Shown one piece after another: positions 1 through 64,000 of a DNA stretch of 64,000 bases. The stretch spans positions 1,645,639 through 1,709,638 of the forward strand of contig CBDFFW010000001.1 in the NCBI GenBank assembly GCA_965246945.1. The letters run 5' to 3'. Below the pieces are notes generated by a model. That model was not told the origin of the DNA and did not search any database. It saw only the letters and a program-made list of their open reading frames with translations. The stretch comes from Alphaproteobacteria bacterium (lineage in GTDB: Bacteria > Pseudomonadota > Alphaproteobacteria > UBA11073). The translations under genes and the position numbers were made by a program. How positions within the stretch are numbered: position 1 is the stretch's first letter; the number at the start of each line of letters is the position of its first letter.

Positions 1-110
1 ATGGCCCAAAAGATACTTTTGATATTTTCTTCCAAGCTAGATTCTGGCTTGCGCTTGCTTTTGGCGCGCGTAATCTCCGGTGATTTTTGCGCGGCCCGCG
101 CGGCGGCCAT
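1..110 (-). CDS. Partial hypothetical protein, N-terminal fragment only; start ATG near 110 (alternative GTG near 146), continues past the window edge.
   Basis: The reverse-complement frame is open from about 146 to position 1 and reads VDNLPPLQDLDDMAAARAAQKSPEITRAKSKRKPESSLEENIKSIFWA. It lies downstream of the DsbA-like gene on the same strand. No recognisable motif. Confidence 0.25.
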   Translation of the reverse strand, partial: MAAARAAQKSPEITRAKSKRKPESSLEENIKSIFWA

Positions 111-190
111 ATCATCCAGATCTTGAAGAGGGGGTAAATTATCCACGTGTCTTTTGATAAAGTGATCCGGTTAATGAAACAAGCTTCTGC

Positions 191-769
191 TTATTTTTTG
201 CTGAGCTGATTGACCAGATCAGTAAATTTCTCCACCGATTGTTCGCCTTGCAAGGTGGCGGCACCTTTATTGAAGATAAAGGTTGGGGTGGCTTTCACAT
301 CGCGATGCTGCGTGGCCTCTAACCGCTGAGCTGCAATGGCATCGGCCAAAGCTTTATCTTTTAAACAGCTATCCGCTTCTTGCGTGGTTAACCCGGCCAA
401 TACGGCATAATTTTTGACCACTTGCTGCGGGTCTTTGGCCAGCGCCCATTGCTGAAAATTTTGATAGAGCAACTCGATAAACGGATAAAACTGCGCTTCC
501 GGCACGCAGTAACTCAATTGCGCTGCTTCCAATGCCGGCCGGTCCATCGGGAAATGATGAAAAACAAAACGCGCTTTGCCGGTATCCACCAGCTGCTTCT
601 TCACCTCCGGCCAGGTTTTATTCGTGAAATCCGCACAATGCGTGCAGGTGAGAGAGGCGTATTCATCAATCACCACCGGCGCATCCGGTTTTCCGATTGA
701 CCGTTCAGGCAGTTCTTTGGCAATAGCCGGTAAAGCAAATAATAAAGCGAGAAATGCGTAACGAAGCAT
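191..769 (-). CDS. DsbA-family thiol:disulfide oxidoreductase, periplasmic with a signal peptide
   Basis: N-terminal hydrophobic signal MLRYAFLALLFALPAIA. Thioredoxin-fold CxxC active site (CTHC) in the context YASLTCTHCADF. Confidence 0.8.
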   Translation of the reverse strand: MLRYAFLALLFALPAIAKELPERSIGKPDAPVVIDEYASLTCTHCADFTNKTWPEVKKQLVDTGKARFVFHHFPMDRPALEAAQLSYCVPEAQFYPFIELLYQNFQQWALAKDPQQVVKNYAVLAGLTTQEADSCLKDKALADAIAAQRLEATQHRDVKATPTFIFNKGAATLQGEQSVEKFTDLVNQLSKK

Positions 770-824
770 AGCCGCAGCATAAACCGATTTTATTTCCGCT
801 CAAGTTAAACGCGTGTAATTACTT

Positions 825-1631
825 TTATTTCTGGCACTTTGCACAGAAAAATGTGCTGCGGCCGGCCTGGCGGATTTGATGGATGGGCTGGCCGCATTTG
901 ACACAAGGTTCGCCCGTACGGCCGTAAACCTTGAATTGTTTTTGAAACCAGCCGAGTTCACCGGTGGTGTGCACATAATCCCGCAAGCTGCTGCCACCGG
1001 CATCGATGGAGGCATTTAGTACTTGTTTAATCGCTGGCACCAGCCGTTTGGCTTCCGGCAAGGTGAGCGACTTGGCCGGCCGTTCGGGATGAATGCGCGC
1101 GGTAAATAGCGCTTCGCACACATAAATATTGCCCAAGCCCGCAATACGATTTTGATCAAGCAGTGCACTTTTGATGGGCTGACCGGTCTGCATCACTTGC
1201 TGCAACGCGACTGATGTTAAATCATCACCCAAAGGCTCCAACCCCAATTTGGCAAAGCGCGGGGCATTGGGGCTAACTATCGTTGCTTCCCCAAATTTAC
1301 GTGGGTCGTGCAAGACAATAACCGAACCCGCACTGGTATAAAGCAACAAATGATCATGTTTTTGCGGGATGTAATCGGCTGGAAAATGGCAGAGCCGCCC
1401 GCTCATCCCCAAATGCAAACAGAGATTTTGGCCATTTTTAAAGGTCAGCCAGATGTATTTGGCGCGCCGTTCCACGGCAGTGATTTTATGCCCCGTCAAC
1501 CTCTGCAAGGCCGGTATGTCCAAAACCCAGCGCAATTTGTGCGTATTAACCACCACACGCTTCAGTATTTTATGCAGCAAAAACGGCCGCACCCCGCGCA
1601 CCGTGGTTTCAACTTCCGGTAATTCTGGCAT
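825..1631 (-). CDS. mutM: Formamidopyrimidine-DNA glycosylase (Fpg/MutM)
   Basis: N-terminus MPELPEVE with catalytic Pro2 and Glu3. Central H2TH region. C-terminal zinc finger CVKCGQPIHQIRQAGRSTFFCAKCQK. Confidence 0.95.
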   Translation of the reverse strand: MPELPEVETTVRGVRPFLLHKILKRVVVNTHKLRWVLDIPALQRLTGHKITAVERRAKYIWLTFKNGQNLCLHLGMSGRLCHFPADYIPQKHDHLLLYTSAGSVIVLHDPRKFGEATIVSPNAPRFAKLGLEPLGDDLTSVALQQVMQTGQPIKSALLDQNRIAGLGNIYVCEALFTARIHPERPAKSLTLPEAKRLVPAIKQVLNASIDAGGSSLRDYVHTTGELGWFQKQFKVYGRTGEPCVKCGQPIHQIRQAGRSTFFCAKCQK

Positions 1632-1695
1632 GTAACTATTGCCTTAAGTGTTTGTGCGTTATAGATCTAGGTAAGACTTACTTAAGAGGATAACA

Positions 1696-2355
1696 ATGAC
1701 TATTAGATTTAAACCTACCCAACGTGTCTCTGCGTTTCTTCTAATAGGTGGTTTTGTCTTAGCCGGTTGCAGTAAAGATACCAGTTTTAAGGCCGAAGCA
1801 GGCGATCAAACCGGCAAAGCGGGCATTACTGTTAATACTGGAGCAGCGGCCAATCCGGTACCGCAAGCAACCCCTACATCGCAAATTATTTATGTTCCTG
1901 TGCCAGCTGCCTCAGCGGTGACGGTCGCAGCAACACCAGAACTATCTACTGCACCTTCCGTTATAACAGCATCACCAACGCCACGCGTTGCCGCAAGTAC
2001 AGCACCAACCAAATTACCGGTTGTTATTGTTGATGTAAAAAGCGATTTTGATCGATTATTTCAAGGACAAGAAAGGCGCGATATTGGATTTCCAGGCCCA
2101 GAAAGTTACCGCTATAATCGTATTGTTAACGAACTGTTAAACTTGAAAGAAAACCGTGTTAAATTAGTTAAATTGGCACAAACAAATCCAACATTGTATC
2201 GGCAAACTTTAGAAGGTTTAAAAGATTCTGTTTTTTGTGGCGGCCTAGGTTGTTTTGATCCAAAAGCCAATGACACCGTATCGAAAGCTGGCTTCGATGA
2301 ACATACTTTTAAGCCAACTGGCCCTAGTTTTTTTGGCACAAGTCCTTCCCAATAA
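1696..2355 (+). CDS. Hypothetical lipoprotein
   Basis: Signal peptide with lipobox LAGC. Pro/Ala/Thr-rich linker, then a C-terminal globular part. No recognisable catalytic motif. Confidence 0.5.
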   Translation: MTIRFKPTQRVSAFLLIGGFVLAGCSKDTSFKAEAGDQTGKAGITVNTGAAANPVPQATPTSQIIYVPVPAASAVTVAATPELSTAPSVITASPTPRVAASTAPTKLPVVIVDVKSDFDRLFQGQERRDIGFPGPESYRYNRIVNELLNLKENRVKLVKLAQTNPTLYRQTLEGLKDSVFCGGLGCFDPKANDTVSKAGFDEHTFKPTGPSFFGTSPSQ

Positions 2356-2380
2356 TTAGTGATTAAATTATTCTAATTTT

Positions 2381-3148
2381 GTGAAAGAATCTATTCAAAA
2401 TATCGCTCAAAATCACGCACAAGCGTTTGGCGAAAAGCACGTCACGCCAGCTGAAAAAACGGCTGGTGTACGGGCGGTTTTTAACCGCGTGGCGGGTAAA
2501 TATGATGTGATGAATGATGCAATGTCGCTTGGAGCGCATCGTATCTGGAAACAGTTATTTGTGTATGATGTCGCCCCGAAAAGTGACGAACAGATTCTGG
2601 ATGTGGCAGGCGGCACTGGCGATATCAGCCGCTTGCTGTATAGCAGTACCCGCGGGCAAGCGAAAATAACAGTCTGCGATCCCAGTTTGGCGATGATGAA
2701 AATCGGCCGCCAGCGCAGCCTGGCCCGCGGCATCACTGTCATTGATTGGGTAGAAGGCATGGCTGAAAAATTGCCATTTAGCGACGCGCAATTTGATGCC
2801 TACACCATTTCATTCGGCCTGCGGAATGTGACTGATTTAGCGGTCGGCTTGCGCGAGGCTTACCGTGTATTAAAACCAGGCGGCCGCTTTTTCTGTATGG
2901 AATTCACGCAGGTCGAAACGCCATGGCTGGCGGCGCTTTACCGCGCCTACAACCGCTATGCCCTGCCCGCGTTGGGTCAGCTATTGGCGCAAGATGCAGA
3001 AAGTTATCAATATCTGGCCGAAAGCATTGCGCGTTTTCCCAACGCCGACGCACTTACTACATTAATCGCACAGGCTGGCTTCACCAATACTCGGCATCAT
3101 TTTTTAAGCGGCGGGATTGTGGCAATTCATTCTGCATACAAAAAATGA
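2381..3148 (+). CDS. ubiE: Ubiquinone/menaquinone biosynthesis C-methyltransferase UbiE; GTG start
   Basis: Class I SAM-methyltransferase motif I LDVAGGTGD. The whole protein reads as UbiE/MenG family (YDVMNDAMSLGAHRIWK, PGGRFFCMEF). Confidence 0.9.
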   Translation: MKESIQNIAQNHAQAFGEKHVTPAEKTAGVRAVFNRVAGKYDVMNDAMSLGAHRIWKQLFVYDVAPKSDEQILDVAGGTGDISRLLYSSTRGQAKITVCDPSLAMMKIGRQRSLARGITVIDWVEGMAEKLPFSDAQFDAYTISFGLRNVTDLAVGLREAYRVLKPGGRFFCMEFTQVETPWLAALYRAYNRYALPALGQLLAQDAESYQYLAESIARFPNADALTTLIAQAGFTNTRHHFLSGGIVAIHSAYKK

Positions 3149-3194
3149 TTGCTTTAAAAATAGTTGCATACAAATCTATTTATGGAAGGTCGAT

Positions 3195-3707
3195 ATGACA
3201 GAAGATACAGCTAAAACACGCATTATTTTTGTAGGTGTGGAACGCCATAAATCATTATATGGTCAGGGTTTAAAAGCTCCCCACACGGAATTTATGTGTT
3301 ATGTGCAATTACCACAATCAGAATCTTATGAACAAGTATCTGGGCAAGGATTGCGTCTAATGATAACGGCTAATGTTACTAAATTGGATGGAACAAAATT
3401 ATTTGATGGCAAAAATCCAATTTTAGTTGTTTCAGCTGCTAAAGCTTTAATTTCAGCGCCAACTAGAGAACATCAAATTCAAATCGCTAGCCGAATTCAA
3501 AATATTGAATTTCAAATGAGTTTACCTTACTTGAAATTTGAAAAAGGTATCAATCCTGAAGAATTTTATGTTCGCGCTGATGCAGTAGAGCAATATGTAG
3601 GAGCCAGTCATAAACTTAATATTCCAGGTACGCACGATTATGCTCGAGGTATTATTGCGACTAGAGGCTATGATTTTGATGGTATTCCAATTCCTGCATC
3701 ATTTTAG
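3195..3707 (+). CDS. Hypothetical protein in an AT-rich inserted islet
   Basis: Uninterrupted 170-aa frame with RBS-like GGAAGG 4 nt upstream of ATG 3195. The longer ORF from 3117 seems unlikely to be real. Composition is visibly AT-richer than the flanking ubiE and coaBC. No motif recognised. Confidence 0.45.
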   Translation: MTEDTAKTRIIFVGVERHKSLYGQGLKAPHTEFMCYVQLPQSESYEQVSGQGLRLMITANVTKLDGTKLFDGKNPILVVSAAKALISAPTREHQIQIASRIQNIEFQMSLPYLKFEKGINPEEFYVRADAVEQYVGASHKLNIPGTHDYARGIIATRGYDFDGIPIPASF

Positions 3708-3744
3708 TATTTATGTAAAATGATCATGTGCTAATATGTAATTA

Positions 3745-4977
3745 TTGAAAATTCTTCTTATCATCACTGGCGGGGTGGCGGCTTATAAGGCGCTTGAGCT
3801 GATCCGCCGGTTGCGTGATGCTGGCTGCGAAGTTGTGCCGGTCTTAACCGCAGGGGCCAAGCAGTTTATTACGCCGCTGTCAGTGGCCAGTTTGGCGCAG
3901 CATAAAGTTTACGATGATTTATGGTCGCTGACCGACGAAGCAGAAATGGGCCATATTCGCCTGGCCCGCGAAACCGATCTGGTTTTAGTCACCCCAGCGA
4001 CAGCGCATTTCATGGCCAAAATGGCCCTTGGCTTGGCCGATGATTTGGCGAGCACATTATGCCTAGCTACCGATAAGCCCATTTTCATTGCTCCCGCCAT
4101 GAACCCGGTGATGTGGGCCGCACCGGCCACGCAAGCGAATGTGCAAACCCTGCAAGCGCGGGGTGTGCAGTTTATAGGTCCAACCGGCGGCGATATGGCT
4201 TGCGGTGAAAATGGTGAAGGCCGTTTGGCGGAAATTGATGCAATTGTCACAGCTGTGTTGTCATCCTCAACGCGCAGCGTGAGGGATCTCAGTAACAAAA
4301 TGGCTCCCCGTGCCGATGGCGCGAAGATGACAACAATTTTGCAAGGCAAACATGTGCTGGTCACCACTGGCCCGACGCAAGAGGCCATTGATCCCGTGCG
4401 TTATCTTACCAATCATTCCAGCGGCAAACAGGGTGTGGCTATTGCCGTGGCTTTGGAGACTGCGGGTGCGCAGGTTACTCTGGTGCACGGCCCGCTGCAA
4501 ATCGCTGTGCCCAATGGTATTAAATCCATACCTGTAACCACCGCCAAAGAAATGCTGGCTGCTTGCGAGACTGCCTTGCCCGCCGATATCGCCATTTGCG
4601 CAGCGGCAGTGAGCGATTGGCAGGCCGAAGTCGCGCCGCAAAAATTGAAAAAGCGCAACGGCGAAAATACCTTAACCATGCAATTGCAGCAAACGCCTGA
4701 TATTCTCGCCGCGCTTAGCCAGCACCCAACACTGCGCCCCAAAATCGTGATCGGCTTTGCGGCGGAAACCGATGATTTGCTGGCCAATGCCCAAGGTAAA
4801 CTGATGCGTAAAGGCTGTGATGCGCTTATCGCCAATCAGGCTGGCGCGGTTTTTGGCAGTGATGATAATGAGATCTGGTTTTTAACCCCTCATGCCGCAC
4901 CCCAACACTGGCCTCGCCAAAGCAAACAGGCAATTGCCGAACGCTTGGTCGCCGCCATTATTCAACAGCTTGCTTGA
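3745..4977 (+). CDS. coaBC: Bifunctional phosphopantothenoylcysteine decarboxylase / phosphopantothenate-cysteine ligase (CoaBC/Dfp); TTG start
   Basis: N-terminal flavoprotein domain KILLIITGGVAAYKALELIRRL. C-terminal CoaB domain (HVLVTTGPTQEAIDPVRYLTNHSSGKQG). Confidence 0.9.
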   Translation: MKILLIITGGVAAYKALELIRRLRDAGCEVVPVLTAGAKQFITPLSVASLAQHKVYDDLWSLTDEAEMGHIRLARETDLVLVTPATAHFMAKMALGLADDLASTLCLATDKPIFIAPAMNPVMWAAPATQANVQTLQARGVQFIGPTGGDMACGENGEGRLAEIDAIVTAVLSSSTRSVRDLSNKMAPRADGAKMTTILQGKHVLVTTGPTQEAIDPVRYLTNHSSGKQGVAIAVALETAGAQVTLVHGPLQIAVPNGIKSIPVTTAKEMLAACETALPADIAICAAAVSDWQAEVAPQKLKKRNGENTLTMQLQQTPDILAALSQHPTLRPKIVIGFAAETDDLLANAQGKLMRKGCDALIANQAGAVFGSDDNEIWFLTPHAAPQHWPRQSKQAIAERLVAAIIQQLA

Positions 4978-4992
4978 TCTTGAGCGCGGCAA

Positions 4993-5550
4993 TTGCCACA
5001 TTCAAAGCAAATGAATACTGAAACCATGCATTCCACCACGGTGATCGCCGTGAAAAAAGACGGGCAGACGGTGATTGCGGCCGATGGGCAGGTATCGCTG
5101 GGCCCGACCATCATCAAAGATAATGCGCGCAAGGTGCGCCGCCTGGCTGGTGATAAAGTGATTGCCGGTTTTGCCGGAGCAACCGCCGATGCATTTACGC
5201 TATTTGAACGCTTGGAAAAAAAGCTGGAGCAATATCCCACCCAGCTGCTGCGTGCCTGTGTGGAGCTGGCCAAAGACTGGCGGACCGACCGTTATTTGCG
5301 CAAACTGGAAGCATTATTACTGGTCGCCGATAAAGAAACGCTGCTGATGATCACCGGCAATGGCGATGTGATTGAACCCAGCGATGGGTTGATGGCCATC
5401 GGCAGTGGCGGCAACTACGCGCTATCCGCTGGCCGCGCATTATATGATCTGGAAGGCCACACCGCCGAAGCCATCGCCCGCCGCGCCCTCAAAATCGCAG
5501 GTGAGATTTGCGTATATACCAACCATAATGTGACGCTGGAGGAAATTTGA
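4993..5550 (+). CDS. hslV: ATP-dependent protease subunit HslV; alternative starts at 5011 or 5026, with the N-terminal propeptide typical of alphaproteobacteria
   Basis: The [23 protein letters not shown] motif places the catalytic Thr after a short leader. Ntn-hydrolase family. Confidence 0.9.
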
Positions 5551-5594
5551 TTCTTAGCACGCAGAATTTGTAATCGGAAACAAAGGTTAATACA

Positions 5595-6920
5595 TTGCAT
5601 CTAATGCAATCCTTAACGCCCAAACACATCGTCGCGGAATTAGACCGGTTTATTGTCGGGCAAAATGCGGCCAAAAAAGCGGTGGCGCTAGCGCTGCGTA
5701 ATCGCTGGCGGCGGATGAGCCTGCCGGAAGATCTGCGCGCGGAGGTAACGCCGAAAAATATTTTGATGATTGGACCGACAGGTGTAGGGAAAACGGAAAT
5801 TGCGCGCCGTTTGGCCAAACTGGCCGATGCACCGTTTATTAAAGTGGAAGCGACAAAATTTACCGAAGTGGGTTATGTGGGCCGCGATGTGGATAGCATT
5901 ATCCGCGATTTGCTCGATAACGCGATTATTCAAAAGCGTGCACAACAACGCCGCAGTGTCGAAGAACAGGCCAAGGAAGCAACCCTTAACCGCATTATTG
6001 AGGCACTGGTTGGCGCGCAGGCCAGCCCAGCCACGCGGGACAGCTTTCGCAAAAAACTGGATGCCGGCGAATTGGAAGATACCGAAATTGAAGTAGAAGT
6101 GAATGATAATGGCAGTTCGGCCCTGCCCACTTTTGATATTCCTGGGATGCCAGGCGCGCAAATGGGCATGCTAAATATCGGTGATATGCTGGGCAAGGCG
6201 CTCGGCACCCGCACGCGCCGCCGCAAGCTAACCGTAGCGCAAGCGCGTGAAGTATTGGCGACCGAAGAAGCCGATAAATTGTTGGATGAAGAAAAACTAA
6301 TTAGCGAAGCCAAAACCCTGGTTGAACAAAACGGCATTGTGTTTTTGGATGAGGTCGACAAAATTGCCGCGCGCAGCGAAGGCCGCAGTGGCGGCGGTGA
6401 TGTCTCCCGCGAAGGCGTACAGCGCGATTTACTGCCGCTGATTGAAGGCACGACCGTGAGCACCAAGCACGGCCCGGTGCAAACTGATCATATTTTATTC
6501 ATCGCTTCCGGCGCATTTCATGTGTCTAAACCATCCGACTTATTGCCGGAATTGCAAGGCCGCCTGCCAATCCGTGTGGAATTAGAAGCCTTGAAGGTGG
6601 ACGATTTTAAACGCATTTTGATTGAGCCTGAACATAGCCTGCTGAAGCAATATATCGCGTTGTTAGATGTAGAGGGCGTGACGTTGACGGTGGAACCGGC
6701 CGCCGTGGACGCGCTGGCGCAACTGGCATTTGATATCAATAACAGCGTCGAAAATATTGGGGCGCGGCGTTTGCATACGGTGCTGGAAAAATTGCTGGAA
6801 GATATCAGCTTTAATGCCAGCGAACGCGGCGGCGAAGCGATTACGATTGATGAGCCATATGTGCAAGAACGCCTGGCCGAACTGGCGAAAAACACCGATT
6901 TAAGCCGGTATGTTTTGTGA
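5595..6920 (+). CDS. hslU: ATP-dependent protease ATPase subunit HslU; the start may be ATG 5604
   Basis: AAA+ Walker [16 protein letters not shown], Walker [11 protein letters not shown], sensor and I-domain. Adjacent to hslV. Confidence 0.95.
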
Positions 6921-6937
6921 TTGCACTGGCGCGCTAA

Positions 6938-7076
6938 CCCTCCCCTTGCGGGAGGGTCGAAAAAATGTTTTGCATTTTTTCGGGGTGGGGGCTGGGCTAA
7001 CGGCCCCCCACACACCAAGTTTTTCTAAATTCACTATGTTCATTAAGAAAAACTATCCTCTCCCGCAAAGGGAGAG
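6938..7076. repeat. Cluster of four stem-loops in the hslU-tsaE spacer
   Basis: Four hairpins read by eye: CCCTCCCCTTGCGGGAGGG, CGAAAAAATGTTTTGCATTTTTTCG, TGGGGGCTGGGCTAACGGCCCCC (approximate) and CCTCTCCCGCAAAGGGAGAGG. The first and last are near-identical in design. Confidence 0.5.
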
Positions 7077-7079
7077 GTA

Positions 7080-7505
7080 GTGGTCGCTCTAATAGCTACC
7101 AATGGCGAAGCAGAAACGTGTAGCTGGGCAGCAGCTTTTGCGGCTGGTTTGCACGCGCCATCGTTAGTTTTTCTACATGGTGAATTAGGGATGGGTAAAA
7201 GCGTGATTGCCCGCACCATTATTCAAACATTAAACGGTGCGCCGGATTTAATTGTGCCAAGCCCGACTTTCACATTGGTACAATCTTACGATACCGCACA
7301 AGGGACAATCTGGCATTACGATCTATATCGTTTAAGTGACAGCGATGAAATTTGGGAATTGGCATGGGAGGAAGCATTGCAGGGCATCACCCTGGTCGAA
7401 TGGTCGGAGCGCCTGGCGGGCCGTTTCAACCCTGATTATGATATAACTTTAACGCTTGGCGACACCGCAGACGAACGTATAATTGAATCACTTCGCCATG
7501 GCTGA
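7080..7505 (+). CDS. tsaE: tRNA threonylcarbamoyladenosine biosynthesis protein TsaE (YjeE ATPase)
   Basis: P-loop LHGELGMGKSVIARTI. Its small size and conserved position are typical of TsaE. Confidence 0.8.
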   Translation: MVALIATNGEAETCSWAAAFAAGLHAPSLVFLHGELGMGKSVIARTIIQTLNGAPDLIVPSPTFTLVQSYDTAQGTIWHYDLYRLSDSDEIWELAWEEALQGITLVEWSERLAGRFNPDYDITLTLGDTADERIIESLRHG

Positions 7506-8265
7506 ACACATAACCCAGGCAGTGGTGCTGGCCGCCGGTAAAGGCGAACGCATGCGCCCGCTGACCGATCACACGCCCAAGCCGTTGTTGCCAGTGCTTG
7601 GTATTACACCGCTGGCCCGCTGCATCAATGCCTTGGTGCAGGCAGACATCACCACTATTATTGTAAATTATCATCATCTCGGCGCCCAAATAAGCAACGC
7701 CGTTGGGATGCTGGCCAAAGATTACCCGAATGTTACATTTCATCTGCAGGATGAAACAGCACAATTATTAGATACCGGTGGCACCATGCGGCGTGCGCTG
7801 CCGTTACTGGGCCAAGCACCTTTTTTCACGGTAAATGCAGCCGATTTTTGGGAAGATGGCGATAGTCCGGCCCTGCAGCGGATGCAAAATACCTGGGACG
7901 CTGAAAAAATGGATGCGTTGCTCCTGTTGCATGCCGCCGCCAATATTCGCGGCGATATGCAAAATGGTAATTTTGTATTTGATCCATTATCGTTATCCGA
8001 TCATGCAACACGGGCTGACGATGATAATTCAATCAGCGGACCCATCCAATTCAAATTGGCCAGCGTGCAACAGGCCTATATGTTCGGCAGCGTCACGCTT
8101 ATCAAACCGGAATTATTTGCGGCCTATCCGCTTAATCACATTTTCTCCCAGCGCCTGATATGGGAAGAATTAGCGGCACGGCAGCGCTTATATGGCCTGT
8201 TACACGATAATTTGTGGTATCATTTAACCAGCCCCGCCGATTATACCGCGCTTAATCCGGCTTGA
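7498..8265 (+). CDS. Sugar-phosphate nucleotidyltransferase, MurU-like NTP-transferase family
   Basis: N-terminal VVLAAGKGERMRPLTDHTPKPLLPV motif (GxGxR nucleotidyltransferase fold). ATG 7498 overlaps the tsaE stop (ATGGCTGA). In many alphaproteobacteria a tsaE-nucleotidyltransferase block includes MurU. Confidence 0.65.
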   Translation: MAEHITQAVVLAAGKGERMRPLTDHTPKPLLPVLGITPLARCINALVQADITTIIVNYHHLGAQISNAVGMLAKDYPNVTFHLQDETAQLLDTGGTMRRALPLLGQAPFFTVNAADFWEDGDSPALQRMQNTWDAEKMDALLLLHAAANIRGDMQNGNFVFDPLSLSDHATRADDDNSISGPIQFKLASVQQAYMFGSVTLIKPELFAAYPLNHIFSQRLIWEELAARQRLYGLLHDNLWYHLTSPADYTALNPA

Positions 8266-8290
8266 CTTTTCGTACGCAATATCGTACGCT
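8262..8290 (+). promoter_or_regulatory. Putative yefM-yoeB promoter with overlapping operator repeats; predicted near-leaderless transcript
   Basis: TTGACT, then a 17-nt spacer, then TACGCT. This ends 7 nt before ATG 8298. The spacer and -10 contain two CGTACG cores spaced 12 bp centre to centre. Confidence 0.45.
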
Positions 8291-8297
8291 ATGTCTT

Positions 8298-8543
8298 ATG
8301 AACGTTATCACCGTTAGCAATGCTCGTGCCAATTTATACCGCTTGGTGGATGAGGTCAGCGAAAATTCTGAACCCACAATGCTAGTTGGCAAGCGGCATA
8401 ATGCCGTGCTGATTTCCGAAGAGGAATGGCGCGGTATTCAAGAGACCTTATATTTATCTTCTATTCCCGGCATGGTGGAATCGATTAAGGCGGCAGCGGC
8501 TGAGCCTTTAAGTGAAGGTTCTAAAACATTGGAGTGGGAATAA
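8298..8543 (+). CDS. yefM: Type II antitoxin YefM (Phd/YefM family)
   Basis: MNVITVSNARANLYRLVDEV...LISEEEWRGIQETLYLSSIPGM aligns along its length with E. coli YefM. Overlaps the toxin gene by TAATG. Confidence 0.85.
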   Translation: MNVITVSNARANLYRLVDEVSENSEPTMLVGKRHNAVLISEEEWRGIQETLYLSSIPGMVESIKAAAAEPLSEGSKTLEWE

Positions 8544-8800
8544 TGATTTGGGAAATCATCTATTCGAAACAAGCCCAAAAAGATGCAAAAAAAATTGGCC
8601 GTTCAAATCTAAAAAGTAAAGTTCAAGAAATTTTAGATGTATTGAAGAATGATCCGTTACAACCACCTTATGAAAAATTGATTGGCGATTTAGAAGATTA
8701 TTATTCCCGCCGTATCAATCGCCAACACCGTTTGGTTTATGAAGTTATTCGAAGTGAGAAAACGGTCCACATCCTTAAAATGTGGACGCATTACGAATAA
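8543..8800 (+). CDS. yoeB: Type II toxin YoeB (mRNA interferase, RelE/ParE superfamily)
   Basis: MIWEIIYSKQAQKD...YYSRRINRQHRLVYEV...HILKMWTHYE is the YoeB signature. C-terminal catalytic His and Tyr are present. Confidence 0.85.
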   Translation: MIWEIIYSKQAQKDAKKIGRSNLKSKVQEILDVLKNDPLQPPYEKLIGDLEDYYSRRINRQHRLVYEVIRSEKTVHILKMWTHYE

Positions 8801-8802
8801 AA

Positions 8803-9408
8803 CTAAGCCGTCTTATCAATCTTGGCCGCAGCAACATCACCTTTGGCCACCGCCACGCGGGCTGGGCGCAACAAACGATCATGCAGCATGTAACCGGCCT
8901 GGACAACTTGGGTAATGGTGCCGGCTGGCTTGCCGGTATTTTCCTGTTCCAACATCACTTCATGCTTGTTCGGATCAAAACTTTGATCTTTGGCTTCAAA
9001 GCGGCGCACGCCGAAACGTTCCAGCACTTGCTGCATTTGCCGCTCGGTTGCTTCAATGCCCACAAACAGGCTTTTGACATTGTCATCCATTTTATCACGC
9101 GCTTCGGGCGGCAAGGCATTTAATGCCAAAGTAAAATTATCGGCGACTTGTAACATATCCCGCGCCATTTCGGTGACACCGAATTTCATGGCTTCTTCCC
9201 GGTCTTTGGCGGCGCGGCGACGGGTGTTTTCAGCTTCTGCCATCGCACGTAAAGCTTTGTCTTTTAGTGCATTAATTTCGGTTTCCAGCGCACTGAGACG
9301 GGCCAAGGGATCATCGCTGTCCAAATCGCTAAGCGCCGATAGGACCTCAGCATCTATTATTTCATGGTCATCTTGCGGCGCTTCGGCGGCGTTTGCTTGG
9401 TCGTTCAT
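8803..9408 (-). CDS. grpE: Nucleotide exchange factor GrpE
   Basis: Coiled-coil N-terminus plus C-terminal GrpE domain (FDPNKHEVMLEQEN...VVQAGYMLHDRLLRPARVAV). Immediately downstream of hrcA. Confidence 0.9.
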   Translation of the reverse strand: MNDQANAAEAPQDDHEIIDAEVLSALSDLDSDDPLARLSALETEINALKDKALRAMAEAENTRRRAAKDREEAMKFGVTEMARDMLQVADNFTLALNALPPEARDKMDDNVKSLFVGIEATERQMQQVLERFGVRRFEAKDQSFDPNKHEVMLEQENTGKPAGTITQVVQAGYMLHDRLLRPARVAVAKGDVAAAKIDKTA

Positions 9409-9462
9409 TTGTTATAATCATGGGGTGTAAGATCACAGAATTCAAGGGTATTTGTTGCTTAG

Positions 9463-10500
9463 CTACATCTTCACTTTCGGCAAACCACCAGCCGTCAGCC
9501 AATTGCTGACTAAACTGGCGGTATAATCCACCATGGGAATGATACGGCCATAATTTAAGCGGGTGGGACCAATCACTCCAACTGCACCCACCACTTGCTG
9601 CTGCGTATCCTGCAATGGGGCAATGATTAGGCTGCAACCCGTATAATCGAATAAGGTATTTTCGCTGCCGATAAAAATTTGAATACCTTCTGCTTGCTGG
9701 GTGAGTTCAAGCAAACGCAGCATGGTTTCTTCCTGTTCTAAAATACCGAACAAACTTTTGATGCGGTCCAAATCATCCAACGAGCGCACACTATCCAACA
9801 GATGGGTTTGCCCACGCACAATCAGTTGATTACCGCCGCCGCCGCCCCAAGCCGCCAACCCTTCACTAATCATCTGCGCCGTGATGGTATCCAGCGCGCT
9901 GCGGTGGTTTTGAATATCCTGTTGCAGCGTTAAACGCACATGATCCATTTGCTGACCGATTAACCGCGTGGCCAGATGATGCGCGGCTTGCTGTAAAGTC
10001 GCCAGTGGCACACCAAGCGGCACATCAATTAACCGATTTTCAATCCGATCATCGCTATCCACCAGAATGACCAGCGCCCGTTGTCCGGCCAGCGGCACAA
10101 TTTCTAAATGTTTTAAAGTTGCGTTGGTTTTGGGGACGGCAATCATACCGGCACAGGCGGCCAAACCGGCCAGGCGTTCAGTAGCCAAGCGCAACGGGTC
10201 CTGAGCCGGTTGCTGCAGCGCAGTCAGCGCGGCTTCTTCTTCCAGATTAAGTGGCCGTTTTTCGAGTAAGCCATCCACAAAAAAGCGCAGGCCAGCTTCG
10301 GTGGGCAGCCGCCCAGCCGAGGTATGCGGCGCATAAAGCAAACCTGCGGTTTCTAAATCAGCCAATAAATTACGCACAGTGGCCGGTGATAATTTCAACG
10401 CCATCTGCTCGACCAAGGTTTTTGAGCCAATGGGCGCACCGGTCGTTAAATAAGCTTCAACCAGTAAACGCATAATTTGTTGAAGGCGATCTGGGAGCAT
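9463..10500 (-). CDS. hrcA: Heat-inducible transcription repressor HrcA
   Basis: N-terminal winged-helix LLVEAYLTTGAPIGSKTL. HrcA C-terminal domain. hrcA-grpE synteny. Confidence 0.9.
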   Translation of the reverse strand: MLPDRLQQIMRLLVEAYLTTGAPIGSKTLVEQMALKLSPATVRNLLADLETAGLLYAPHTSAGRLPTEAGLRFFVDGLLEKRPLNLEEEAALTALQQPAQDPLRLATERLAGLAACAGMIAVPKTNATLKHLEIVPLAGQRALVILVDSDDRIENRLIDVPLGVPLATLQQAAHHLATRLIGQQMDHVRLTLQQDIQNHRSALDTITAQMISEGLAAWGGGGGNQLIVRGQTHLLDSVRSLDDLDRIKSLFGILEQEETMLRLLELTQQAEGIQIFIGSENTLFDYTGCSLIIAPLQDTQQQVVGAVGVIGPTRLNYGRIIPMVDYTASLVSNWLTAGGLPKVKM

Positions 10501-10534
10501 GAAGCGATTAAAGCATAAAAAATGTTAGCAATCT

Positions 10535-10576
10535 AAATATTAAAAAAGCACGCTGGCCGAAACCAACGTGCTTTCT
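10535..10576 (-). terminator. Rho-independent terminator downstream of the lysine-rich gene
   Basis: On the minus strand: stem GAAAGCACG, a 14-nt loop, stem CGTGCTTTT, followed by TTTAATATTT. This is a GC-containing stem plus a U-tract. Confidence 0.55.
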
Positions 10577-10605
10577 AAAACTAAATCTGGCGAACCAGCG
10601 TTAAG

Positions 10606-11016
10606 TTACTTGGTTACTGCTGGAGCAACTTGTTCTTTGGTATCAACAACAGTTTTGCCGTTAACAACTTTTTTGGTTTCTTTAACGTTCTTACCATCTT
10701 CAACTTTGGTTTTCACTTCAGTTTTGGTTTTCTGTTCGTTGAACAAACCTTTAGGGTCAGTTACTTCTTCTTTAACCGCTTTGGTTTCGACGTTACCTTT
10801 GCTGTCAACATTTACATCGGTTTTCTTTTCAGCAGACATGGTGGTGCCAGCAGAATCTTTCTGCACGTCTTTAGACGTTTGGGTGTAGCTACCGTTGTCG
10901 TCTTTAACTTCAACTTTTGCTTCGTGTTTAGCAGCTGGTTTGTCAGCAGCGAAAGCAGCAGGTGCCGCAGCGATGGCAGCAACAGCAGCAAGGGTCAAAA
11001 GAGATTTCATGTTCAT
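10606..11016 (-). CDS. Secreted lysine/threonine/valine-rich low-complexity protein of unknown function
   Basis: Signal peptide MNMKSLLTLAAVAAIAAAPAAFA. The mature part is highly charged with degenerate repeats (KxExKxxV, TKTEVKTKVEDGKNVKETKKVVNGKTVVDTKEQ). The antisense Phe-rich ORF is an artefact. Confidence 0.6.
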   Translation of the reverse strand: MNMKSLLTLAAVAAIAAAPAAFAADKPAAKHEAKVEVKDDNGSYTQTSKDVQKDSAGTTMSAEKKTDVNVDSKGNVETKAVKEEVTDPKGLFNEQKTKTEVKTKVEDGKNVKETKKVVNGKTVVDTKEQVAPAVTK

Positions 11017-11169
11017 AGTAATTTGCCTTGGTTGGAAGGTAGGACTTAAAGATACCGCATTTGAAAAATTTTTGAAGTTAATTTTCGGTAATCGGCTGCC
11101 ATAACGCGTTACGATTTTTTAATCTAAAACAATTTATGCTTATTATTAAATAAACTGTTTGCAGATAAA

Positions 11170-11198
11170 TTGACTAGACCAGTCGAATACGCTATTAT
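11170..11198 (+). promoter_or_regulatory. Sigma70-like promoter of the phd-vapC module, predicting a leaderless mRNA
   Basis: TTGACT, a 17-nt spacer, TATTAT. The -10 ends 6 nt before ATG 11205, so the transcription start would coincide with the start codon. Confidence 0.5.
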
Positions 11199-11204
11199 CT
11201 TTAA

Positions 11205-11471
<267 letters not shown>

Positions 11472-11472
11472 C

Positions 11473-11895
11473 ATGAATTTTGTTTTAGACAATTCATTTT
11501 TGGTGAGTGGTCTAGTGCCCGACGAAGCACATGCTGACACCGAGTCATTATTCGAAATGTTTGAGAAAGAAAAACATAAAATTTATGTGCCTGCTGTTTT
11601 TTGGCCTGAATATTTAAATGTTATGCTGAATGCCTTAAAGAAAAATCGGATCACCATTAACCATCTAGAAAATTTCTCGGCCATTATAAATGGGTTCAAT
11701 ATTACAGTTTATATACCTTCTAATGATTTGAATTGGCACATACAAAAAGTATTGCCATTGGCCCAAAAATATAAGTTAACCGCTTATGATGCCAGTTATC
11801 TGGCAGTTGCATTGGAAACCAAAGCAACATTGGCAACGTTTGATAAAGCGTTAATGACCGCTGCAAAAGCTGCCAAAATCCCGCTTTTTATTTAA
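11473..11895 (+). CDS. vapC: VapC-like PIN-domain toxin (ribonuclease)
   Basis: Starts MNFVLDNSFLV with the first PIN acidic residue in VLDNS. Further acidic residues fit the PIN spacing (E in WPEYLN, D in TAYDASYL, D in TFDKAL). The longer ORF from 11425 seems unlikely to be real. Confidence 0.8.
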   Translation: MNFVLDNSFLVSGLVPDEAHADTESLFEMFEKEKHKIYVPAVFWPEYLNVMLNALKKNRITINHLENFSAIINGFNITVYIPSNDLNWHIQKVLPLAQKYKLTAYDASYLAVALETKATLATFDKALMTAAKAAKIPLFI

Positions 11896-11937
11896 TTTTG
11901 GTATTTCTTTTAATCATTAAATTAATGAATTTAGTAG

Positions 11938-12501
11938 TTACCAAATATTAGGATTTTCAGCAGTGTTACCAGTTGTCATAGGTACAACATTGGCAAAATT
12001 AGGTGTGTCTTTTCTTATTAAAAATATTTTTAAGGCAACATGAACTAAATCAGAAAATGCGTCTTGGGCGGCTATAACTGTTGGATCGGCAAAATCATTT
12101 ACTTTTTGAACATGCAAGCTTCCATCAACATTTGGCAATACGATATGACTAATAAAGCATGGAGCAACATATTCTTTTTCTAGCAAATGTTCAGGCACGT
12201 CACCCGCAAGTTGCGGTTTATCAACTGTCAACCTATCCAATACACGATGTATGCTAACAGGAACATCTATAATGATTCCAATCACACCCACTTTGAAAAG
12301 CATTCCTATAGCTGGGGGCACTTCTTTTGATTTTACCAAATATGCCAGTACCTGTTCGTTTGTCGCAAAACCGTGCGTTGTCTGGCTGATATGGGCGTTA
12401 AAAAGTAAGCCATATTTTTTAATGCTAGGCGCTAAAAAATGATGGGTAAGATGCACCAATCTAGCATGCCCATCAGGGATATCAGTTAAAATTGTATCCA
12501 T
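11938..12501 (-). CDS. Hypothetical protein in the AT-rich islet
   Basis: Uninterrupted 187-aa frame, convergent with vapC. No motif recognised. Confidence 0.4.
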   Translation of the reverse strand: MDTILTDIPDGHARLVHLTHHFLAPSIKKYGLLFNAHISQTTHGFATNEQVLAYLVKSKEVPPAIGMLFKVGVIGIIIDVPVSIHRVLDRLTVDKPQLAGDVPEHLLEKEYVAPCFISHIVLPNVDGSLHVQKVNDFADPTVIAAQDAFSDLVHVALKIFLIRKDTPNFANVVPMTTGNTAENPNIW

Positions 12502-12602
12502 TATATTTTTTTTGGATATAGCTTGACATTATTTTATTAAGATAAAGTTAATTCATAGTGAAAGCTTTTAAAATTTCGCTTTTTGCCTAATATAACGGCC
12601 AA

Positions 12603-15260
12603 ATGTCTGACAGCCGTTATAATATCAAAACCACCGAAGCCAAATGGCAGCAACGGTGGACTGAAGCCAAAAGCTTTGAGACACCGCTGGCGCCCGATCA
12701 CAGCAAAAAGAAATATTATGTGCTGGAAATGTTCCCCTACCCATCGGGCAATATTCATATGGGGCATGTGCGCAATTATACGTTGGGCGATGTGATTGCG
12801 CGGTGGAAGCGCGCCGAAGGGTATAATGTGCTGCATCCGATGGGCTGGGATGCGTTTGGCCTACCCGCCGAAAATGCCGCGTTTGATAATAAAATGCATC
12901 CGGCGGCGTGGACGAAACAGAATATCGCGCATATGCGGGACCAGTTGCAGGGCATGGGCTTAGCGCTTGATTGGGCACGCGAGGTCGCAACTTGTGATGC
13001 GGATTATTACCAGCACGAACAAAAAATGTTTTTGGATTTTTTGAAAGAAGGTTTGGCCTATCGCAAAGAGAGCTGGGTGAATTGGGACCCAGTGGAAAAC
13101 ACCGTTTTGGCCAATGAGCAAGTGGTGGATGGTAAAGGCTGGCGCAGTGCCGCGCCGGTTGAACGACGCAAGCTGAATCAATGGGTGCTGAAAATTACGG
13201 AATATGCGGATGATTTATTATCCGCGCTGGCCACCCTGCCCCGCTGGCCGGAAAAAGTGCGGCTGATGCAGGAAAACTGGATCGGTAAATCGCGCGGTTT
13301 GCAATTCAAATGGGATGTGGTGGGCAGCGATCAGCAAATTGATGTGTATACCACGCGGCCCGATACGTTATTTGGTGCATCATTCTTGGCCTTGGCAGTT
13401 GATCACCCATTGGCGCAGCAATTATGCGCAGACAAACCAGGCTTTGCCGAATTTGTGCAGCAATGCCGCGCGCAAGGCACTTCGGAAGCCGCCATTGAAC
13501 AAGCCGAAAAACTGGGCTTTAATACCAGTTTTACTGCCAGCACGCCATTATTGCCGGGCAAGCAGTTCCCCATTTATATCGCCAATTTCGTGTTGATGGA
13601 ATACGGCACCGGCGCGATATTTGCTGTGCCCGCGCATGACCAGCGCGATTTGGATTTTGCCAACAAATATGGCCTGCCCGTCACGCCCGTGGTATTACCG
13701 CCCGATGCCGAACCGGCCGATGTTAAAATCGGCAAAGATGCCTATTTAGGCACCGGTAAAATTTTTAATTCTGATTTCTTGAATGGTTTGGCAATTGAAG
13801 AAGCGAAAGCCGTGTGTATTGCCAAAGCCGAAGAAGTAGGTTGCGGCGCTGGCACCACGCAATATCGCCTGCGTGATTGGGGCGTAAGCCGCCAACGCTA
13901 TTGGGGTTGCCCGATCCCGATTATGTACCGCGTATCGGACGGTAAAATGATTCCCGTGCCGGCCGAGCAATTACCGGTGAAGCTGCCGGAAGATGTAAAT
14001 TTTGACGAACCTGGCAACCCGCTCGATCGCCACCCCACTTGGAAATACACTATTTGCCCCGAAACGGGCGAACCCGCCATTCGCGAAACCGATACGTTTG
14101 ATACGTTTTTTGAAAGCAGCTGGTATTTCGCGCGCTTTACCGATCCGCACAATGCGGCCAAACCGTTTGATAAAAACATCGCCAATTATTGGCTGCCGGT
14201 CGATCAATATATCGGCGGCGTGGAACATGCCGTGCTGCATTTGCTCTATGCCCGTTTCTTCACGCGCGCGATGCAGCAATGCGGGTATTTGGATGTCGCC
14301 GAACCTTTTGCCGGCTTGTTTACGCAAGGGATGATTGCGCATGAGACGTATCAAAACGATAAAGGCGAATGGGTTTTCCCTGATAAAGTGGTGAAGGACG
14401 AAAAAGGCAATTTCGTACTGATTGACAGTGGTGCACCGGTGAAGGTTGGCCCCTCCATCAAAATGTCAAAATCCAAAAAAAATGTGATTGACCCCGCCGC
14501 GATGATTGAGCTGTATGGCGCGGATGCGATCCGTCTGTTCATTCTGTCCGACAGCCCGCCCGAGCGTGATCTGGAATGGACCATCACTGGGGTGGATGGC
14601 GCGTGGCGCTATGTCAACCGCCTGCACCGGTTGGTGCATGATGCTTTGGAAAAATTGCCCGTCGCTGGCACATCAATGCCGAATGAATTCGGTGTCGCTG
14701 CCCAGGAACTCCGCATCAAAGCGCATCAAACCATCGCCGCGTTGACCAAAAATTTGGAAGATTTCCACATCAACAAAGCCGTCGCCCGCCTGCGCGAATT
14801 AAGTAATGCCGCCGAAGAATTTGCCAAACTTTGTCATCCTCGCGGTAGCGCCGCGGGGATCCAAAATAACGTAGATGGATCCCCAGCGCAGTGCGCTGAG
14901 TATGACACTGTGAGTAACGCATGGACCCTGCGCGAGGCTTTGGAAATTATCGTGCGTTTGGCACAACCGATGATGCCGCATTTGGCCGAAGAATTATGGG
15001 AAATGCTGAGTCACAGCAATTGGCTGACTGAAGCGCCTTGGCCAGTGGCTGATGCCAGCCTGCTGGTTAGTGACACCGTCAACATCACCGTGCAAATCAA
15101 CGGTAAAGTGCGAGCCACATTAATTATGCCGAAAGGCACGGATAAATCAGCTTTGGAAATCACTGCATTGGCCGATAGCAATGTGCAAAAATATTTGGCC
15201 GGTGCCATCCCCAAAAAAATTATCGTGGTGCCCGATAAAGTAGTGAATTTTGTGGTTTAA
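12603..15260 (+). CDS. leuS: Leucyl-tRNA synthetase
   Basis: HIGH motif [16 protein letters not shown] motif, CP1 editing domain. At 885 aa it is a typical bacterial LeuRS. Confidence 0.95.
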
Positions 15261-15331
15261 GCTGCAATTATTTGACTTAAAATAATAGTTACTTACTTAT
15301 GGCATTATGAACTTACCAATTTATAACGCTA

Positions 15332-15997
15332 ATGAAATTTTTTTATCAAATAGTGACTGCGAATAAACCCATTTGCATACGCAATGCAGTGCCATTTTTA
15401 TTTCGCCTTAAAAAGCCTTTGAAATATTGGGATGGCAAGAAAGTGCATGTTTTTGCCGCTGGCAAAATAATGGTTATTCAACCAGATAAGGATAACGGTT
15501 TGCATACGACTGATCCCGCCTTGCATGAATTAAAAGGGAAATGGAACGGCCATTTCAATCCACTCAATTTTTTTAGTGCCGCCCGAGCAGCCCGCCGAAC
15601 CCATGCGGCAATTACTTCACAAGAAAAAATAAAACGGGTTTTTAGCAAATTAGAACAACAATACCATAAACTAGATGCCGAAATAATTGGCTGGGCACCA
15701 TCAACCAGTCAAATGGTGATTATGCGCATTCCTGAAACCATGGCTGGCGCAACGCTTTTGCAGCCGAATTGGGGAACCAATGAAAAGCAAATCATTGATC
15801 CTGCGAAGCAGGTATTCGCAGTTGTTCTAGGTGAAAAACCAGATTGTTACGTTTTTGATATAGAGAAATTGGTAACCTGGTCTATTAAAGGAAAATCTGA
15901 ATTAACAATTAAGCAAATGCTGGCGCAACTGCCCATATTGGATAGCAGTATTTTAACGCCTGTTGCGCCAAGTATGCTGCCAGTGCAGGCACCGTAA
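15332..15997 (+). CDS. Hypothetical protein
   Basis: Uninterrupted 221-aa frame with no recognisable motif. The start is uncertain. It overlaps the 5' region of the next gene only in the long-ORF interpretation. Confidence 0.35.
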   Translation: MKFFYQIVTANKPICIRNAVPFLFRLKKPLKYWDGKKVHVFAAGKIMVIQPDKDNGLHTTDPALHELKGKWNGHFNPLNFFSAARAARRTHAAITSQEKIKRVFSKLEQQYHKLDAEIIGWAPSTSQMVIMRIPETMAGATLLQPNWGTNEKQIIDPAKQVFAVVLGEKPDCYVFDIEKLVTWSIKGKSELTIKQMLAQLPILDSSILTPVAPSMLPVQAP

Positions 15998-16049
15998 AAA
16001 TTTTATTTGGTCACAAACATCGCTAGAATTTTGTGCTATAATATCGTGT

Positions 16050-17021
16050 ATGGATGCAAAACTGCCGCTGGAGCTGACCCTTGCAAATGTGGCGGCAGCG
16101 CTAGCGCGGTTGCAGCCTTATATTCGGCAAACGCCAGCTTTTGATTGGCCGTCAGCTTTTTTAGCAGATCATAATATTAGCATTTCGGTAAAGTTTGAGC
16201 TGTGGCAGATTACGCATACGTTCAAACCGCGCGGTGCGATTAATGTATTATTGAACACGCCGCCTGAACAATTGCAAAACGGCATTGTGGCGCAAAGCCG
16301 TGGTAATCACGCCATTGCGGTGGCTTATGCGGCGAAAACTTTGGGCTATCACGCCAAAGTGGTGATTCCCGAAACGGCACCTTTATTGCGCCGCCAACGG
16401 TGTGAGGCTTATGGTGCGGAAGTTGTTTTGGTGCCGGATATGCCCGCTGCCTTTGCAAAGGCGGATGAGATTATCGCGCAGGAAGTTCGTCTCCGCATTC
16501 ACCCCTATGAAGGCATTTACACCAGCCAGGGCACGGCGACGATTGCTTTCGAATGGGCGCAGCAAGCGGGCAATTTCGATGCGGTAATAATTCCAATGGG
16601 TGGCGGTGGTTTGATTTCCGGCATGGCGGCGGTGTTTCAACAGTTGAATCCCAATTGCAAAATTTACGGGATTGAAGCAGCTGGCGCACCGTTACTTTAT
16701 GAAGCGCGGCAAACCAATTCACTGGTGCGCTTAAATGAACTGAACACTATCGCCGATTCCATCGCCGTGCCGCAAACCACGCCGATTACTTTCAGTCTAA
16801 TCCAAGATTATGTGGATGAGATTGTGCTGGTGAGTGATGCGGAACTCAAAACCGCTATGCGGTTGATCTGGGAAGAATGGCAATTGGCGGTTGAGCCCGC
16901 TTGCGCGGCCGCCACGGCTGGATTGCTGCAGTTAAAAGAAAAATTACGCGACCAACGCGTCGGCATTATTTTCTGCGGCAGCAATATGGATCCCGCCAAT
17001 TGGCTGAGGTTAACTTTTTAG
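16050..17021 (+). CDS. PLP-dependent threonine/serine dehydratase family enzyme (PALP fold)
   Basis: PLP-lysine motif FKPRGA, glycine-rich loop GGGGLISG, typical length. Start chosen at MDAKLPLE; an extended -10 TGTGCTATAAT lies 9-10 nt upstream. Confidence 0.8.
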   Translation: MDAKLPLELTLANVAAALARLQPYIRQTPAFDWPSAFLADHNISISVKFELWQITHTFKPRGAINVLLNTPPEQLQNGIVAQSRGNHAIAVAYAAKTLGYHAKVVIPETAPLLRRQRCEAYGAEVVLVPDMPAAFAKADEIIAQEVRLRIHPYEGIYTSQGTATIAFEWAQQAGNFDAVIIPMGGGGLISGMAAVFQQLNPNCKIYGIEAAGAPLLYEARQTNSLVRLNELNTIADSIAVPQTTPITFSLIQDYVDEIVLVSDAELKTAMRLIWEEWQLAVEPACAAATAGLLQLKEKLRDQRVGIIFCGSNMDPANWLRLTF

Positions 17022-17079
17022 CTCCGTGTAAATTAGCTTTGTTTCTGCACAGGCATTGGTTTTAAGACGCATGCACCCA

Positions 17080-17853
17080 CTAGTCATGCCAGCGGTAAAC
17101 CAAGCCGCCTACCCATTCTTTCCAAGCACTTTCGAAATGCAGCCAATTAATGGCGATATCCAGTTGATAATTAGCCAGGGGCGGATTGGCAGTTTGGTAA
17201 TCACAGGCATAGGGCAATACCGGCCACCCCACCCGTTGAAATTCCGCATAAGCCCGCGGCATATGATAGGCCGAGGTTAACAACACCCATTGCGCCCCAG
17301 CTGCCGGCCGGATTAACTGGTAACTGTCATATGCATTTTCAGCCGTATTGCGGGATTGGGTTTCCAGCTGCAAACGCTGCGGATCACCGCCCATGGCCGC
17401 CCATAACTGGGCAAAAGCCGTTGCTTCACTGGTGGTTTGCCCCAGCAGCTGGCTGGAGCCACCGGTAAACAGCAATTTGGCTTTTGGATAGCGGCGGCTA
17501 AGTGCCACAAAACAGCGCAAGCGGTCTGGGTGTTCACTTAACACCGGTTCATGATAGCTATTGTAAATCGCACTGCGGATCATGCCGCCCAACACGATAA
17601 TCCCATCGACCTGGGCGGGCAGAGCGGCGCGCGGCACCTGGTGTTCAATAGCCTGCAACCAATAATCGCCGATGGGCAGTAAGCCAATCATCAAGGTTAC
17701 CGTAACCGCCAGCAGGCTTACAATTTGGCCAACTTTCTTGACCCGTTCAACATTTGTTAATGCCAGTAAACCGCCCAACCAGGTTAAAACCAGCAAGATA
17801 TGCAATGGATTGCCGAAAACCCGCAAAATTTTAATTGTCAGAAAAAAACTCAT
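17080..17853 (-). CDS. DUF218 / YdcF-ElyC family membrane-anchored protein
   Basis: N-terminal TM helix followed by a DUF218-like core (IIVLGG...LLFTGG...NTAENA...LLTSAYHMPRA). Confidence 0.65.
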   Translation of the reverse strand: MSFFLTIKILRVFGNPLHILLVLTWLGGLLALTNVERVKKVGQIVSLLAVTVTLMIGLLPIGDYWLQAIEHQVPRAALPAQVDGIIVLGGMIRSAIYNSYHEPVLSEHPDRLRCFVALSRRYPKAKLLFTGGSSQLLGQTTSEATAFAQLWAAMGGDPQRLQLETQSRNTAENAYDSYQLIRPAAGAQWVLLTSAYHMPRAYAEFQRVGWPVLPYACDYQTANPPLANYQLDIAINWLHFESAWKEWVGGLVYRWHD

Positions 17854-18000
17854 AATCTTTACAAATCAGATATTTGCCAAATGGTCACGGCAAAAGATTA
17901 CGAATTTTTTATGAACATTTAAAATTTTAGATAAATTCATGCCAGCTTTAATTTTTTGTTCAAACTAATGCGGTACATTAGAAATATAAGAGGCATTTCG

Positions 18001-18852
18001 ATGACAAAAAGTTATATAACCACACTTGCCGAAAAGCTTGCTGAAGCTTGGCACGAAAGCAAAATAAAAGGCGATTTAACCAAAGGCCCATGGGCTGAAC
18101 TTGTTAAAATTGCTCATGCCCAAAAAGGTAAATTTGATGATCGCCTAACTGCCTATCTTGGCGATATAAATGCAAAATTAACCGACAAATTTAATGGTCA
18201 AGGTAAATCAGTAAATGTGACTAAAGTTACTGCGGTAATAGCAGCTATCTTAGCCACTCACAATAATACAAATTTAACTGACATCGGAAATGTTGTTGCA
18301 GGACAGAGATTTGATCAAAGTGTCAAAAGCCGAACAACCAAAATGGATGCAGCATTACAAGCTAAAATTAAAGCTGAACTAAATTTAACTGCTTCAACAC
18401 AACCGGAAAATTCAGGCACTGGTTTCAAAATACCTAAAAAGCCTATCGAGATAATAAAAGTCTCGTCTTTACCCGAAAGAAACATGCAACCTGGAATTCC
18501 AGCTTTACCTGATGTGGGCATGTCTTCGACACGAAGCTTACCATCAAGGCTAACATCATTACCAACTTCGGATATGCCCTCAAGATCTTCGTCAGCTGAA
18601 ATTGCAGGCCTTCCTGGAGAAGTAGGTGTTTTTGCGCAATCAGAAGTGTCACTTGCAGCTCAAAAAGTATCATTGTATCCAAAACACCCCGCTTTGGAAG
18701 ATACTCGAAGAGCTGATTTTAATCAGACCAATCCGTCAGTATTTCCAAGTGGCAGAACTTGGATTGGTGAGATTTTAGATAAACAAATATCTTTGGCACC
18801 AAAAACTCCTCAACCACAACAAGTGGCCGTTGGTCCTCACTCAAAACCATAA
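18001..18852 (+). CDS. Hypothetical protein; helical N-terminal half, Ser/Pro-rich C-terminal half
   Basis: RBS AAGAGG 7 nt upstream of ATG 18001. The C-terminal third is low-complexity S/P/L-rich (SLPSRLTSLPTSDMPSRSSS). No signal peptide. AT-rich. Confidence 0.45.
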   Translation: MTKSYITTLAEKLAEAWHESKIKGDLTKGPWAELVKIAHAQKGKFDDRLTAYLGDINAKLTDKFNGQGKSVNVTKVTAVIAAILATHNNTNLTDIGNVVAGQRFDQSVKSRTTKMDAALQAKIKAELNLTASTQPENSGTGFKIPKKPIEIIKVSSLPERNMQPGIPALPDVGMSSTRSLPSRLTSLPTSDMPSRSSSAEIAGLPGEVGVFAQSEVSLAAQKVSLYPKHPALEDTRRADFNQTNPSVFPSGRTWIGEILDKQISLAPKTPQPQQVAVGPHSKP

Positions 18853-18945
18853 TTCACACTGATAGCAGCGATTATTAATTGGTTATTGTCATAGTGTGAC
18901 GAAAAGTTGCGTAAATGGCGGCAGGCGGGGTAGTCTGCCGGTTAA

Positions 18946-19815
18946 ATGAACTGGATTACCAATTTTGTCCGCCCGAAAATCCGGGCGCTGGTCGGCGCGC
19001 CGAAAAAAGACACACCGGATCATTTATGGACACGCTGCCCCAGTTGCGGCGCGATGCTGCATCACCGCGAGCTGACCGGTAATTTAAATGTCTGCATCCA
19101 TTGCGGGCACCATTTCCGCATCAATGCCAAGCAGCGACTCGCCGTACTTTTCGATAACGGCCAATATGAGTTGCTTGAATTGCCGAAAGTAGCGGTCGAC
19201 CCGTTAAAATTTCGCGACCGCAAACGCTATGCCGAGCGCTTGAAAGACGCGCAAACCACCACCAAATTGCCGGACGCCATTTTGGTAGGTGCAGGCACGA
19301 TTGACGGGCAACCGGCCGTGGTTGCCGCCTTCGCGTTCGAATTCATGGGCGGTTCCATGGGCATGGCGGTGGGTGAAGCCATTGTCACTGCCGCCGAAGC
19401 AGCCGTGAAGCGCGGTGCGGCGCTGATTACAGTACCATCATCCGGCGGGGCGCGTATGCAGGAAGGAATCTTATCGCTCATGCAAATGCCGCGTACCACA
19501 GTCGCCGTGGAAACCGTGAAAGATGCTGGCCTGCCCTATATCGTGTTGCTGACCGACCCCACCACCGGCGGCGTGACCGCCAGTTTTGCCATGCTGGGTG
19601 ATATCCACATTGCCGAACCTGGCTCCGTCATTGGTTTCGCGGGCGCGCGTGTGATTGAAGAAACCATCCGCGCCAAACTCCCTGACGGCTTTCAACGCGC
19701 GGAATATCTCCAGGAACATGGCATGGTCGATCTGGTAGTGCCGCGTGCAGACCTGCAAACGACGATTGGCCGGTTGTTGAGATGCTTTAATGGCAATACT
19801 GCCAAAGCTGCTTAA
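18946..19815 (+). CDS. accD: Acetyl-CoA carboxylase carboxyltransferase beta subunit
   Basis: N-terminal Zn ribbon [26 protein letters not shown]. Carboxyltransferase domain with GGARMQEG. Confidence 0.95.
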
Positions 19816-19891
19816 CCGCACTTAAAAACTATTAACACTAATATGTGAAATAATTGCGGTAAGGGTGACGAGCCGTTATAGCTAAGGCCAG

Positions 19892-21361
19892 ATGTTTCCG
19901 CCTGCTGATCCCACCACAGATCAAGACGATAAATTCCATGAAGAATGTGGGGTGTTTGCTGTGTGGCGGCACCCAGATGCGGCAGCGTTGACCGCATTGG
20001 GGCTGCATGCATTGCAGCACCGGGGGCAAGAAGCGTGCGGGATTATTACGCATGACCCCGCCAATCATTTACGTAAATTCCACATGCATCGTGCACTTGG
20101 CCTGGTCGGCGACAATTTCAATAAACCCAATGTGATTGCCACCCTGCCCGGCACATCTGCCATCGGTCATAACCGTTATGCCACCACGGGCGAAACCGCC
20201 TTGCGCAATGTGCAGCCGCTTTATGCCGATTTTGATTTTGGCGGCTTCGCACTCGCCCATAACGGCAATCTGACCAATGCGCTGACTTTGCGCAAAGAAT
20301 TGGTGCAAGCCGGTGCCTTATTTCAATCCTCCAGCGATACTGAAACGATTATTCAATTGATGGCGCGCAGCAAGGGCGAAGTGCCAGAGCGGTTGATTGC
20401 CGCATTGCAGGGCGTGCAAGGTGCATATTCGATTGTCGCGTTGCATGCCGGCGGCATTATCGGCGTGCGCGATCCCAACGGCGTGCGGCCGCTGGTGTTG
20501 GGCATGTTAAACGATACCTATATTATGGCATCCGAAACCTGCGCGCTCGATATCGTGGGCGCGACCTATCTACGTGATATTGAACCCGGCGAAATGGTCA
20601 CTATTAGCGAAGCTGGTTTGCAAAGCTTCAAACCTTTCCGTCCGCGCGCCAGCCGGTTTTGTATTTTCGAATATGTTTATTTCGCGCGACCCGATACGCA
20701 GCTGGAAGGGCAATCGGTTTATAACACCCGCAAACAAATCGGCGTCGTGCTCGCCGCCGAAGCGCCGGTGGATGCGGATGTGATTGTACCCGTGCCGGAT
20801 AGCGGCGTGCCGGCCGCTTTAGGCTTTGCACAGGCCGCCGGTATTCCCTTTGAATATGGCATTATTCGCAACCATTATGTCGGCCGCACTTTTATCGAAC
20901 CCACCTCGCAAATCCGCCATTTGGGCGTGAAATTGAAGCACAATGCCAATCCGATTATCATTAATGGAAAGCGCGTGGTGCTGGTGGATGACAGCATTGT
21001 ACGCGGCACCACCAGCCGCAAAATTGTCGATATGGTGCGCGCCGCTGGCGCCACCGAAGTGCATATGCGCATCACCGCCCCGCCGATCAAGCATAGCTGT
21101 TACTACGGCATCGACACGCCGGAAGAATTTGACTTGCTCGCCCATAAAATGAGCGTGGCGGAGATGACGGAATATCTGAATTTAGATAGCCTAGCCTTTA
21201 TTTCCTTAGACGGCCTGCACCGCGCCGTCACCGGTGTGCGGCGCGATATCGTCACCATGCGCCATTGCGATGCGTGCTTCAGCGGCGATTACGCCATCCC
21301 CCTGGTCGACCGCGATGTAACGAATGCCAGCGAAACGCAGTTGCGCGCTGCGCATGGGTAA
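19892..21361 (+). CDS. purF: Amidophosphoribosyltransferase
   Basis: Ntn Cys in ECGVFAV after a propeptide, PRTase motif VVLVDDSIVRGTT, and C-terminal Cys ligands for the Fe-S cluster. Confidence 0.95.
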   Translation: MFPPADPTTDQDDKFHEECGVFAVWRHPDAAALTALGLHALQHRGQEACGIITHDPANHLRKFHMHRALGLVGDNFNKPNVIATLPGTSAIGHNRYATTGETALRNVQPLYADFDFGGFALAHNGNLTNALTLRKELVQAGALFQSSSDTETIIQLMARSKGEVPERLIAALQGVQGAYSIVALHAGGIIGVRDPNGVRPLVLGMLNDTYIMASETCALDIVGATYLRDIEPGEMVTISEAGLQSFKPFRPRASRFCIFEYVYFARPDTQLEGQSVYNTRKQIGVVLAAEAPVDADVIVPVPDSGVPAALGFAQAAGIPFEYGIIRNHYVGRTFIEPTSQIRHLGVKLKHNANPIIINGKRVVLVDDSIVRGTTSRKIVDMVRAAGATEVHMRITAPPIKHSCYYGIDTPEEFDLLAHKMSVAEMTEYLNLDSLAFISLDGLHRAVTGVRRDIVTMRHCDACFSGDYAIPLVDRDVTNASETQLRAAHG

Positions 21362-21371
21362 AAGATATAAA

Positions 21372-22532
21372 ATGCCTTTTAATTTTAATGAAACCGATCT
21401 AATTGGTACGCCTTTCACATTAGGTCAACTTTATGAAGCTCAGCATATCCTAGAATATCATTTAAATGAAGTTGGCCCTGAATGGTTAAAATATCCTACA
21501 GGAGTAGTTGGTGATTATTGGAGAAAAGGAGGCACCGAGGCCATCTGCTTTTTCATCGGAATATCGTTACAGTTAAAAACTTTATTAAAAAAAACTTCAG
21601 ATGATACAAGATATTTAATTAATGAAAAATTACTCAATTTATTTAAGCAAAGAAAAAATAATCAGTTTTATGAAGCTCACATAGAATGGTCCGTATTAGA
21701 TATGATTGCTTTAAGAGCTATATCAATTGATATTGAACCTTTAAGTTTTGGCCCAGATTGTCGTGTATGCACACCATTTGGAAATTATTTTGCAGAGATA
21801 ACAGTATGTACCCCAAAAAAATTTATCTTACTAAATAACTCTTCCAAAATTTTAATAGACAGTTTTGTAGACCAAGCTAATAAAACTTTGTTTAATTCAG
21901 AAATTTTTCGTGAAATTCAGGTTACAAAATTAGGTATTTCTCAATTAATTAGTTTAAAATATAACGATGTAAAAAATATCCTTTATCAAGTTACTTTTAA
22001 TTCTACAGGTGAAATTAAAATTCCTGTAACTGACAGGACGGTTCATATTTTTTGGAATTCAGTGACTAGTTTGAAAAAAAAATTATTTTATTGGCCTGAT
22101 TCCATATTATCTTCGTCACATCATATTAAAGCGTTACAACCTCCCTTTATTTCAGAGACAAAAAAATACATTCCATTAATAGCTGTTTACACAAGTTTAG
22201 AGATTGAGCAATATTCAAACGAAATAATTAAAGCTTTATATAAAAAATTTAAAGATAAGAAATATCAACGCCAAAGTAATGAACCTTTTTACTTGATAAT
22301 GCATATGAATATTGGCAACCAAGTTAATCCTGAAGTAATTCTGAATTTGATAGACCGAAGAATTTGGCCCAATCCGACATATGATTGGATTAGTGGTATT
22401 GGACTTTATTTTCCTTCTTTTGCTTCCGAAGCCTACAAAGCACCTCCTATAATGTTTCACTCTAATAACTTTAATGCAAAACATCCTATACCTCCTGGCT
22501 GTATAGAATATTTTAATAATATGCATAATTAA
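21372..22532 (+). CDS. Hypothetical Asn/Lys/Ile-rich protein in an AT-rich islet beside the tRNA
   Basis: About 387-aa frame starting MPFNFNETDL just after the purF stop. Codon composition is strongly AT-biased relative to neighbours. No motif recognised. Confidence 0.5.
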   Translation: MPFNFNETDLIGTPFTLGQLYEAQHILEYHLNEVGPEWLKYPTGVVGDYWRKGGTEAICFFIGISLQLKTLLKKTSDDTRYLINEKLLNLFKQRKNNQFYEAHIEWSVLDMIALRAISIDIEPLSFGPDCRVCTPFGNYFAEITVCTPKKFILLNNSSKILIDSFVDQANKTLFNSEIFREIQVTKLGISQLISLKYNDVKNILYQVTFNSTGEIKIPVTDRTVHIFWNSVTSLKKKLFYWPDSILSSSHHIKALQPPFISETKKYIPLIAVYTSLEIEQYSNEIIKALYKKFKDKKYQRQSNEPFYLIMHMNIGNQVNPEVILNLIDRRIWPNPTYDWISGIGLYFPSFASEAYKAPPIMFHSNNFNAKHPIPPGCIEYFNNMHN

Positions 22533-22593
22533 TATTATTCATTTTTCATTTAGATTTTGCAGTCATGCTTGGCATTCGGTAGATTGATATTAT

Positions 22594-22670
22594 AGGCCTG
22601 TAGCTCAGTTGGTTAGAGCGGACCGCTCATAACGGTTTGGTCGGGGGTTCAAGTCCCTCCGGGCCTACCA
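22594..22670 (+). tRNA. tRNA with CAT anticodon, either elongator Met or Ile2 (lysidine); CCA is encoded
   Basis: Manual cloverleaf: acceptor AGGCCTG/CGGGCCT, D-arm GCTC-AGTTGGTTA-GAGC, anticodon stem GACCG/CGGTT with loop CTCATAA, T-arm GGGGG-TTCAAGT-CCCTC, discriminator A, CCA. Pos1-pos72 are paired, so it is not an initiator. Confidence 0.85.
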
Positions 22671-22720
22671 TCATTTAAAATCGGTTGTTTAAGCGTTCTG
22701 CTTTTTGACGTTTCCAAATA

Positions 22721-22888
22721 TTAGGCGGCAATCCCCAGGCCGTTATCGGCGAAGGCCAATGCGGCGATACTGCTTTGAATCATGCGTGCTTTCAGCAGTG
22801 TTTCCAGACGTTCGACATCAAGATCGCCTTTGGCATCATTAATCAGCGCTTCAATTGCCGAGGTTTGGTCAAACCAAGAATTTTCCAT
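22721..22888 (-). CDS. Possible small protein (55 aa), not in the supplied ORF track
   Basis: Reverse-strand frame MENSWFDQTSAIEALINDAKGDLDVERLETLLKARMIQSSIAALAFADNGLGIAA. GGGAG lies 7 nt upstream of the ATG. Balanced amino-acid composition. Confidence 0.3.
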   Translation of the reverse strand: MENSWFDQTSAIEALINDAKGDLDVERLETLLKARMIQSSIAALAFADNGLGIAA

Positions 22889-23064
22889 TTTTTGCTCCCG
22901 TTTAAAACTGGCGCTTGGCCATTATGGTTGGTGATGCAAAGCAGATGCCAAATAATTTCATAAATGCAGCCATTAAGTTTTCGGCAAGCTTTGCCCAACC
23001 ACAGGTTGCACACTTTAAATGATACGTGTTTCCTTCATGCTAAGAATGCCGTTAAACAGTGTGA

Positions 23065-24456
23065 GTGCAAAAAATTAAACTACCTATCTGGTTGCTGGTG
23101 CTGTGTCTTGCGGCGCTATCTTTAAGCTGGCAGACCGCGCATTTAAAAACCCGCACGATTAAAGATTATGATCAATTACTGTATCTGCCGATTGCGCATG
23201 ATCTAGCCACTACAGGCATATTTACCGATGGCCGGTTCACCGATTTAACCCAAAATAATGCAGGCCGTGCCGGTATGTTTATCGCCCCGCTTTATCCCGC
23301 TCTCATTGCGGGCTTAAGCAAAATGGATACTCGGCTGGCAGCCACGCTGGTCTGTTCCGCGACCAAAAGCGATCCGGCGATTGCGGAATGCCCACTTGAT
23401 TTAGGGATTTTGCGGCCGGTTCAATTAATTTTCGCAATGGTAACCTTATTGCTCCTCTGGCAAACCGTTTTTTTTATTACCAGCAGTCCTGTTGCGGCAT
23501 GGAGCGGGCTGTTCATTGCCTGTTTACTATGCCGTGACTATGCCGAATTTGCCAATGTGGCGATGACGGAGGCAATTGTTCTGCCACTGTTTGCGGCGTT
23601 TAGCTGGTCGCTGATTAAAACCATTCAACAGCAAAAATTATCGCTGGCGGCTATCACCGGCTTGCTGCTGGGTTTCAGTAGCCTCGCGCGGCCGGAATAT
23701 ATTTATTTGGCCGATGGTTTTGTGGCGCTGACACTTCTCGCCTTTATTTGCCGCCGCCCCAACTATGCCAAGTTAGCGGCCATAATTGGGCTGACTGGTT
23801 TGCTGGTTACCGCGCCCTGGCTGCTGCGTAATTGGTTATTGTTTCATACGGCGGCGATGACCGAAAGCTATGCCGGTTTTAATCTGGCCCAGCGCGTGAC
23901 CTATGAAATGATGACCTGGCGTGAATGGTGCGCTGGCTGGCTGTTTTATCTGCCGGATTTTGGCGACCGGCTGGCGCATTGGTTGTTCAATCCAGCCGAT
24001 TTCACGCGGCTGGATTATGACGGGCGGCCGGATACATTTTATCAAATTGGGTTTAAAATTACCGCGCCGGAAAGTTTGGCGGCTGCTGGCGGCGCAGCGC
24101 ACCAAGTTGGTTATTTGCTTCGCCATTATGCCCTGCCGGATCCGGTGAAATATTTGGCGGTAACGCTGCTGCTCAGCTGGCGCGGGTTATGGATTGGGAA
24201 ATATTTCAGTTTATTAACCGCCCCTTTTCTTTTGTGGTTTGGCGTGCGCAGTATTAATCGCAAAGATGCAGCAGCATTGGCCTTGTTAATCCCACCCTTG
24301 CTGTTATTAGGCTTGCATGGTGCAGTCTCCAATAATATGCCGCGTTATAATCTGATCCTGGTGCCTGCGCTGGCTACTGCCATCGGTGCTTTGCTCGGGC
24401 CATGGTTGCAAAAGCTATGGCAAAACCGGCGTAACCGTTCTAAATTAACACCATGA
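23065..24456 (+). CDS. Polytopic membrane glycosyltransferase, GT39/ArnT-like (PMT_2 type); GTG start
   Basis: About 11 predicted TM helices with an N-terminal periplasmic loop, the typical ArnT/PMT-like architecture. Family assignment comes from topology and pattern only. Confidence 0.55.
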   Translation: MQKIKLPIWLLVLCLAALSLSWQTAHLKTRTIKDYDQLLYLPIAHDLATTGIFTDGRFTDLTQNNAGRAGMFIAPLYPALIAGLSKMDTRLAATLVCSATKSDPAIAECPLDLGILRPVQLIFAMVTLLLLWQTVFFITSSPVAAWSGLFIACLLCRDYAEFANVAMTEAIVLPLFAAFSWSLIKTIQQQKLSLAAITGLLLGFSSLARPEYIYLADGFVALTLLAFICRRPNYAKLAAIIGLTGLLVTAPWLLRNWLLFHTAAMTESYAGFNLAQRVTYEMMTWREWCAGWLFYLPDFGDRLAHWLFNPADFTRLDYDGRPDTFYQIGFKITAPESLAAAGGAAHQVGYLLRHYALPDPVKYLAVTLLLSWRGLWIGKYFSLLTAPFLLWFGVRSINRKDAAALALLIPPLLLLGLHGAVSNNMPRYNLILVPALATAIGALLGPWLQKLWQNRRNRSKLTP

Positions 24457-24902
24457 TCGCTGACCCGCAAATTTCGAATATCCTGGCCCAATTATTGGCC
24501 GATACCTATGTGCTGCAGATTAAAACGCAGAATTATCACTGGAATGTGCAGGGTGTGGATTTTGCTGGCCACCACGCGTTTTTTGAACAGCAATATACCG
24601 AATTGCAAGCAGCGGTCGATGAAATTGCTGAACGGCTGCGCATGATTGGCAGCCCTGCCCCGGGCAGTATGCAGCAGTTTTTAAACTTAAAGCGTTTGCC
24701 GGAAGCCGATGGCAATGCCCGCGATGCGCAATCGATGATGGGTTTGCTGTTTATCGATCATTCAACCCTGATCGAATTTTTGCGCGCGGCGATCAAAACG
24801 TTTGAAGAAAAGAACGATCCGGGCACGGTTGATTTATTCACCGTGCGCCTCCGCGCCCATGAAAAATTCGCCTGGATGCTGCATGCAAGTATTAATCCGT
24901 AA
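24453..24902 (+). CDS. dps: DNA-binding ferritin-like protein Dps
   Basis: Ferroxidase-site residues in NYHWNVQGVDFAGHHAFFEQQYTELQAAVDEIAERL. Confidence 0.85.
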   Translation: MIADPQISNILAQLLADTYVLQIKTQNYHWNVQGVDFAGHHAFFEQQYTELQAAVDEIAERLRMIGSPAPGSMQQFLNLKRLPEADGNARDAQSMMGLLFIDHSTLIEFLRAAIKTFEEKNDPGTVDLFTVRLRAHEKFAWMLHASINP

Positions 24903-24910
24903 AACTTAAA

Positions 24911-25735
24911 ATGCGGATATTATTTTTAGGCGATTTAATGGGCCGACCGGCGCGGGAATTGGCGGCCAAAATGGTTAGGCAGTGGCGTGGGGATTGGCAG
25001 CTGGATTGTGTGATTGTTAATGGTGAAAATGCCGTCAATGGCTCCGGTATTAATAAGGAAGTGATCGACTTGTTATTGGCCGCTGGCGTGGATGTCATCA
25101 CCACCGGCAACCATGTCTGGGGGGAGCGCAGTTTGGCCACCATCATTCCGCAATATCCGCGCGTGCTGCGCCCTCTGAATTACCGTTCAGACACACCTGG
25201 CAAAGGTTCAGTATTGATTGAGACAACCAAAGGGCAGCGTGTATTGATCGCCAATCCTATTGGTCAGCGCGGCATGGATCAACCTGTGGCCAGCCCATTT
25301 AACGCGGTGGATGAGTTGTTAAAGCAATATCCACTCGGTAAAGACGTAAAGGCGATTATCATCGATTATCACGCTGAAACCACTTCTGAAAAAATCGCGA
25401 TGGGCTGGCTGTGCGATGGCCGGGCGAGTTTGGTAGTGGGTACGCATACCCATGTGCCAACCGCCGATACCCGCATTTTAACCGGCGGCACGGCTTACCA
25501 GACCGATGTCGGCATGTGCGGCGATTATGACAGTGTGTTGGGGTTAGAGTATAAACCCGTTCTCAAACGCTTTATGCATGATTTGCCGCGTGAAAAAAAA
25601 CCACCGGTGGCGAGCGGCACGCCAACTCTATGCGGGGTATATCTGGAAACAGATGACCGCAGCGGGCTGGCGAAACATGTTCAGCGTATTTGTTATGGCC
25701 CGCATTTTACAAATGCGCTGCCATCGTTTACATAA
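24911..25735 (+). CDS. ymdB: YmdB-family metallophosphoesterase (2',3'-cNMP phosphodiesterase, TIGR00282-like)
   Basis: MRILFLGDLMGRPARE, GENAVNG, TTGNHVWG motifs of the YmdB calcineurin-like family. Confidence 0.85.
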   Translation: MRILFLGDLMGRPARELAAKMVRQWRGDWQLDCVIVNGENAVNGSGINKEVIDLLLAAGVDVITTGNHVWGERSLATIIPQYPRVLRPLNYRSDTPGKGSVLIETTKGQRVLIANPIGQRGMDQPVASPFNAVDELLKQYPLGKDVKAIIIDYHAETTSEKIAMGWLCDGRASLVVGTHTHVPTADTRILTGGTAYQTDVGMCGDYDSVLGLEYKPVLKRFMHDLPREKKPPVASGTPTLCGVYLETDDRSGLAKHVQRICYGPHFTNALPSFT

Positions 25736-25741
25736 AATAGC

Positions 25742-26143
25742 ATGCCCCGCCCTATTGTCTTCACCCCGCCGCAAATTAAAGTGAAAGCCGTCAACGGCAA
25801 AGGCCGGGGCGTGTTTGCCACGCGGGATTATGCGAGTGGTGAATTGATCGAAACCTGCCCTGTGCTGTTATTCGATGCAGCGCAAACCGAGCATTTCGAG
25901 AACACGGATTTATGGCATTATTTGTTCAACTGGGATGAAGAAACCGGCCAGCTGGCACTGCTATTCGGTTATGGTATGCTGTATAATCACAGCTTCAAAC
26001 CCAATGCCCGCATGGTGCACGACCACGCCAATGAGCGGACCGAGGTGTATGCCGAAACGGATATTAAAATGAGTAAAGAAATTATGTTAAATTATTTAGG
26101 CGAACCGGATGCTACCGGTGAGCTGTGGTTTGAAATGGCTTAA
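25742..26143 (+). CDS. SET-domain protein (putative protein-lysine methyltransferase)
   Basis: GKGRGVFAT (SET-N GxG), YNHSFKPN (NHS/C motif), and a C-terminal ELWFEMA-type post-SET tyrosine/aromatic region. At 133 aa it is a minimal SET domain. Confidence 0.75.
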   Translation: MPRPIVFTPPQIKVKAVNGKGRGVFATRDYASGELIETCPVLLFDAAQTEHFENTDLWHYLFNWDEETGQLALLFGYGMLYNHSFKPNARMVHDHANERTEVYAETDIKMSKEIMLNYLGEPDATGELWFEMA

Positions 26144-26710
26144 TTATAGTATTAAATCTTTTGCTTGATGTCTTTTCAAATATGTTCCCCGCATGCGCAT
26201 AATTGCTATTAGCGCTATATAACCTGCCAGATGGGCAACTATATCTTTAGGATCAAAAGAGCCATTATCTAGGTTATATTTCTGCGCGAATTCTAGAATG
26301 ATACAACCAATTAAATATGGGGATTTTTTAACTGGCATTTTAGGTTCTGTGTATTCTTCTATATCTGTTCGACAAAAAATTTTTTCATTAATTATCTTAG
26401 AAGTGTTTAATTTCGCACGCGACAGCTCCCAAACTTTTCCGATTGTAATAGCACTAAAGGGCAAAGCAATAATTGCCGAGAAATCAGCTAAATAATTGCC
26501 AGTTAAATTTACATCTAAGCCAATTCCTTCGTGCTGTAAAAAATTAAAGATAACCTCATTACAATGACGCGCTAACTGCTGTTCAAGTATATTGCCCATG
26601 CGGCAACCACATAACCGACCAAATATAGTTAACGCACAAAACGTGCTTGCTATGCTGGCCTCAAAGCCAATAACATCATTTGTAAACTTCAAAGAACTTT
26701 GTTTCTTCAC
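26144..26710 (-). CDS. Hypothetical protein (AT-rich gene)
   Basis: Uninterrupted 188-aa frame, no motif recognised, AT-richer than ligA next to it. Confidence 0.4.
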   Translation of the reverse strand: MKKQSSLKFTNDVIGFEASIASTFCALTIFGRLCGCRMGNILEQQLARHCNEVIFNFLQHEGIGLDVNLTGNYLADFSAIIALPFSAITIGKVWELSRAKLNTSKIINEKIFCRTDIEEYTEPKMPVKKSPYLIGCIILEFAQKYNLDNGSFDPKDIVAHLAGYIALIAIMRMRGTYLKRHQAKDLIL

Positions 26711-26771
26711 CTATTTATTATCAATTTGATCAGCCGTTAAGGCAAATACTTGCAAACAAATACCTTTAATT

Positions 26772-28841
<2,070 letters not shown>

Positions 28842-28851
28842 TTAACACCTT

Positions 28852-28959
28852 ACCTCATCCTGAGGAGCATCGTAGATGCGTCTCGAAAGATGCTCCAGCG
28901 GAATCTCCTTTAAGTATCCTTCGAGACACCCTGTATTACCGCTCATCAAAATGAGGTAA
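28852..28959. repeat. MITE-like palindromic repeat, family A, copy 1 (right end degenerate)
   Basis: Reads ACCTCATCCTGAGGAG...GCGTCTCGAAAGATGCTCCA...GTATCCTTCGAGAC...ATGAGGT. It shares the 16-bp terminal inverted repeat and inner inverted repeat with copies at 49455 and 49903. It fills the ligA-kinase spacer. Confidence 0.7.
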
Positions 28960-28963
28960 GATT

Positions 28964-30364
28964 TCAAGGAATACTAAACCGTAAAGTAATAATCAGGCCT
29001 TGAGGTTGTTGAGTAGAAAGTTGCATTTCTGCGCCATGCAATTTGGCGATGGCGCTGACGAGGCTTAACCCTAACCCATTCCCTTGGCTGGTGCGGGCGG
29101 TATCAAGCCGCACGAATTGTTCAAGCACGCGGGCTTGATCGCTTTCGGCAATACCAGGACCGGTATCGGTGACGCGTAGGATCACATCCTCTGCTTCCTG
29201 GGCCACGGTGACCATAATTTCACCAGTTTCAGTATATTTAATCGCGTTATCAACTAGATTGAGCAGGGCTTGGAACAGCAATTGCCGGTGGCCTTTCACC
29301 ATCAAACCAGGGGTGGCCGCAAGCCATAATTTCAGGCCTTTGTCTTCAGCGATCGGTTCATACAGTTCGACCACATCTTGGGCCAGGAAACCAAGATCGA
29401 CCGGCCCCATAGAAGCTTTGGCCGTGCCGGCTTCGGCTTCGGCAATCGATAGCAATGCGGAGAAAGTTTTGAGTAGTTGATCGCATTCGGTAATTGCAAA
29501 ACCGATAGCCTCGCGGTGTTGTTTTTCCGGCTCAGGTGCCGCTTGCGCATTATGCAGGGTAATTTCTAATTTGGATTTAATCCGTGTCAGCGGACTACGC
29601 AAATCATGCGCCAGATTGGTAGTGACATTGCGAATGGTTTGGATCAGCCGTTCGATTTCCGCCAGCATTGCATTCAGCGTTAAGGCCAGCCGGTCAAATT
29701 CATCATCTGTGCCCAGCACCGGCATTCGCAGGCCGACCCCGCCGCGCATAATGCGTTCTGCCCCGCGCGTCATTAAATCCAAGCGGCCGAGCATTAATCG
29801 GCTCATCACATAACCGCCGCCGATACCAAGCGCCAGGGTAAGCGCCGCTGCCCAGACCACGGCATGCCAGATGGTGAGTTTAAAATGTTCCTGATCGCGC
29901 AAATCCCGCCCGACCATTAGCACGCTGCCATCGGGCAGGCTAAGCGCCAGCGCCCGCACGGCTTGCTGTCCCAACCCACCGCCTGCCTCACGCTTGGGCA
30001 AGTTAAAGCTTAGCCACCGGCCGTCTAAGGTAGCAGCCAAAGGCCATTCCGGCACATTGCCGACCAAAGGGCGAAACGCTTGATCGGCCAATAAATAAAC
30101 CGCGCTGTTGACGCGGTTAACGTTTAAACGATCGGCCAAAAGCTCTTTTAATTGCTTTACGCCGCCGTCTTTGAATTGATCGGCAAGTTCACTAACCTCA
30201 ACCTCAATCGCGTTATCATTTAATTCGCGTAAATTTTGGGCGGTGGTCCAATAGACGAAAAATAGCATCGCCAGCATGGAAAGACCGAACAAGCTGATAT
30301 ACAGCAGCAGCAACCGAAAGGTTGAAGTGCGGTAAAAAATATTATGCCGTGGGTGCGGGACCAC
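28964..30364 (-). CDS. Sensor histidine kinase (two TM helices, HAMP, HisKA, HATPase_c); GTG start
   Basis: H-box LAHDLRSPLT. N, G1 and G2 boxes (LLNLVDNAIKY, DTGPGI, GLGLSL). Downstream of an OmpR-type regulator. Confidence 0.85.
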   Translation of the reverse strand: MVPHPRHNIFYRTSTFRLLLLYISLFGLSMLAMLFFVYWTTAQNLRELNDNAIEVEVSELADQFKDGGVKQLKELLADRLNVNRVNSAVYLLADQAFRPLVGNVPEWPLAATLDGRWLSFNLPKREAGGGLGQQAVRALALSLPDGSVLMVGRDLRDQEHFKLTIWHAVVWAAALTLALGIGGGYVMSRLMLGRLDLMTRGAERIMRGGVGLRMPVLGTDDEFDRLALTLNAMLAEIERLIQTIRNVTTNLAHDLRSPLTRIKSKLEITLHNAQAAPEPEKQHREAIGFAITECDQLLKTFSALLSIAEAEAGTAKASMGPVDLGFLAQDVVELYEPIAEDKGLKLWLAATPGLMVKGHRQLLFQALLNLVDNAIKYTETGEIMVTVAQEAEDVILRVTDTGPGIAESDQARVLEQFVRLDTARTSQGNGLGLSLVSAIAKLHGAEMQLSTQQPQGLIITLRFSIP

Positions 30365-30414
30365 AGAGGGTTTATGGCATGAAAGTCATAAACTGGGGAA
30401 AGAATTTTTTTGCC

Positions 30415-30546
30415 GTCATCCCGACGAAAGTCGGAATATAGTGAATTAAAAGCATGATGTATGAGCATTATCCTATAGTAAAATTATTTTTGAGCGCCCT
30501 TGGCGCACATTATTGCCACTGGATCCCGACTTTCGTCGGGAAGACG
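30415..30546. repeat. Hairpin-bounded non-coding element (family B, GTCATCCCG-type) in the regulator-kinase spacer
   Basis: Left end GTCATCCCGACGAAAGTCGGAAT. Right end GGATCCCGACTTTCGTCGGGAAGACG, which is the inverted complement. The ~85-bp AT-rich core contains a GCGCCCTTGGCGC hairpin. Confidence 0.55.
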
Positions 30547-30550
30547 CTAG

Positions 30551-31243
30551 CTAAACCAGCCCATCCGCTTTCACCGTATACCCGGCGCCGCGGATAGTGT
30601 GGAGTAAAGCGGGGGTGAAACCTTTATCCAGTTTTTGGCGCAGGCGCGAGATATGCACATCGATCACATTGGTTTGCGGATCAAAATGAATATCCCACAC
30701 ATTTTCCAGCAGCATCATGCGCGTGACCACCTGCCCGGCATGGCGGACTAAATATTCTAACAGACGGAATTCGCGCGGCTGCAAATCCAGTTCCTTGCCG
30801 CTGCGTTTGACCACGCGGGCGATTAAATCCATTTCCAGATCAGCCAAGCGCAGGGTGGTGGCCGGCGCATCATTGCTGCGGCGGCGGATCAGCGCTTCAA
30901 GCCGCGCCAATAATTCGGTAAAAGCAAAGGGTTTGGGCAGATAATCATCCCCGCCCGCTTTCAGGCCCATCACGCGGTCATCCACCTGATCCAAAGCACT
31001 TAGAATTAAAACAGGAGTAGCGTGGCCGGTTTTGCGCAATTCGGCAATGATACTTAGCCCATCTAAATTCGGCAGCATGCGATCGATAATCATCGCCTGG
31101 TATTTGCCTTCTTTGGCGCGCTGCAGGCCGGCTTTGCCATCGGCCACATGTTCAACGCGGTAGCCACTATCATGCAGGCCCTTTACCAGATTTTTGGCAA
31201 CCTCTTGATCGTCTTCAATCAAAAGTAAGTTGGGTGCACGCAT
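30551..31243 (-). CDS. OmpR/PhoB-family response regulator
   Basis: Receiver domain (DD, D in MIIDRMLP, K in LPKPF) plus a winged-helix trans-regulator C-terminus. Confidence 0.9.
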   Translation of the reverse strand: MRAPNLLLIEDDQEVAKNLVKGLHDSGYRVEHVADGKAGLQRAKEGKYQAMIIDRMLPNLDGLSIIAELRKTGHATPVLILSALDQVDDRVMGLKAGGDDYLPKPFAFTELLARLEALIRRRSNDAPATTLRLADLEMDLIARVVKRSGKELDLQPREFRLLEYLVRHAGQVVTRMMLLENVWDIHFDPQTNVIDVHISRLRQKLDKGFTPALLHTIRGAGYTVKADGLV

Positions 31244-31342
31244 AAAATGATCTTAGCGCAAACCCGTCCAAAACAGAAATGACATTTCCGTTAGGATAAA
31301 GTTAGCCTTTTTCCCACAGGGGAGAGAATTGTCCAGTTTAAC

Positions 31343-33904
31343 TTATATTTCCTGATTTTTGACATTGGGCATAATCACACGGTGCGCGGGCAGCCAGAAC
31401 ATGGCGTCAGTCCCCTTGCCAAATACTGATTCCAGTTTGAATTCACCGCCATGCAGTTCGATGAGTGATTTGACCAGGGTTAGGCCCAAACCGGTACCGG
31501 CATAACGACGGGACATGGCACTGCCCACCTGGACAAATGGCACCATTACCTTGGTAATATCATCCGGTTTAATCCCGATACCGGTATCGCTGACGATGAT
31601 TTGCAGGCGGCCATCGGCACCTAAATAAGCATTGATCCGCACCGTACCGCCTTCAGGTGTAAATTTTACGGCATTGGACAACAAGTTTAAAATCGACTGC
31701 TTAATTGCCAATTCCTCGCCCATAATATTGGGCAGATTGGGCGGCATATCGTTGATCAGGGTAAGCTTACCACTATCGGCGCGTGGTTTGACCAACCGCA
31801 AGGCCGCATTGGCCACGCGCGAGAGATCGAAAATGCTTTCATTCAATTCTTTTTTACCGGATTCAATTTTGGACACATCCAAAATGTCGTTAATCAATTC
31901 CAGCAAATGATTACCGGATTCATGAATATCTTTCGAATATTCGACATATTCAGACCGGCCAACGGGACCGAACATTTCGTCCTTAATAATTTCCGAAAAC
32001 CCAATCACCGCATTAAGCGGGGTGCGCAATTCATGGCTCATATTGGCCAAGAATTCGGATTTGGCGCGGTTGGCCAGATCGGCATTTTCCTTGGCAATCC
32101 GCAGGGCGTTTTCGGCTTCTTTCCGGCGGGTAATATCCTCAATAATGCCTTCGAAATGCTGTACTTCGTTATCTTCATTACGCGCCAAGCGGCCACTAAA
32201 ACTGACCCAAATCACCCCGCTGCCATGCCGGCGCATTTGCAATTCAAAACTGTTGATACTGCCCGATAGCTGCAGCCCATCAATCAACTGTTCCCATTGG
32301 CCGGACTCAATGCATAAATCGCGGCCGATATGACTGACTTCGGTAATCACCGTATTGGGGCTGTCATAGCCTAAAATATGTGCCACCGTTGGATTGGCAC
32401 GCAGGAACCGCCCATCGAGTGTTGACCAAAATAAACCGGCAACTGAATCTTCGACCATCGCGCGGTAACGCTGTTCTTTTTCACGCAATTCGGCTTCTTG
32501 GCGTTTGGCATCGGTAATATCCCGCAAGGTGCCAACAATGCGGACAGAGGCAATACCCGAATGGCGCATGCTGCGCAACGCAACCTCGGCCAGTTTAAAA
32601 CCGCCGCTTTTGCATAATAATTTTATTTCATACCGCTTGTTATTTTCTTCGCCGCTGAGCGCCAAATTAAACTGGTTTTGCAGCATTTGCCGGTCGGCTT
32701 CATGAATAAAATCGAACAGAGTTTTGGTGAGGGTATCCCGCCGGTCGAACCCTGTGAGATAAGTCCACGCATCGTTGATAAAGGTGATGGAGCCCAAGGC
32801 ATTAGTTTGAAACACCGCGTCATTAATATGATCAACCACTTCACGGAATTCGCGTTCGCGGTTACGCAAGGTTTCGGAAATTTGATCCCGTTCCACCACC
32901 CGCTCTTTTAACTGGCGGTTGGTGCGTTGCAGCGATTCCGCCAGGCTGGCAACTTCCAAAGCGCGCCGGTGGTTATCAAACAGAAAATTCGTTAATGAAA
33001 TGGTGAAGCCCAGACCTGCCAGAAAAATTACCAGCGGCATAAAAAATAAGGTGGCGTTAACCCCATAATTATAAACTAAAAATGAAATTTCATATAAATT
33101 TTCACCCACCAAAAAATTGCTGCGCAAGGTTTTCTTCGGCAACCAACCCGCAAATTTCTGCCCGTTAGCAAATTCAATTTGATTGGGAATACCACTAAGT
33201 ACCAATGGCTTCACTTCCGCTGAAATGATACTTGGCTGATCAATCCGGATATCTAAGCGGTTAACATTAGCGACCAACATCATGAATTGCGCTTCCGCGC
33301 CGCCTTCACCCAATCGCGCGATATAGACCAGATTACCATCATTCTGTTCATGCCATAATTGCGGTGACGTTTTTAATAACAGCATTCCACGCCCGCGTTC
33401 AGCCAAGGCCAAGGCGGCATGGATGGGTGTATCCGAATTTAAAATGTAATTATAGTTAATGTTATTTTTAGGCAAAGATGTATGCACATATTCAACATTA
33501 TAAGTGCCATCCATACTGCGTTTGATTTGCAGGATACTTTGGAAAATAGGATCTTTTCTGATGATATTATCCAGAACCGGTTGAATGATACTGGAGTCGC
33601 CTTCCTGGAAATTGCTCGGGCCGACCAAAACATTAAACATTTCGATTGTTTGATCAATTAGCTGAAAACGTTGCTGGATTTTATTGGTAACGGCCGCAAC
33701 TTCGGCTTCCATATTATTGCGGTTGATTTCCAGAATGGCAAAAAGGGTATAGGCGGCAATTAGCAGCGCTAATAACACGCCAATCACCGGCACCAAATAA
33801 AACCACTGTTTCTGTTTTTGTAAGGCATTCGGCCGTCCAGCCGGTATCGGTACCGCTGATTTCAGCGGTCCTTCCACGGTTGCGACGCGAACGGTTGTGC
33901 TCAC
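31343..33904 (-). CDS. Sensor histidine kinase with periplasmic sensor domain, tandem PAS, HisKA and HATPase_c
   Basis: TM1, a ~230-aa periplasmic region, TM2, two PAS-like segments, H-box MSHELRTPLNAV, and ATPase boxes (NAVKFT, DTGIGI, GTGLGL). No receiver domain. Confidence 0.85.
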   Translation of the reverse strand: MSTTVRVATVEGPLKSAVPIPAGRPNALQKQKQWFYLVPVIGVLLALLIAAYTLFAILEINRNNMEAEVAAVTNKIQQRFQLIDQTIEMFNVLVGPSNFQEGDSSIIQPVLDNIIRKDPIFQSILQIKRSMDGTYNVEYVHTSLPKNNINYNYILNSDTPIHAALALAERGRGMLLLKTSPQLWHEQNDGNLVYIARLGEGGAEAQFMMLVANVNRLDIRIDQPSIISAEVKPLVLSGIPNQIEFANGQKFAGWLPKKTLRSNFLVGENLYEISFLVYNYGVNATLFFMPLVIFLAGLGFTISLTNFLFDNHRRALEVASLAESLQRTNRQLKERVVERDQISETLRNREREFREVVDHINDAVFQTNALGSITFINDAWTYLTGFDRRDTLTKTLFDFIHEADRQMLQNQFNLALSGEENNKRYEIKLLCKSGGFKLAEVALRSMRHSGIASVRIVGTLRDITDAKRQEAELREKEQRYRAMVEDSVAGLFWSTLDGRFLRANPTVAHILGYDSPNTVITEVSHIGRDLCIESGQWEQLIDGLQLSGSINSFELQMRRHGSGVIWVSFSGRLARNEDNEVQHFEGIIEDITRRKEAENALRIAKENADLANRAKSEFLANMSHELRTPLNAVIGFSEIIKDEMFGPVGRSEYVEYSKDIHESGNHLLELINDILDVSKIESGKKELNESIFDLSRVANAALRLVKPRADSGKLTLINDMPPNLPNIMGEELAIKQSILNLLSNAVKFTPEGGTVRINAYLGADGRLQIIVSDTGIGIKPDDITKVMVPFVQVGSAMSRRYAGTGLGLTLVKSLIELHGGEFKLESVFGKGTDAMFWLPAHRVIMPNVKNQEI

Positions 33905-33998
33905 AATGACCCTTTTATCGTATGTAATTTGATTCTAGAAGACAGCTTAATTGCACAATACACTTGCCGCTTTTGAATACAAATGGGAAAAAGGATCC

Positions 33999-34778
33999 AT
34001 GACGCGTTATCGTACGCTTTGGGTTTCGGATATCCATTTGGGTTGGCGTAGCAGCCAGGCCAAAGCGCTATTGGCGTTTTTGGACATGGTTGAAGCAGAA
34101 ACCATTTATTTGGTAGGTGATATTATCGATTTCTGGAAATTGCGCCGCCGCTGGTATTGGCCGCAATTGCATATGGATGTGATTCAAAGAATTATGGTGA
34201 TGGCCAAAAGCGGCAGCAAAGTGATTTATTTGCCCGGCAACCACGATGAAGTATTACGCGATTTTCTTGGCATTAAGTTCGGTGAAATTGAAATTGTGGA
34301 TGAAGCCATTCACACCTGCGTCGATGGCCGCCGCCTGCTTGTGCTGCATGGCGACCAGTTTGATGGGGTGATCAAGCACATGAAATGGTTAGCCTATTTA
34401 GGTGATTATGCTTACTCAACCGCCTTATTCACTAATCGGCTGATCAATTTTATTCGCCGTAAAATGGGATTTTCTTATTGGTCTTTATCCGCTTATTTAA
34501 AAAATACGGTTAAAAAAGCGGTGGCGCATTTATCCGATTACCGCAATCTGCTGATCCAAGCGGCCCGCGAACAGCAAGTGGACGGCGTGGTCTGCGGGCA
34601 TGTGCATCATCCGGAAACCGCTATCATCGACGGTGTTGCTTATTATAATGATGGCGATTGGGTGGAAAGCTGCACCGCTTTGGTTGAGCATTTTGATGGG
34701 CGTATGGAAATTATCCACCATGAATTATTTAAAAAAGTGCGGTTGCCGCGCGGCAATTTATTGACCGGTGCCGCTTAA
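33999..34778 (+). CDS. lpxH: LpxH-family UDP-2,3-diacylglucosamine pyrophosphatase-like metallophosphoesterase
   Basis: SDIHLG, GDIIDFW, GNHD, HGDQFD, GHVHHP is the calcineurin-like motif set in LpxH order and spacing. Sits in a block with a glycosyltransferase and waaA. RBS AAAGGA upstream of ATG 33999. Confidence 0.7.
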   Translation: MTRYRTLWVSDIHLGWRSSQAKALLAFLDMVEAETIYLVGDIIDFWKLRRRWYWPQLHMDVIQRIMVMAKSGSKVIYLPGNHDEVLRDFLGIKFGEIEIVDEAIHTCVDGRRLLVLHGDQFDGVIKHMKWLAYLGDYAYSTALFTNRLINFIRRKMGFSYWSLSAYLKNTVKKAVAHLSDYRNLLIQAAREQQVDGVVCGHVHHPETAIIDGVAYYNDGDWVESCTALVEHFDGRMEIIHHELFKKVRLPRGNLLTGAA

Positions 34779-35827
34779 TGAAAATTTTAATTGTGACGGA
34801 TGCGTGGCATCCCCAAATCAATGGCGTGGTGCGTACGCTGTCGATTACGGCGGAGGAATTACAACGCCGCGGGCATGAGGTGGTGATTTTGGGGCCAGAT
34901 CAATTCCGCACCTATCCCCTGCCCACCTATAAAGAAATTCGCGTGGCCTGGTGGGCGGGCGGCGAATTGCTCAACCAGATTGATGAGCATCAACCAGATG
35001 CCATTCATATTGCCACCGAAGGACCGATTGGGATTGCTGCGCGCAATTACTGTGTGCGGCGCGGGTTGCATTTTACGACTTCTTATCATACCAAGTTCCC
35101 CGAATATATCGCAAAGCGCTTTCCCATTCCAATTGGTTGGATTTATAAATTTCTGCGCTGGTTCCACGAACCCTCTTCGGCCGTCATGGTCGCCACGCCA
35201 ACCGTGCAAGCGGAGTTGGAACGGCATGGTTTCAAGCGCCTGGTGCGTTGGACGCGCGGAGTGCATACGGATTTATTTTATCCCCGGCCGGAATTGCCGC
35301 CATTGCCCTATCCCAAACCCATTCAACTATATGTAGGCCGTGTGGCGGTTGAAAAAAATCTGCCGGCGTTTTTGAACACCAAACAACCTGGCACCAAAAT
35401 TGTGGTGGGCAGCGGCCCGCAATTGAAACAGTTTGAAAAAAACTATCCCACTGTGGTGTTTACCGGCCCCAAACAGGGGGAAGAGCTGGCCAAACTATAT
35501 GCGTCTGCGGATATTTTCGTTTTTCCATCGCTCACCGATACGTTCGGCTTGGTGCTGCTCGAAGCATTGGCGAGCGGGTTACCGGTTGCCGCTTATCCGG
35601 TGGCTGGTCCGTTGGATGTGATTAATGATCCGACTGTGGGCTGTTTGGATCGTGATCTCAATCAAGCAATTGCCACGGCTCTAAGCTTAGATGGCAATAC
35701 CTGCCGCGCATTTGCTTTGCGTTATTCCTGGGCAGCCGCCACCCAGCAATTTCTCGACAATTTATATGTGCTGCAACCCGATGAATTTGGCCAACCCAGC
35801 ACCAGCAGTACCGGAATTTTTGGTTAA
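34778..35827 (+). CDS. GT4-family glycosyltransferase (GT-B fold)
   Basis: N-terminal ILIVTDAWHPQINGV. C-terminal E-x7-E-like region (FVFPSLTDTFGLVLLEALASGLPV). Start overlaps the upstream stop (TAATG). Confidence 0.8.
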   Translation: MKILIVTDAWHPQINGVVRTLSITAEELQRRGHEVVILGPDQFRTYPLPTYKEIRVAWWAGGELLNQIDEHQPDAIHIATEGPIGIAARNYCVRRGLHFTTSYHTKFPEYIAKRFPIPIGWIYKFLRWFHEPSSAVMVATPTVQAELERHGFKRLVRWTRGVHTDLFYPRPELPPLPYPKPIQLYVGRVAVEKNLPAFLNTKQPGTKIVVGSGPQLKQFEKNYPTVVFTGPKQGEELAKLYASADIFVFPSLTDTFGLVLLEALASGLPVAAYPVAGPLDVINDPTVGCLDRDLNQAIATALSLDGNTCRAFALRYSWAAATQQFLDNLYVLQPDEFGQPSTSSTGIFG

Positions 35828-35829
35828 GC

Positions 35830-37098
35830 ATGTGGACGGCTTGGCTTTATGCCCTGATCAGTTGGCTAACAGTACCGTTATGGCCGCTGATGATTTGGCT
35901 GCGCCTGCGCAGAAATAAGGAAGATCCCCAACGCTGGTTGGAACGTTGGGGGATTTACCGGCGTGTTTTACCCTATGGCAGCATTTGGCTGCATGCCGCC
36001 AGTGTGGGCGAATGGCGCTCGCTGCAACCGTTGCTGCAAACATTTTGGCAGCAGGATGAAGCGCAGCAATTTGTGATTACCACGCAAACCCGCACGGCGG
36101 CACAACTAATTGCGCAGACCGGCGATTCCCGTTTGCATCATCTATTCGCGCCCTGGGACCATCCCCTAACGGTGCGCGCTTTTTTAAAATGGGTGCAACC
36201 GCGCGCCGCAATTTTTGTCGAAAGTGAAATTTGGCCGCAGCTGCTCACTGCCCTTAAACAGCATAACATTCCGGCCATTTTATTGAATGCGCAATTATCC
36301 GAAAAAGCGGTGAAACGCTGGCAGCCTTTGCGCGGTTGGTTACAATCTTTACTCAGCACCTTTCAAACCATCATCACCCCTAATGCGGCTGAAACACAGC
36401 GCTTTCGACAATTAAATATCGACCAAACGCAAACCGGTATTTCGCTAAAATATGCTTCAGCGCCATTGGGTTGCGATATTGAAGCGTTATTTGAATGGCG
36501 CGATCTATTGCAGGCACGACCGATATGGTTGGCTGCCAGCACACATGCCGGCGAAGAAGAAATTATTCTGGCCGCGCATCAGCAATTGCAAAAACAATTT
36601 CCCAATTTATTAACCGTAATTGCACCGCGCCATCCAGAACGTTGCATTAATTTGTTTAATGCGTGGCAAGCGCAATACCGCGTGCAAAAACGCAGCGATC
36701 AACAGCAATTACAAGATGATACTGAAATTTTGCTGGTCGATCAATTGGGCGAATTGGGTTTGTGGTTTCGGCTATGCCCAATTACATTTTTGGGTGGTTC
36801 ACTGGTGCCGATTGGCGGCCATAATTTGATTGAGCCGGCCCAGCTGAGTTGCGCCATTCTGCATGGCCCCTATATGCAAAGCTGCCAGGATGTAGCTGAT
36901 TTATTACAGGCCGCCAGCGCCACGCAAACAGTACAAACAGCGGATGAACTGGCTCAAGCAATTGCTAACTTGCTGACCGACCCTAATTGTCTGCAGTTAC
37001 GCGGCCGCGCCGCCCAACAAGTGGTTTTCGGCCAAAGAAACGCGGCACAGCAAATGATTGAAAAAGCCATCGCTGCTTTATTACCCGAGGCTGCATGA
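35830..37098 (+). CDS. waaA: 3-deoxy-D-manno-octulosonic acid (Kdo) transferase
   Basis: WLHAASVGEW motif, GT30 architecture, 422 aa. Confidence 0.9.
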   Translation: MWTAWLYALISWLTVPLWPLMIWLRLRRNKEDPQRWLERWGIYRRVLPYGSIWLHAASVGEWRSLQPLLQTFWQQDEAQQFVITTQTRTAAQLIAQTGDSRLHHLFAPWDHPLTVRAFLKWVQPRAAIFVESEIWPQLLTALKQHNIPAILLNAQLSEKAVKRWQPLRGWLQSLLSTFQTIITPNAAETQRFRQLNIDQTQTGISLKYASAPLGCDIEALFEWRDLLQARPIWLAASTHAGEEEIILAAHQQLQKQFPNLLTVIAPRHPERCINLFNAWQAQYRVQKRSDQQQLQDDTEILLVDQLGELGLWFRLCPITFLGGSLVPIGGHNLIEPAQLSCAILHGPYMQSCQDVADLLQAASATQTVQTADELAQAIANLLTDPNCLQLRGRAAQQVVFGQRNAAQQMIEKAIAALLPEAA

Positions 37099-37802
37099 TC
37101 ATCATTTTGGTACAGCCACAAATGGCGGAGAATATCGGCATGGTGGCGCGGGCGATGATGAATTGCGGGCTGGCTGAATTACGTTTGGTTGTGCCGCGAG
37201 ATGGCTGGCCGAATGCCGCCGCCCTGCCCGCGGCCAGTGGTGCCAGCGTTATTTTGGAACAAGCAAAAGCATATGAAACAGTCGCTGCGGCCGTGGCCGA
37301 CTGCCACTACATTTATGCCAGCACAGCGCGTTTGCGCGATCAGCATAAACCGCTATTGGAACCAACCGCCGCGATGCAGGATATGCAACAGCGCCAAACG
37401 CAAGGCCAGCAAGTGGCACTGCTATTCGGTCCCGAACGCACGGGTTTAAGCAATGATGATTTAGCCTTTGCCAATGCGCTGACCACCGTGCCGCTTAACC
37501 CAGCTTATACCTCGCTGAATATTGCTCAGGCGGTGTTATTATTCGGGTGGGAATGGTGGCGGCAACAACCGGCGGCGGTGTTGCCAGCACCGCCAGCAAC
37601 ACCGCAGGCCACCGCGCAAGAACTCGATCATTTCCTTAACCGTTTCATTACGGTTTTGGATACCAGCGGGTTTTTTACGACCGTCCACCAAAAACCGGCC
37701 ATGGTGCAAAACCTACGGAATATTTTTCTGCGCAACGATTTAACCGCCCAAGAATTGCGCAGCCTGCAAGGCGTGTTAACCGCTTTGCAAACGCGAAATT
37801 AA
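37095..37802 (+). CDS. SpoU/TrmH-family RNA 2'-O-methyltransferase (TrmJ-like)
   Basis: SPOUT motifs: AENIGMVARAMMNCG, LLFGPERTGLS, LNIAQAV. ATGA overlap with waaA. Confidence 0.75.
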   Translation: MIIILVQPQMAENIGMVARAMMNCGLAELRLVVPRDGWPNAAALPAASGASVILEQAKAYETVAAAVADCHYIYASTARLRDQHKPLLEPTAAMQDMQQRQTQGQQVALLFGPERTGLSNDDLAFANALTTVPLNPAYTSLNIAQAVLLFGWEWWRQQPAAVLPAPPATPQATAQELDHFLNRFITVLDTSGFFTTVHQKPAMVQNLRNIFLRNDLTAQELRSLQGVLTALQTRN

Positions 37803-37816
37803 TGCTATAATTAAGC

Positions 37817-38212
37817 ATGTTCAAAGCAGCTGCCACCATCATTCTATTGTCTTCCCTCGCCATGCCGGCCTTGGCCCAGGAAGCAACCGATAAAGCCACC
37901 GCTGAATGTGTGAAAGCGCTGCAAACGCTCAATAAAATTACCACTACAACCACGGAATATGCTAAGGCCCAGGCAATAGATAGCCAGTTGATTCAACTGA
38001 CAAATCAGCCGCATGTGACCTATAAAGAAATTGGCCTCACCAATTATTTAGCATTACGGTTATTGGAAGCGCGTGCGCGCCTGGATCAACTTGTTGGTTT
38101 GGCTGATGCCGATGCCAATCGGCCAGGTGATTGGCGCACCTCGGTCAAAGCACTGAAAACCAAACTGACCACGTTTGAGCCTGAATTTGTGCAAGCCTGC
38201 TTGCCGAGTTAA
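37817..38212 (+). CDS. Small secreted hypothetical protein
   Basis: Signal peptide MFKAAATIILLSSLAMPALA. 131 aa with two Cys. No motif recognised. Confidence 0.45.
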   Translation: MFKAAATIILLSSLAMPALAQEATDKATAECVKALQTLNKITTTTTEYAKAQAIDSQLIQLTNQPHVTYKEIGLTNYLALRLLEARARLDQLVGLADADANRPGDWRTSVKALKTKLTTFEPEFVQACLPS

Positions 38213-38275
38213 TTCGCATTTTATTGCAGCTATTTTTTGACGAATTTGACGGTAGGCAGTATGGATAGCTAATCC

Positions 38276-39589
38276 ATGACCCTTGCTGCGCTCAAAACCG
38301 CTCCCTCATCTTACCAAACACATATGGACGGCTTTTTTAGCCGTAGCTTGGCGGAAACCGATCCAGTGTTGTTTGCCGCTATGGAAAACGAGCTGCACCG
38401 CCAGCAAAATTACATCGAACTTATCGCATCTGAAAACATTGTTTCACAAGCGGTGCTGGAAGCGCAAGGCAGCGTATTAACCAATAAATATGCCGAAGGT
38501 TATCCTGGCGCGCGTTATTATGCCGGTAATGAATTCGTGGATATCGCCGAAAATCTAGCAATTGAACGGGCCTGCCAATTATTCAATTGCACTTATGCCA
38601 ATGTGCAGCCGCATTCCGGCAGCCAGGCCAACCAAACCGTTTATATGGCCTTATTGCAGCCTGGCGATACATTGCTGGGGATGACTCTGGCCGATGGCGG
38701 TCACCTCACCCATGGTGCCGCGCCGAACCAATCTGGCAAATGGTTTAATGCCGTGCAATATGGGGTGCGTGCCGATGATGAATTATTGGATTATGAGCAA
38801 ATTGCCCGCTTGGCTGAACAGCATAAACCCAAATTAATTATTGCCGGTGCTACCGCCTATTCACGCGTGATTGATTGGGCGCGTTTCCGCGCCATTGCTG
38901 ATAGCGTTGGTGCTTATTTAATGGCCGATATTGCGCATTACTCCGGTTTAATTGCGGCTGGTGTTTATCCCTCACCATTCCCGCATGCGCATGTTGTGGC
39001 CACCACCACGCATAAAACTTTGCGCGGTCCACGCGGCGGGATGGTGCTGACCAATGATGATGAAATCGCCAAAAAATTAAAGTCAGCGGTTTTCCCAGCT
39101 TTGCAAGGCGGCCCGTTAATGCATGTGATTGCCGCCAAAGCAGCCGCATTTGGTGAAGCATTAAAGCCAGAATTTAAACAATACTGTCAAGACATCATCG
39201 CCAATTCGCGGGCCCTGGCCGATACATTGGTTAAAGGCGGCATACGGGTGGTATCCGGCGGGACCGATTCACATATGCTGCTGGTGGATTTGCAACCCAA
39301 AGGCGTGACTGGCAAACTTGCCGATCTTAGCCTCCATCACGCGCATATCACCTGCAATAAAAACATGGTGCCGAATGATCCCCAAAAACCATTTGTAACT
39401 TCCGGGTTGCGCGTTGGCACACCAGCGGCCACAACCCGCGGTTTCGGCATCAAAGAATTTCAACAAGTCGGCGAAATGATGGTCGAAGTGATCGATGGTT
39501 TATCGGCCAATCAAGAAGATAACAGCGCTGTGGAACAAAAAGTGGCGCAGCGGGCGATTGCCTTGTGCCAGCAATTTCCGATTTATTAG
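38276..39589 (+). CDS. glyA: Serine hydroxymethyltransferase
   Basis: PLP-binding [13 protein letters not shown], full length, typical SHMT. Confidence 0.95.
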
Positions 39590-40482
39590 GCCGCTTTGGA
39601 ATAAGCCATCAGCCATTGGCTTTGTTGCCAAGGTTTTGTTGAATAGATTTGGATAGATGGGCTGAATGCCTGTTCCAAATCGATCGGCGCACGGTATAAT
39701 TTAGGGGCTATTGCTTGTCGCGAGAGCGGTTGCAAATATTTTTGGTGGGTTTCTAGATAATTGGCCAAACGCTGGGCGGTAATGGCTGGTTGATCATAAA
39801 TGGTGCAATTATTGGGTAGAGCGGTTTGAAAATCTTTTAAAGCCAAGGGATAATGGGTGCAGCCCAATAGCGCCGCAGTGGGCGGTTGCAGGCAGCGTTG
39901 CATCGCCTGCTTCACCGCTTGCCGCACCACGGCTTGGCGCTGAGCGGCGGGTGCATTGCTTTCAATCAGCGTGACCAATTGCGAAACGGCTTCGGAGACC
40001 AGTTGGATATGCGGGGCGCGTTTGTGCAATTCGGTTTCAAAAACCTGGCTGGCCACCGTGCGCGGCGTGGCAAATAACATAATGGTTTGCGGCGGGGCGG
40101 CGGCGGCATTTGCAATCGTTTGGTGTTGATACCAATCCTGATCCGTAATCGCTTCCACCAGCGGCACAATAATCCCCAGCACGTTATGCGTGCCCGCATA
40201 GCTTGAGTGCGGCAGCCATTCACGCTGCAGCCATTGCAGCGCCACGGCGGTCGCAGTGTTGCAGGCCAAAATTACCAGACGGCAACCTTGCTGGAATAAT
40301 GCTTCTGCCGCCTGCTGGGTTAATTGCTTAATTTCATCCCGTGCCAAATTGCCATATGGCAAATGGGCGTGGTCGCCATAATAGATGAAGGGTTGGGCTG
40401 GCATGGCAGCAGTTAGCGCACGCAGCACGGTCAGCCCGCCGCTGCCACTGTCAAACACGCCGATTGGGGCTAGATCGCTCAC
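39586..40482 (-). CDS. murI: Glutamate racemase
   Basis: DSGSGGL, ACNTA, GCTHYP motifs. 4-nt convergent overlap with glyA. Confidence 0.9.
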
Positions 40483-40526
40483 AATGTTTGAATTCTACAC
40501 ATTATGCGCGTAATTCAATAGTTAAG

Positions 40527-41288
40527 ATGTTGAAAATTGAAAACCTGCATGCGCAGGTGGGTGAAGCCGATGAAATAAAACCTATTTTAAATGGTTTATC
40601 GCTGGATATCGCGCCTGGCCAGGTGCATGCGATTATGGGGCCGAATGGCTCGGGTAAATCTACTTTATCCTATGTGCTGTCTGGCCGCGATGGTTACACC
40701 GTGACGCAAGGCAGCGCGCATTTAGATGGTCAAGATCTGCTCGCCTTGGCACCGGAAGAACGTGCCCAGGCGGGTTTATTCTTGGCTTTTCAATATCCGG
40801 TGGAAATTCCTGGCGTGCCAGCCAATACATTTTTGCGCACCGCGATCAACGCACAACGCATTGTGCGCGGCGAAGCGGAATTGGATGCCGCGAGTTTTTT
40901 ACGCCTGCAACGCGAAGCGGCCAACAAACTGGGTATCAAACCCGAAATGTTAAAACGCGCTGTGAATGTCGGTTTTTCGGGTGGTGAAAAGAAACGGTTC
41001 GAAGCGTTGCAAATGGCGTTGATGCAGCCACGTATGGTGATTATGGATGAAACGGATTCCGGCTTAGATATCGATGCGTTAAAAGTGGTGGCCGATAGTG
41101 TGAATGCGCTGCGCGATCCCAACCGCAGTTTTTTAATCATCACACATTACCAGCGTTTGCTGGATTACATTACGCCCGATGTGGTGCATATCATGGTGGG
41201 CGGCCAGATTATTAAAAGTGGCGGCGCGGAATTGGCCAAGGAATTGGAAGCGCAAGGTTATGCCGCGTATCAAGGCGTGGCCGCTTAA
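40527..41288 (+). CDS. sufC: Fe-S cluster assembly ATPase SufC
   Basis: Walker A GPNGSGKST, ABC signature FSGGEKKR, Walker B VIMDETDSGLD. Start at MLKIENL. Confidence 0.95.
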   Translation: MLKIENLHAQVGEADEIKPILNGLSLDIAPGQVHAIMGPNGSGKSTLSYVLSGRDGYTVTQGSAHLDGQDLLALAPEERAQAGLFLAFQYPVEIPGVPANTFLRTAINAQRIVRGEAELDAASFLRLQREAANKLGIKPEMLKRAVNVGFSGGEKKRFEALQMALMQPRMVIMDETDSGLDIDALKVVADSVNALRDPNRSFLIITHYQRLLDYITPDVVHIMVGGQIIKSGGAELAKELEAQGYAAYQGVAA

Positions 41289-42436
41289 TGGCTGCACCTG
41301 CATCCATGCCGGTACCTTCAGCCTGGCAAAATTACCAAACTGCCGCGCAAACCCGCTGGCAGCAATCAGCGGTACCAACGGTGAAGGACGAAGCCTGGCG
41401 CTATACCTCGCTGGCGGCAGTCCCTGTTGAAGCCTGGGCCCGTATACCGGTGCCGAGCGAAACCATTCATGACTTGCCGGATGGTGTCACCATCACACCT
41501 TTGCCCAGTTTGAGCGAAACTGAATTTGCCGCACTGGATTTGCCAGCGCCAGCACATTTAAACGCGCTAGTTGCCCTGAACGCGGCCCAAACGCAGGAAG
41601 CATTTTTATTGCGGATAGCAGCCAACACCCATTTAACCGATCCACTATTATTGCATCTGCAAAACCCAGTTAAAGCGACCAATCAAATTTTATGGGTGAT
41701 TGAGCTTGGTGCGAATAGCAATGCCACTATTCTGCAGCAGCATGAAAGCGGTGCCGAAAATCTGACCAATTTGGTTATGCATATTCGCATTAATGATAAT
41801 GCCCATTTACAGCATTATCGCTGGCTGAATGATGATAAAACCGCCATGCAGCACCATCATTTGCAAGTACAAGTTGGCCGCGATGCCAGTTATGACACAC
41901 TCGCTTTCACCACCGGCGGGCAGATTAACCGCAATGAAGTGCATGTGATATTAGGCGGCACTGGCGCGCATGCTACCGTCAATGCCGCCTATATTGCTGG
42001 AAAAAATCAGCTGGTTGATAACACCTCCATCATTCGCCACGCTGCCCCGCATGGCACATCGCGGCAAACCGTTAAAGCCGTGATTGGCGCGCAAGGTAAA
42101 GGCGTATTTCAAGGCCGAATTGAAGTGGCGCGTGAGGCGCAAAAAACCGATGGTTACCAACTAAACCAAGCGCTGCTGCTCGCCGATAATGCCGAAAGCA
42201 ACTCTAAACCTGAACTGGAAATTTTCGCCGATGATGTGAAGTGTTCGCATGGCGCAACCATCGGCCAGCTGGATGCCAAAGCGTTATTTTACCTACGCTC
42301 CCGCGGTATTCCAGAAGCGCAAGCCCGCGAACTGCTGATCCACGCTTTCATCGCCGATGTGTTTGATGAAGTGCGCGATGAAACCATCCGCCACGCCATG
42401 CTGGCGCAAATGCAAAAGGTTTTGGCGCAGCTTTAA
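41288..42436 (+). CDS. sufD: Fe-S cluster assembly protein SufD
   Basis: The C-terminal beta-helix region resembles SufB/SufD. Coupled to sufC by TAATG. Confidence 0.85.
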   Translation: MAAPASMPVPSAWQNYQTAAQTRWQQSAVPTVKDEAWRYTSLAAVPVEAWARIPVPSETIHDLPDGVTITPLPSLSETEFAALDLPAPAHLNALVALNAAQTQEAFLLRIAANTHLTDPLLLHLQNPVKATNQILWVIELGANSNATILQQHESGAENLTNLVMHIRINDNAHLQHYRWLNDDKTAMQHHHLQVQVGRDASYDTLAFTTGGQINRNEVHVILGGTGAHATVNAAYIAGKNQLVDNTSIIRHAAPHGTSRQTVKAVIGAQGKGVFQGRIEVAREAQKTDGYQLNQALLLADNAESNSKPELEIFADDVKCSHGATIGQLDAKALFYLRSRGIPEAQARELLIHAFIADVFDEVRDETIRHAMLAQMQKVLAQL

Positions 42437-42486
42437 TCTCTGGCAATTCTTAAAAATCCCTGCTAACACCTGTTCGGAAGCACAGG

Positions 42487-43581
42487 TTGTCAGATCGTTT
42501 TTTATTGCCTGTCGGCTTTGCCGATCGTTTAGGGATGGATGCCCAGCAATTGGCACAAGCCCAATATCAAGGCCTGCAAACCGCCAGCCGCTTTGGTTAC
42601 AAACAAGTCCAACCCGCGCTTTGTGAATTTGAAGAAACATTATTAGCCGGCACCGGCAGCGCGTTGAAGCGCGAAACCTTTCGGCTAATGGACCCTGTTT
42701 CGCAGCGCATGATGGGTTTGCGCGCGGATCTGACCACCCAAATTACCCGCATTGCCAATGTCGCCTTGCGCGAGACCCCGCGGCCCTTGCGCTTATGTTA
42801 TGCAGGCACTGCCATTCGGCAAATTGCCAAACCGCTGCAACCGCACCGGCAAATTGAACAATTGGGCGCTGAATTAATTGGTGCTAGCGGCGTTTATGCC
42901 GATCTGGAAATTATTACCGTGGCGCTGCACATTTTGGCTGGTCTTGGTATTGGTAAAATTGTTGTGGATTTAAATGTGCCGCGTTTGCGCAATATTTTAT
43001 TTGCGCATTATGGTGTGCCGACTGCTGCCCAAAATACGCTAACCCAGGCTATCGCCCAGCGGCAGTTTGATGCCATCCCACCGCATTATGAATTGATCCA
43101 TGCTTTATTGAATCTGGCTGGCCCGCGCGATGTAGTTTTAGCAAAATTACGGACACTTGCCTTACCGGCAGAAGCAAAAATTTTGTGCGATGATTTATGT
43201 GCCGTTGCGACTGCATTGAGCGATGTAAATGTGTATATCGACCCGCTCGGTGCGCAGGGTTTTGATTACTACACGGGTTTATGTTTTACGCTGCTGAGTG
43301 CAGATAATCAGCAACTCTTAGGCCGCGGTGGGCGTTATCAAAGTCAGATTGAGGATGAAGCAGGCGCAGATGCCACAGGCTTCACCATCGATCTGGATTT
43401 GCTGCAAGCACTGCTGCCCGCACCAAGTGAGGCAGAGTATATTTACCTGCCAATTGGCACACCGGCAGCCGTTGAAAAAAAATTACAGTCTGAAGGTTTA
43501 ATTACCATCCGCGCCTTACAAAAAGGCAATGAAAATCAAATTGCAGCACAACTGGGTTGCGCCAAAGTTTGGCAGAATTAG
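42487..43581 (+). CDS. hisZ: ATP phosphoribosyltransferase regulatory subunit HisZ (HisRS paralogue); TTG start
   Basis: Class II aaRS-like core without an anticodon-binding domain. N-terminal LPVGFADRL resembles HisZ/HisS motif 1. hisZ-purA synteny is common. Confidence 0.8.
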
Positions 43582-43591
43582 AGAGCATAAA

Positions 43592-44884
43592 ATGACCAAT
43601 GTTGTTGTTGTTGGGGCCCAATGGGGCGATGAGGGGAAAGGCAAGATTGTCGATTGGCTATCGGCGCGCGCCGATGTCGTTGTCCGCTTTCAGGGCGGGC
43701 ATAATGCTGGCCACACGCTGGTGGTGGATGGCAAGGTATATAAATTACATCTGCTGCCATCCGGCATCGTGCGCGGCGGCAAAATGTCTTATATCGGGAA
43801 TGGCGTGGTGCTCGACCCGTGGGCCTTGCTGCAGGAAATCGACAATGTGCGTACGCAAGGTTTGGATGTTAATCCCAGTAATTTGCGTATCGCTGAAAAC
43901 ACGCCGTTGATTTTACCGGTGCACGCCGCTGTGGATAAAGCCCGCGAAGCCGCGCGCAAGGGCGGCGGGATTGGCACGACCGGCCGCGGGATTGGCCCCG
44001 CCTATGAAGACAAGGTTGCCCGCCGCGCGATTCGGCTATGCGATTTAAACACGCCGGATTTATTGGCCGAAAAGGTGCAGGATTTATTGGTAGTGCATAA
44101 TGCCACTTTGCGCGGGTTTGGCGAAGCGGAATTGGATGCGGCGCAAATGACTGCCAATTTATTGGCCCTCGCCCCGCGCATTCTGCCGTTCCAAGCGCGC
44201 GTGTGGGAATTACTGCAAACCGCCATTAACGCCAAACAAACGATTTTGTTTGAAGGCGCACAGGGCGCGTTGCTGGATGTGGACCATGGCACCTATCCAT
44301 TTGTCACTGCTTCCAATACTGTAGCAGCCTCGGCTTCGATTGGCGCCGGTATTGGGCCGCAGCATTTGGGTTATATTTTGGGCTTGGTCAAAGCTTACAC
44401 CACACGGGTCGGCGCTGGCCCTTTCCCTACCGAACTTAAAGACGAGATCGGCGAACATATCGGCCAACGCGGGCATGAATTCGGCACTACTACCGGCCGC
44501 AAACGCCGCTGCGGCTGGTTCGATGCGGTGCTGGTAAAACAAAGTATTCAGCTGAATGGCATCAACGGTATCGCCTTCACCAAACTGGATGTACTGGATG
44601 AATTGCCGGAGCTAAAAATTTGTGTTGCCTATGAATTAAACGGCCAACGGATCGATTACTTGCCCGCCAATGCAGCCGAACAAGCCGCTGTGAAACCAAT
44701 TTACGAAACTATGCCGGGCTGGCAAACTATTACAGCCGGAATGCGGCAATGGGACCAACTGCCAGAAAATGCGCTTAAATACATTGCGCGGATTGAAGAA
44801 CTGATCGGCGCGCCAGTCGCCCTGCATTCCACCAGCCCCGAACGCGAAGACACAATTTTGCGCATCGATCCATTCACGGCTTAA
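43592..44884 (+). CDS. purA: Adenylosuccinate synthetase
   Basis: P-loop [31 protein letters not shown] motifs. Confidence 0.95.
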
Positions 44885-44902
44885 TAAAAATGCGGGTTTT
44901 GT

Positions 44903-45535
44903 TTACACGGCATGCGATCGCTGGGTTGAAGACATAGCTGAATTGAAAGTCACTTTCAGTTTCAGCCGCAACCGGTCTAAGCCATTCGTGCCAAGTTTGG
45001 GGTTATAACGTTTGGTTGGCATTTCAAATGCTTTACTCAAACCGCCAGCAAGTCCGGCTAACAATGATGGCGTTCTGAGAGCAGCTATTCTCGGCAATAA
45101 AGTTTGCTGGCTAGATAGTGATTTTACGCCGTTAGTTTTTACCGGTTGCCCATCGTGCTTGGGAGCAAGTTGATTAATTTGAATGAAAACCGGCTTTGGC
45201 GATTGCCGCATATTTTGCACCACGCGCTGCAACCAAACCCCTAATTCACCAGCCATTTGATTGGCGGTTAGTTCCAACATCAACGGCTGATCGGGTTTCT
45301 GCTGCTGCCAAGTTTGAATCAGCGCGGCTAAATTCTGTTCAAGCCTGCTCAGCCAAATGGCCTCATTGGTTGAAACTGCATTTGGATCGTTATCTAAAAG
45401 ATTATCTGTGGCTTTTATTTGGGTTCGGTAGTGAGAGATATAGGGCAGACCTTGCGCCGTGTAGGCAATAACAGGTTCGCATTCCAGCAACTGATTGCCA
45501 GTATCAGGGATAAGATCGTCTTCTCTTATATCCAT
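44903..45535 (-). CDS. Hypothetical protein, divergent from the pseudokinase gene
   Basis: Uninterrupted 210-aa frame. No signal peptide or motif recognised. Confidence 0.4.
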   Translation of the reverse strand: MDIREDDLIPDTGNQLLECEPVIAYTAQGLPYISHYRTQIKATDNLLDNDPNAVSTNEAIWLSRLEQNLAALIQTWQQQKPDQPLMLELTANQMAGELGVWLQRVVQNMRQSPKPVFIQINQLAPKHDGQPVKTNGVKSLSSQQTLLPRIAALRTPSLLAGLAGGLSKAFEMPTKRYNPKLGTNGLDRLRLKLKVTFNSAMSSTQRSHAV

Positions 45536-45637
45536 GTAACCTTAAACAAATTGTAACATAAAACCGTAAACGATTCACTAAGAATTTTTCTAAAGCTAAC
45601 GGTTCTTTCTTCCGCCCTATTTTTCCGCCATGCTGGC

Positions 45638-47638
45638 GTGATGAGCGACTCGGGCGCCCGTCCACGTGTGCGGCGTTTTCATATTGAGCTGGATAACCCG
45701 CTGCCTGCGTTTAATCAGGGCGGGGCGCAGGCTTATGCGGTCACCAATAACACCGAATACCGCGATACGATTTATGCCTTGTTGTGCCCCAGTAATATGC
45801 CATTGCGTTTGGAAATGGGCATATCCCTGCAAAATACCACCACTCACCATTTTCATAATTTAATCGATTTCGAAATCGTCCATGGCAGTGGTTTGACGGA
45901 AGAATATATGGGGTTGATCCTGCCCAAACCATTGGGCCGGCCGCTAGTGGCCGATCTCAATACCCATTTCATCCCCTGGAAGGAAGAGGAACTGCGGCAA
46001 TATCTGATTAAGCCGATGGTGGAAGTGCTAAATACCTTGCATGACCGTGTTTTATCGCATGGCAGTATTTCGCCGCTGCAAATGTGGCGGGAAGGTGCGG
46101 CACAACCGGTTAAACTAGCGCAATGCTTCACCACGCTGCCTGGGTTAAATCAGCCGGTATTTTTTGAAACCATCGAACGCGCCATTGCCCAACCCTTTGC
46201 CAAAGGGGACGGGCGTACAGAAGACGATTTGTTCAGCTTGGGTGCCACCATTTATTTTTTAGCCGTGGGCCGTAACCCCCTGGCGCATCTATCGCCTGAA
46301 GAATTAATCAGAGCGCGCATGGAAATCAGCACGCCGGTTTTGTTGTTAAACACCGCGCGCGTGCCCAGCAGTTTATCTGAACTGGTAAAGGGTTTGTTAT
46401 CGGATCAACAGCGTTCACGCCTGACGATCCGCGATGTGATGGATTGGTGCGATGGTCAGCGCCTGGTGCCCAAACAACCGGTTTCCGTTGGGAAAGCCAA
46501 ACGCAGTATCATTTTTAACGGGCAGGAATTTCTAAAACCAACATTATTGGCGCAAGCGCTGGCCAGCGCGCCGGAAGAAGCCATTAAATTTGTTTTGGGC
46601 CCTGATTTTCTACGCTGGTGCCAACGCAGCGGCGCCATTGATGTTGCGCTATATCAAAAATTGGCAGAGGTGTTGGGCAGTTCCGAAAATGGTAAATCTC
46701 CGGCGGTGACCTTAACCCAGGTGATTGCCTGTTTAGATCCCGCCGGCCCTTTGCGTTATAAAGAATTTAGTTTTGGCCTGGCTGGTATTGGCACCGCTGC
46801 CATGCTCGCATTTTTACAAAACAACGCAAATTTAAAAAACGCCGTGGCAGAAATTGTGCAGAGCGATTTGCCCAGTTTTTGGGCCGGCCTGCCCGGCAAC
46901 AGTTTTGCGTTTAACACCACCATTGCCCAGGAATTATCGGCGCTGCGCCATTTAATTACGCAAACCCAGCCAGGTTATGGGTTGGAGCGCATGCTGTATA
47001 CGCTGAATCGGCAATTGCCTTGCCAATCCGAAACCTGCCATGGTTTTTATGCCCTGCAATCGCGTGATTTATTACGGGCCTTGGATGGTTACATTCAAAA
47101 AGGCCAGCGCCCACAGGAATTGCTGGACCGGCATAGCGCCGCATTTTTAGGCAGCCGCCATAACAGCCGGTCGGATGAAAATTTGCTGAAATTGCTTAAT
47201 CCCAGCCAGGAATTGGGTGAGCGGCGCATTGGCCTGTTGAAGTTACTGGCGACCCTGCAAGCGCGGTTTAAACTGGGGCCGTTAACCCATTTAACCGGCT
47301 GGCTGGCCGAATTGGTGCGGCCGTCTTTGGATAATTTACACAGCCAAACCATTAAAGAAGACATCGCCAAGTCTTTGCTGCGGGTCGCCAAACATGGTGA
47401 TTTGAACGAATTGCTGGCCTTGCTGGATAGCGGCAGTTTGCAATTGCGCGATCAGCGTTTATTTAAAAGCGCACGCCAAGAATATCAAAATTTGCAAAAG
47501 CAAATTAACGAGATCGATCAATGGGTCGCGCAAAAAGATGCGCTGGGCCATGCCGTCGGCCGGCAAGTGGCCAGTGTTACCGCTGTGGTTCTGGCGCTGT
47601 TAGCCACAGTGGTTATCATGCTGGCACAGAAATTTTAA
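45638..47638 (+). CDS. Tail-anchored membrane protein with an N-terminal degenerate protein-kinase-like (pseudokinase) domain
   Basis: Residues ~20-270 follow the Hanks kinase subdomain order with catalytic residues replaced. Beta3 RDTIYALL lacks the Lys. The catalytic loop is HGSISPLQM in place of HRDxKPxN. The Mg site is QCF in place of DFG. An activation and P+1 segment FFETIERA is followed by DDLFSLGATIYFLAVGRNPL, the subdomain IX signature. The C-terminal helical region ends in a TM helix VASVTAVVLALLATVVIMLAQKF. Confidence 0.6.
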   Translation: MMSDSGARPRVRRFHIELDNPLPAFNQGGAQAYAVTNNTEYRDTIYALLCPSNMPLRLEMGISLQNTTTHHFHNLIDFEIVHGSGLTEEYMGLILPKPLGRPLVADLNTHFIPWKEEELRQYLIKPMVEVLNTLHDRVLSHGSISPLQMWREGAAQPVKLAQCFTTLPGLNQPVFFETIERAIAQPFAKGDGRTEDDLFSLGATIYFLAVGRNPLAHLSPEELIRARMEISTPVLLLNTARVPSSLSELVKGLLSDQQRSRLTIRDVMDWCDGQRLVPKQPVSVGKAKRSIIFNGQEFLKPTLLAQALASAPEEAIKFVLGPDFLRWCQRSGAIDVALYQKLAEVLGSSENGKSPAVTLTQVIACLDPAGPLRYKEFSFGLAGIGTAAMLAFLQNNANLKNAVAEIVQSDLPSFWAGLPGNSFAFNTTIAQELSALRHLITQTQPGYGLERMLYTLNRQLPCQSETCHGFYALQSRDLLRALDGYIQKGQRPQELLDRHSAAFLGSRHNSRSDENLLKLLNPSQELGERRIGLLKLLATLQARFKLGPLTHLTGWLAELVRPSLDNLHSQTIKEDIAKSLLRVAKHGDLNELLALLDSGSLQLRDQRLFKSARQEYQNLQKQINEIDQWVAQKDALGHAVGRQVASVTAVVLALLATVVIMLAQKF

Positions 47639-47648
47639 GGGACAAATC

Positions 47649-48122
47649 ATGGCCAAAGAAAAAGCCGCAAAACCGGTTAAAGCCGGTGCCGAAAATAAAA
47701 CCGGTATGGCCTGGCTCTTGGTCTGGCCGATTATTTTGGCGATGAGTGCGGTTTTCCCGCCGCTATTTATTTTCGTGGCCGGGGTGATCCCCACTTTGGT
47801 CGCGCGGTTTGTCGATCCCCATCCCGAACGCTCGCTCACCGTTTGTGCCGGCGCAGGCAACGCGGTCGGCTGCGTTTACTGGCTGATCTGGACAGTCACC
47901 CATCAATATTTAAGCTGGCAAAGCATTTTGGGATTAATGTTATTGCCAACCACCTGGTTAGTTTTGCTCGGCGCAACTGGCGCGGGCTGGGTGGTGTGGC
48001 TAATAATACCGTCCATGGTATCCGCCCAGGTAACTCAGCATCAACTGGCCATACGCGCACGGCTGGTCAAAGCCCAAGAGAAAATGAGCAAAGAATGGAA
48101 TCAAGGCATCAATGCGCCTTAA
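47649..48122 (+). CDS. Small polytopic membrane protein (about four TM helices), translationally coupled to the pseudokinase gene
   Basis: Begins 10 nt after the upstream stop. Hydrophobic segments AWLLVWPIILAMSAVFPPLFIFVAGVIPTLVA, VGCVYWLIWTV, ILGLMLLPTTWLVLLGATGAGWVVWLII. Confidence 0.5.
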   Translation: MAKEKAAKPVKAGAENKTGMAWLLVWPIILAMSAVFPPLFIFVAGVIPTLVARFVDPHPERSLTVCAGAGNAVGCVYWLIWTVTHQYLSWQSILGLMLLPTTWLVLLGATGAGWVVWLIIPSMVSAQVTQHQLAIRARLVKAQEKMSKEWNQGINAP

Positions 48123-48170
48123 TAAAGTCGTTTTTCATCTTTAAACAACATTTTTTAGCCTTAATTAAGT

Positions 48171-48198
48171 TGACAATATGGTATTAATTTTTATTATC
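48171..48198 (+). promoter_or_regulatory. Putative sigma70 promoter for the Tat-lipoprotein gene
   Basis: TTGACA, a 16-nt spacer, TATTAT. It lies ~30 nt upstream of RBS AAGGAG and the ATG at ~48229. Confidence 0.4.
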
Positions 48199-48228
48199 TA
48201 TATTAGACAACCATTAAGGAGAAACAAA

Positions 48229-49170
48229 ATGACTAGCGAAAAAATTAATTTAACAAGAAGAAAAGTCTTAGTATTATCAGGCGTCGGCCTTGTATCACTG
48301 CTAACTGGTTGTGGTGGTAGCACAAAAACAGTTAACAATTATCCTCCTGCAACAACAATATCTCCAAATTCAAATAGCAATGCCAATTCGAACCAAGCCC
48401 CCTCTATAGCTTCCATCGATAAAACCAATACCCGTTTGCAAAGCTTAATGGGCCAAAGTTCAACCGACTCCGTTGCGGTGCAAATGCAAGCGCGTGATAC
48501 TGTGATTGCTTATCAAAATGACATTGATGCTGTAATCCGGCCTGCTTTTACCGGCAATGATCCAAATCATAATTTAAGTGCATTGAAAGCGCTCACTACC
48601 ACAAACAAAACATCAATTATTATTACTGTGGAAATAGATCCAACTGATCCATCGGTGACCTTTGACGGTCAGCAAACTGTGCATTTTGCCGCCAGTGCTG
48701 TTCATTATAATATTTCGGCAGATAATGAATTCGCTTCAGGCGCCAAAGATGCCGAAGACTTTACTGACCATGGTTTAGTTGTTCGCATTAATAAGGGATT
48801 CCCAGGCGTAAATTATTATTATGATGATATTTACCAAGATAACCGCACTGGCGATCCGACCGATCGTGTTGAACGGCATACTGCCAATCTTCTTGTGGCA
48901 ACCCCTAATTACATTGAGCAAGGTGCACGCTTTAATAAATATTCGGCGAGCGAACAAAGACAAGCTTTGACTGGGGTAATAAAAATTTTGGAGGCTGTGC
49001 AAAATGGCAAAATCAAGTTGAATGCAGATAACACAGTCACCATGAATGGCCAAACCAGCAGAACACTGACACTTAGCGCCAAAGACGTGGGTGTCGAAAT
49101 CGGCTTTGGCAAAATCAGTGGTACTATTTCTAAAACAATGTCAGCATTGCCGTTATCATTTAACGGGTAA
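48229..49170 (+). CDS. Lipoprotein with a twin-arginine-like signal, Asn/Ser/Thr-rich
   Basis: MTSEKINLTRRKVLVLSGVGLVSLLTGCGGS gives a TRRKVL Tat-like motif plus lipobox LTGC. Low-complexity NSNSNANSN linker, then a globular domain. AT-rich. Confidence 0.55.
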   Translation: MTSEKINLTRRKVLVLSGVGLVSLLTGCGGSTKTVNNYPPATTISPNSNSNANSNQAPSIASIDKTNTRLQSLMGQSSTDSVAVQMQARDTVIAYQNDIDAVIRPAFTGNDPNHNLSALKALTTTNKTSIIITVEIDPTDPSVTFDGQQTVHFAASAVHYNISADNEFASGAKDAEDFTDHGLVVRINKGFPGVNYYYDDIYQDNRTGDPTDRVERHTANLLVATPNYIEQGARFNKYSASEQRQALTGVIKILEAVQNGKIKLNADNTVTMNGQTSRTLTLSAKDVGVEIGFGKISGTISKTMSALPLSFNG

Positions 49171-49187
49171 ACACATAACAATAATAG

Positions 49188-49222
49188 CCGTCAACCGGCG
49201 GCTATTATTTCAAAAAAAGCTT
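49188..49222. terminator. Possible bidirectional terminator hairpin
   Basis: AATAGCCG tcaac CGGCGGCTATT followed by ATTTCAAAAAAA. The stem is good but the U-tract is interrupted. Confidence 0.4.
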
Positions 49223-49454
49223 GACAATTTTGTCTATCATGATTACATTCCTATTAATCTGAATTGGCTGGCCAGCAATTCAGGAAGGTTATGACCTTAA
49301 GGGCGCGGGTCCGGCAAACAGCCTGTGCGAGCAATCAATACATCCCTTAAACGAGCCGGTCGATGTTTGCAAAAATCTCCCGGGAGTGTTTTTAAACCAT
49401 TCAATTAAAAGCAAAATGCATTATCCTTATTCTTAAAATAGCAATTTAGATATT

Positions 49455-49562
49455 ACTTCATCCTGAGGAGTGCCGCAGGCACGTCTCGAAGGGATGCTTA
49501 ACCTGGGTTATCTCACTGGAGTATCCTTCGAGACGCTGCTAAGCAGCTCCTCAGGATGAGGT
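49455..49562. repeat. MITE-like palindromic repeat, family A, copy 2
   Basis: ACTTCATCCTGAGGAG...GTCTCGAAGGGATGCT...AGTATCCTTCGAGAC...CTCCTCAGGATGAGGT. Both 16-bp terminal inverted repeats are intact. It ends 1-2 nt from the GIY-YIG stop codon. Confidence 0.7.
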
Positions 49563-49563
49563 T

Positions 49564-49863
49564 CTATAAGTGTTTCTTTTTATATCTTTCAGCCAGCATT
49601 GGCAGCAATTCATATTCTTTGCGGATCAATGCTTCTTTCTTATCGCGTCGCCAACCTTTAACTTGGCGCTCTGCTGCAATGGCATCCGTTATATTCAGAA
49701 AATTTTCAGCGAATACCAGGCGAACTGGGCGCCGCTTGAATGTATAACACGTTGGATGAAAACCCTGTTCATGCTGGCTCATCCGCAATTCAAATTCGCC
49801 GCGCGTCGTACCTACATAATAACTGTTATCCGCACAATGCAAAATATAGAGCCATGCGGACAT
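49564..49863 (-). CDS. GIY-YIG nuclease family protein (small YhbQ/UPF0213 type), intact
   Basis: MSAWLYILHCADNSYYVGTTRGEFELRMSQHEQG contains the GIY...YVG motifs and an Arg. The C-terminal ...KGWRRDKKEALI is typical of this family. 99 aa. Confidence 0.8.
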   Translation of the reverse strand: MSAWLYILHCADNSYYVGTTRGEFELRMSQHEQGFHPTCYTFKRRPVRLVFAENFLNITDAIAAERQVKGWRRDKKEALIRKEYELLPMLAERYKKKHL

Positions 49864-49902
49864 CCGCTAATCTTATTAAATAACTAGAATGTTTACAACT
49901 TA

Positions 49903-50010
49903 CCTCATCCTGAGGAGCGGCTGAAAGCCGTGTCTCGAAAGATGCTCCAACCAGGTACCTAGGTAAGCATCCTTCGAGACGAACGTTGAGCGTTCTCCTC
50001 AGGATGAGGT
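49903..50010. repeat. MITE-like palindromic repeat, family A, copy 3 (best preserved)
   Basis: ACCTCATCCTGAGGAG cggctgaaagccg TGTCTCGAAAGATGCTCC ... GCATCCTTCGAGAC ... TCCTCAGGATGAGGT. Perfect 16-bp terminal inverted repeats and nested inner inverted repeats. Confidence 0.75.
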
Positions 50011-50077
50011 TGGTGCAACATCATTTGCATCAAAATCCTTGCCTGCTCGCTGCCTTTACCGGTAAGCGTAAGGCAGC

Positions 50078-51286
50078 ATGAACATACACGAATATCAGGG
50101 CAAATCTATTCTGCAGGAATACGGGATTGCCACCCCCACCGGTTATCCAGCGCTGACCGTGGATGAAGCGGTTGCGGCCGCCAAAAAACTTCCAGGTCCG
50201 ATCTATGTGGTGAAGTCGCAAATCCATGCGGGCGGCCGTGGCGCTGGGCATTTCGAAAATGATCCTGAGCGTAAAAATGGTGGCGGCGTGCGCGTGGTTA
50301 AGTCTATTGATGCTGTGAAAGCGGCAGCCGAACAAATGCTCGGTCAAACTTTAGTTACCAAGCAAACCGGTGAAACCGGCAAACAAGTGCAGCGCCTCTA
50401 TATTGAAGCTGGCTGCGACATTAAACGCGAACTTTATCTGTCGATGTTGATCGACCGTGATACCTCACGCGTCACCTTTATCGCCTCAACCGAAGGCGGC
50501 ATGGATATCGAAGAAGTGGCCGAGCATCACCCTGAAAAAATTATGTCGGTGAATGTGGATCCCGCAGCTGGCCTCAGCGGTTTTCATTGCCGGAAATTAG
50601 CCTTTGGTTTGAAGCTGGAAAGCGGCGAGCAGGTTAAATCCTTCACCAAATTCGTCACCGCACTTTACCGCATGTTTGTGGAAAAAGATGCCTCGATGCT
50701 GGAAATCAATCCATTGGTTGTGACCGGCAAAGGCGAAATTATCGCTTTAGACGCGAAAATGGAATTCGACAGCAACGCGCTGTACCGCCACCCCGAAGTA
50801 GTGGCGATGCGCGATGAATCCGAAGAAGATGCGATGGATTTGGAAGCATCGAAAAACGAACTGAACTATGTGCGTTTGGATGGCAATATCGGCTGCATGG
50901 TCAACGGCGCGGGCCTGGCGATGGCGACCATGGACATCATTAAACTATATGGCGCAGAACCGGCTAACTTCTTAGACGTTGGCGGCGGCGCGACCAAAGA
51001 ACGCGTGATTGCAGCGTTTAAACTGATTATGTCAGACAAAAACGTTAAAGGCATTTTGGTCAACATCTTTGGCGGCATCATGCGCTGCGATATCATCGCG
51101 GGCGGCATTATCGAAGCGGTAAAAGAAGTATCGCTGAACGTGCCATTGGTCGTGCGTTTGGAAGGCACCAACGTTGAACTCGGCAAAAAAATGCTGAATG
51201 AAAGCGGTCTGCCAATCGTTGCCGGTGATAACTTGGCCGACGCTGCCGAAAAAATCGTGCACGAAGTACAAAAACGCGCGGCATAA
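50078..51286 (+). CDS. sucC: Succinyl-CoA ligase (ADP-forming) beta subunit
   Basis: [10 protein letters not shown]-terminus, ATP-grasp, CoA-ligase domain. Confidence 0.95.
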
Positions 51287-51289
51287 ACC

Positions 51290-51327
51290 GTCATCCCGGC
51301 GCAGACGCTGCGCGCCGCGCCGGGATC
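51290..51327. repeat. GC-rich hairpin with GTCATCCCG/CGGGATCC ends in the sucC-sucD spacer
   Basis: GTCATCCCGGCGCAGACGCTGCGCGCCGCGCCGGGATCC forms nested palindromes. The ends match the family-B hairpins at 30415, 30521, 59260 and 59671. Confidence 0.45.
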
Positions 51328-51373
51328 CAATAATCAATAAGCGCGCCACAGGCGCACAATGAAGGATTAAAAA

Positions 51374-52264
51374 ATGGCTGTTCTCGTTAACGCACAAACC
51401 AAAGTGATCTGTCAGGGCTTTACTGGCGCGCAGGGCACGTTTCACTCTGAGCAGGCGATTGCTTACGGTACCAAAATGGTCGGCGGCGTGACCCCGGGCA
51501 AAGGCGGCACGCAGCATATCGGCCTGCCGGTGTTTGATACTGTCGCGGAAGCCCGCGCGCGCACCCAATGCGATGCGAGTGTGATCTACGTCCCTGCCCC
51601 GTTTGCGGCGGATGCGATTTTGGAAGCAATTGATGCTGAAGTGCCATTGGTCGTTTGCATCACTGAAGGCATTCCCGTGTTAGACATGGTAAAAGTAAAG
51701 AAAGCTTTGGCAGGCAGCAAGACCCGTTTAATTGGTCCGAATTGCCCAGGTGTGATTACCCCTGGCGAATGTAAAATCGGGATTATGCCTGGCCATATCC
51801 ATATGCGCGGTAAAATTGGCATCGTTTCGCGCTCTGGCACCCTCACTTACGAAGCAGTGGCGCAAACCACTGCCGCTGGTCTTGGCCAAACCACTTGTAT
51901 CGGTATCGGCGGTGATCCAGTGAACGGCACCAACTTCGTGGATGCGTTGGAAATGTTTTTGGCGGATGAAGAGACCCAAGGTATCATCATGATCGGTGAA
52001 ATTGGCGGTTCGGCAGAAGAAGATGGCGCGGCGTTTTACAAAGCCAGCAAAATCAAAAAACCCATTGTTGGTTTCATCGCCGGGGTTACTGCCCCACCGG
52101 GCCGCCGCATGGGCCATGCGGGCGCGATCATCGCGGGCGGTAAAGGCGGCGCGGGCGACAAAATGGATGCGATGCGCGCGGCCGGTTTTGCCGTTTCGCC
52201 ATCACCTGCTGCACTTGGCCAAACGATGTTAGATTTGATGCAAGGCAAAAAAATCGCTGCATAA
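51374..52264 (+). CDS. sucD: Succinyl-CoA ligase alpha subunit
   Basis: Phospho-His loop region SRSGTLTYE and CoA-binding Rossmann N-terminus. Confidence 0.95.
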
Positions 52265-52272
52265 TATTCAGC

Positions 52273-53502
52273 ATGTTTAAAATCATCACCCTGGCAATAG
52301 TAACCCTGTTGCCAGGGTTTGTTTTTGCGGCGGATAATCCAGCCAGTGATACCTGTTCTGAGCTGCAGCACAACATTCAATTACTCGATGATATTGGTAA
52401 GTTACGGCCTAAACAAACGAATAAAGCGGCGATCAATGCCAACAATGATATAACCGATTATATCGGCCAATCCCGTAGCACCTTAACTGCAGCGCTTGAT
52501 GCGGCGCAAAATTGCGAAGATGCCAATCGCGTGGAACGGGCGTTGCAGCATTTAAGCTGGGCGGCTTATTGGCTACATTATGATACGCATGTGCCAAGTG
52601 ACGCGCAAACCATGTTGCGCGCGACCACTGATTATTTGGCCGTGGCCAAGGAAATTATCCAGCATCAACCCGAAGTGTTAACACCCGCATTTTATCACAG
52701 TGATTTCCGACAAAATTTGGATACGGTTTATAAATACCGCACCATTGCATTGCAGGCGCTTGGCCAACCAACGGCAGTGACTGCAATTTTGGCGGAACAG
52801 GCGCAAATGGGCTTTTGTGCCGCCCAATGGCGTTTGGCCGAAAATTATACGCGTGCGCAGCAAAATCAACTGGCAGCGCAAACCTATCAAACCATGCTGC
52901 ATAATCCGGCCTGCCGCAGCAGTGACAGCACCAATCATGATTTTGCCATGCCTGGTTTGCGGCTGGTTTATTTATATGAAAAGATGGGACAGCCGGAAAA
53001 CAGCGCAGCGGCTTTGCAAAAACAATTTGCCATTAATCAGGCCATGACCAAACAGATCGGTTGCGGGAGCGCGGCACCGCCTGGTGAGTTCGAAACCATT
53101 TACCGCTTAGCGGCAATACAAGCAAAAAATAAACCTGAACAGGCGTTTGAGCTTAGCCAATATGGTTTGGCGCGCGCTACTGTCAGCAGTGAATTTGCCG
53201 ATAGCAAACGACAAGCTGTAGATGAAGTGGCGCAACCTTCATGGCAAAAACTGAAAAATATATGGTCTCGCTGGACCCATAAAGCCGAACCTGGCGCTGG
53301 TTATGCGCATGAATATTTGCCAAAGCTGAATAAGCTAAAACAAAATTTAGCCGCCAAATTGCCGCTTGAAACACAAACCCGTTTAACTATACAAGCCACT
53401 GTGAAAGCGTTAAATAGTTGTGCAGATGGTTTAACCGATCCGCAATGGCTGCAGCAATACGATCCGGATTATCAGCCTTTTATTCCAGTTCCAGAAGAAT
53501 GA
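52273..53502 (+). CDS. Secreted hypothetical protein, probably helical-repeat
   Basis: Signal peptide MFKIITLAIVTLLPGFVFA. 409 aa, Ala/Gln-rich helical segments. No catalytic motif recognised. Confidence 0.45.
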   Translation: MFKIITLAIVTLLPGFVFAADNPASDTCSELQHNIQLLDDIGKLRPKQTNKAAINANNDITDYIGQSRSTLTAALDAAQNCEDANRVERALQHLSWAAYWLHYDTHVPSDAQTMLRATTDYLAVAKEIIQHQPEVLTPAFYHSDFRQNLDTVYKYRTIALQALGQPTAVTAILAEQAQMGFCAAQWRLAENYTRAQQNQLAAQTYQTMLHNPACRSSDSTNHDFAMPGLRLVYLYEKMGQPENSAAALQKQFAINQAMTKQIGCGSAAPPGEFETIYRLAAIQAKNKPEQAFELSQYGLARATVSSEFADSKRQAVDEVAQPSWQKLKNIWSRWTHKAEPGAGYAHEYLPKLNKLKQNLAAKLPLETQTRLTIQATVKALNSCADGLTDPQWLQQYDPDYQPFIPVPEE

Positions 53503-54536
53503 TCAAGCTGAGTATTCAGCCAACTTAAAGCTTTTTCCCTGGCCCCGATGCCTAATAATTGCGTGGTGTGTTGGCGCACCAAGGCCAGTAGCCAAGGTTG
53601 CTGCTGCAATGTTAAACGCCAGCTTTTATCTCTCAGCAGGTTACGGCGATAACCGTGATTAAACAGCCAATGTTGTTGCCAGATAGCCCAGGTTTCCGGC
53701 GGTAATTCCGGCAATGCGGTTTGCCAAGCCTGCAACAAACCGGCGATACAGTGCGCCAGTTGCTGGTCGGTTTGGGTCTGGCCCCAAAATGGGATTTTTA
53801 ATTTTTGCGGTGGGCTGGTTTGCGGTTCCGCAATCCGGCGTGGCAGGGTAACAGTTTTGCTGTTTATATTTTCTGAATGTTTAGCGTTAATCAAATCAAT
53901 ATTAGGCGTCCCTACCACTGGCCGCATTGGGGCAAAGGGTAGCAAATGTTCCTGCAAAGCCGCGTGCATGGCCACACCCGCATGCTGGCTGCGGCGCGAT
54001 TTGATATTGGGCATCACCAAGGCTGACGCCACATCCGCCGCCGTAAACCCAAAATCATGCGCCGCCGCTGGCAAGGCATGATCATAAGGATGCGCCAGTG
54101 CTTTCATTTGCGGCTCCCCCTCCATAATCCGCCAGCTGGCCAAATGGAGCGAGCGCCAGCCGATATAATCGGCCAATTCCGGTTGATAATGCAGGCTGGT
54201 GGGACGGCTGTAATGCGCCAGGCTGAGTTGGTTCAGGCGGGAAAAACTATCAATTTCATCCGTTGGCGCACACAGCAAATGCAGCACCGCCTGGTTTTCG
54301 ATCCAGCTGGGCCAATGCAAAATAATTCGCAGCAACCGCTGATCAACCCGCGTAATGCGCGCCAGCGAATGGATTTGCGTGGAGGTAATAATAGCCAGCG
54401 GCGCGCCATCTGGTTTAACCGCCAATAAGACCCCGCGCAAAGTGCCGGTGCCTGCCATGGCTAATTCATATTCCAAACTTTCCCGCTGGGCGAAAGTGAA
54501 ACTTTCTGAAACAGCGAGATGGGTGGGCTTAGGCAC
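53472..54536 (-). CDS. Hypothetical protein; its 3' end overlaps the convergent gene by ~31 nt
   Basis: Uninterrupted 354-aa frame. No motif recognised. Divergent from guaB. Confidence 0.45.
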   Translation of the reverse strand: MPKPTHLAVSESFTFAQRESLEYELAMAGTGTLRGVLLAVKPDGAPLAIITSTQIHSLARITRVDQRLLRIILHWPSWIENQAVLHLLCAPTDEIDSFSRLNQLSLAHYSRPTSLHYQPELADYIGWRSLHLASWRIMEGEPQMKALAHPYDHALPAAAHDFGFTAADVASALVMPNIKSRRSQHAGVAMHAALQEHLLPFAPMRPVVGTPNIDLINAKHSENINSKTVTLPRRIAEPQTSPPQKLKIPFWGQTQTDQQLAHCIAGLLQAWQTALPELPPETWAIWQQHWLFNHGYRRNLLRDKSWRLTLQQQPWLLALVRQHTTQLLGIGAREKALSWLNTQLDHSSGTGIKG

Positions 54537-54553
54537 TTTATTAACCTAATTGA

Positions 54554-56083
<1,530 letters not shown>

Positions 56084-56124
56084 ATTTGCAATTATTTGCC
56101 TTAAGTCAATTACATCTTTAATTT

Positions 56125-57060
56125 TTGCGGATGGATAAGGCAGATTTATTATTAACCGATACGACATTGTACCAAAATACCAATACTGCTGTTCGCCACA
56201 TGCTGGCCAAATTATTGGCAGCTGGTTACGCCGCCGCTGCTAGTGATGAAATTGTGATTAAAGATTATGGCTGCGGCCAAGGTAATTTAGGAAAATTAAT
56301 TGTTGATACATTAAAAGATGCGGGTAAACCCATTCGGTACATGGCTTATGATGCAGAATTGATTTTGTTACATAATACCGCCGAATTATGGACAGGACAT
56401 TCTGATATTCATACTTCATTTGAAAAGGCTGATATTTTTGACCGGTATTTTTTGATGGGACAAGCCAGCGACCCAGCCGATATTATTATTGCTTCGCACG
56501 TATTATATAATTCTGGTAAAGAATTTGCGGCTTTTATCAAAGCTTGTTTGAACGGTTTAAAGCCAAATGGCTTAACGCTATTTATTAATGATAATGTCGA
56601 AGCAGAAATTCAGATGCTTAGAAGAAAATATGGAATAGGTGGCATTCCATCGGCAATCACGCCGTTGGAAAACGTATTTTACCAAAATGGCATTCAATAT
56701 TTTTACGCCGATATTGCCAATGCCAATGAACCATTTGTGATTGATCAAAATAGGTATGTTGCGTGTGCTTCAACAACGCAAAAAGATGCTCCTGCGAATA
56801 CACAAACAGCAGCAATTGTGCAAGAAGTGGTGGATATGATCGCAGCCGGAGAAGTTTCATGCTTGGCTTTGCCTGAACTGATAGAGTTATTTTGTAAAAT
56901 ATATGGTGCCGCGCCGCAACCTGTGCAGCACCGTATTCATCTGGCATTACCGCCTTTGGGCCACCGGAATTTTGCCATGCTTAAAGTGCTGGAAACTGCT
57001 TTTAATTTTGATCACATTCCCGCTGAAAATTTAGGCGTAGCGCCGCCTACACCGCTTTAA
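56125..57060 (+). CDS. Class I SAM-dependent methyltransferase-like protein, substrate unknown
   Basis: Motif I VIKDYGCGQGNLG, an acidic residue after beta2 (YDAE), motif II-like IIIASHVLY. AT-richer than neighbours. Its 3' end overlaps cheR convergently. Confidence 0.5.
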   Translation: MRMDKADLLLTDTTLYQNTNTAVRHMLAKLLAAGYAAAASDEIVIKDYGCGQGNLGKLIVDTLKDAGKPIRYMAYDAELILLHNTAELWTGHSDIHTSFEKADIFDRYFLMGQASDPADIIIASHVLYNSGKEFAAFIKACLNGLKPNGLTLFINDNVEAEIQMLRRKYGIGGIPSAITPLENVFYQNGIQYFYADIANANEPFVIDQNRYVACASTTQKDAPANTQTAAIVQEVVDMIAAGEVSCLALPELIELFCKIYGAAPQPVQHRIHLALPPLGHRNFAMLKVLETAFNFDHIPAENLGVAPPTPL

Positions 57061-57889
57061 ACATCGTAGCGGGTTCTTCGGGTTCCAGCGCATAAATACC
57101 GCGTTGGTTTTCGGCCGGTTTAAAGCGCGTGCCCAGACCCAATACAGTTTCGGCCGCGCCTAAAAATGAGTAACCATGCGGTGCCAGTTGCCGCGCCAGG
57201 CCGTGCAAAACACGGCTTTTGGTGGGTTGATCAAAACTGCTTAAAACATTGCGGCAGAAGATGACATCGAAATTACCTAAGCCAGAAAAATCTTCCAATA
57301 AATTAAGCGGGCGGTATTGCACCATTTGCCGAATATTTTCATTCAACTGCCATTGATCGCCTTGTTGCGTAAAATATTTCAGCAGCAGATGGATAGATAA
57401 ACTGCGCTGCACTTCAAATTGGCTATAAATGCCTTGCTTGGCCCGCTCAATCATCTCGCGGGAAAAATCTGTGCCGATTAGTTCAATTTCCCAACCGGTC
57501 AGATCGGCCGCTGCTGCTTGCAACAGCATCGCCAGTGAATAGGCTTCCTGGCCACTGGCTGTACCAGCCGACCAGATGCGCAAACGTTTTTTGCTGGCAT
57601 GCACTTGCAATAATTTGGGTAAGACAAATTGGCGGAATTGTTCAAATGGTTTGGTATCGCGGAAAAATGCCGTGTCGCCCACCACCATGGTTTCAACCAC
57701 ATCGTCTTTTAATTTGCTGTCCCCTTGGCCGCGTAAGCGCTGGCAAATATCTGCCAACCCATTTAAATCGTGGCGGCGCGCCACGGGCATTAACCGTGCT
57801 TCCAACAAATACAGTTTGTCTTCCGTAATCATTAAACCGGAATGCTGTTTAAGCAAACTGGCCAAGAATTGAAAATCATCGCTACGCAT
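57047..57889 (-). CDS. cheR: Chemotaxis protein methyltransferase CheR
   Basis: CheR N-terminal helical domain plus SAM-MTase core (RIWSAGTASGQEAYSLAML). Confidence 0.9.
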   Translation of the reverse strand: MRSDDFQFLASLLKQHSGLMITEDKLYLLEARLMPVARRHDLNGLADICQRLRGQGDSKLKDDVVETMVVGDTAFFRDTKPFEQFRQFVLPKLLQVHASKKRLRIWSAGTASGQEAYSLAMLLQAAAADLTGWEIELIGTDFSREMIERAKQGIYSQFEVQRSLSIHLLLKYFTQQGDQWQLNENIRQMVQYRPLNLLEDFSGLGNFDVIFCRNVLSSFDQPTKSRVLHGLARQLAPHGYSFLGAAETVLGLGTRFKPAENQRGIYALEPEEPATMFKAV

Positions 57890-57918
57890 GGTTATTCGCT
57901 GTTTCTACATATTATGAT

Positions 57919-58293
57919 TTAATCGATTTGCAGCAAGCCAGTTTGCACAAATTTATTTTTGATCATTTCCGCATCAAACGGTTTCATAATATATTCATTG
58001 GCCCCCTGGGCGACCGCTTGTTGGATATTTTTCATGGCAATATTGGCAGTGCAAAAAATGACCACCGGCGTTGTGCCTTGCGGTAAAACACGCAATGCTT
58101 GCAGAAATTGCAGGCCATCCATGATAGGCATATACCAATCCAGTAAAATAACTGCGGGTAATTTTTGCTGGCAATAAACCAGCGCTTGCTGGCCATTTTC
58201 AGCTTCCTCGCAATGAAAACCCAGTTCTTCAATCATGCGGCGGGCCAGTTTGCGCACCACGCGGCTATCATCAACAATTAAACAAGTGGCCAT
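57919..58293 (-). CDS. cheY: Single-domain response regulator, CheY-like
   Basis: Receiver residues: DD in LIVDDS, phospho-Asp in LLDWYMP, T/S and K in KPF. Start chosen at MATCLIVDD. Confidence 0.85.
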   Translation of the reverse strand: MATCLIVDDSRVVRKLARRMIEELGFHCEEAENGQQALVYCQQKLPAVILLDWYMPIMDGLQFLQALRVLPQGTTPVVIFCTANIAMKNIQQAVAQGANEYIMKPFDAEMIKNKFVQTGLLQID

Positions 58294-58392
58294 GGCTTGC
58301 CTTTCACGCTGCAGACGGCAGCGACGCAAATTGTAAGTTACGAGTATACAAAATAATCAGCAACCGGTGTTTTAACGAAAGCGCATAGAACA

Positions 58393-59259
58393 GTGGCAAC
58401 CAAGTGCAAAGCTACCCATATTGTGCTTATGGTGAATCGCACAGATGTGCTGGCATATTTGCAGCAATGGCATAATCAGCCCGATGAGGCATTGCCATTG
58501 GCAGAAATTGCGCTGCAGCTTGGTTTGCTGGATGTGCCGGATGGTAATCTCGCCCAATATAAAACGCAGTTGGTGCAGTTACAAAATGATACTCGGCAAG
58601 CGTTTAGCGATGATGGGCATATACCTGCACAAGCTGATGCCTTGCGCCAGGCCATTGTGGGCCGGCATCATTTTACCGGCGATAACGATACCTATGATGA
58701 TTTGCAAAATGCGAATTTGATGCGGGTTCTGGACCGGCGGCGCGGTCTGCCGATTACGCTCGGCATTGTGTATTTGGAAACCGCCCGCGCCTTGGGTTGG
58801 GAAGCAGATGGTTTAAACTTCCCGGGACATTTTCTGGTGCGGCTGACGGGTGAACGTGAACGCGTGATTATTGATCCCTTTCATGGCGGCCAGGAAATGG
58901 ATGCAGTGCGGCTGCGGCAAATGTTGAAAGCCGCCGCCGGTATGGCCGCCGAATTAACGCCGGATCATTATCTGCCCATGGGCAACCGGCAAGTGCTGCT
59001 GCGCCTGCAAAATAATATCAAATTGCGGCAGGTACAAAGTGGGCGGCTGCGGGAAGCTTTAAGCACTGTCGGCGTGATGCAGGCTCTGGCCCCCAATGAA
59101 GCAACCTTGTGGCGCGAAATGGGATTATTATATGCCGCGCTCGGTGAATTAAATGACGCGGTGAAAAATATTCAAACTTTTTATGAAAATTCCGTTGATG
59201 CCCGCAGCAAACAACAAGCACAAATGCTGCTGCAGGAATTGAAAGCCCGTTTAAATTAA
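58393..59259 (+). CDS. SirB1/UPF0162-family transglutaminase-like protein with C-terminal TPR-like helices
   Basis: LGIVYLETARALGWEADGLNFPGHFLVRL resembles the transglutaminase-like core of YchA/SirB1. C-terminal helical repeats. Confidence 0.6.
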   Translation: MATKCKATHIVLMVNRTDVLAYLQQWHNQPDEALPLAEIALQLGLLDVPDGNLAQYKTQLVQLQNDTRQAFSDDGHIPAQADALRQAIVGRHHFTGDNDTYDDLQNANLMRVLDRRRGLPITLGIVYLETARALGWEADGLNFPGHFLVRLTGERERVIIDPFHGGQEMDAVRLRQMLKAAAGMAAELTPDHYLPMGNRQVLLRLQNNIKLRQVQSGRLREALSTVGVMQALAPNEATLWREMGLLYAALGELNDAVKNIQTFYENSVDARSKQQAQMLLQELKARLN

Positions 59260-59700
59260 CTGTCATTCCCGCGCATGCGGGAATCTAGGATCAAAAATGC
59301 CGTTGTGCACAGCACAACGCCTAAATATAATCACTATATGCCTAAAGGCGGCTTTCTTTATATTTTAGCCAGTGGCCGCAACGGCACTTTATACATTGGC
59401 GTTATTAGCAACTTGCCACGCCGCTTGTATGAACATCAGAATGGTTTAATCAAAGGTTTTGCCTGGCGGCATGGCGTTGGGAAACTTGTTTATTACGAAG
59501 AATACAGCACCATTTGAAGCCACTGCCCGCGAAAAAGCGATGAAGAAATGGTATCGTTTATGGAAATTAAATACGATTGAAGCATTTAACCCAGAATGGC
59601 AGGATTTATCAGAATTACTGAATATGTAATTGTTTTTGCCATTGCGCTAACGCGTAATGTCTTCAGTATTCCTAGATTCCCGCATACGCGGGAATGACGA
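59260..59700. mobile_element. Small cassette: 30-bp hairpin terminal inverted repeats (family B) bracketing a frameshifted GIY-YIG gene
   Basis: Left end CTGTCATTCCCGCGCATGCGGGAATCTAGG. Right end CCTAGATTCCCGCATACGCGGGAATGACGA. The ends are inverted complements and each is itself a hairpin. The cassette abuts the fliL stop and the upstream gene's stop within 1-2 nt. Confidence 0.5.
59338..59629 (+). pseudogene. GIY-YIG nuclease family gene interrupted by a +1/-1 frameshift near 59515
   Basis: Frame A: MPKGGFLYILASGRNGTLYIGVISNLPRRLYEHQNG...YYEEYSTI then a stop. The next frame continues FEATAREKAMKKWYRLWKLNTIEAFNPEWQDLSELLNM, the conserved C-terminal half. The break is next to a short homopolymer (CCATTT). 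Confidence 0.6.
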
Positions 59701-59702
59701 GA

Positions 59703-60431
59703 TTACTGAATCAAAAATTCGCGGAACAGCACATCTTTCACTTCGATCGGTTCCACCGCTGGACGGATGCGGGCGAGGAGTTCTTGGCGCAGGCGGTAAA
59801 TGCCGGCCGAGCCTTTGAGATCTTCCACGCGCAATTCGCGCAAATAGGTTTGGAACTGATCCATAATCCGCGGCAATAAACCTTCCAAGGTTTTCTTGTC
59901 CTCGGCACTATCGATTTCCAGGGTGATGCCCAATTTTAGCAACGTCGCTTTGCGGCCCTGGCGGGTATCTAGGTTAACTAAAATATCCTGCATATCGAAA
60001 TAAACGGGGCCGGTGGCTTCGCCTTCTTTACTATCCTTGCCCTCTTTGCCGCCTTCTTTTTTATCTGCTTTGGCATCTTTGCCATGCTCGGCGGATTTGG
60101 CTTTATCGGCTTTATCGGTTTTTTCTTTTTTGGCGTCTTTCTTATCGGCTTTATCGTGTTTTTCGTCGGCGGGTTTATCGCCATCTGCGCTTGCTTCATC
60201 TTGTTTGGCATCTTTGCTGCCGCCCAAAATACCGGCAGCGAATAATCCGCCGACAATGCCGCCAATCAACAATATGGGAACAACAATCATTAAAATGAGT
60301 TTGATCGGCGGGCCTTTTTTCTTCGGCGCTGTTTCGGCCCCTTCCACCACTACGGCTTCGCCGCCTTCAACGGCGGGCACTTCCGGCGCTGCATGGCCTT
60401 TGTCTTTTTTCTTGTCCTTTTTATCGGCCAT
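59703..60431 (-). CDS. fliL: Flagellar basal-body-associated protein FliL with a long Lys/Asp/Ala-rich low-complexity insert
   Basis: N-terminal TM helix ILMIVVPILLIGGIVGGLFAAGIL. C-terminal FliL domain (YFDMQDILVNLD...ATLLKLGITLEIDS...LPRIMDQF...IEVKDVLFREFLIQ). Neighbours cheY and cheR. Confidence 0.7.
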   Translation of the reverse strand: MADKKDKKKDKGHAAPEVPAVEGGEAVVVEGAETAPKKKGPPIKLILMIVVPILLIGGIVGGLFAAGILGGSKDAKQDEASADGDKPADEKHDKADKKDAKKEKTDKADKAKSAEHGKDAKADKKEGGKEGKDSKEGEATGPVYFDMQDILVNLDTRQGRKATLLKLGITLEIDSAEDKKTLEGLLPRIMDQFQTYLRELRVEDLKGSAGIYRLRQELLARIRPAVEPIEVKDVLFREFLIQ

Positions 60432-60516
60432 TTGATTCTCGCAGCAGCTAGTTTAACAGTTTATCTGGTAATGGCGAGTACCTAACCAAACACTTGGAAG
60501 GATCAGGTTGCTGTTA

Positions 60517-63500
60517 TTATCTCCGCTCGCTGATATACCCACGCAGGCGGCGATTGGCGACAGCGAGAACGGCGACATCCAATTGCGGCGTGGCGCGCAA
60601 TTCCTGTTCCAGTTTCGACAGCCGTTTGGCCACCACCGGATATTCCGCGCGCCAGGTTTTGATGGCTTGGGCAACATTGCTGCTTTTATTTGCGCCTTGC
60701 AAAATTTGGCTGGTTAGCGCGGCTTGTTGCAACAAAATATCATCATGAATGGCGGCCAAGGCTTGGCGCTGCCAGTAATCCTGCCCCGCCTTGGGCTGGG
60801 TTTGTTCGCGCATCCAGGCCAAGCCCATTTCCTCACCAATCAGGAAATATGTATTGGCTACCAAAGCCAGGGGCAGTTTCAATTTCTGCTGAATTTGCCA
60901 AATATCAAACATATTGGCGATAATGGGTAACTGCGCTAGATTTTGCGTAATTGCTTTTGGTGCCCCTGCTTCCATATATACCGCTTCGCGGGCATGCAGC
61001 GCTGCTTTCTTTTTGGGGCCTAACCACTGCGTTAAATTCTCCCGCAATTCTTTTAAAACAGGTTGGCTTTGTTTGACCAGTTGCGGCAATTGCGTGTGGT
61101 CGGCATTGGCCAATAACCAGGCCGTGGTTTGTTCTTGCAGTTTGATCAAGGTATTGAACATTTGCAGCTGCACATCGTTGCGAATTTTACCGGTCAGCGC
61201 CACGAGCTGATGCCACATGGCGGGAATATCAAATAACTCATGTGCATACCACCAGGCTTGCACGATATCGGCATGTTCCTGGCCCGTGCGGTCAATCAGC
61301 CATTTGACAAAAGTGGGCTCGGTATAATTGATGATATGGTTGGACAGCATCATCGCGGTGATGTTGCGGGCCAGCCGATGATTTTCCAAAGACTTGCCAT
61401 ATTTATCGACCATTTTCGCTGGGAAATATTGTTCCAGCAAAACTTTTTGAATGGCTTGGTTATCAGGCAAAGCAGACTCGCCGATATAATGCACCAACGA
61501 CAATTTGGCATATGATAATAACACGGCAATTTCCGGCCGTGTTAAGCCCTGTTGCTGCTGCATGCGTTCGGCAATGGCCGCATCATCCGGCAAAAATTCA
61601 ACAGTGCGGTCGAGCAAACCAAAGTGTTCCAGCTCGCGGATATAACGCGCATGATGTTCGATCAGTGGGGCAGCCAAATGCGTGCTAATACTCAGCGTTA
61701 GCGATTGCGCGCGGTTATTGGCCAGCACCAATTCGGCCACTTCACCGGTCATTGTTTCCAAGAATTTATTGCGTTCCGGCAGTTTGATTTTGCCATTGCG
61801 CAGCATTTCATTGAAAAATATTTTGATATTTACTTCGTAATCCGAGCTATTTACGCCGGCGGAGTTATCAATAAAATCGGTGTTGAGTTTCACGCCGCTA
61901 TGCGCCGCTTCGATACGGCTCAATTGGGTCATGCCCAAATTCGCGCCTTCGCCAATGACCTGGCAATGCAATTCATTGGCATTAATGCGAATGGCATCAT
62001 TGGCCTTATCGCGCACATCCCCATGCACTTCGTTATGTGCTTTAACATAAGTACCAATACCGCCAAACCATAATAATTCTGTTTGCGCTTTTAAAATCGC
62101 ATGCATCAATTGTTCAGGCGTTAACACCGCATCGGTAATGCCTAAAGAGGCTTGAATTTCTGGCGTCAATTGGCATTGTTTTAAATTACGCGGAAAAATT
62201 TGGCCGCCTTTGGATAGCAATTTGGTATTGTATTGATCCCAATTGCCGACCGCTTTGAACAAGCGCAATCGTTCGTCATAACTGGCTTTGATATCGGGGT
62301 TGGGATCACAAAAAATATGGGTATGGTTAAATGCGGCGGTTAAGCGAATTTGTTTGGAAAGCAACATGCCGTTCCCAAACACATCGCCGCCCATATCACC
62401 AACCCCGATGACATTGAATGGTTCTTTTTGAATATCTTTACCCAATTCAGCGAAATGGCGTTTCACACATTCCCACGCGCCGCGCGCGGTAATGCCCATT
62501 TTTTTATGGTCGTAACCGGCTGACCCGCCCGAGGCAAACGCATCGCCCAGCCAAAAATCATATTCGGCGGCCAAGCCATTGGCGATATCGGAAAATGTCG
62601 CCGTGCCCTTATCGGCGGCGACGACGATATAGGGATCGTTATCATCGTGGCAGACCACATTTATTGGTTTAATGATATCGCTGCCTTTATAATTATCGGC
62701 AATATCCAATAAGCCGCGCACGAATAACTGGTAACAGGCAATACCTTCAGCCTGCTGCGCCTGACGGTCCGCGCCGATTGGCGATTGCTTCACGTAGAAA
62801 CCGCCCTTGGCACCACTGGGTACAATGACCGCGTTTTTGACTTTTTGCGCTTTCATCAAACCTAAAACTTCATCGCGGTAATCTTCGCGCCGGTCGGACC
62901 AGCGAATGCCGCCCCGCGCAATTTTGCTGGACCGCAAATGAATGGCTTCCACGCGCTGGCTATAAACGAAGGTTTCATAAAGCGGGCGCGGGGCGGGCAA
63001 GCCCAACACATCCGCACTTTTTAATTTCAAACTTAAATAGGGTTTGGGTTCGCTATTGCCAGACAGTTGATAATAATTGGTCCGCAATATGGCCATCACC
63101 ACATTCAGCATTCGGCGTAAAATCGTATCCTCATCCGGTGATTTAACTTGGCTTACTTGTTCCAAATAAGCATCGGCCAATGCTTGCGCAGCCTTGCGGC
63201 GTTTTTCCAGCGTTTCTTTGCGTTTGGGATCAAATAAAATGTGGAAAATTTCAATCAATTGCTGCATCAGCGCGGGATAATGCTGCGCGGTTTGCATCAC
63301 ATATAATTGGCTGTATGGTAGGCGGGCTTGCTGCAGATAACGCGCACAGGCGCGCACCACGCGCACTTCGGCCCAAGTGAGTTGGGCTAACACCACCAGG
63401 CTGTTTAACGGATCATTGCCTGTGGCTTTGGCCCAGATATGTTCGAAGCTATCACGGACATTGGCGGCTTCATCTAATAATTGCTGCTCAGGCACCAAAG

Positions 63501-64000
63501 CTTCAATGGTGAATTCGTGAATCCACAATTCTTTGATCGTTGAGGTTGGCACAGGTGCAGTGAAATGGCATGGCAATGGCGTTTCGGCCAATACGCGCAA
63601 ACCCATATTTTCCAGCGTGCTTAACGCATAGGCCAAGGGGACAGGCCCGCCGACATGAAATAGCCGCAGCCGCAACCGGCCATCTTCATAGGCATCGGGC
63701 ACAAAGCGCAGATCAACTTGCGGGCCATCTTGCAGCATATCCACAATCACTTGGATATCGGCGACCGCCGCTTCCGGCGTGGTTTGTTCGCGGTAGGCAA
63801 CACCGAAAATCCGGCCATATTCATCGAAAAACTGGCGGCCTTCGGCCGTGCCATATTGCGCGAATAAGGCATGTCTCAACCTAGCATACCAGGACTGGCC
63901 AATCTGGGCCAATTGCGCTTCGATATCCGTCAAATCCGGTTGCAATAATTCATGATCGCTGTCACGTGCAATGCGGATATGCACACGCACCAATGGGCTT
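60517..64000 (-). CDS. gdh: NAD-specific glutamate dehydrogenase, large (~1600 aa) type; C-terminal ~1160 aa present, N-terminus beyond the window
   Basis: Large GDH central catalytic domain (GGIRWSDRREDYRDEVLGLMKAQKVKNAVIVPSGAKGGF; GDMGGDVFGNGMLL) with long flanking helical regions. The frame is open to the window edge. Confidence 0.9.
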   Translation of the reverse strand, partial: SPLVRVHIRIARDSDHELLQPDLTDIEAQLAQIGQSWYARLRHALFAQYGTAEGRQFFDEYGRIFGVAYREQTTPEAAVADIQVIVDMLQDGPQVDLRFVPDAYEDGRLRLRLFHVGGPVPLAYALSTLENMGLRVLAETPLPCHFTAPVPTSTIKELWIHEFTIEALVPEQQLLDEAANVRDSFEHIWAKATGNDPLNSLVVLAQLTWAEVRVVRACARYLQQARLPYSQLYVMQTAQHYPALMQQLIEIFHILFDPKRKETLEKRRKAAQALADAYLEQVSQVKSPDEDTILRRMLNVVMAILRTNYYQLSGNSEPKPYLSLKLKSADVLGLPAPRPLYETFVYSQRVEAIHLRSSKIARGGIRWSDRREDYRDEVLGLMKAQKVKNAVIVPSGAKGGFYVKQSPIGADRQAQQAEGIACYQLFVRGLLDIADNYKGSDIIKPINVVCHDDNDPYIVVAADKGTATFSDIANGLAAEYDFWLGDAFASGGSAGYDHKKMGITARGAWECVKRHFAELGKDIQKEPFNVIGVGDMGGDVFGNGMLLSKQIRLTAAFNHTHIFCDPNPDIKASYDERLRLFKAVGNWDQYNTKLLSKGGQIFPRNLKQCQLTPEIQASLGITDAVLTPEQLMHAILKAQTELLWFGGIGTYVKAHNEVHGDVRDKANDAIRINANELHCQVIGEGANLGMTQLSRIEAAHSGVKLNTDFIDNSAGVNSSDYEVNIKIFFNEMLRNGKIKLPERNKFLETMTGEVAELVLANNRAQSLTLSISTHLAAPLIEHHARYIRELEHFGLLDRTVEFLPDDAAIAERMQQQQGLTRPEIAVLLSYAKLSLVHYIGESALPDNQAIQKVLLEQYFPAKMVDKYGKSLENHRLARNITAMMLSNHIINYTEPTFVKWLIDRTGQEHADIVQAWWYAHELFDIPAMWHQLVALTGKIRNDVQLQMFNTLIKLQEQTTAWLLANADHTQLPQLVKQSQPVLKELRENLTQWLGPKKKAALHAREAVYMEAGAPKAITQNLAQLPIIANMFDIWQIQQKLKLPLALVANTYFLIGEEMGLAWMREQTQPKAGQDYWQRQALAAIHDDILLQQAALTSQILQGANKSSNVAQAIKTWRAEYPVVAKRLSKLEQELRATPQLDVAVLAVANRRLRGYISERR

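Follow-up and report, generated by a model that had tools for sequence, protein, structure and literature searches.

A gene for a minimal SET-domain protein of 133 amino acids lies directly behind ymdB in a bacterium with a small genome, and ymdB is the sole conserved association of this SET gene within its clade, which makes it the informative neighbour. In the reading that we consider rather probable, the product is a cytoplasmic SET lysine methyltransferase that is co-translated with YmdB and modifies an endogenous bacterial target, and is not a secreted effector. The relevant features of the 64-kb stretch of DNA analysed here (the window) are listed below.

23065..24456, + strand: PMT_2-like membrane glycosyltransferase ORF (PF13231, E 3.8e-5, below the gathering cut-off)
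24453..24902, + strand: dps, a Dps-like ferritin gene (PF00210, E 4.8e-26; NCBIfam Dps model below its cut-off)
24911..25735, + strand: ymdB, a TIGR00282/PF13277 metallophosphoesterase gene (E 1.3e-91) and the conserved operon partner
25733..25744, + strand: ymdB-SET junction, TAA-aatagc-ATG (6 nt, same reading frame)
25742..26143, + strand: SET gene (133 aa plus stop), predicted minimal SET-domain protein-lysine methyltransferase, PF00856 match
25796..25822, + strand: GKGRGVFAT, the GxG AdoMet-binding motif (residues 19-27)
25982..26005, + strand: YNHSFKPN, the NHS cofactor and pseudoknot motif (residues 81-88)
26078..26095, + strand: EIMLNY, from E113 to the predicted catalytic Tyr118 at the end of the ExxxxY motif; E113 and Y118 are conserved
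26126..26131, + strand: W129-F130, a post-SET-like aromatic pair inside ELWFEMA (residues 127-133)

The SET gene and its host

The host genome is small, with a contig of 1,794,760 bp of which the window makes up 3.5%. The LeuRS encoded in the window shares 69% identity with its counterpart on a 1.93 Mb contig (locus L083) and about 61-62% with the best named sequences (Alphaproteobacteria bacterium MAGs, Azospirillum and Magnetospirillum), and its YmdB is about 52% identical to YmdB of Hyphomicrobiales. These LeuRS and YmdB matches identify the host as an uncultured alphaproteobacterium with a small genome. Approximately 45 ORFs of the window were scanned against Pfam, several of them without a match. 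The ORFs have housekeeping and biosynthetic functions, among them LeuRS, HisRS, CysK-like, AccD, PurF, PurA, GuaB, SHMT, CoaBC and UbiE, together with SucCD, SufBD, HslUV, GrpE/HrcA, Fpg, a Kdo transferase and two-component systems. No secretion-system gene was found among these approximately 45 ORFs, in a window that makes up 3.5% of the contig.

The ATG of the SET gene is the first start codon past the in-frame ymdB stop. In a Pfam profile search the protein matches PF00856 with an E value of 7.1e-14 and 52.5 bits (gathering cut-off 22.4), in an alignment that spans residues 21-118 and 104 of the 105 profile positions, so that the SET assignment of the preliminary description stands. This is the only Pfam domain of the protein, which has one Cys and a pI of 4.9 and, at 133 aa, has neither a Cys-rich pre-SET or post-SET region nor a large i-SET insert or a second domain. 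It is a minimal stand-alone SET protein of the vSET, Set7 and Go1-SET type. No hydrophobic segment was found at its N-terminus.

Comparison of the gene with its two closest relatives gives a pN of 0.09-0.19 and a pS of 0.77-0.92 (saturated). With pN far below the saturated pS, the SET gene is under strong purifying selection. A chance ORF is ruled out by the Pfam E value together with the low non-synonymous change at saturated synonymous divergence. The base composition is backbone-like, as had been claimed, with GC and GC3 of 0.490 and 0.567 for SET, 0.518 and 0.545 for ymdB, and 0.522 and 0.533 for ligA; a horizontally acquired island gene is ruled out by this match of GC and GC3 to the backbone. 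Two low-GC patches near the SET gene are separate features. A defence-system or phage association was likewise considered and dropped, as neither SET nor YmdB has a PADLOC or PHROG match.

Motifs, catalytic residues and fold

All three strings first used to recognize the protein, GKGRGVFAT, YNHSFKPN and ELWFEMA, are present. Conservation was scored in two sets, a family alignment of 33 sequences and a set of 159 sequences (11 from the ymdB-linked clade and 148 others). Residues G21, R22, G23, V24, F25, E37, G76, G78, Y81, N82 and H83 are invariant in the 33-sequence alignment, as are N88, A104, E113 and Y118. In the larger set, Y81, N82, H83 and Y118 are kept in 159/159 sequences and G21, G23 and E113 in 158/159, and R22 is less fixed, being found in 116 of the 148 sequences that are not linked to ymdB. 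Of the aromatic pair, W129 is kept in 134/159 sequences and F130 in 118/159. The NHS motif and the catalytic Tyr, whose replacement had been named as an argument against the assignment, are thus unsubstituted in a careful alignment. With cofactor and catalytic motifs intact, the SET protein is apparently catalytically competent, judging by its sequence.

Two positions set this protein or its clade apart from the wider family. At position 111 it has Ser where the family has a nearly invariant Gly; G111S is unique to this sequence and falls outside the catalytic motifs. At position 91, eight residues past His83, all 11 clade members have Ile, Met or Leu, unlike most of the family, in which the residue is aromatic (Tyr, Trp or Phe in 127 of the 148 others). 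The stretch around this position presumably holds the Phe/Tyr product-specificity switch of the SET7/9 type, and we regard the aliphatic residue at position 91 as a weak, clade-specific lead.

Sequence searches against solved structures return S. pombe Set7 (5h6z, E 6.8e-13), vSET (1n3j, E 5e-8) and Plasmodium PFL0690c (4rz0, E 1.2e-7). An AF2 model of the SET protein, built with the 33-sequence alignment as input, has a mean pLDDT of 87.5 and a pTM of 0.78. When this model is compared with the PDB by Foldseek, the best match is vSET (E 3.7e-11, target-normalised TM 0.87; TM range 0.70-0.87), with Set7 (TM 0.73-0.81; target-normalised 0.78-0.81) and PFL0690c close behind. These three minimal SETs are followed by MLL1, SETD8, SUV420H and NSD2, and the best 50 of 399 Foldseek matches (E <= 0.001) are SET-domain enzymes throughout. 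According to the model, then, the protein has the SET beta-fold. Its C-terminal tail (the last ~13 residues) is modelled weakly, with pLDDT of 46-66, and may become ordered only upon binding of cofactor or substrate. Tyr118 aligns with Tyr105 of vSET in the sequence match to the solved structure, and vSET loses its catalytic activity in the Y105A/F mutants (PMC3510492; bioRxiv 10.1101/2021.05.04.442453).

Conservation of the ymdB-SET pair

The preliminary description placed the SET gene beside dps and ymdB. For ymdB this is accurate, down to the 6-nt spacing (TAA aatagc ATG), whereas dps lies one gene away from SET. The tight coupling to ymdB was also read correctly, but its significance was underestimated, as ymdB is the only conserved association. 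The window YmdB itself matches the B. subtilis YmdB structure 4b2o with an E value of 4e-65.

Nine loci share the pair with the window (L001, L002, L083-L087, L089 and L090). The closest relatives of the SET protein, in L001 (84% identity) and L002 (68%), also directly follow ymdB; L083 and L084 were found via YmdB, and L085-L087, L089 and L090 are the best metagenome matches to SET. An eleventh sequence of the SET clade, L088, sits on a contig too short to show the upstream gene. In all ten clade loci with readable upstream DNA (the window and the nine others), the two genes meet in a TAA-(5-9 nt)-ATG junction. This is a classic layout for translational coupling, from which we infer that ymdB and SET are coupled in this manner. 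No Shine-Dalgarno-like sequence was found at the junction in any of the ten loci.

Among the loci compared, the association is confined to this group. No ymdB was found near the SET gene in approximately 150 further SET loci and, conversely, no SET gene follows ymdB in the other Alphaproteobacteria with readable downstream DNA, namely one MAG and a locus of Bosea; in a third set, the contigs stop at ymdB. In the best neighbour-joining tree, the SETs linked to ymdB group as a single clade with moderate bootstrap support (93/200), and their two subclades are recovered in 200/200 and 193/200 replicates. On the YmdB side, position 230 is occupied by Lys in nine of the ten YmdBs that are linked to SET, and 97% of the 115 YmdBs without this link have Arg there; the position aligns with a conserved Arg of B. 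subtilis YmdB. In a model of YmdB it falls in a coil (224-232, moderate confidence) between a helix (214-223) and a strand (240-247). It is one of 18 clade-specific YmdB positions. Any clade can be expected to carry substitutions of its own, so that the change from Arg to Lys could be lineage drift and is a lead only.

Genomic contexts and the position of dps

The pair persists across three surrounding contexts, through several rearrangements. The first, found in the window and L001, consists of the PMT-like ORF, dps, ymdB and SET, with ligA convergent downstream; in L001 an extra 262-aa ORF separates dps from ymdB. The second (L002) runs tetR, ymdB, SET and a parA-like gene. In the third (L083-L090), a polyprenyl synthase gene, two methyltransferase genes, zapA, 6S RNA, the 5-FTHF cyclo-ligase gene (ygfA), ymdB and SET are followed by yebC and ruvCAB; among the ymdB-SET loci, 6S RNA was detected in L085 and L090. 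The cluster of zapA, 6S RNA, 5-FTHF cyclo-ligase and ymdB also exists in other Alphaproteobacteria, with 6S RNA detected in L165 and L167, and it is at the tail of this conserved cluster that the SET gene stands in the one clade.

In the window, the PMT_2-like ORF overlaps the dps start by 4 nt, and no terminator-like site was found on the + strand between PMT, dps, ymdB and SET. The ORF is probably the first gene of a local PMT-dps-ymdB-SET string, and stands beside ymdB-SET only in the window and L001. Directly beside ymdB, dps occurs in the window genome only; no dps was found by tblastn near the other eight linked loci. Dps as a conserved partner is therefore ruled out, since it is near SET in only one locus besides the window, L001, and there with a gene in between. 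Since dps adjoins ymdB only in this genome, its adjacency is coincidental and uninformative on function, contrary to the functional hint that had been drawn from its proximity. The window Dps is also a poor substrate candidate, being acidic (pI 5.4) and having no lysine among its first 20 residues (five in total). Both 6S RNA and dps are linked to stationary phase or stress, and the dps and 6S RNA contexts would fit a role in late-growth adaptation.

Distribution of the family

Searches for relatives of the SET protein give a picture that differs from the description of SET domains as having arisen in eukaryotes and as serving, in bacteria, mostly as effectors. When one genome per GTDB species was scanned, a relative turned up in at least 599 prokaryotic species; the ymdB-linked clade itself is not among the matches listed. 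A HMMER search over 1.84 billion cluster representatives (50% identity) returns 3,100 matches at E <= 1e-3, of which 782 are at <= 1e-10. Among the matches listed, the best (at most 48% identity) are from Saprospiraceae and other Bacteroidota, Methanosarcina, Methanoculleus and Patescibacteria, followed by Actinomycetota, Chlamydiota, Planctomycetota and Bacillaceae. Most of the best-matching relatives among those listed are environmental, and the check on phylogenetic distribution that had been proposed for this gene shows a family widespread in free-living prokaryotes, from Bacteroidota to methanogens. SET genes have been reported in more than 500 bacterial genomes, free-living species among them, and a prokaryotic origin of the SET fold has been argued (PMC3980110). 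The effector-centred picture of bacterial SET proteins mirrors which proteins were studied (PMC10117894), not where the gene occurs.

Many relatives have a tandem SET-SET architecture, and others fuse SET with a GNAT acetyltransferase, a class I methyltransferase, an ATP-grasp domain or an EamA transporter. Among the matches listed and in the neighbour-joining tree, the sequences closest to the ymdB-linked clade come from Patescibacteria, Bacteroidota and methanogens. Clustering of approximately 780 neighbouring ORFs from 164 loci revealed no neighbour conserved family-wide and only lineage-specific ones, namely ymdB in the alphaproteobacterial clade and, in Methanosarcina, a permease-like gene. 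No nucleoid-protein gene recurs near SET across these 164 loci.

Comparison with characterized SET proteins

Go1-SET of Methanosarcina mazei is similar to the window protein in being a stand-alone SET of about 120-135 aa that lacks pre-SET and post-SET zinc clusters, and the two have all motifs in common. Among the matches listed, Methanosarcina SETs are 39-43% identical over residues 12-133; that of M. spelaei is 41% identical over 122 residues without gaps, a figure that stands for the genus and not for M. mazei Go1-SET itself. The genomic setting differs, as Methanosarcina loci have no ymdB neighbour and an amino-acid-permease-like gene recurs instead. The best structural match, vSET (PBCV-1 A612L, an H3K27 methyltransferase), has the same minimal architecture at 29% identity, but it is a viral enzyme whose target is histone H3 of the host, has no 10-residue N-terminal extension and comes from an unrelated genomic setting. 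S. pombe Set7, the best sequence match among solved structures (query residues 4-119), is a eukaryotic histone methyltransferase of 169 aa with approximately 30% identity.

RomA/LegAS4 of Legionella, NUE/cpnSET of Chlamydia, BtSET of Burkholderia and BaSET of Bacillus share the SET catalytic domain with the window protein, and SET homologues of Bacillaceae are 37-42% identical to it. These secreted SETs leave the cell through T3SS or T4SS, and a nuclear localisation signal is present in RomA (PMC10117894). The window protein, in contrast, shows no sign of a signal peptide at its N-terminus, consists of the SET domain alone and is encoded in a housekeeping operon, with no evidence of a host in the window.

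Proposed function and alternative explanations

There is a possible history and mechanism for the pair. The SET gene would have been inserted once behind ymdB in an ancestor, at the tail of a cluster of zapA, 6S RNA, 5-FTHF cyclo-ligase and ymdB, and would have been inherited vertically afterwards, with the pair moving as a unit in the window's lineage. As the second cistron, SET would be made in fixed proportion with YmdB via termination-reinitiation at TAA-(6 nt)-ATG, and it is this fixed-proportion production that suggests a place for SET in the pathway of YmdB. The enzyme would be soluble, acidic and cytoplasmic, with AdoMet held in a pocket formed by GxG, NH and Y81 and with Tyr118 driving methylation of the lysine epsilon-amino group. 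It would probably be a homodimer, given that relatives occur as tandem SET-SET fusions and that vSET is described as dimeric (Manzur et al. 2003, as cited in PMC10117894).

The target would be an endogenous bacterial protein, with YmdB or a YmdB partner as the preferred candidate, followed by a basic nucleoid or ribosome-associated protein. In prfA-prmC and fliC-fliB, the gene of a protein methyltransferase is placed beside that of its substrate. A methyltransferase gene adjoins its partner there as in ymdB-SET; the folds differ, and the comparison serves as a lead only. Precedents for endogenous targets are Go1-SET, which methylates the DNA-binding protein MC1-alpha (PMC3980110), although MC1 is archaeal, and cpnSET, which also methylates the bacterial histone-like protein Hc1 (PMC10117894). 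The most specific form of the proposal, in which the SET enzyme methylates its operon partner YmdB (at a candidate K229/K230 loop) or a direct partner of YmdB, is in our view distinctly unlikely to be correct in that exact form. Even for B. subtilis YmdB, no physiological substrate has been established (PMC6123443).

The preliminary description had left the choice between an effector and a nucleoid-modifying role. Methylation of Dps or HU, with the position near dps reflecting that role, could draw on the tight packing of dps, ymdB and SET as one string in the window, on the ties of the dps context here and the 6S RNA context in relatives to stationary phase, and on an acidic enzyme (pI 4.9) that suits basic substrates; the activity of Go1-SET on MC1-alpha and of cpnSET on Hc1 points the same way (PMC3980110, PMC10117894). 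We nevertheless consider it unlikely, as the dps link is seen only here and, with an intervening gene, in L001, and not in any of the eight remaining linked loci, the acidic Dps has few lysines and none near its N-terminus, and nucleoid-protein genes do not recur near SET. If another nucleoid protein such as HU were the target, this would fall under the endogenous-substrate explanation that we prefer.

A secreted nucleomodulin, delivered through a type III or IV system to a eukaryotic host such as a protist and methylating histones there in the manner of RomA/LegAS4, NUE, BtSET and BaSET, appears very unlikely. It would be in keeping with the small genome (1.79 Mb), with closest solved structures that are histone methyltransferases, with the methylation of eukaryotic histones in vitro by Go1-SET and others (PMC3980110), and with the fact that all functionally characterized bacterial SET proteins are reported as secreted (PMC10117894). 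Against these points, the SET gene has backbone GC and was apparently inherited vertically across its clade at the tail of a housekeeping cluster; its product has neither a Sec-type N-terminus nor an extra domain, the scanned ORFs of the window include no secretion genes but do include genes for de novo purine, cysteine, CoA, Fe-S and TCA functions, and the closest out-of-clade relatives among the matches listed belong to Patescibacteria, Bacteroidota and methanogens. The effector reading lacks positive support, and of the hallmarks of nucleomodulins that were tested, an extra domain, a sign of horizontal acquisition and evidence of a host are all missing from the window SET. That the protein is a pseudoenzyme, or has the SET fold without catalysis and serves for instance to bind YmdB as a binding module, is scarcely credible. 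The Ser in place of the nearly invariant Gly111 and the low-confidence C-terminal tail of the model could be taken in its favor, but the cofactor-binding and catalytic residues are all kept and invariant across the family, and G111S is a change in a single sequence outside the catalytic motifs.

Implications

The pairing of ymdB and SET was not found in the searchable literature, in which no paper turned up with both 'SET domain' and 'YmdB', and we regard it as a modest new observation on a known enzyme family. Gene adjacency as such indicates co-expression and not a shared pathway, and if the link to ymdB were mere co-expression, the SET gene would be an ordinary annotation. Work on bacterial SET proteins has dealt almost exclusively with their use as weapons on the chromatin of hosts. 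If YmdB or a YmdB partner is the target, this would be the first SET enzyme for which an endogenous bacterial substrate other than chromatin, and a regulatory role, are defined. The clade in which SET is locked to ymdB may therefore offer an entry to the endogenous function of minimal SET proteins and to the biochemical role of YmdB.

Gene order and 6S RNA upstream of ymdB-SET

Surveying the loci in which ymdB is followed by the SET gene allowed us to place a non-coding RNA in this neighborhood. In the larger subclade the cluster is ordered zapA, 6S, ygfA, ymdB, SET; the 6S (SsrS) RNA sits in the gap that separates zapA from the 5-FTHF cyclo-ligase gene, directly upstream of ymdB-SET. Two of these loci carry it at the following positions:

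L085 2388-2549, 6S (SsrS) RNA
L090 1653-1816, 6S (SsrS) RNA

The RNA was also found in L165 and L167, two other alphaproteobacterial zapA/5-FTHF cyclo-ligase/ymdB loci, and at the gathering threshold none was detected in L083, L084, L086 and L089 of the larger subclade.

Low-GC segments and other ORFs in the window

Two low-GC segments lie near the ymdB-SET pair, and further ORFs lie elsewhere in the window. For comparison with the nearest relative, its ligA gene (locus L001) is listed last.

11425-11895, +, PIN-domain ORF (PF01850, E 2e-8)
21324-22532, +, 402-aa ORF
22594-22670, tRNA-Met(CAT)
26144-26771, low-GC patch separating the stop codons of SET and ligA (GC 0.35, GC3 0.29)
26144-26710, -, 188-aa ORF with a GTG start, inside the patch
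45638-49167 and 52273-54536, five ORFs, consecutive or close together (666, 157, 330, 409 and 354 aa)
L001 4635-6653, -, ligA, called as two ORFs (414 and 248 aa)

The 402-aa ORF has a GC content of 0.30 (GC3 0.22) against ~50% in the backbone, overlaps the 3′ end of a purF-like gene and ends just upstream of tRNA-Met(CAT). It has no match in Pfam, PADLOC or PHROG, and resembles foreign DNA inserted at a tRNA. For the patch beyond SET, whose 188-aa ORF has no family match, the interval in L001 is informative: since SET and ligA are separated there by only 144 bp, with REP-like hairpins, the patch is an insertion of ~500 bp specific to the window's lineage. The two-ORF ligA of L001 is probably an assembly frameshift and no real split, because coverage of this locus is ~3x, as suggested by the contig name.

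None of the five ORFs in 45638-49167 and 52273-54536 has a Pfam match; the 666-aa ORF gave only weak PADLOC matches, to mad6 and PD-T4-6 (E around 1e-4). The PIN-domain ORF is possibly a VapC-type toxin.

Architectures and distinguishing residues

Among the SET relatives recovered by HMMER search, tandem SET-SET proteins of ~260-320 aa are frequent (P0341-P0349, and others with two matched stretches), and may be covalent counterparts of the vSET-type dimer. Other relatives fuse SET to a GNAT acetyltransferase, class I methyltransferase, ATP-grasp domain or EamA transporter (P0370, P0377, P0388, P0398, P0486).

At two sites the paired ymdB and SET genes differ from most of the unpaired ones:

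25595-25600, YmdB residues 229-230 (within ymdB, 24911-25735)
26012-26014, SET residue 91, eight positions after His83

In YmdB, Lys occupies a position in 9 of 10 SET-linked proteins where 97% of 115 unlinked YmdBs have a conserved Arg. The site falls in a coil of the predicted model and is, speculatively, a candidate methylation site. All 11 ymdB-linked SET proteins have an aliphatic residue 91 (Met, Ile or Leu), whereas 127 of the 148 others have an aromatic one (Tyr, Trp or Phe); this difference may alter the methylation product specificity of the ymdB-linked SET proteins.

Follow-up and report, generated by a model that had tools for sequence, protein, structure and literature searches.

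A head-to-head dimer of CGTC-1 REPs between a response regulator gene and a sensor kinase gene, and its probable kinship with an ssnA cassette

The DNA analyzed here (hereafter the window) is a 64-kb stretch from the genome of an uncultured alphaproteobacterium. In this window, an OmpR-type response regulator gene is separated from a sensor kinase gene by a spacer of 186 nt (30365-30550). Within this spacer lies a 133-bp element, which we annotate as E1 for simplicity. The edges of E1 are located 4 nt from the stop codon of the regulator and 49 nt from the start codon of the kinase, a GTG that is kept in two relatives. The positions of E1, its parts, the neighboring genes, and the related features found elsewhere in the window are collected in Table 1.

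An inverted-repeat search revealed that E1 is bounded by two arms of 30 nt each (30414-30443 and 30517-30546), which are 87% complementary and enclose 73 nt. Each arm is a hairpin in itself, consisting of a CGTC tag, an 8-bp stem, and a GAAA loop. In addition, the 24-nt end motif CGTCWTCCCGACGAAAGTCGGRAT occurs in exactly two copies in the window, in inverted orientation, where none is expected based on 100 shuffles. The core of E1 has a GC content of 34% as compared to 48.7% for the window. The first-pass annotation had described a hairpin-bounded, AT-rich insert in the 186-nt spacer, and the sequences and coordinates that it quoted are all present. An Rfam search of 29500-31500 (E ≤ 1) matched no family. 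Two small ORFs that overlap the spacer, one of 47 aa on the plus strand and one of 82 aa on the minus strand, were treated as spurious.

Table 1. Positions of E1, the flanking genes, and the related hairpin features in the window
Feature	Position	Strand	Details
Sensor kinase gene	28964-30364	-	ORF; homologues and Pfam domains HAMP/HisKA/HATPase; downstream in transcription
Kinase-proximal part of the spacer, 49 nt, outside E1	30365-30413	-	Partly conserved in the relative (alignment)
E1, head-to-head dimer with CGTC tags outward	30414-30546	.	AT-rich spacer of 79-85 nt between the REP units
E1 left REP unit, kinase side	30414-30440	+	CGTC, ATCCCGAC, GAAA, GTCGGAAT, ATA
Second small hairpin in the E1 spacer	30494-30506	.	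GCGCC-CTT-GGCGC on plus; GCGCC-AAG-GGCGC on minus
E1 right REP unit, regulator side	30520-30546	- (sense)	CGTC, TTCCCGAC, GAAA, GTCGGGAT, CCA
CTAG, 4 nt, from the TAG stop of the regulator to E1	30547-30550	.	
Response regulator gene, OmpR-type	30551-31243	-	ORF; orthologue domains Response_reg and Trans_reg_C; upstream in transcription
Single CGTC REP between sucC and sucD	51289-51329	+	2 nt past the sucC stop; 14-nt loop expansion
SRM-ssnA-SRM cassette, 439 bp	59261-59699	+	59261-59337 and 59630-59699 are non-coding and share homology with the dimers
Left Ssn-related motif, TGTCATTCCCGCGCATGCGGGAATCTAG	59261-59288	+	Fits the published SRM search pattern
ssnA-like single-domain GIY-YIG ORF	59338-59629	+	+1 frameshift at a TTT run, stop at 59515-59517
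Right Ssn-related motif, CGTCATTCCCGCGTATGCGGGAATCTAG	59672-59699	-	Fits the published SRM search pattern

The features of the E1 arms recall a repeat described by Di Nocera, De Gregorio, and Rocco (BMC Genomics 2013, 14:522; PMC3733652). The CGTC-1 REPs in that survey are defined by an unpaired CGTC tag, an 8-bp stem beginning with AT, a 4-nt loop, and a CCA tail. They are found mainly in Alphaproteobacteria, are equated with the Neisseria repeat dRS3 and the Rickettsia repeat RPE-6, and occur mainly as head-to-head dimers with the tags on the outside. The dimer spacers are 20-100 bp long, are often conserved, and may contain additional small stem-loops, and CGTC REPs usually follow an upstream ORF, with less than 20 bp between them and its 3' end. 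Both E1 units have the tag CGTC (TGTC and CCTC are recognized variants), an 8-bp stem of the type that begins with A-T pairs, and a 4-nt GAAA loop, with one stem mismatch per unit. The 3-nt tail, which is mostly CCA in the class, is CCA in the right unit and ATA in the left unit. Because the tag, the stem, the loop, the right-unit CCA, the tags-outward layout, the spacer length, and the proximity to a stop codon fit, we place E1 among the CGTC-1 head-to-head dimers. As judged from these features, E1 is a dimer of CGTC-1 REPs, a class shared with the dRS3/NTS repeats of Neisseria and with Ssn-related motifs (SRMs). The first-pass annotation had proposed a second, new MITE-like family; however, the repeat class was already published as the CGTC-1 REP or Ssn-related motif (PMC3733652, PMC11893778).

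E1 differs from the published CGTC-1 REPs in that both of its units are slightly degenerate. In the left unit, the mismatch in the stem is accompanied by the ATA tail, which places an A where a conserved C would follow the palindrome; in the right unit, the first stem pair is broken. As ssDNA, the left and right units are predicted to fold into hairpins of -5.0 kcal/mol and -7.8 kcal/mol, respectively. The setting of the repeat also differs from that in other organisms. The copies here are isolated dimers, whereas the dRS3 repeats and intergenic mosaic elements of Neisseria form large clusters, and no copy here lies within a gene, unlike the RPE-6 copies of Rickettsia. The host, an uncultured alphaproteobacterium, is of a different lineage from either.

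A strict scan for CGTC-REP units (tag CGTC, TGTC, or CCTC, a stem of 8-9 bp, and a loop of 4-5 nt) revealed five units in the 64-kb window as compared to 1.3 expected. Beyond E1, the same hairpin design is present at the two ends of a GIY-YIG cassette (tags TGTC and CGTC, starting at 59261 on the plus strand and 59699 on the minus strand) and in the sucC-sucD spacer (tag CGTC, starting at 51289 on the plus strand). The proposal that one end design is shared by E1, the cassette around the frameshifted GIY-YIG gene, and the sucC-sucD hairpin therefore stands. The cassette units hold the sequence ATTCCC-N8-GGGAAT, which is exactly the dRS3 form.

The cassette resembles a system that was recently described by Chenal et al. 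(Nat Commun 2025, 16:2388; PMC11893778). In that work, SsnA, a 94-aa GIY-YIG protein, recognizes the NTS sequence CGTCATTCCCGCGMAVGCGGGAATCYRG, an extended and oriented version of dRS3; it binds this sequence only when single-stranded and cleaves a few nt 5' of it. Mutagenesis demonstrated that recognition depends on the stem sequence, and a C past the palindrome is critical for binding in Neisseria meningitidis, where the NTS/SsnA pair restricts transforming ssDNA. Homologues of ssnA are found across phyla and are flanked by SRMs, and the authors likened the NTS-ssnA-NTS unit to an insertion sequence (PMC11893778). The window has the same arrangement, in which hairpins of the class CGTCAT-palindrome-C lie on both sides of a gene for a GIY-YIG protein of ∼94 aa. 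Once the frame is repaired, the gene encodes a protein of 96 aa, which matches Pfam PF01541 over residues 5-78 with 48.9 bits (cut-off 22.6 bits). The protein is 81% identical to P0242, an intact 94-aa protein of a relative, and 59% identical to a GIY-YIG protein of Alysiella crassa (Neisseriaceae), and its homologues are 93-103 aa in length. A search of PDB sequences returned only distant GIY-YIG proteins (SLX1 and UPF0213, E ∼0.01), and an NCBIfam search gave only a sub-threshold match. With a single domain and an SRM on both sides, but with a frame that is not intact, the ORF is an ssnA homologue by its sequence and context.

Both cassette units match the published SRM pattern (HGTCWY N0-2 YYVSBRH N0-5 WNVSBRG N0-2 RNCYNB), for which 0.11 matches are expected per window. 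The two E1 units and the sucC-sucD unit did not match this pattern, even with one substitution allowed, and the E1 units did not match the strict NTS pattern. The E1 units fall outside the SRM pattern, which was built by hand, owing to differences in the inner pairs of their stems, with CCCGAC/GTCGGG in E1 as compared to TCCCGCG in the cassette. Given the differing stems and the frameshift, E1 may not be recognized by the product of the window's own ssnA. In both respects, the frameshifted gene and the E1 stems that lie outside the degenerate pattern, the window departs from the SRM-SsnA systems described by Chenal et al.

The hairpin is not confined to this lineage. A search for the exact 20-mer GTCWTCCCGACGAAAGTCGG, with one genome per species, located it at at least 117 loci in many phyla. 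The listed loci include Sphingomonas, Aestuariivirga, Rickettsiales, Devosia, Arenimonas, and Rhizobacter, as well as Bacteroidota, Planctomycetota, Dehalococcoidia, and several lineages of the candidate phyla radiation. Among the matches listed, the copies extend into GAyCCA, and very often they are followed, after a short spacer, by a partner hairpin in inverted orientation. The consensus hairpin ATCCCGAC-GAAA-GTCGGGAT is present in 139 foreign units among the matches listed, and in 94 of these 139, a partner in inverted orientation lies no more than 200 nt away on the tail side, at a median spacing of 50 nt (range 18-143 nt). A tblastn search with the frame-repaired GIY-YIG protein found homologues in six of the listed 20-mer loci, and in five loci (L019, L049, L079, L100, and L047) an ssnA-like gene is located 44-345 bp from a 20-mer hairpin. 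The hairpin therefore shows the SRM trait of lying beside ssnA homologues, which is also seen in the relative, where a sister dimer (E3, below) is located 10 nt past an intact ssnA. A metagenome scan with a pattern specific to the left half in this lineage gave zero matches, and the lineage is seemingly absent from that collection.

The tag and the associated gene speak against a REPIN, that is, a REP doublet mobilized by a RAYT, an IS200/IS605-type tyrosine transposase. E1 has the general form of a REPIN, since its two REP hairpins are inverted with respect to each other and, together with the spacer, fold into a single long hairpin. IS200/IS605 enzymes likewise act on ssDNA hairpins, and the REPIN/RAYT system links a non-autonomous inverted doublet to a single-copy gene that is flanked by the same repeats, as here. 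However, RAYTs go with REPs tagged GTAG and not CGTC, the survey of CGTC REPs found no dedicated or associated transposase (PMC3733652), and the gene associated with the hairpins, here and in other genomes, encodes a GIY-YIG nuclease of the ssnA type and not an HUH tyrosine transposase. We consider a RAYT-driven origin of E1 to be very unlikely.

The comparison with relatives covered 64 kb of this 1.79-Mb genome and about 45 kb of relatives. The closest relative was found via a search with the kinase, as a cluster mate at ≥90% identity on a 50.9-kb contig; the relative's contigs are under ENA ERZ26165376. Two loci of this contig, L120 and L121, are the counterparts of ∼25-34 kb and ∼44-66 kb of the window; they have the same gene order, and the flanking genes have ∼90% nucleotide identity. 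L120 has the order PAS-kinase, regulator, kinase, and ligA, as in the window, and its regulator-kinase spacer is 81 nt in length and contains no REP. In L119, a relative at greater distance (59% kinase identity), the spacer measures 108 nt and likewise contains no REP. A further kinase orthologue (L118, 84%) was uninformative, as a different, divergent gene is located upstream of the kinase and no regulator is found there. In L121, the two convergent genes that border the ssnA cassette in the window are separated by 27 nt, and the cassette is absent. The reverse is found after ligA, where the window has a 188-aa ORF and no dimer and the relative has a 133-bp head-to-head dimer, E2 (L120 7524-7656), between the stop codons of ligA and a SET gene. 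The REP between sucC and sucD is a vertically conserved unit that both genomes keep; the window REP has the expanded loop, as compared to the canonical CGTCATCCCGGCGAAAGCCGGGATCCAG in L121.

E1 is present in the window and absent from the nearest sequenced relative, which shows that it reached the regulator-kinase spacer after these two lineages separated. The first-pass annotation had read the element as an insert, and this reading is borne out by its absence from a syntenic relative with ∼90% identity and by polymorphism in both directions. The orthologous spacers do not keep the same sequence at normal conservation; instead, they show presence/absence polymorphism. The accompanying premise, that the two genes should form a tight operon, did not hold up, since the relatives that lack E1 still have spacers of 81 nt and 108 nt.

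The polymorphic sites do not have the appearance of simple insertions. No target-site duplication was found at E1, where the flanks TTTTTTTGC and CTAGCTAA / CTAGCTAAA contain no direct repeat, and none was found at the cassette. In the spacer of L120, the kinase-proximal ∼35 nt align with the window and the 43 nt next to the regulator stop codon are unrelated to it. None of the three polymorphic sites shows a target-site duplication or has a clean empty counterpart, as the other genome has an unrelated 27-43 nt or the 188-aa ORF. The intergenic sequence at each polymorphic site is thus replaced and not simply interrupted. The presence/absence pattern is equally compatible with transposition, with homologous replacement of whole intergenic regions, and with later divergence.

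These sites bear directly on whether E1 could be a classical MITE, in other words a deletion derivative of an insertion sequence with a DDE transposase that moves by cut-and-paste via its terminal inverted repeats. Terminal inverted repeats of 30 nt, small size, a non-coding and AT-rich core, and presence/absence between relatives would all be expected of such an element. A target-site duplication is nevertheless missing at E1, the ends are CGTC-tagged hairpins of a class that is found across phyla, and the window contains no insertion sequence with E1 ends. Moreover, among the related elements, the only one that carries cargo is the cassette, whose product is a 96-aa GIY-YIG nuclease, and GIY-YIG nucleases are not known to act as transposases. 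A classical MITE is, in our estimation, very improbable.

In addition to E2, the relative has a second sister dimer at a locus other than that of E1. This dimer, E3, is a 127-bp head-to-head dimer on another contig (L122) and follows the stop codon of the intact ssnA gene that encodes P0242. To compare the cores, 28 nt of REP was cut from each end and the remainders were aligned globally, with 500 shuffles for each pair. E1 and the reverse complement of E2 are identical at 49/74 positions (z 6.1), E2 and the cassette with its ORF deleted are identical at 58/74 positions (z 6.6), and the minus strand of E1 and E3 are identical at 46/67 positions (z 5.25), with zero shuffles as good in each case. 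A direct alignment of E1 with the cassette ends was not significant (z 1.6), and the relation of E1 to the cassette therefore runs via E2 and E3. The homology within the cassette spans 59262 to about 59338, which is the ATG of ssnA, and begins again 3 nt past the stop codon, spanning 59633-59699. The dimer spacers correspond to the non-coding sequence at the 5' and 3' ends of the cassette, and for this reason the dimers look like ORF-less, non-autonomous versions of the ssnA cassette. E1, E2, E3, and the cassette belong to one small family of this alphaproteobacterial lineage, in which the spacer is conserved. The phrase "MITE-like, with or without cargo" in the first-pass annotation is fair with respect to cargo, given that the cores are linked via the sister dimers to the cassette ends, but "MITE" holds only loosely for an element with no target-site duplication and no known transposase.

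The members of the family are built to a common plan, in which the outer REP is followed by a second small hairpin and an A/T-rich stretch, and then by a weak third hairpin and the REP of the opposite end. In the cassette, the A/T-rich stretch reads TATAAT-CACTAT-ATG. The second hairpin is found at the same position in E1, E2, E3, the cassette, and the sucC-sucD spacer, with differing stem sequences: GCGCC-AAG-GGCGC in E1, GTGC-GAA-GCAC in E2, GTTGTGC-ACA-GCACAAC in the cassette, and GCGCC-ACA-GGCGC in the sucC-sucD spacer. These stems were listed by eye; a MAFFT alignment put them out of register. Between sucC and sucD, the REP and the sequence that follows (51330-51373) are similar to the left half of the family's dimers and extend into the sucD start codon. 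An nhmmer search matched the corresponding spacer of the relative (L121 7164-7230) to model positions 1-67 with an E value of 1e-5, and the window copy was not among the matches listed. With this resemblance, the sucC-sucD spacer has the appearance of a solitary left half. The left ends are all located 1-10 nt past the stop codon of a co-oriented gene, namely the regulator, ligA, an ORF ending at 59259, sucC, and ssnA, in agreement with the published distribution of CGTC REPs (PMC3733652). L122 also contains a second cassette 5' end, which consists of a REP, the second hairpin, the ATG, and six ssnA codons. A 70-nt head-to-head dimer directly follows this truncated ssnA remnant, and the junction is consistent with an insertion into the remnant.

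Our preferred explanation, to which we assign a probability of roughly 80%, is that E1 is a CGTC-1 head-to-head dimer and an ORF-less relative of the ssnA cassette that was gained after the split from the relative. E1 is a selfish repeat, real but largely ordinary. The kind of repeat is known; what is new is the evidence that the dimer spacers are shared with, or derived from, the non-coding ends of the cassette, together with the insertion polymorphism between near-identical genomes. The CGTC-1 REPs of Di Nocera et al. were reported without a mobilizing gene, whereas the spacer here shares homology with the non-coding ends of the cassette, and ORF-less dimers derived from a cassette and insertion polymorphism between close relatives are absent from the work of Chenal et al. 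A literature search found no follow-up paper on the dimer-cassette link or on insertion polymorphism. CGTC REPs were described without a dedicated mobilizing enzyme, and the transposon-like nature of the motif-gene-motif unit was only a speculation of Chenal et al. The dimer-cassette link together with the polymorphism provides modest comparative support for that idea.

An Ssn nuclease that cuts just 5' of the tags would, in a head-to-head dimer, cut just outside each end and on opposite strands. The dimers may have spread through an Ssn-type nuclease that acts on the terminal hairpins in ssDNA or, alternatively, through recombination between strains. We put forward tentatively, with more doubt than confidence, that the SRM-ssnA-SRM cassettes are present or recent autonomous mobile elements driven by their GIY-YIG protein and that the dimers with a conserved spacer are their ORF-less, non-autonomous derivatives. 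If this is true, the autonomous cassette and the ORF-less dimers would answer the question of what mobilizes CGTC REPs, and this lineage is a place to test the idea of such a pair.

The position of E1 in a spacer downstream of the regulator could have consequences for expression. The spacer RNA, which is transcribed from the minus strand, has a predicted folding energy of -62.7 kcal/mol (z = -6.3), and 0/200 shuffles were as stable. On a co-transcript, E1 would fold as a pair of tetraloop hairpins or as a single long stem, beginning 9 nt past the stop codon of the regulator. E. coli REPs stabilize upstream mRNA and reduce downstream expression. By analogy, the E1 hairpin would shield the regulator-encoding portion of the transcript and reduce read-through into, or translation of, the kinase, and the ratio would be skewed toward the regulator. 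Based on the modeled fold and this analogy, an effect of E1 on kinase expression is plausible. The oddly long regulator-kinase spacer would be explained by a recently gained selfish repeat, and skewed regulator:kinase expression is the prediction.

The very stable RNA fold, its location directly past the regulator stop codon, and the roles of E. coli REPs would also be expected of a structure evolved by the host, such as an attenuator, a terminator, or an mRNA-stabilizing hairpin that developed at this site to adjust the regulator:kinase ratio and was never mobile DNA. However, the structure is absent from both the syntenic close relative and the more distant one, sister copies with homologous cores are found at unrelated loci, and the hairpin sequence is common to at least 117 loci across many phyla. 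A terminator-like T-run is also absent. Scans for sigma-70 promoters and intrinsic terminators (30100-30800) found nothing in the spacer, and the one terminator-like match, inside the kinase start region, was at chance level. A host-evolved structure is thus improbable; a regulatory side-effect of a selfish insert is possible and forms part of our preferred explanation.

E1 could instead be retained as an ssDNA-restriction site, in which the motifs mark the DNA, SsnA cuts incoming ssDNA nearby, and recombination around the flanked genes is modulated. This is the function shown for NTS/SsnA in N. meningitidis (PMC11893778), and the same motif class, the same orientation logic, and an ssnA homologue are present here. 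However, this uncultured alphaproteobacterium of ∼1.8 Mb is not known to be naturally competent, the two-component genes have no evident need for such control, and the window ssnA is frameshifted. Furthermore, substitutions in both E1 units fall on positions that matter for binding or cleavage by SsnA. With a stem mismatch in each unit and a left unit that lacks the C critical for SsnA, E1 is, as read from its sequence, no longer pristine. We regard a retained restriction site as extremely improbable. With respect to the frameshift, an assembly error could be its source because the low-coverage contigs of the relative have similar breaks, e.g., a split ligA. In the public record, the window ssnA is entered as two half-ORFs, P0245 and P0349.

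The 20-24-nt hairpin carried by the E1-type repetitive extragenic palindrome (REP), GTCATCCCGACGAAAGTCGGGAyCCA, is identical across bacteria of many phyla (at least 117 loci), and its hosts among the matches listed include candidate-phyla-radiation lineages, Bacteroidota, Planctomycetota, and Dehalococcoidia. Such sharing implies that the sequence either has spread horizontally or is very strongly constrained by its cognate nuclease. In some genomes, head-to-tail arrays take the place of dimers. The array in a Bacteroidales MAG consists of four units with a 43-44-nt period, and one in an Arenimonas MAG, with a 125-nt unit period, lies immediately 3' of an ssnA homologue.

Coordinates of the loci discussed (L120 and L121, syntenic loci of the ∼90%-identical relative; L122, another of its contigs)
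Feature	Location	Strand	Content
Hypothetical ORF	window 26144-26710	-	188 aa; between ligA and SET-domain gene
ligA/SET-domain interval, relative	L120 7520-7663		133-bp REP dimer only
sucC-sucD REP	window 51289-51376		14-nt loop insertion
sucC-sucD REP, relative	L121 7164-7238
Loose REP-scan match	window 56371-56394	-	TGTC-tagged 8-bp hairpin, CATAATTC-GGCG-GTATTATG
Stretch 5' of ssnA	window 59318-59340		TATAAT-CACTAT-ATG
ssnA frame break	window 59513-59517		extra single T in TTT run (ACCATTTGAAGCC)
Nested cluster, relative	L122 1-700		in order: REP, second hairpin, and the initial six codons of one ssnA; 70-nt head-to-head dimer; intact ssnA; 127-bp head-to-head dimer; partial REP
Kinase orthologue (84% identical), Logan contig	L118 1-1400		divergent 185-aa ORF upstream
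Head-to-tail arrays	L104 1345-1500; L079 6719-7115

Their differing content in the window and the relative marks the ligA/SET-domain interval, which is a convergent intergenic region, as a hot spot for replacement. The relative also contains a nested cluster of REPs, dimers, and ssnA sequences, and it keeps the REP between sucC and sucD. The insertion in the window copy of this REP results in a longer stem. The next 45 nt on its 3' side are similar to the left half of dimer-family members, with GCGCC-ACA-GGCGC as the second hairpin, and the ribosome-binding site and ATG of sucD follow directly.

The ssnA-like ORF of the window is broken by a single extra nucleotide and is likewise represented in the public record by two half-ORFs (P0245 and P0349). 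The gene could be a pseudogene, or the homopolymer could have been misassembled. The stretch 5' of this ORF is devoid of a Shine-Dalgarno motif, as would be expected if the transcript were leaderless and began with the ATG itself. Its counterpart on the minus strand of E1, the head-to-head dimer in the regulator-kinase spacer, reads AATAAT-TTTACTATAGG and is oriented towards the kinase. Promoter prediction returned none at this counterpart.

The ORF upstream of the kinase orthologue in L118 is not the response regulator; therefore, either regulator-kinase linkage is not universal in the group or the contig is chimeric. The hairpin from the loose REP scan has no ATyCC stem and probably matched by chance.

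Follow-up and report, generated by a model that had tools for sequence, protein, structure and literature searches.

A conserved gene pair encoding a tail-anchored pseudokinase and a small membrane protein in Alphaproteobacteria

To our knowledge, bacterial pseudokinases are only now entering catalogues, and a role is known for very few of them; "scaffold" is the default reading for any pseudokinase. The GLW pseudokinases are a proteobacterial family defined in an atlas of bacterial serine/threonine kinases (PMC12599244; bioRxiv 10.1101/2025.01.12.632604), characterised by Gly-Leu-Trp in place of the HRD motif and by LLLL/W at strand beta3 (PMC12599244). In Firmicute type VII secretion, the membrane pseudokinase EssB/YukC (PDB 6Z0F; reviewed in PMC12599244) serves as a non-catalytic assembly scaffold that binds a polytopic membrane partner. 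The Mycobacterium pseudokinase linked to MviN (MurJ), ActPs3 (PDB 3UQC; PMC12599244), is fused to a 14-helix flippase, has no activation loop, and acts at the cytoplasmic face through contacts with other proteins. By contrast, YabT of Bacillus subtilis (PMC6333020) retains intact motifs and kinase activity; its Hanks-type kinase domain is joined through a short basic juxtamembrane region to a C-terminal transmembrane anchor, without an extracellular sensor.

The locus studied here lies within a 64,000-nucleotide stretch of an alphaproteobacterial genome (the window), with purA upstream and sucC downstream. It had been predicted to encode a four-gene membrane module, in which a cytoplasmic pseudokinase scaffold, a small membrane partner and a periplasmic Tat lipoprotein would form an envelope-associated system alongside a divergently oriented 210-aa gene. 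The sequence features on which this was based (the divergent 210-aa gene, the lipoprotein's NSN linker and lipobox, the promoter match, the MITE/GIY-YIG unit, purA and sucC) were all found again, and neither the open reading frame list nor the family searches assigned a function to any of the four genes. The features of the region are:

44903 to 45535, minus strand: 210-aa gene (orf210), lineage-specific, occupying a slot of variable content that separates purA from the pseudokinase gene; outside the conserved module
45641 to 47638, plus strand: tail-anchored pseudokinase gene, 665 aa from the ATG at 45641, the start and length of database protein P0001
45665 to 46483, plus strand: pseudokinase domain, aa ~10-282, folded like a eukaryotic-type protein kinase but lacking all three catalytic residues
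46484 to 47431, plus strand: C-terminal helical globular domain, aa 283-598, without known relative
47432 to 47623, plus strand: long C-terminal helix, comprising a stalk (aa 599-643) and transmembrane tail anchor (aa 644-662), with 4 residues beyond
47639 to 47648, plus strand: 10-nt intergenic junction, with an AAGGG Shine-Dalgarno-like motif overlapping the pseudokinase stop codon
47649 to 48122, plus strand: small polytopic membrane partner gene, 157 aa, with its start ATG at 47649
48229 to 49170, plus strand: orphan gene for a predicted Tat-signal lipoprotein, 313 aa, database protein P0028; outside the conserved module
49564 to 49863, minus strand: GIY-YIG gene (Pfam E 2.8e-12)

Residue numbers count from position 45638, the GTG at which the mechanically called pseudokinase reading frame begins (45638-47638, plus strand, 666 aa).

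The pseudokinase belongs to a family of at least 1,302 clusters at 50% identity (E<1e-30), confined mainly to Alphaproteobacteria, with named loci in Azospirillaceae, Kiloniellaceae, Pelagibius, Micavibrio, Terasakiella, Magnetovibrio, Aliidongia and Stellaceae. Neither Pfam nor NCBIfam has a family-specific model for it, and no description of the family, or of the gene pair, was found in the literature. An origin in a defence system or phage was rejected, PADLOC and PHROGs having returned generic kinase-lobe matches or nothing. The N-terminal domain has the bilobal fold of the Hanks-type protein-kinase superfamily: a profile search matched kinases in the PDB at E 9e-12, the HMMER alignment placed the family's HRA opposite the HRD of MAPKAPK3, and 21 of 23 relatives matched Pfam Pkinase at E<=0.01 (best 3e-8). 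The Pfam cut-off is missed by most members and by the window protein, in which only the C-lobe matches PF00069, at 19.8 bits against a gathering cut-off of 31.7.

This fold has lost the residues on which catalysis canonically depends. The ATP-binding lysine of beta3 occurs in none of 171 members, being V, I, L, A or M in 169 of them, and the window protein reads YALLC. The catalytic aspartate of HRD is likewise never present, with A, G, S or N in its place (H-G-S in the window), and the metal-binding aspartate of DFG is absent from all 171, its position being mostly hydrophobic (V/I/M/L); the HMMER alignment identifies G161 as the DFG glycine. The catalytic-loop asparagine is kept by 95% of the family, and the residue after the DFG glycine is acidic in 95%, whereas the window protein has glutamine at both positions (Q148 and Q162) and, together with its clade, has replaced all of N148, R145, G161 and E/D162. 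Purifying selection continues to act on the gene (dN/dS ~0.10, relative to L005), and its codons are those of a native gene (score 0.45; core genes average 0.49). The window protein is 59% identical to that of the related locus L090 in the kinase domain and 62% in the C-terminal domain, hence the kinase domain is not evolving more freely within the window clade.

The C-terminal domain, of ~320 aa, was modelled with confidence, and no solved structural relative was found for it. The family invariants within it are GYGLER-x2-Y (446-454), PCxS (461-464) and DRH (497-499), every one of which the window protein retains, and they include an invariant polar set of E450, R451, Y454, C462, S464, D497 and H499. 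Beyond this domain, residues 599-665 were modelled as a single unbroken helix, with a Kyte-Doolittle peak of 2.73 at 644-662, and 168 of the 171 family members have a C-terminal hydrophobic anchor, followed in all but one by no more than ten residues. With a transmembrane helix at its C-terminus, the protein is not free in the cytoplasm, as "cytoplasmic pseudokinase" had implied.

The pseudokinase stop codon (TAA, 47636-47638) is separated from the 157-aa gene by the 10 nt originally described, a spacing compatible with translational coupling. The partner has a lysine-rich N-terminus, approximately four hydrophobic segments and, at its C-terminus, a basic helix that closes with a conserved EWG motif; its conserved residues are P48, D56, N71, G74, G113, W150 and G151. 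It matched no family in Pfam, NCBIfam, PADLOC or PHROG, a protein search identified two close homologues only, and Pfam scans of 52 partner homologues returned only scattered matches, each in one or two members. Its codon usage is native, and its dN/dS of ~0.15 indicates purifying selection.

Neighbourhood conservation, the check proposed alongside the original prediction, was assessed across 90 related loci (L001-L089 and L090), with an 11-sequence alignment used for the genome-collection scan. The middle two genes co-localise, whereas the flanking two never do so. A partner homologue lies directly 3' of the pseudokinase homologue in 77 of the 81 loci with room for one, and the partner is present in 56 of the 58 loci whose sequence extends far to either side. 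The commonest context is a serA-hisZ-purA-pair-rpoH-rluD block, the called neighbours being serA, hisZ, purA, an rpoH-like sigma factor and RluD. Clustering of neighbours found no third recurrent family beyond serA-hisZ-purA and rpoH-rluD, and nothing recurrent emerged when the spacers between purA and the pseudokinase gene were scanned for CtrA boxes and for sigma-32, EcfG and sigma-70 consensus promoters.

The flanking genes differ from this pair in both composition and distribution. The 210-aa gene has a codon score of 0.09 and GC3 of 0.45, compared with core values of 0.49 and 0.53, although its own frame is the best of the six; it has no family match and no homologue at any of the 90 loci. 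L090 and L005 carry another gene in this slot, and the two are homologous to each other (E 3e-12, 32% identical). That orf210 is a fast-diverged orthologue of this gene was rejected, as its comparison gave z = 0.9, against 32% identity between those two. The lipoprotein gene was reassigned from the mechanical reading frame (48178-49170, plus strand, 330 aa) to the ATG at 48229, which is preceded by AAGGAG; this puts 106 nt between the lipoprotein gene and the 157-aa gene. Its product begins with a Tat-like twin-arginine segment (TRRKVL), followed by an LTGC lipobox and an NSNSNANSN linker; the translation contains MTSEKINLTRRKVLVLSGVGLVSLLTGC, matching the Tat-lipoprotein pattern (S/T-R-R-x-F-L-K, hydrophobic region, lipobox Cys), and on this motif match the protein is predicted to be exported by the Tat system and lipidated. 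The promoter attributed to it is indeed present as TTGACA-N16-TATTAT at 48170-48197, an 11/12 match lying inside the mechanically called frame, but promoter-like sites are no commoner in the region than in shuffled sequence, hence this match counts for little by itself. The gene has 41.5% GC, against 51% in core genes, and atypical codon usage. The GIY-YIG gene is bracketed by MITE-like inverted repeats with the core CTCATCCTGAGGAG, present in five copies in the window where none is expected by chance.

Since the co-occurrence of pseudokinase and partner falls largely inside one syntenic block, common to most loci, part of their adjacency could reflect inheritance rather than function, and at four loci (L012, L018, L032 and L034) the pseudokinase lacks a partner. 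That two independent genes are held together by nothing more than slow rearrangement of the core genome is nevertheless unlikely: the pair remains intact in 10 loci that lack both the purA and rpoH/rluD contexts, and in 13 that lack one; its gaps (-4 to +17 nt in most cases) are of a size usual for coupled genes; L038 has a duplicated partner beside the pseudokinase; and insertions of unrelated DNA in the window clade flank the pair on either side, none having separated its members. The proposal that all four genes constitute one envelope-associated system draws on their being neighbours without assigned functions, and on the plausible Tat signal and lipobox of a protein encoded so soon after the partner. 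It is highly improbable, however, as proximity here does not extend to relatives. A search of 5.8 billion protein clusters with the lipoprotein found nothing but the lipoprotein itself, which, like the 210-aa gene, has no homologue at any of the 90 loci. These include the closest relatives: L005, whose pseudokinase is 79% identical, has unrelated DNA at both positions, and in L090, a 60% relative, sucC follows the small membrane gene after 50 nt, such that sucC or short unrelated DNA is found where the lipoprotein gene would lie. GC3 is atypical in both flanking genes (0.34 in the lipoprotein gene), and the lipoprotein gene has its own promoter-like site and adjoins the MITE/GIY-YIG insertion. 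The arrangement of cytoplasmic scaffold, membrane partner and periplasmic lipoprotein thus lacks comparative support, and a lipoprotein would find no domain of either conserved protein on the periplasmic side to bind. The DNA flanking the pair is variable, and the 210-aa gene and the lipoprotein gene entered it recently and in this lineage only. The real unit is instead probably a two-gene operon, in which a tail-anchored, non-catalytic pseudokinase and its small partner form a complex in the inner membrane.

The same comparisons bear on what the pseudokinase does. The kinase-fold domain might be an atypical enzyme, either a kinase whose catalytic residues have moved, as they have in WNK, or an enzyme of AMPylation or glutamylation resembling SelO or SidJ, with the partner as its substrate or regulator. 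Most members keep the catalytic-loop asparagine and the acidic residue by the DFG glycine, and to judge from these motifs nucleotide or metal binding, and even unusual catalysis, may be possible family-wide. We consider such an enzyme improbable, as the three canonical catalytic residues are missing from every one of the 171 sequences, no alternative conserved lysine was seen in the Gly-loop region, and the window clade has lost its remaining pocket residues while purifying selection and all the C-terminal invariants persist. The function under selection in this clade therefore needs no nucleotide or metal site. It is less doubtful, though still rather unlikely, that the C-terminal domain is the working part, as an enzyme or a metal- or ligand-binding module, with the pseudokinase as its regulatory appendage. 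Cys462, His499, Asp497, Glu450 and Arg451 are 95-100% conserved across the 171 sequences and are placed by the model in loops or at helix starts, and they are retained in the very clade that degrades the kinase pocket, but no relative in fold or sequence backs any particular chemistry. This possibility is a refinement of the preferred explanation, the two-gene complex, and does not displace it.

For the two-gene complex, we infer the following arrangement. The two genes would be co-transcribed and co-translated, yielding a tail-anchored inner-membrane protein with its bulk, including the catalytically dead kinase domain, on the cytoplasmic side, and a partner whose conserved basic tail and terminal EWG would face the same compartment. 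The stalk helix probably dimerises, and the proteins would assemble in the membrane through packing of the pseudokinase's anchor helix against the helices of the partner. The pseudokinase would then have no catalytic role, serving instead as a scaffold or switch on the cytoplasmic side of the membrane, with ligand or partner binding at the C-terminal domain rather than in the kinase pocket. More tentatively, the pair may represent two subunits of an undescribed inner-membrane complex, conserved in much of the Alphaproteobacteria, in free-living Rhodospirillales-type bacteria as well as in predatory Micavibrio and small-genome relatives. Its working part would be a new fold that contains an invariant Cys/His/Asp/Glu/Arg site, and the degenerate kinase domain would regulate it. 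If so, retention beside core genes and purifying selection would suggest a housekeeping role in membrane or cell-cycle physiology.

This large, selected family brings two leads: a dedicated and tightly coupled membrane partner, and a C-terminal domain without a solved relative that contains invariant polar residues. The cultured hosts, which include Pelagibius litoralis, P. marinus and Micavibrio aeruginosavorus, make genetic testing of the pair feasible. The locus also illustrates for annotation that neighbouring genes without functions need not constitute a system, two of the four here being recent orphan insertions.

Compared with the known systems, the family most resembles the GLW pseudokinases, as judged against their published description, in its tail anchor and its alphaproteobacterial loci. 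The motifs differ, in a comparison made in detail with GLW and not with the six other atlas families: Gly-Leu-Trp is absent, the equivalent site being H-[RG]-[AGSN] with the histidine 96% conserved, and in place of poly-Leu the beta3 consensus is L-F-A-L-V-C. The GLW papers describe neither a conserved helical domain of ~320 aa nor a dedicated downstream membrane partner, and the atlas was built from Pfam Pkinase homologues, such that this family, with most of its members below the cut-off, may not have been collected. With EssB the pair's pseudokinase shares a single-pass topology, a cytoplasmic N-terminal pseudokinase domain in which all catalytic motifs are degraded, and, in the arrangement proposed here, a polytopic membrane partner. 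Yet EssB comes from a different phylum, and has a central transmembrane helix followed by an extracellular domain, whereas the window helix occupies aa 644-662 of 666, with 0-10 residues beyond it in nearly all members; nor are there secretion genes, such as those for an FtsK-like ATPase or WXG100 proteins, among the called or recurrent neighbours, which are housekeeping genes instead. YabT is similar in combining a Hanks-type domain with a C-terminal anchor and no extracellular sensor, but the motifs of the pair's family mark it as inactive, and a large additional domain and a gene for a partner set it further apart. The MviN-linked pseudokinase is likewise coupled to a polytopic membrane protein, and its action through contacts at the cytoplasmic face would be a further likeness. 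There the two are fused, whereas the partner in the window is a separate 157-aa protein with no detected similarity to MurJ or any Pfam family, encoded directly downstream of the pseudokinase with which it is conserved.

All four ORFs of the original prediction, which had proposed an envelope-associated system of four genes, lie where they had been placed, with hisZ and purA upstream (purA ends at 44884):

44903-45535, minus strand: orf210, an ORF call of 210 aa
45638-47638, plus strand: pseudokinase gene, an ORF call of 666 aa
47649-48122, plus strand: partner gene, an ORF call of 157 aa
48178-49170, plus strand: lipoprotein ORF as mechanically called, 330 aa
49450-50010: two MITE-like palindromic elements of ~110 nt with terminal inverted repeats (core CTCATCCTGAGGAG), bracketing the GIY-YIG gene
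49564-49863, minus strand: GIY-YIG gene, 99 aa (Pfam E 2.8e-12), downstream of the four ORFs
from 50078: sucC, downstream of the four ORFs

The purA ORF as mechanically listed (451 aa, from 43529) runs over the end of hisZ; its start is ATG 43592 according to a database protein (P0027, 430 aa) and alignments to relatives. Several finer details of the prediction also hold. The stop codon of the 666-aa gene and the start of the 157-aa gene are separated by 10 nt, with AAGGG overlapping the stop codon; the TTGACA-N16-TATTAT sequence proposed as a promoter is found at 48170-48197; the Tat-like TRRKVL, LTGC lipobox and NSN-rich linker are present in the lipoprotein translation; and inverted repeats bracket the GIY-YIG gene in the suggested MITE/GIY-YIG unit. 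The TTGACA-N16-TATTAT site falls within the mechanically called lipoprotein ORF, and the true start is ATG 48229, preceded by AAGGAG, giving a 313-aa product identical to database protein P0028. The CTCATCCTGAGGAG core occurs five times within the window, against zero copies expected by chance, the fifth lying at 28854-28867. Part of a MITE-like element and the C-terminus of a GIY-YIG gene are also carried by L005, the locus with the 79%-identical pseudokinase.

Searching with the 666-aa protein as query gave 23 full-length relatives, with identities of 25-79%. In all five of those looked up, a gene of 155-208 aa lies directly 3' of the pseudokinase homologue, usually with hisZ-purA upstream, and an opposite-strand rpoH-like sigma factor and RluD downstream. 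Scanning one genome per species added 80 further loci, nearly all from Rhodospirillales-type Alphaproteobacteria, with sources including Azospirillaceae, Kiloniellaceae, Pelagibius, Micavibrio, Terasakiella, Magnetovibrio, Aliidongia, Stellaceae and Rhodovibrionaceae. Of loci L001-L089, 81 have at least 450 nt of sequence after the pseudokinase homologue; in 77 of these, tblastn with the window proteins and then a profile HMM made from the matches showed a partner homologue directly following it, and the gap is mostly -4 to +17 nt. Where both flanks are long (58 loci), the partner is present in 56; the purA and rpoH/rluD contexts are both missing from 10 of these 56, and one of the two from 13. 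No other recurrent neighbour emerged beyond housekeeping synteny when neighbouring ORFs of L001-L089 were clustered all against all. Neighbourhood conservation, the test named in the original prediction, extends to the pseudokinase and partner, and not to orf210 or the lipoprotein, for which tblastn found no homologues in these loci. The pair is a two-gene unit with coupling-type spacing, built around a dead kinase fold.

Some loci depart from this arrangement. In L012, L018, L032 and L034, natural instances of the pseudokinase lacking its partner, the pseudokinase is full-length with no partner gene downstream. The genes found there instead include, from translations read by eye, dnaN with a probable gpsA, and an ORF resembling acetyl-CoA synthetase. 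An Aliidongia sp. MAG (L038) has partner paralogues on both sides of the pseudokinase, at 5100-5858 and 8009-8548 (HMM E 1e-45 and 3e-48). Labels from outside the Alphaproteobacteria are attached to a 2-kb contig of an uncultured Mycobacteriaceae (L019) and to Bdellovibrionales MAGs (L012, L034, L088), and likely reflect binning contamination in the former case, or old Micavibrio-type labelling, rather than occurrence outside the class. In L005 (7369-9389), a frameshift divides the pseudokinase gene into calls of 227 aa and 462 aa; because the contig name states 3x coverage, a sequencing error is the probable cause, not pseudogene formation. Kiloniellaceae and Pelagibius loci (L006, L039, L046, L051, L052) share a conserved CCTTAACGAACTCTTTGCCTTATTGCGGTTAAC-like element of ~33 nt in the purA-pseudokinase spacer, ~60-130 nt before the start of the pseudokinase gene. 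The element does not amount to a full CtrA box, was seen in neither the window nor other clades, and could be a promoter or operator.

The Pfam Pkinase model matches the 666-aa protein weakly and in the C-lobe only (19.8 bits, cut-off 31.7), and the family profile matches PDB kinases over the whole domain (E 9e-12). In the 171-member family alignment, V/I/L/A/M stands in place of the beta3 Lys; the HRD site reads H (96%)-R/G-A/G/S/N, with Asp in none of the 171 and HMMER aligning HRA to HRD; and hydrophobic residues predominate where the DFG Asp would be, again with Asp in 0/171. Approximately 95% of members retain the catalytic-loop Asn148, Arg145 and the acidic residue right after the DFG Gly, all of which are replaced in the window protein and its clade (SHGSISPLQMW, KLAQCF). 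Judged from these residues, the protein is a pseudokinase, since the catalytic positions are replaced, as are the remaining pocket residues in the window clade, whose lineage would probably bind neither metal nor nucleotide. The protein also contains a conserved domain without a match, and residues 599-665 form a single helix, the final part of which (644-662) is a transmembrane anchor common to 168 of the 171 relatives. No more than 10 residues follow it in all but one of these 168; hence the pseudokinase is predicted to be membrane-anchored, with its bulk cytoplasmic and almost nothing periplasmic.

The partner is Lys-rich at the N-terminus, contains approximately four hydrophobic segments and has a basic helix at the C-terminus, with conservation at P48, A52, D56, N71, G74, G113 and a terminal E-W150-G151; neither it nor its homologues had a consistent family match in Pfam, NCBIfam, PADLOC or PHROG. 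Relative to L005, dN/dS is ~0.10 in the pseudokinase, ~0.15 in the partner and 0.04 in purA, which are rough values as dS is near saturation, and the pair is by this measure under purifying selection. When 1.84 billion representatives were searched exhaustively with the profile, the family came to at least 1,302 clusters at E<1e-30, the best 150 of which are all 614-782 aa and match nearly the whole profile.

Of the flanking genes, the lipoprotein had no match besides itself in a set of 5.8 billion protein clusters. In L005, DNA identity is 81-87% in the flanking housekeeping genes, and the pair aligns, but the sequence bordering the pair on each side fails to align. In L090, with a 60%-identical pseudokinase, purA is followed by a 198-aa gene on the minus strand, then by the pseudokinase, the partner and, 50 nt on, sucC, with neither lipoprotein nor GIY-YIG unit. 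A divergent gene of ~200 aa occupies the purA-pseudokinase slot in all three close relatives (window 44885-45640; L090 1343-1939, minus strand; L005 6878-7276, minus strand). Those of L090 and L005 are mutually homologous (32% identity, E 3e-12), and orf210 is unrelated to both, with no homology to the 198-aa gene (z = 0.9 against shuffles). The slot therefore holds unrelated genes, a pattern resembling the replacement of one gene by another in a fixed position. In codon usage, the pseudokinase scores 0.45, the partner 0.31, orf210 0.09 and the lipoprotein 0.17 (core mean 0.49), with GC3 of 0.56, 0.60, 0.45 and 0.34, respectively. Both flanking ORFs are probably real genes, as each scores best in its own frame; they are recent, lineage-specific orphan neighbours, outside any conserved system.

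We consider it reasonably probable that the pair forms a membrane assembly, in which pseudokinase and partner would come together in the inner membrane, the pseudokinase working as a scaffold or switch without catalysis, its C-terminal domain having the invariant polar cluster as the functional site, and its stalk helix dimerising. That the two genes are adjacent through inherited synteny only is unlikely, as the pair persists in loci without the purA and/or rpoH/rluD context, and aligns in L005 between stretches of DNA that differ; the L090 order likewise counts against it. It is a little harder still to credit the kinase fold with an unusual catalysis, given that selection still acts in the window clade although its remaining pocket residues are gone. 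The four-gene system is very improbable: its core, the co-localised pseudokinase and partner, stands, but the membership of orf210 and the lipoprotein does not.

Full-text literature searches found no paper on this pseudokinase family, and the conserved, apparently undescribed gene pair merits experiments. Of the kinds already described, membrane-anchored bacterial pseudokinases come nearest. The proteobacterial GLW family has a C-terminal transmembrane segment, and is defined by GLW replacing HRD and by LLLL/W at beta3 (PMC12599244; bioRxiv 10.1101/2025.01.12.632604), whereas both of these motifs are absent from the 171-member alignment. The central helix, extracellular domain and secretion-gene context of EssB/YukC were likewise not found in the window family; instead, the likeness to EssB/YukC would lie in a scaffold-type mode of working with a membrane partner.

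Follow-up and report, generated by a model that had tools for sequence, protein, structure and literature searches.

What could a membrane protein with a kinase fold do once its catalytic residues have been replaced? The question is raised by a single open reading frame in a 64-kb window (the whole stretch of 64,000 nucleotides of alphaproteobacterial DNA that was analysed), from which a first-pass annotation had predicted a tail-anchored protein whose Hanks-type kinase fold is catalytically dead and precedes a helical region, an architecture that it could assign to no described family. That observation was confirmed overall and its core reading is supported by the analysis presented here. The cataloguing of bacterial pseudokinases has only just begun, and a function is known for almost none of them.

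The frame lies exactly at the coordinates and on the strand claimed for it, as derived from the ORF list, and encodes 666 aa from a GTG at 45638, with a TAA stop at 47636-47638 (Table 1). A database copy, P0001, matches it at 100% and has 665 aa, hence its start corresponds to the ATG at 45641. The peptides quoted for it are all found in the translation, i.e. IYALL at aa 45-49, HGSISPLQM at 141-149, LAQCF at 160-164 and DDLFSLG at 196-202. Promoter and terminator scans performed no better than on shuffled sequence, and an Rfam scan of 44.8-50.1 kb yielded nothing credible.

Table 1. Features of the pseudokinase locus, in window coordinates, with the basis of each assignment or a remark.
Feature	Position	Strand	Basis or remark
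Predicted tail-anchored pseudokinase gene	45638..47638	+	ORF list; full-length alignment with homologues
Kinase-fold (pseudokinase) domain, aa ~10-283	45665..46486	+	
Putative beta3 strand IYALLC, aa 45-50	45770..45787	+	Strand position in model
Catalytic-loop remnant HGSISPLQM (= H-R-D-x-K-x-x-N), aa 141-149	46058..46084	+	HMMER, hhalign
beta8 and DFG remnant VKLAQCF, aa 158-164	46109..46129	+	Column counts
Subdomain IX/helix F signature DDLFSLGATIYFLAVGRNPL, aa 196-215	46223..46282	+	Sole Pfam Pkinase-matching stretch
Family-specific helical domain, aa 284-598	46487..47431	+	Two small beta-hairpins, 291-298 and 372-379
Loop-rich stretch with invariant polar residues, candidate functional site	46973..47146	+	Column counts, model
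Juxtamembrane stalk helix, aa 599-638	47432..47551	+	Continuous with TM helix
Predicted C-terminal tail anchor, aa 639-666	47552..47635	+	Hydropathy scan
Shine-Dalgarno-like AAGGGA	47637..47642	+	Read from sequence; overlaps pseudokinase stop
Partner gene, predicted 157-aa polytopic membrane protein	47649..48122	+	Homologous to next gene downstream elsewhere

Kinase fold and catalytic residues

The resemblance to kinases is far above chance level. The family profile, compared with the PDB sequences, matched MAPKAPK3 with E 8.8e-12, and hhalign aligned the kinase region of the family to PknB with a probability of 98.1% and E 1.2e-13. PF00069 was matched by 15 of the 20 homologues tested (best E 3.3e-10). 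The profile search proposed as a check of the kinase assignment is therefore significant for the family profile, whereas the window protein alone stays under the Pfam cut-off, with 19.8 bits (E 5.6e-4) against a gathering threshold of 31.7 and a match that covers only aa 194-268. The AF2 model of the pseudokinase (pLDDT 89.1, pTM 0.82) bears out the Hanks-type fold: it is bilobal, with a beta-rich N-lobe (strands 14-21, 30-37, 45-50, 77-81 and 90-96, helix C 58-64) and a helical C-lobe, and can be superimposed on solved kinases, Foldseek giving TM ~0.7 to ASK1, MPS1 and ULK1. The C-lobe is the best-conserved part of the family, which is compatible with a scaffold or docking role and equally with a cryptic active site. 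The subdomain IX signature is retained, as had been stated, with D197 and G202 present in the window protein (conserved in 99% and 96% of the family, respectively) and the Pfam Pkinase match limited to that stretch. Elsewhere in the domain, the APE-like E177 and R261 of subdomain XI are also kept (96% and 98% in the family).

The catalytic positions were followed in an alignment of 171 sequences, i.e. the window protein and 170 homologues. At the beta3 Lys position the window protein has L49, and the family column reads V91/I48/L18, with no Lys in 171 sequences. A47, the counterpart of the VAIK Ala, is 92% conserved; the strand position together with this conserved Ala suggests that IYALLC is the VAIK equivalent. 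In the catalytic loop H141 is retained, and S143, S145 and Q148 occupy the Asp, Lys and Asn positions, respectively; HMMER and hhalign pair the family stretch HRAIRPDN with HRDVKPEN or HRDVKPAN. Position 143 is A100/G23/S22/N15 in the family, and Asp is again absent from all 171 sequences. The claimed loss of the VAIK Lys and the HRD Asp thus stands (L49 and S143), and since neither residue occurs anywhere in the alignment, it is a family trait and not a one-off.

Concerning the DFG motif, said to be replaced by QCF, the beta8 strand position in the model agrees with that register, whereas HMMER and hhalign favour K159-L160-A161, aligning L160-A161 (L-G in the family) to the F-G of DFG. An acidic residue is absent from VKLAQCF of the window protein in both registers. 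The family consensus at this remnant is V-V-L-G-[D/E]-C, where the window protein has K159, A161 and Q162; the column counts are L146 at position 160, G167 at 161 and E85/D77 at 162, so that 162 of 171 sequences have Asp or Glu beside the DFG remnant and only two have Gln. Position 148 is Asn in 163 of 171 and Gln only in the window protein and P0002, and the losses marked by Q148 and Q162 are confined to this lineage and P0002, its closest relative. The statement that every catalytic residue is substituted hence applies to the window protein but not to the family, about 95% of which keep the Asn and the Asp/Glu. Because two of the four residues were lost in a lineage-specific way, the lineage-specific loss that the first-pass annotation had named as counting against its reading is found in part. 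The activation segment is short, with 15 residues between Q162 and E177. As read from its sequence, the protein fits the operational definition of a pseudokinase (a kinase fold without at least one of Lys, Asp and Asp) and is predicted to be dead for phosphotransfer.

Helical domain and tail anchor

The region between the kinase domain and the hydrophobic segment is almost entirely helix in the AF2 model, in line with the helical region described after the kinase fold, and forms a family-specific domain at aa 284-598. No known fold or family matched these residues, also among solved structures. A designed armadillo repeat, which came up when the C-terminal profile was compared with the PDB sequences, was rejected as a weak match only. 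Within the domain, two hairpin-plus-helices units, 286-368 and 369-445, were compared by hhalign as a possible internal repeat, which gave E 0.0056 with a probability of 6.5%, W327 pairing with W415. The loop-rich stretch holds G446, G448, E450, R451, Y454, C462, S464, D497, H499 and F503, each 91-100% conserved in 169 homologues, all kept in the window protein and placed in loops and helix N-termini of the model. Overall, the window protein departs from the family at 6 of 24 conserved positions of the kinase domain but at none of the 17 in the C-terminal part.

One helix covers 599-665 in the model; D605 is invariant in it, and F609, A612 and Y616 are conserved. As expected from the single C-terminal TM helix originally proposed, the hydropathy scan gave 639-666 as the sole hydrophobic segment (maximum 2.73), with no other TM segment and no N-terminal signal. 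Nearly all family sequences (168 of 171) have such a segment at their end, followed by a median of 3.5 residues. A stripe of small residues with a period of four, G641, A645, A649 (Ser in most members) and A653, runs along the segment, and these four positions are G/A/S/T/C in 92-100% of the sequences. The protein thus has the features of a tail-anchored membrane protein, membrane insertion being predicted from hydropathy.

Family distribution and partner gene

A full HMMER scan puts the family at no fewer than 1,302 clusters at 50% identity, hence the rarity ascribed to bacterial pseudokinases does not apply to it. A word-indexed homology search had returned 24 homologues, and 14 with a C-terminal profile, both of which badly understate the family. 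A degenerate DNA pattern, built by hand over G446...S464 and run on species-representative genomes, gave matches of which 120 out of 120 were true members, nearly all labelled Alphaproteobacteria. Members occur in Azospirillum, Magnetospirillum, Rhodospirillum, Micavibrio, Pelagibius and others, and family and partner are spread over Rhodospirillales-type Alphaproteobacteria. No Pfam or NCBIfam model covers the pseudokinase architecture, which upholds the claim that it is not a described family, and literature searches found no paper on the pseudokinase family. The family is ancient and large, and is retained even in small genomes.

The chromosomal position is of a housekeeping kind. Of 75 loci, 53 have purA upstream, and 28 of 70 have a convergent rpoH downstream; the neighbourhood in the window comprises glyA, sufCD, hisZ, purA, sucCD and guaB. 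Loci outside the purA context, with PhaC, amidase or GGDEF/EAL neighbours, displayed no further conserved linkage. These arrangements show that the gene is inherited vertically among housekeeping neighbours.

The gene directly downstream of the pseudokinase is the same in 90 of 96 species loci. Its product has a Lys-rich N-terminus, about four hydrophobic segments by hydropathy and a charged C-terminal helix, and its invariant or nearly invariant residues are P48, T49, D56, G68, N71, G74, G113, P121 and W150. Against Pfam its best match was a meaningless one to a viral family (E 0.17), and NCBIfam and PADLOC gave nothing. The two genes are 10 nt apart in the window, with the AAGGGA 6 nt upstream of the partner ATG, a placement consistent with a single operon and coupled translation; in other genomes the gap is 1-10 nt or gives way to a 4-nt overlap. 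Across 42 species the pairwise distances of pseudokinase and partner correlate with r = 0.79, vs 0.50 with purA (partial correlation 0.72, permutation p = 0.001), although a shared rate or compositional drift can also produce such co-evolution between adjacent genes. From its position and these distances, the partner appears to be an obligate, co-evolving companion of the family.

Function of the pair

We consider it probable that the window protein is a non-catalytic kinase-fold protein and forms a two-protein complex in the inner membrane with its downstream partner, in which it acts as scaffold or sensor. The kinase-fold protein would be tethered by its C-terminal tail anchor to the cytoplasmic side of the inner membrane, and together with the small polytopic protein would make up one membrane complex, in which the 641/645/649/653 stripe may pack on the Gly/Asn-rich TM helices of the partner or, alternatively, on a second copy of itself. 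The cytoplasmic working part would then consist of the kinase-like C-lobe and the family-specific helical domain, where the invariant polar cluster E450/R451/Y454/C462/S464/D497/H499 is a putative binding site for a ligand or protein. In most members Asn148 and Asp/Glu162 may still permit metal or nucleotide to bind and so act as a conformational switch; the window lineage would have lost this ability, its protein being purely a scaffold or adaptor. The pair most likely has a core housekeeping function related to the membrane or envelope, since it persists in small genomes and in its ancestral chromosomal position. A wider proposal, which we regard as possible but doubtful, is that the pair represents an unrecognised core inner-membrane machine of Rhodospirillales-type Alphaproteobacteria, with the helical domain as a new ligand-sensing or catalytic module and the kinase-like domain as a nucleotide-gated switch in most lineages, fixed as a scaffold here.

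It is also conceivable, though we judge it unlikely, that the kinase fold here supports an active enzyme of an unconventional type, comparable to SelO, which catalyses AMPylation, or SidJ, which catalyses glutamylation. This alternative takes two forms: either residues that migrated within the cleft carry out catalysis, or the C-terminal Cys/Ser/Asp/His/Glu cluster constitutes a new catalytic site. Pseudokinases with new activities have precedents (reviewed in PMC12599244), and the family keeps Asn148 (163/171) and Asp/Glu162 (162/171), plus H141 and R145, as well as eight invariant polar residues in loops and helix N-termini of a C-terminal domain without known fold, including a GxG-x-ER turn, CxS and DRH. 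However, N148, R142, R145, W262 and the acidic residue at 162 have all been lost from the window protein, which nevertheless remains under purifying selection, so that its function here cannot depend on the cleft residues. Neither sequence nor fold shows similarity to any enzyme family, and in a nearly all-helical domain with a single conserved Cys a binding site fits as well as a catalytic one. By analogy with SelO and SidJ, the roughly 95% of members that keep two residues of metal-ligand type would leave room for an unconventional enzymatic activity family-wide; if real, the term scaffold would apply to the window lineage only.

Other readings draw on the gene order, on distant matches or on the divergence of this protein. 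A membrane-tethered regulator that holds or releases the heat-shock sigma factor RpoH (sigma-32), in an anti-sigma-like manner, is very unlikely: in 28 of 70 species loci rpoH is indeed the next gene downstream, in convergent orientation, even without purA upstream, and it often reaches to a few nucleotides from the partner stop or overlaps it, but convergent genes are not co-transcribed, as sigma/anti-sigma pairs usually are. Moreover, the linkage is missing in ~60% of loci, rpoH is not in the 64-kb window, the rpoH-rluD pair probably reflects old synteny, and no anti-sigma domain was found with Pfam or NCBIfam. It would be still more surprising if the protein belonged to an anti-phage defence or secretion system, like the MADS and BREX (e.g. 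PglW) kinases or EssB/YukC of type VIIb secretion, and we deem this extremely improbable. The MADS6 and PD-T4-6 kinase models match weakly (E 8.6e-5 to 4e-3), as does NCBIfam MAD6 (E 4.8e-4), and EssB/YukC offers the precedent of a membrane pseudokinase scaffolding a secretion machine (PMC12599244). These matches cover, however, the generic kinase C-lobe only (MAD6 reaches 18.8 bits vs a curated cut-off of 460), the gene keeps a fixed housekeeping position in more than 100 species and lies in no variable island, and no defence or secretion genes are consistently nearby; with only ~3 residues predicted past the membrane, there would be no extracytoplasmic domain as in EssB. The matches to PADLOC, MADS6 and LanL were rejected as generic kinase C-lobe similarity. 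Hardly credible, finally, is a decaying relic in a small genome, heading to a pseudogene, despite the 6 of 24 otherwise conserved kinase-domain positions at which the window protein deviates, among them W262L, unique among 171 sequences, and the changes N148Q and Q162, common only to P0002, and despite the contig of 1.79 Mb that carries P0001. The frame is full-length here and in a 60%-identical relative, and the ORF is intact in three related lineages; dN/dS is ~0.10 vs L129 (dN 0.139, dS 1.33), dN has the same value, 0.30, for the kinase half and the C-terminal half, none of the 17 conserved C-terminal residues is lost and the partner gene is intact. These rates argue that the pseudokinase is under purifying selection and still functional.

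Comparison with known kinases and pseudokinases

Seven bacterial pseudokinase families have been published (PMC12599244; bioRxiv 10.1101/2025.01.12.632604), and the motifs match none of them. The GLW family is similar in being mostly proteobacterial, in its Hanks-type fold, in the loss of the whole catalytic triad and in a hydrophobic residue in place of the beta3 Lys (PMC12599244; bioRxiv 10.1101/2025.01.12.632604). In GLW, Gly-Leu-Trp replaces HRD and a poly-Leu LLLL/W at beta3 replaces VAIK (PMC12599244), whereas the present family has H-R-A (H-G-S in the window protein), with H in 96% followed by R/G and then A/G/S/N. At beta3 it has F-A-L-V-C, or Y-A-L-L-C in the window protein, so that only the hydrophobic residue at the Lys position is common to both. 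As set apart by motif and description, GLW is also without a described helical accessory domain, tail anchor or partner gene.

EssB/YukC (PDB 6Z0F; PMC9600267, PMC12599244), a non-catalytic scaffold in a membrane complex, likewise begins with a cytoplasmic pseudokinase domain, in which the Gly-rich loop is degraded and the activation segment short, and has a single TM helix. EssB differs in its sizeable extracellular domain after the TM helix, its location in a T7SS cluster and its occurrence in Firmicutes; here, the predicted TM helix is at the extreme C-terminus, a cytoplasmic helical domain of ~315 aa lies in between and no secretion genes are nearby. ActPs3, the MviN (MurJ)-linked pseudokinase (PDB 3UQC; PMC12599244), is similarly membrane-associated, without Lys/Asp/Asp and with a shortened activation loop, and regulates a housekeeping envelope process through protein interactions (PMC12599244). 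It is, however, actinobacterial and fused to the MurJ flippase, whereas the present protein is a separate, apparently tail-anchored polypeptide with another accessory domain, for which no ActPs3-like link to peptidoglycan genes was found. From canonical bacterial Hanks-type kinases such as PknB (PDB 1MRU) it differs in having neither the beta3 Lys nor the catalytic Asp nor the Gly-rich loop, in its short activation segment, and in that its TM helix is not followed by an extracellular sensor domain of the PASTA or a similar type.

To the known set the family adds a helical domain unmatched among solved structures, what would be a true tail-anchor topology and an apparently obligate, co-evolving membrane partner. 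The window lineage has lost the last two residues of metal-ligand type and yet stays under purifying selection, in effect a natural experiment which shows that at least part of the function of the family is independent of Asn148 and Asp/Glu162. As the family is present in the tractable Azospirillum, Magnetospirillum and Rhodospirillum, its function is directly testable.

The kinase fold and its catalytic residues

The pseudokinase ORF has exactly the coordinates of the first-pass annotation, starts with GTG and encodes 666 aa, whereas an identical database copy (P0001, carried on a 1.79-Mb contig) has 665 aa, hence its annotated start is the ATG at 45641. The peptides quoted in that annotation were found at residues 45-49 (IYALL), 141-149 (HGSISPLQM), 160-164 (LAQCF) and 196-202 (DDLFSLG). 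The proposed Hanks-type fold is confirmed at the family level. The Pfam Pkinase model against the window protein alone is sub-threshold (19.8 bits, cut-off 31.7) and matches only residues 194-268, but a profile from 23 family members matches solved kinases with E 8.8e-12, pairing family HRAIRPDNL with HRDVKPENL. Moreover, hhalign of the family alignment (171 sequences: the window protein and 170 full-length homologues) against PknB yields a probability of 98.1% (E 1.2e-13), and the AlphaFold2 model derived from the family alignment is confident (pLDDT 89.1, pTM 0.82). Hence, the kinase resemblance is real.

The substitution of every catalytic residue, as originally described, holds for the window protein; across the family it extends only to the Lys and the HRD Asp. 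In the 171-sequence alignment the beta3 Lys equivalent, L49, is Val (91), Ile (48) or Leu (18), with Lys in none, and the HRD Asp equivalent, S143, is Ala (100), Gly (23), Ser (22) or Asn (15), with Asp in none; thus, both residues required for phosphotransfer are absent family-wide. In contrast, the catalytic-loop Asn equivalent, Q148, is Asn in 163/171 sequences, and Q162, adjoining the DFG remnant, is Glu or Asp in 162/171; only the window protein and P0002, its nearest relative, have Gln at these positions. Concerning DFG itself, the first-pass reading as Q-C-F agrees with strand beta8 of the model, whereas HMMER and hhalign pair family L160-G161 with F-G, giving K-L-A in the window protein; whichever register is used, no acidic residue occupies the site.

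Structural hallmarks are retained: H141 (96%), E177 at the APE position (96%), R261 (98%) and, as claimed for subdomain IX, D197 (99%) and G202 (96%). R57, directly before helix C, is 99% conserved across the family and may correspond to the distinctive C-helix arginine that is reported as a bacterial Ser/Thr kinase hallmark (bioRxiv 10.1101/2025.01.12.632604).

Helical domain and tail anchor

The model shows helices and two small hairpins for residues 284-598, followed by a single long helix (599-665), whose end is the sole hydrophobic segment (639-666), in line with the predicted helical region and single C-terminal TM helix. The C-terminal profile found no convincing match among PDB sequences. 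The anchor, kept in 168/171 sequences and followed by a median of 3.5 residues, shows a small-residue stripe of period 4, positions 641, 645, 649 and 653 being G/A/S/T/C in 92-100% of sequences. In membrane proteins such a stripe marks a specific helix-helix contact, not a passive anchor, a role that it may also play here.

Genomic context and the partner gene

The gene order is glyA, racemase, sufC, sufD, hisZ, purA, a 750-bp spacer, pseudokinase, a 157-aa polytopic membrane protein (the partner), a 330-aa orphan, sucC, sucD and, later, guaB. The partner, homologous to the same-position gene at other loci, lies in an operon arrangement, starting 10 nt past the pseudokinase stop with an AAGGGA site ahead. 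Among the matches listed, it is directly downstream of the pseudokinase in 90/96 species loci; purA precedes the pseudokinase on the same strand in 53/75, and rpoH is downstream and convergent in 28/70. Azospirillum copies lie in unrelated surroundings, the partner being the only shared neighbour. Since the partner is near-constant and the other neighbours vary, what is conserved is the pair of genes, in a housekeeping location that is ancestral.

Where present (L001, L003, L131, L133 and other loci), rpoH converges on the partner at very close range: the gap is 7 nt in L001 and 35 nt in L131, and in L133 the genes overlap by 4 nt. The 3' ends of both transcripts may therefore overlap. The pair is duplicated in some genomes, with one copy in the purA/rpoH context and the second at another site (L090 and L108, both from MAG JAEULB01). 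Most Azospirillum copies found are outside this context, as in Azospirillum sp. B2RO_4 (L041), whose copy is on a secondary replicon, the 742-kb 'chromosome 3'.

Co-evolution and selection

Across 42 species with pseudokinase, partner and purA all complete, pairwise distances of pseudokinase and partner correlate with r = 0.79, whereas either one with purA gives 0.50; controlling for purA leaves a partial correlation of 0.72 (permutation p = 0.001). Both evolve equally fast, with mean p-distances of 0.70 and 0.69 (purA, 0.30). Between the window and its relatives L129 and L130, purA is 89-93% identical, while pseudokinase identity is 60% to L130 and 67-79% to L129 (two HSPs). With dS near saturation, pseudokinase dN/dS against L129 is ~0.10. 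The two halves of the protein have equal dN, 0.30 each.

Among positions at least 90% conserved, the window protein departs at 6/24 in the kinase domain (N148Q, G161A, R189K, Y199F, G231S and W262L, the last unique to it) and at 0/17 in the C-terminal part (W327, P371, W415, G446, G448, E450, R451, Y454, C462, S464, D497, H499, F503, Q541, G587, D605, A612). This intact C-terminal set, together with the low dN/dS, indicates that the window protein is functional, and that in this lineage it can work without the kinase cleft's last metal-ligand-type residues.

Proposed function

We commit to a non-catalytic window protein, a tail-anchored scaffold or sensor subunit of an inner-membrane complex with the partner. 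Tethered by its anchor, the pseudokinase would pair physically with the co-translated polytopic partner, and the cytoplasmic helical domain would provide the working surface, the invariant polar residues of its loops and helix N-termini forming one candidate site. Typical family members, with the Asn and acidic residue kept, may bind nucleotide or metal.

An unconventional enzyme is unlikely, though the most credible competitor: selection is maintained in the window lineage despite Q148/Q162. A regulator of RpoH, which the convergent neighbour brings to mind, is improbable; neither rpoH nor rluD occurs within the 64-kb window. We give very little credence to a defence or secretion component, the pair sitting among housekeeping genes, and just as little to a decaying relic, given the purifying selection and the intact C-terminal positions.

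Relation to known families and distribution

An atlas of bacterial Ser/Thr kinases lists seven pseudokinase families, ActPs1-3, GLW, CP1, DYD and DLHK (bioRxiv 10.1101/2025.01.12.632604; PMC12599244). By description GLW is nearest, being proteobacterial, devoid of all three motifs and provided with a C-terminal TM; however, in place of its defining GLW and LLLL/W motifs the family has HRA and FALVC, and the window protein HGS and YALLC. EssB/YukC and MviN are functional analogies as membrane pseudokinase scaffolds, with unrelated architecture. In none of 20 homologues is the C-terminal domain covered by a Pfam or NCBIfam model, and our literature search found no publication on this family. We rate it a bacterial pseudokinase family not described before, as the first-pass annotation suspected. 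A new accessory domain, the tail-anchored topology and an obligate partner characterise it, and published motif descriptions set it apart from GLW.

A word-indexed search gave only 24 homologues, while an exhaustive HMMER scan gave 1,302 cluster representatives (E <=1e-30); the best 150 of the 1,302 have 614-782 aa, nearly all aligning end to end with the profile. A degenerate DNA pattern over the invariant G446...S464 stretch matched at least 120 species-representative genomes, with a true homologue in 120/120 listed. Among these listed matches nearly all are labelled Alphaproteobacteria, including Azospirillum, Nitrospirillum, Magnetospirillum, Phaeospirillum, Rhodospirillum, Oleisolibacter, Elstera, Pelagibius, Yunchengibacter, Micavibrio, Thalassospiraceae, Dongiaceae, Stellaceae, Rhodovibrionaceae and MAGs labelled Rickettsiales; for the few MAGs assigned elsewhere (Marinimicrobia, Anaerolineae, Bdellovibrionales), an artefact of binning or labelling is the probable explanation.

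Other features of the window

Positions of the features discussed
Feature	Coordinates	Strand	Size
Pseudokinase	45638-47638	+	666 aa
R57 codon	45806-45808	+	
Partner	47649-48122	+	157 aa
Spacer ORF	44903-45535	-	210 aa
Lipoprotein-like ORF	48178-49170	+	330 aa
Pfam-less ORF	21324-22532	+	311-463 aa (range of the five)
Pfam-less ORF	23065-24456	+	
Pfam-less ORF	52273-53502	+	
Pfam-less ORF	53472-54536	-	
Pfam-less ORF	56125-57060	+	
Palindrome, copy 1	49445-49567		~120 nt
Palindrome, copy 2	49892-50011		~120 nt
Site grouped with the palindrome	28853-28867		

The unusually long purA-pseudokinase spacer (~750 bp; elsewhere a median of ~220 bp in species loci among the matches listed) holds an ORF with no credible family match in Pfam, NCBIfam or PADLOC and is probably an orphan or non-coding; neither of the two closest relatives has a counterpart, and even their spacer DNA is not alignable. 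The 330-aa ORF, whose N-terminus is lipoprotein-like (LLTGC), lies in a low-GC stretch (0.42 against ~0.50), likewise has no family match in Pfam, NCBIfam or PADLOC and is missing in L129 and L130. In L130 the gene alignable to the window sucC begins 50 nt past the partner, and L129 has three short unannotated ORFs between them. The ORF looks like a lineage-specific insertion. Five further ORFs in the otherwise housekeeping window show no Pfam match at E 1e-5 or 1e-6.

Ahead of sucC, two intergenic copies of an imperfect palindrome lie ~447 nt apart, with arms ACYTCATCCTGAGGAG / CTCCTCAGGATGAGGT. Its 15-mer core is found 5 times in the window (chance expectation, 0.02), and related sequence is present in L129; the palindrome resembles a repeated element of the REP/MITE type.
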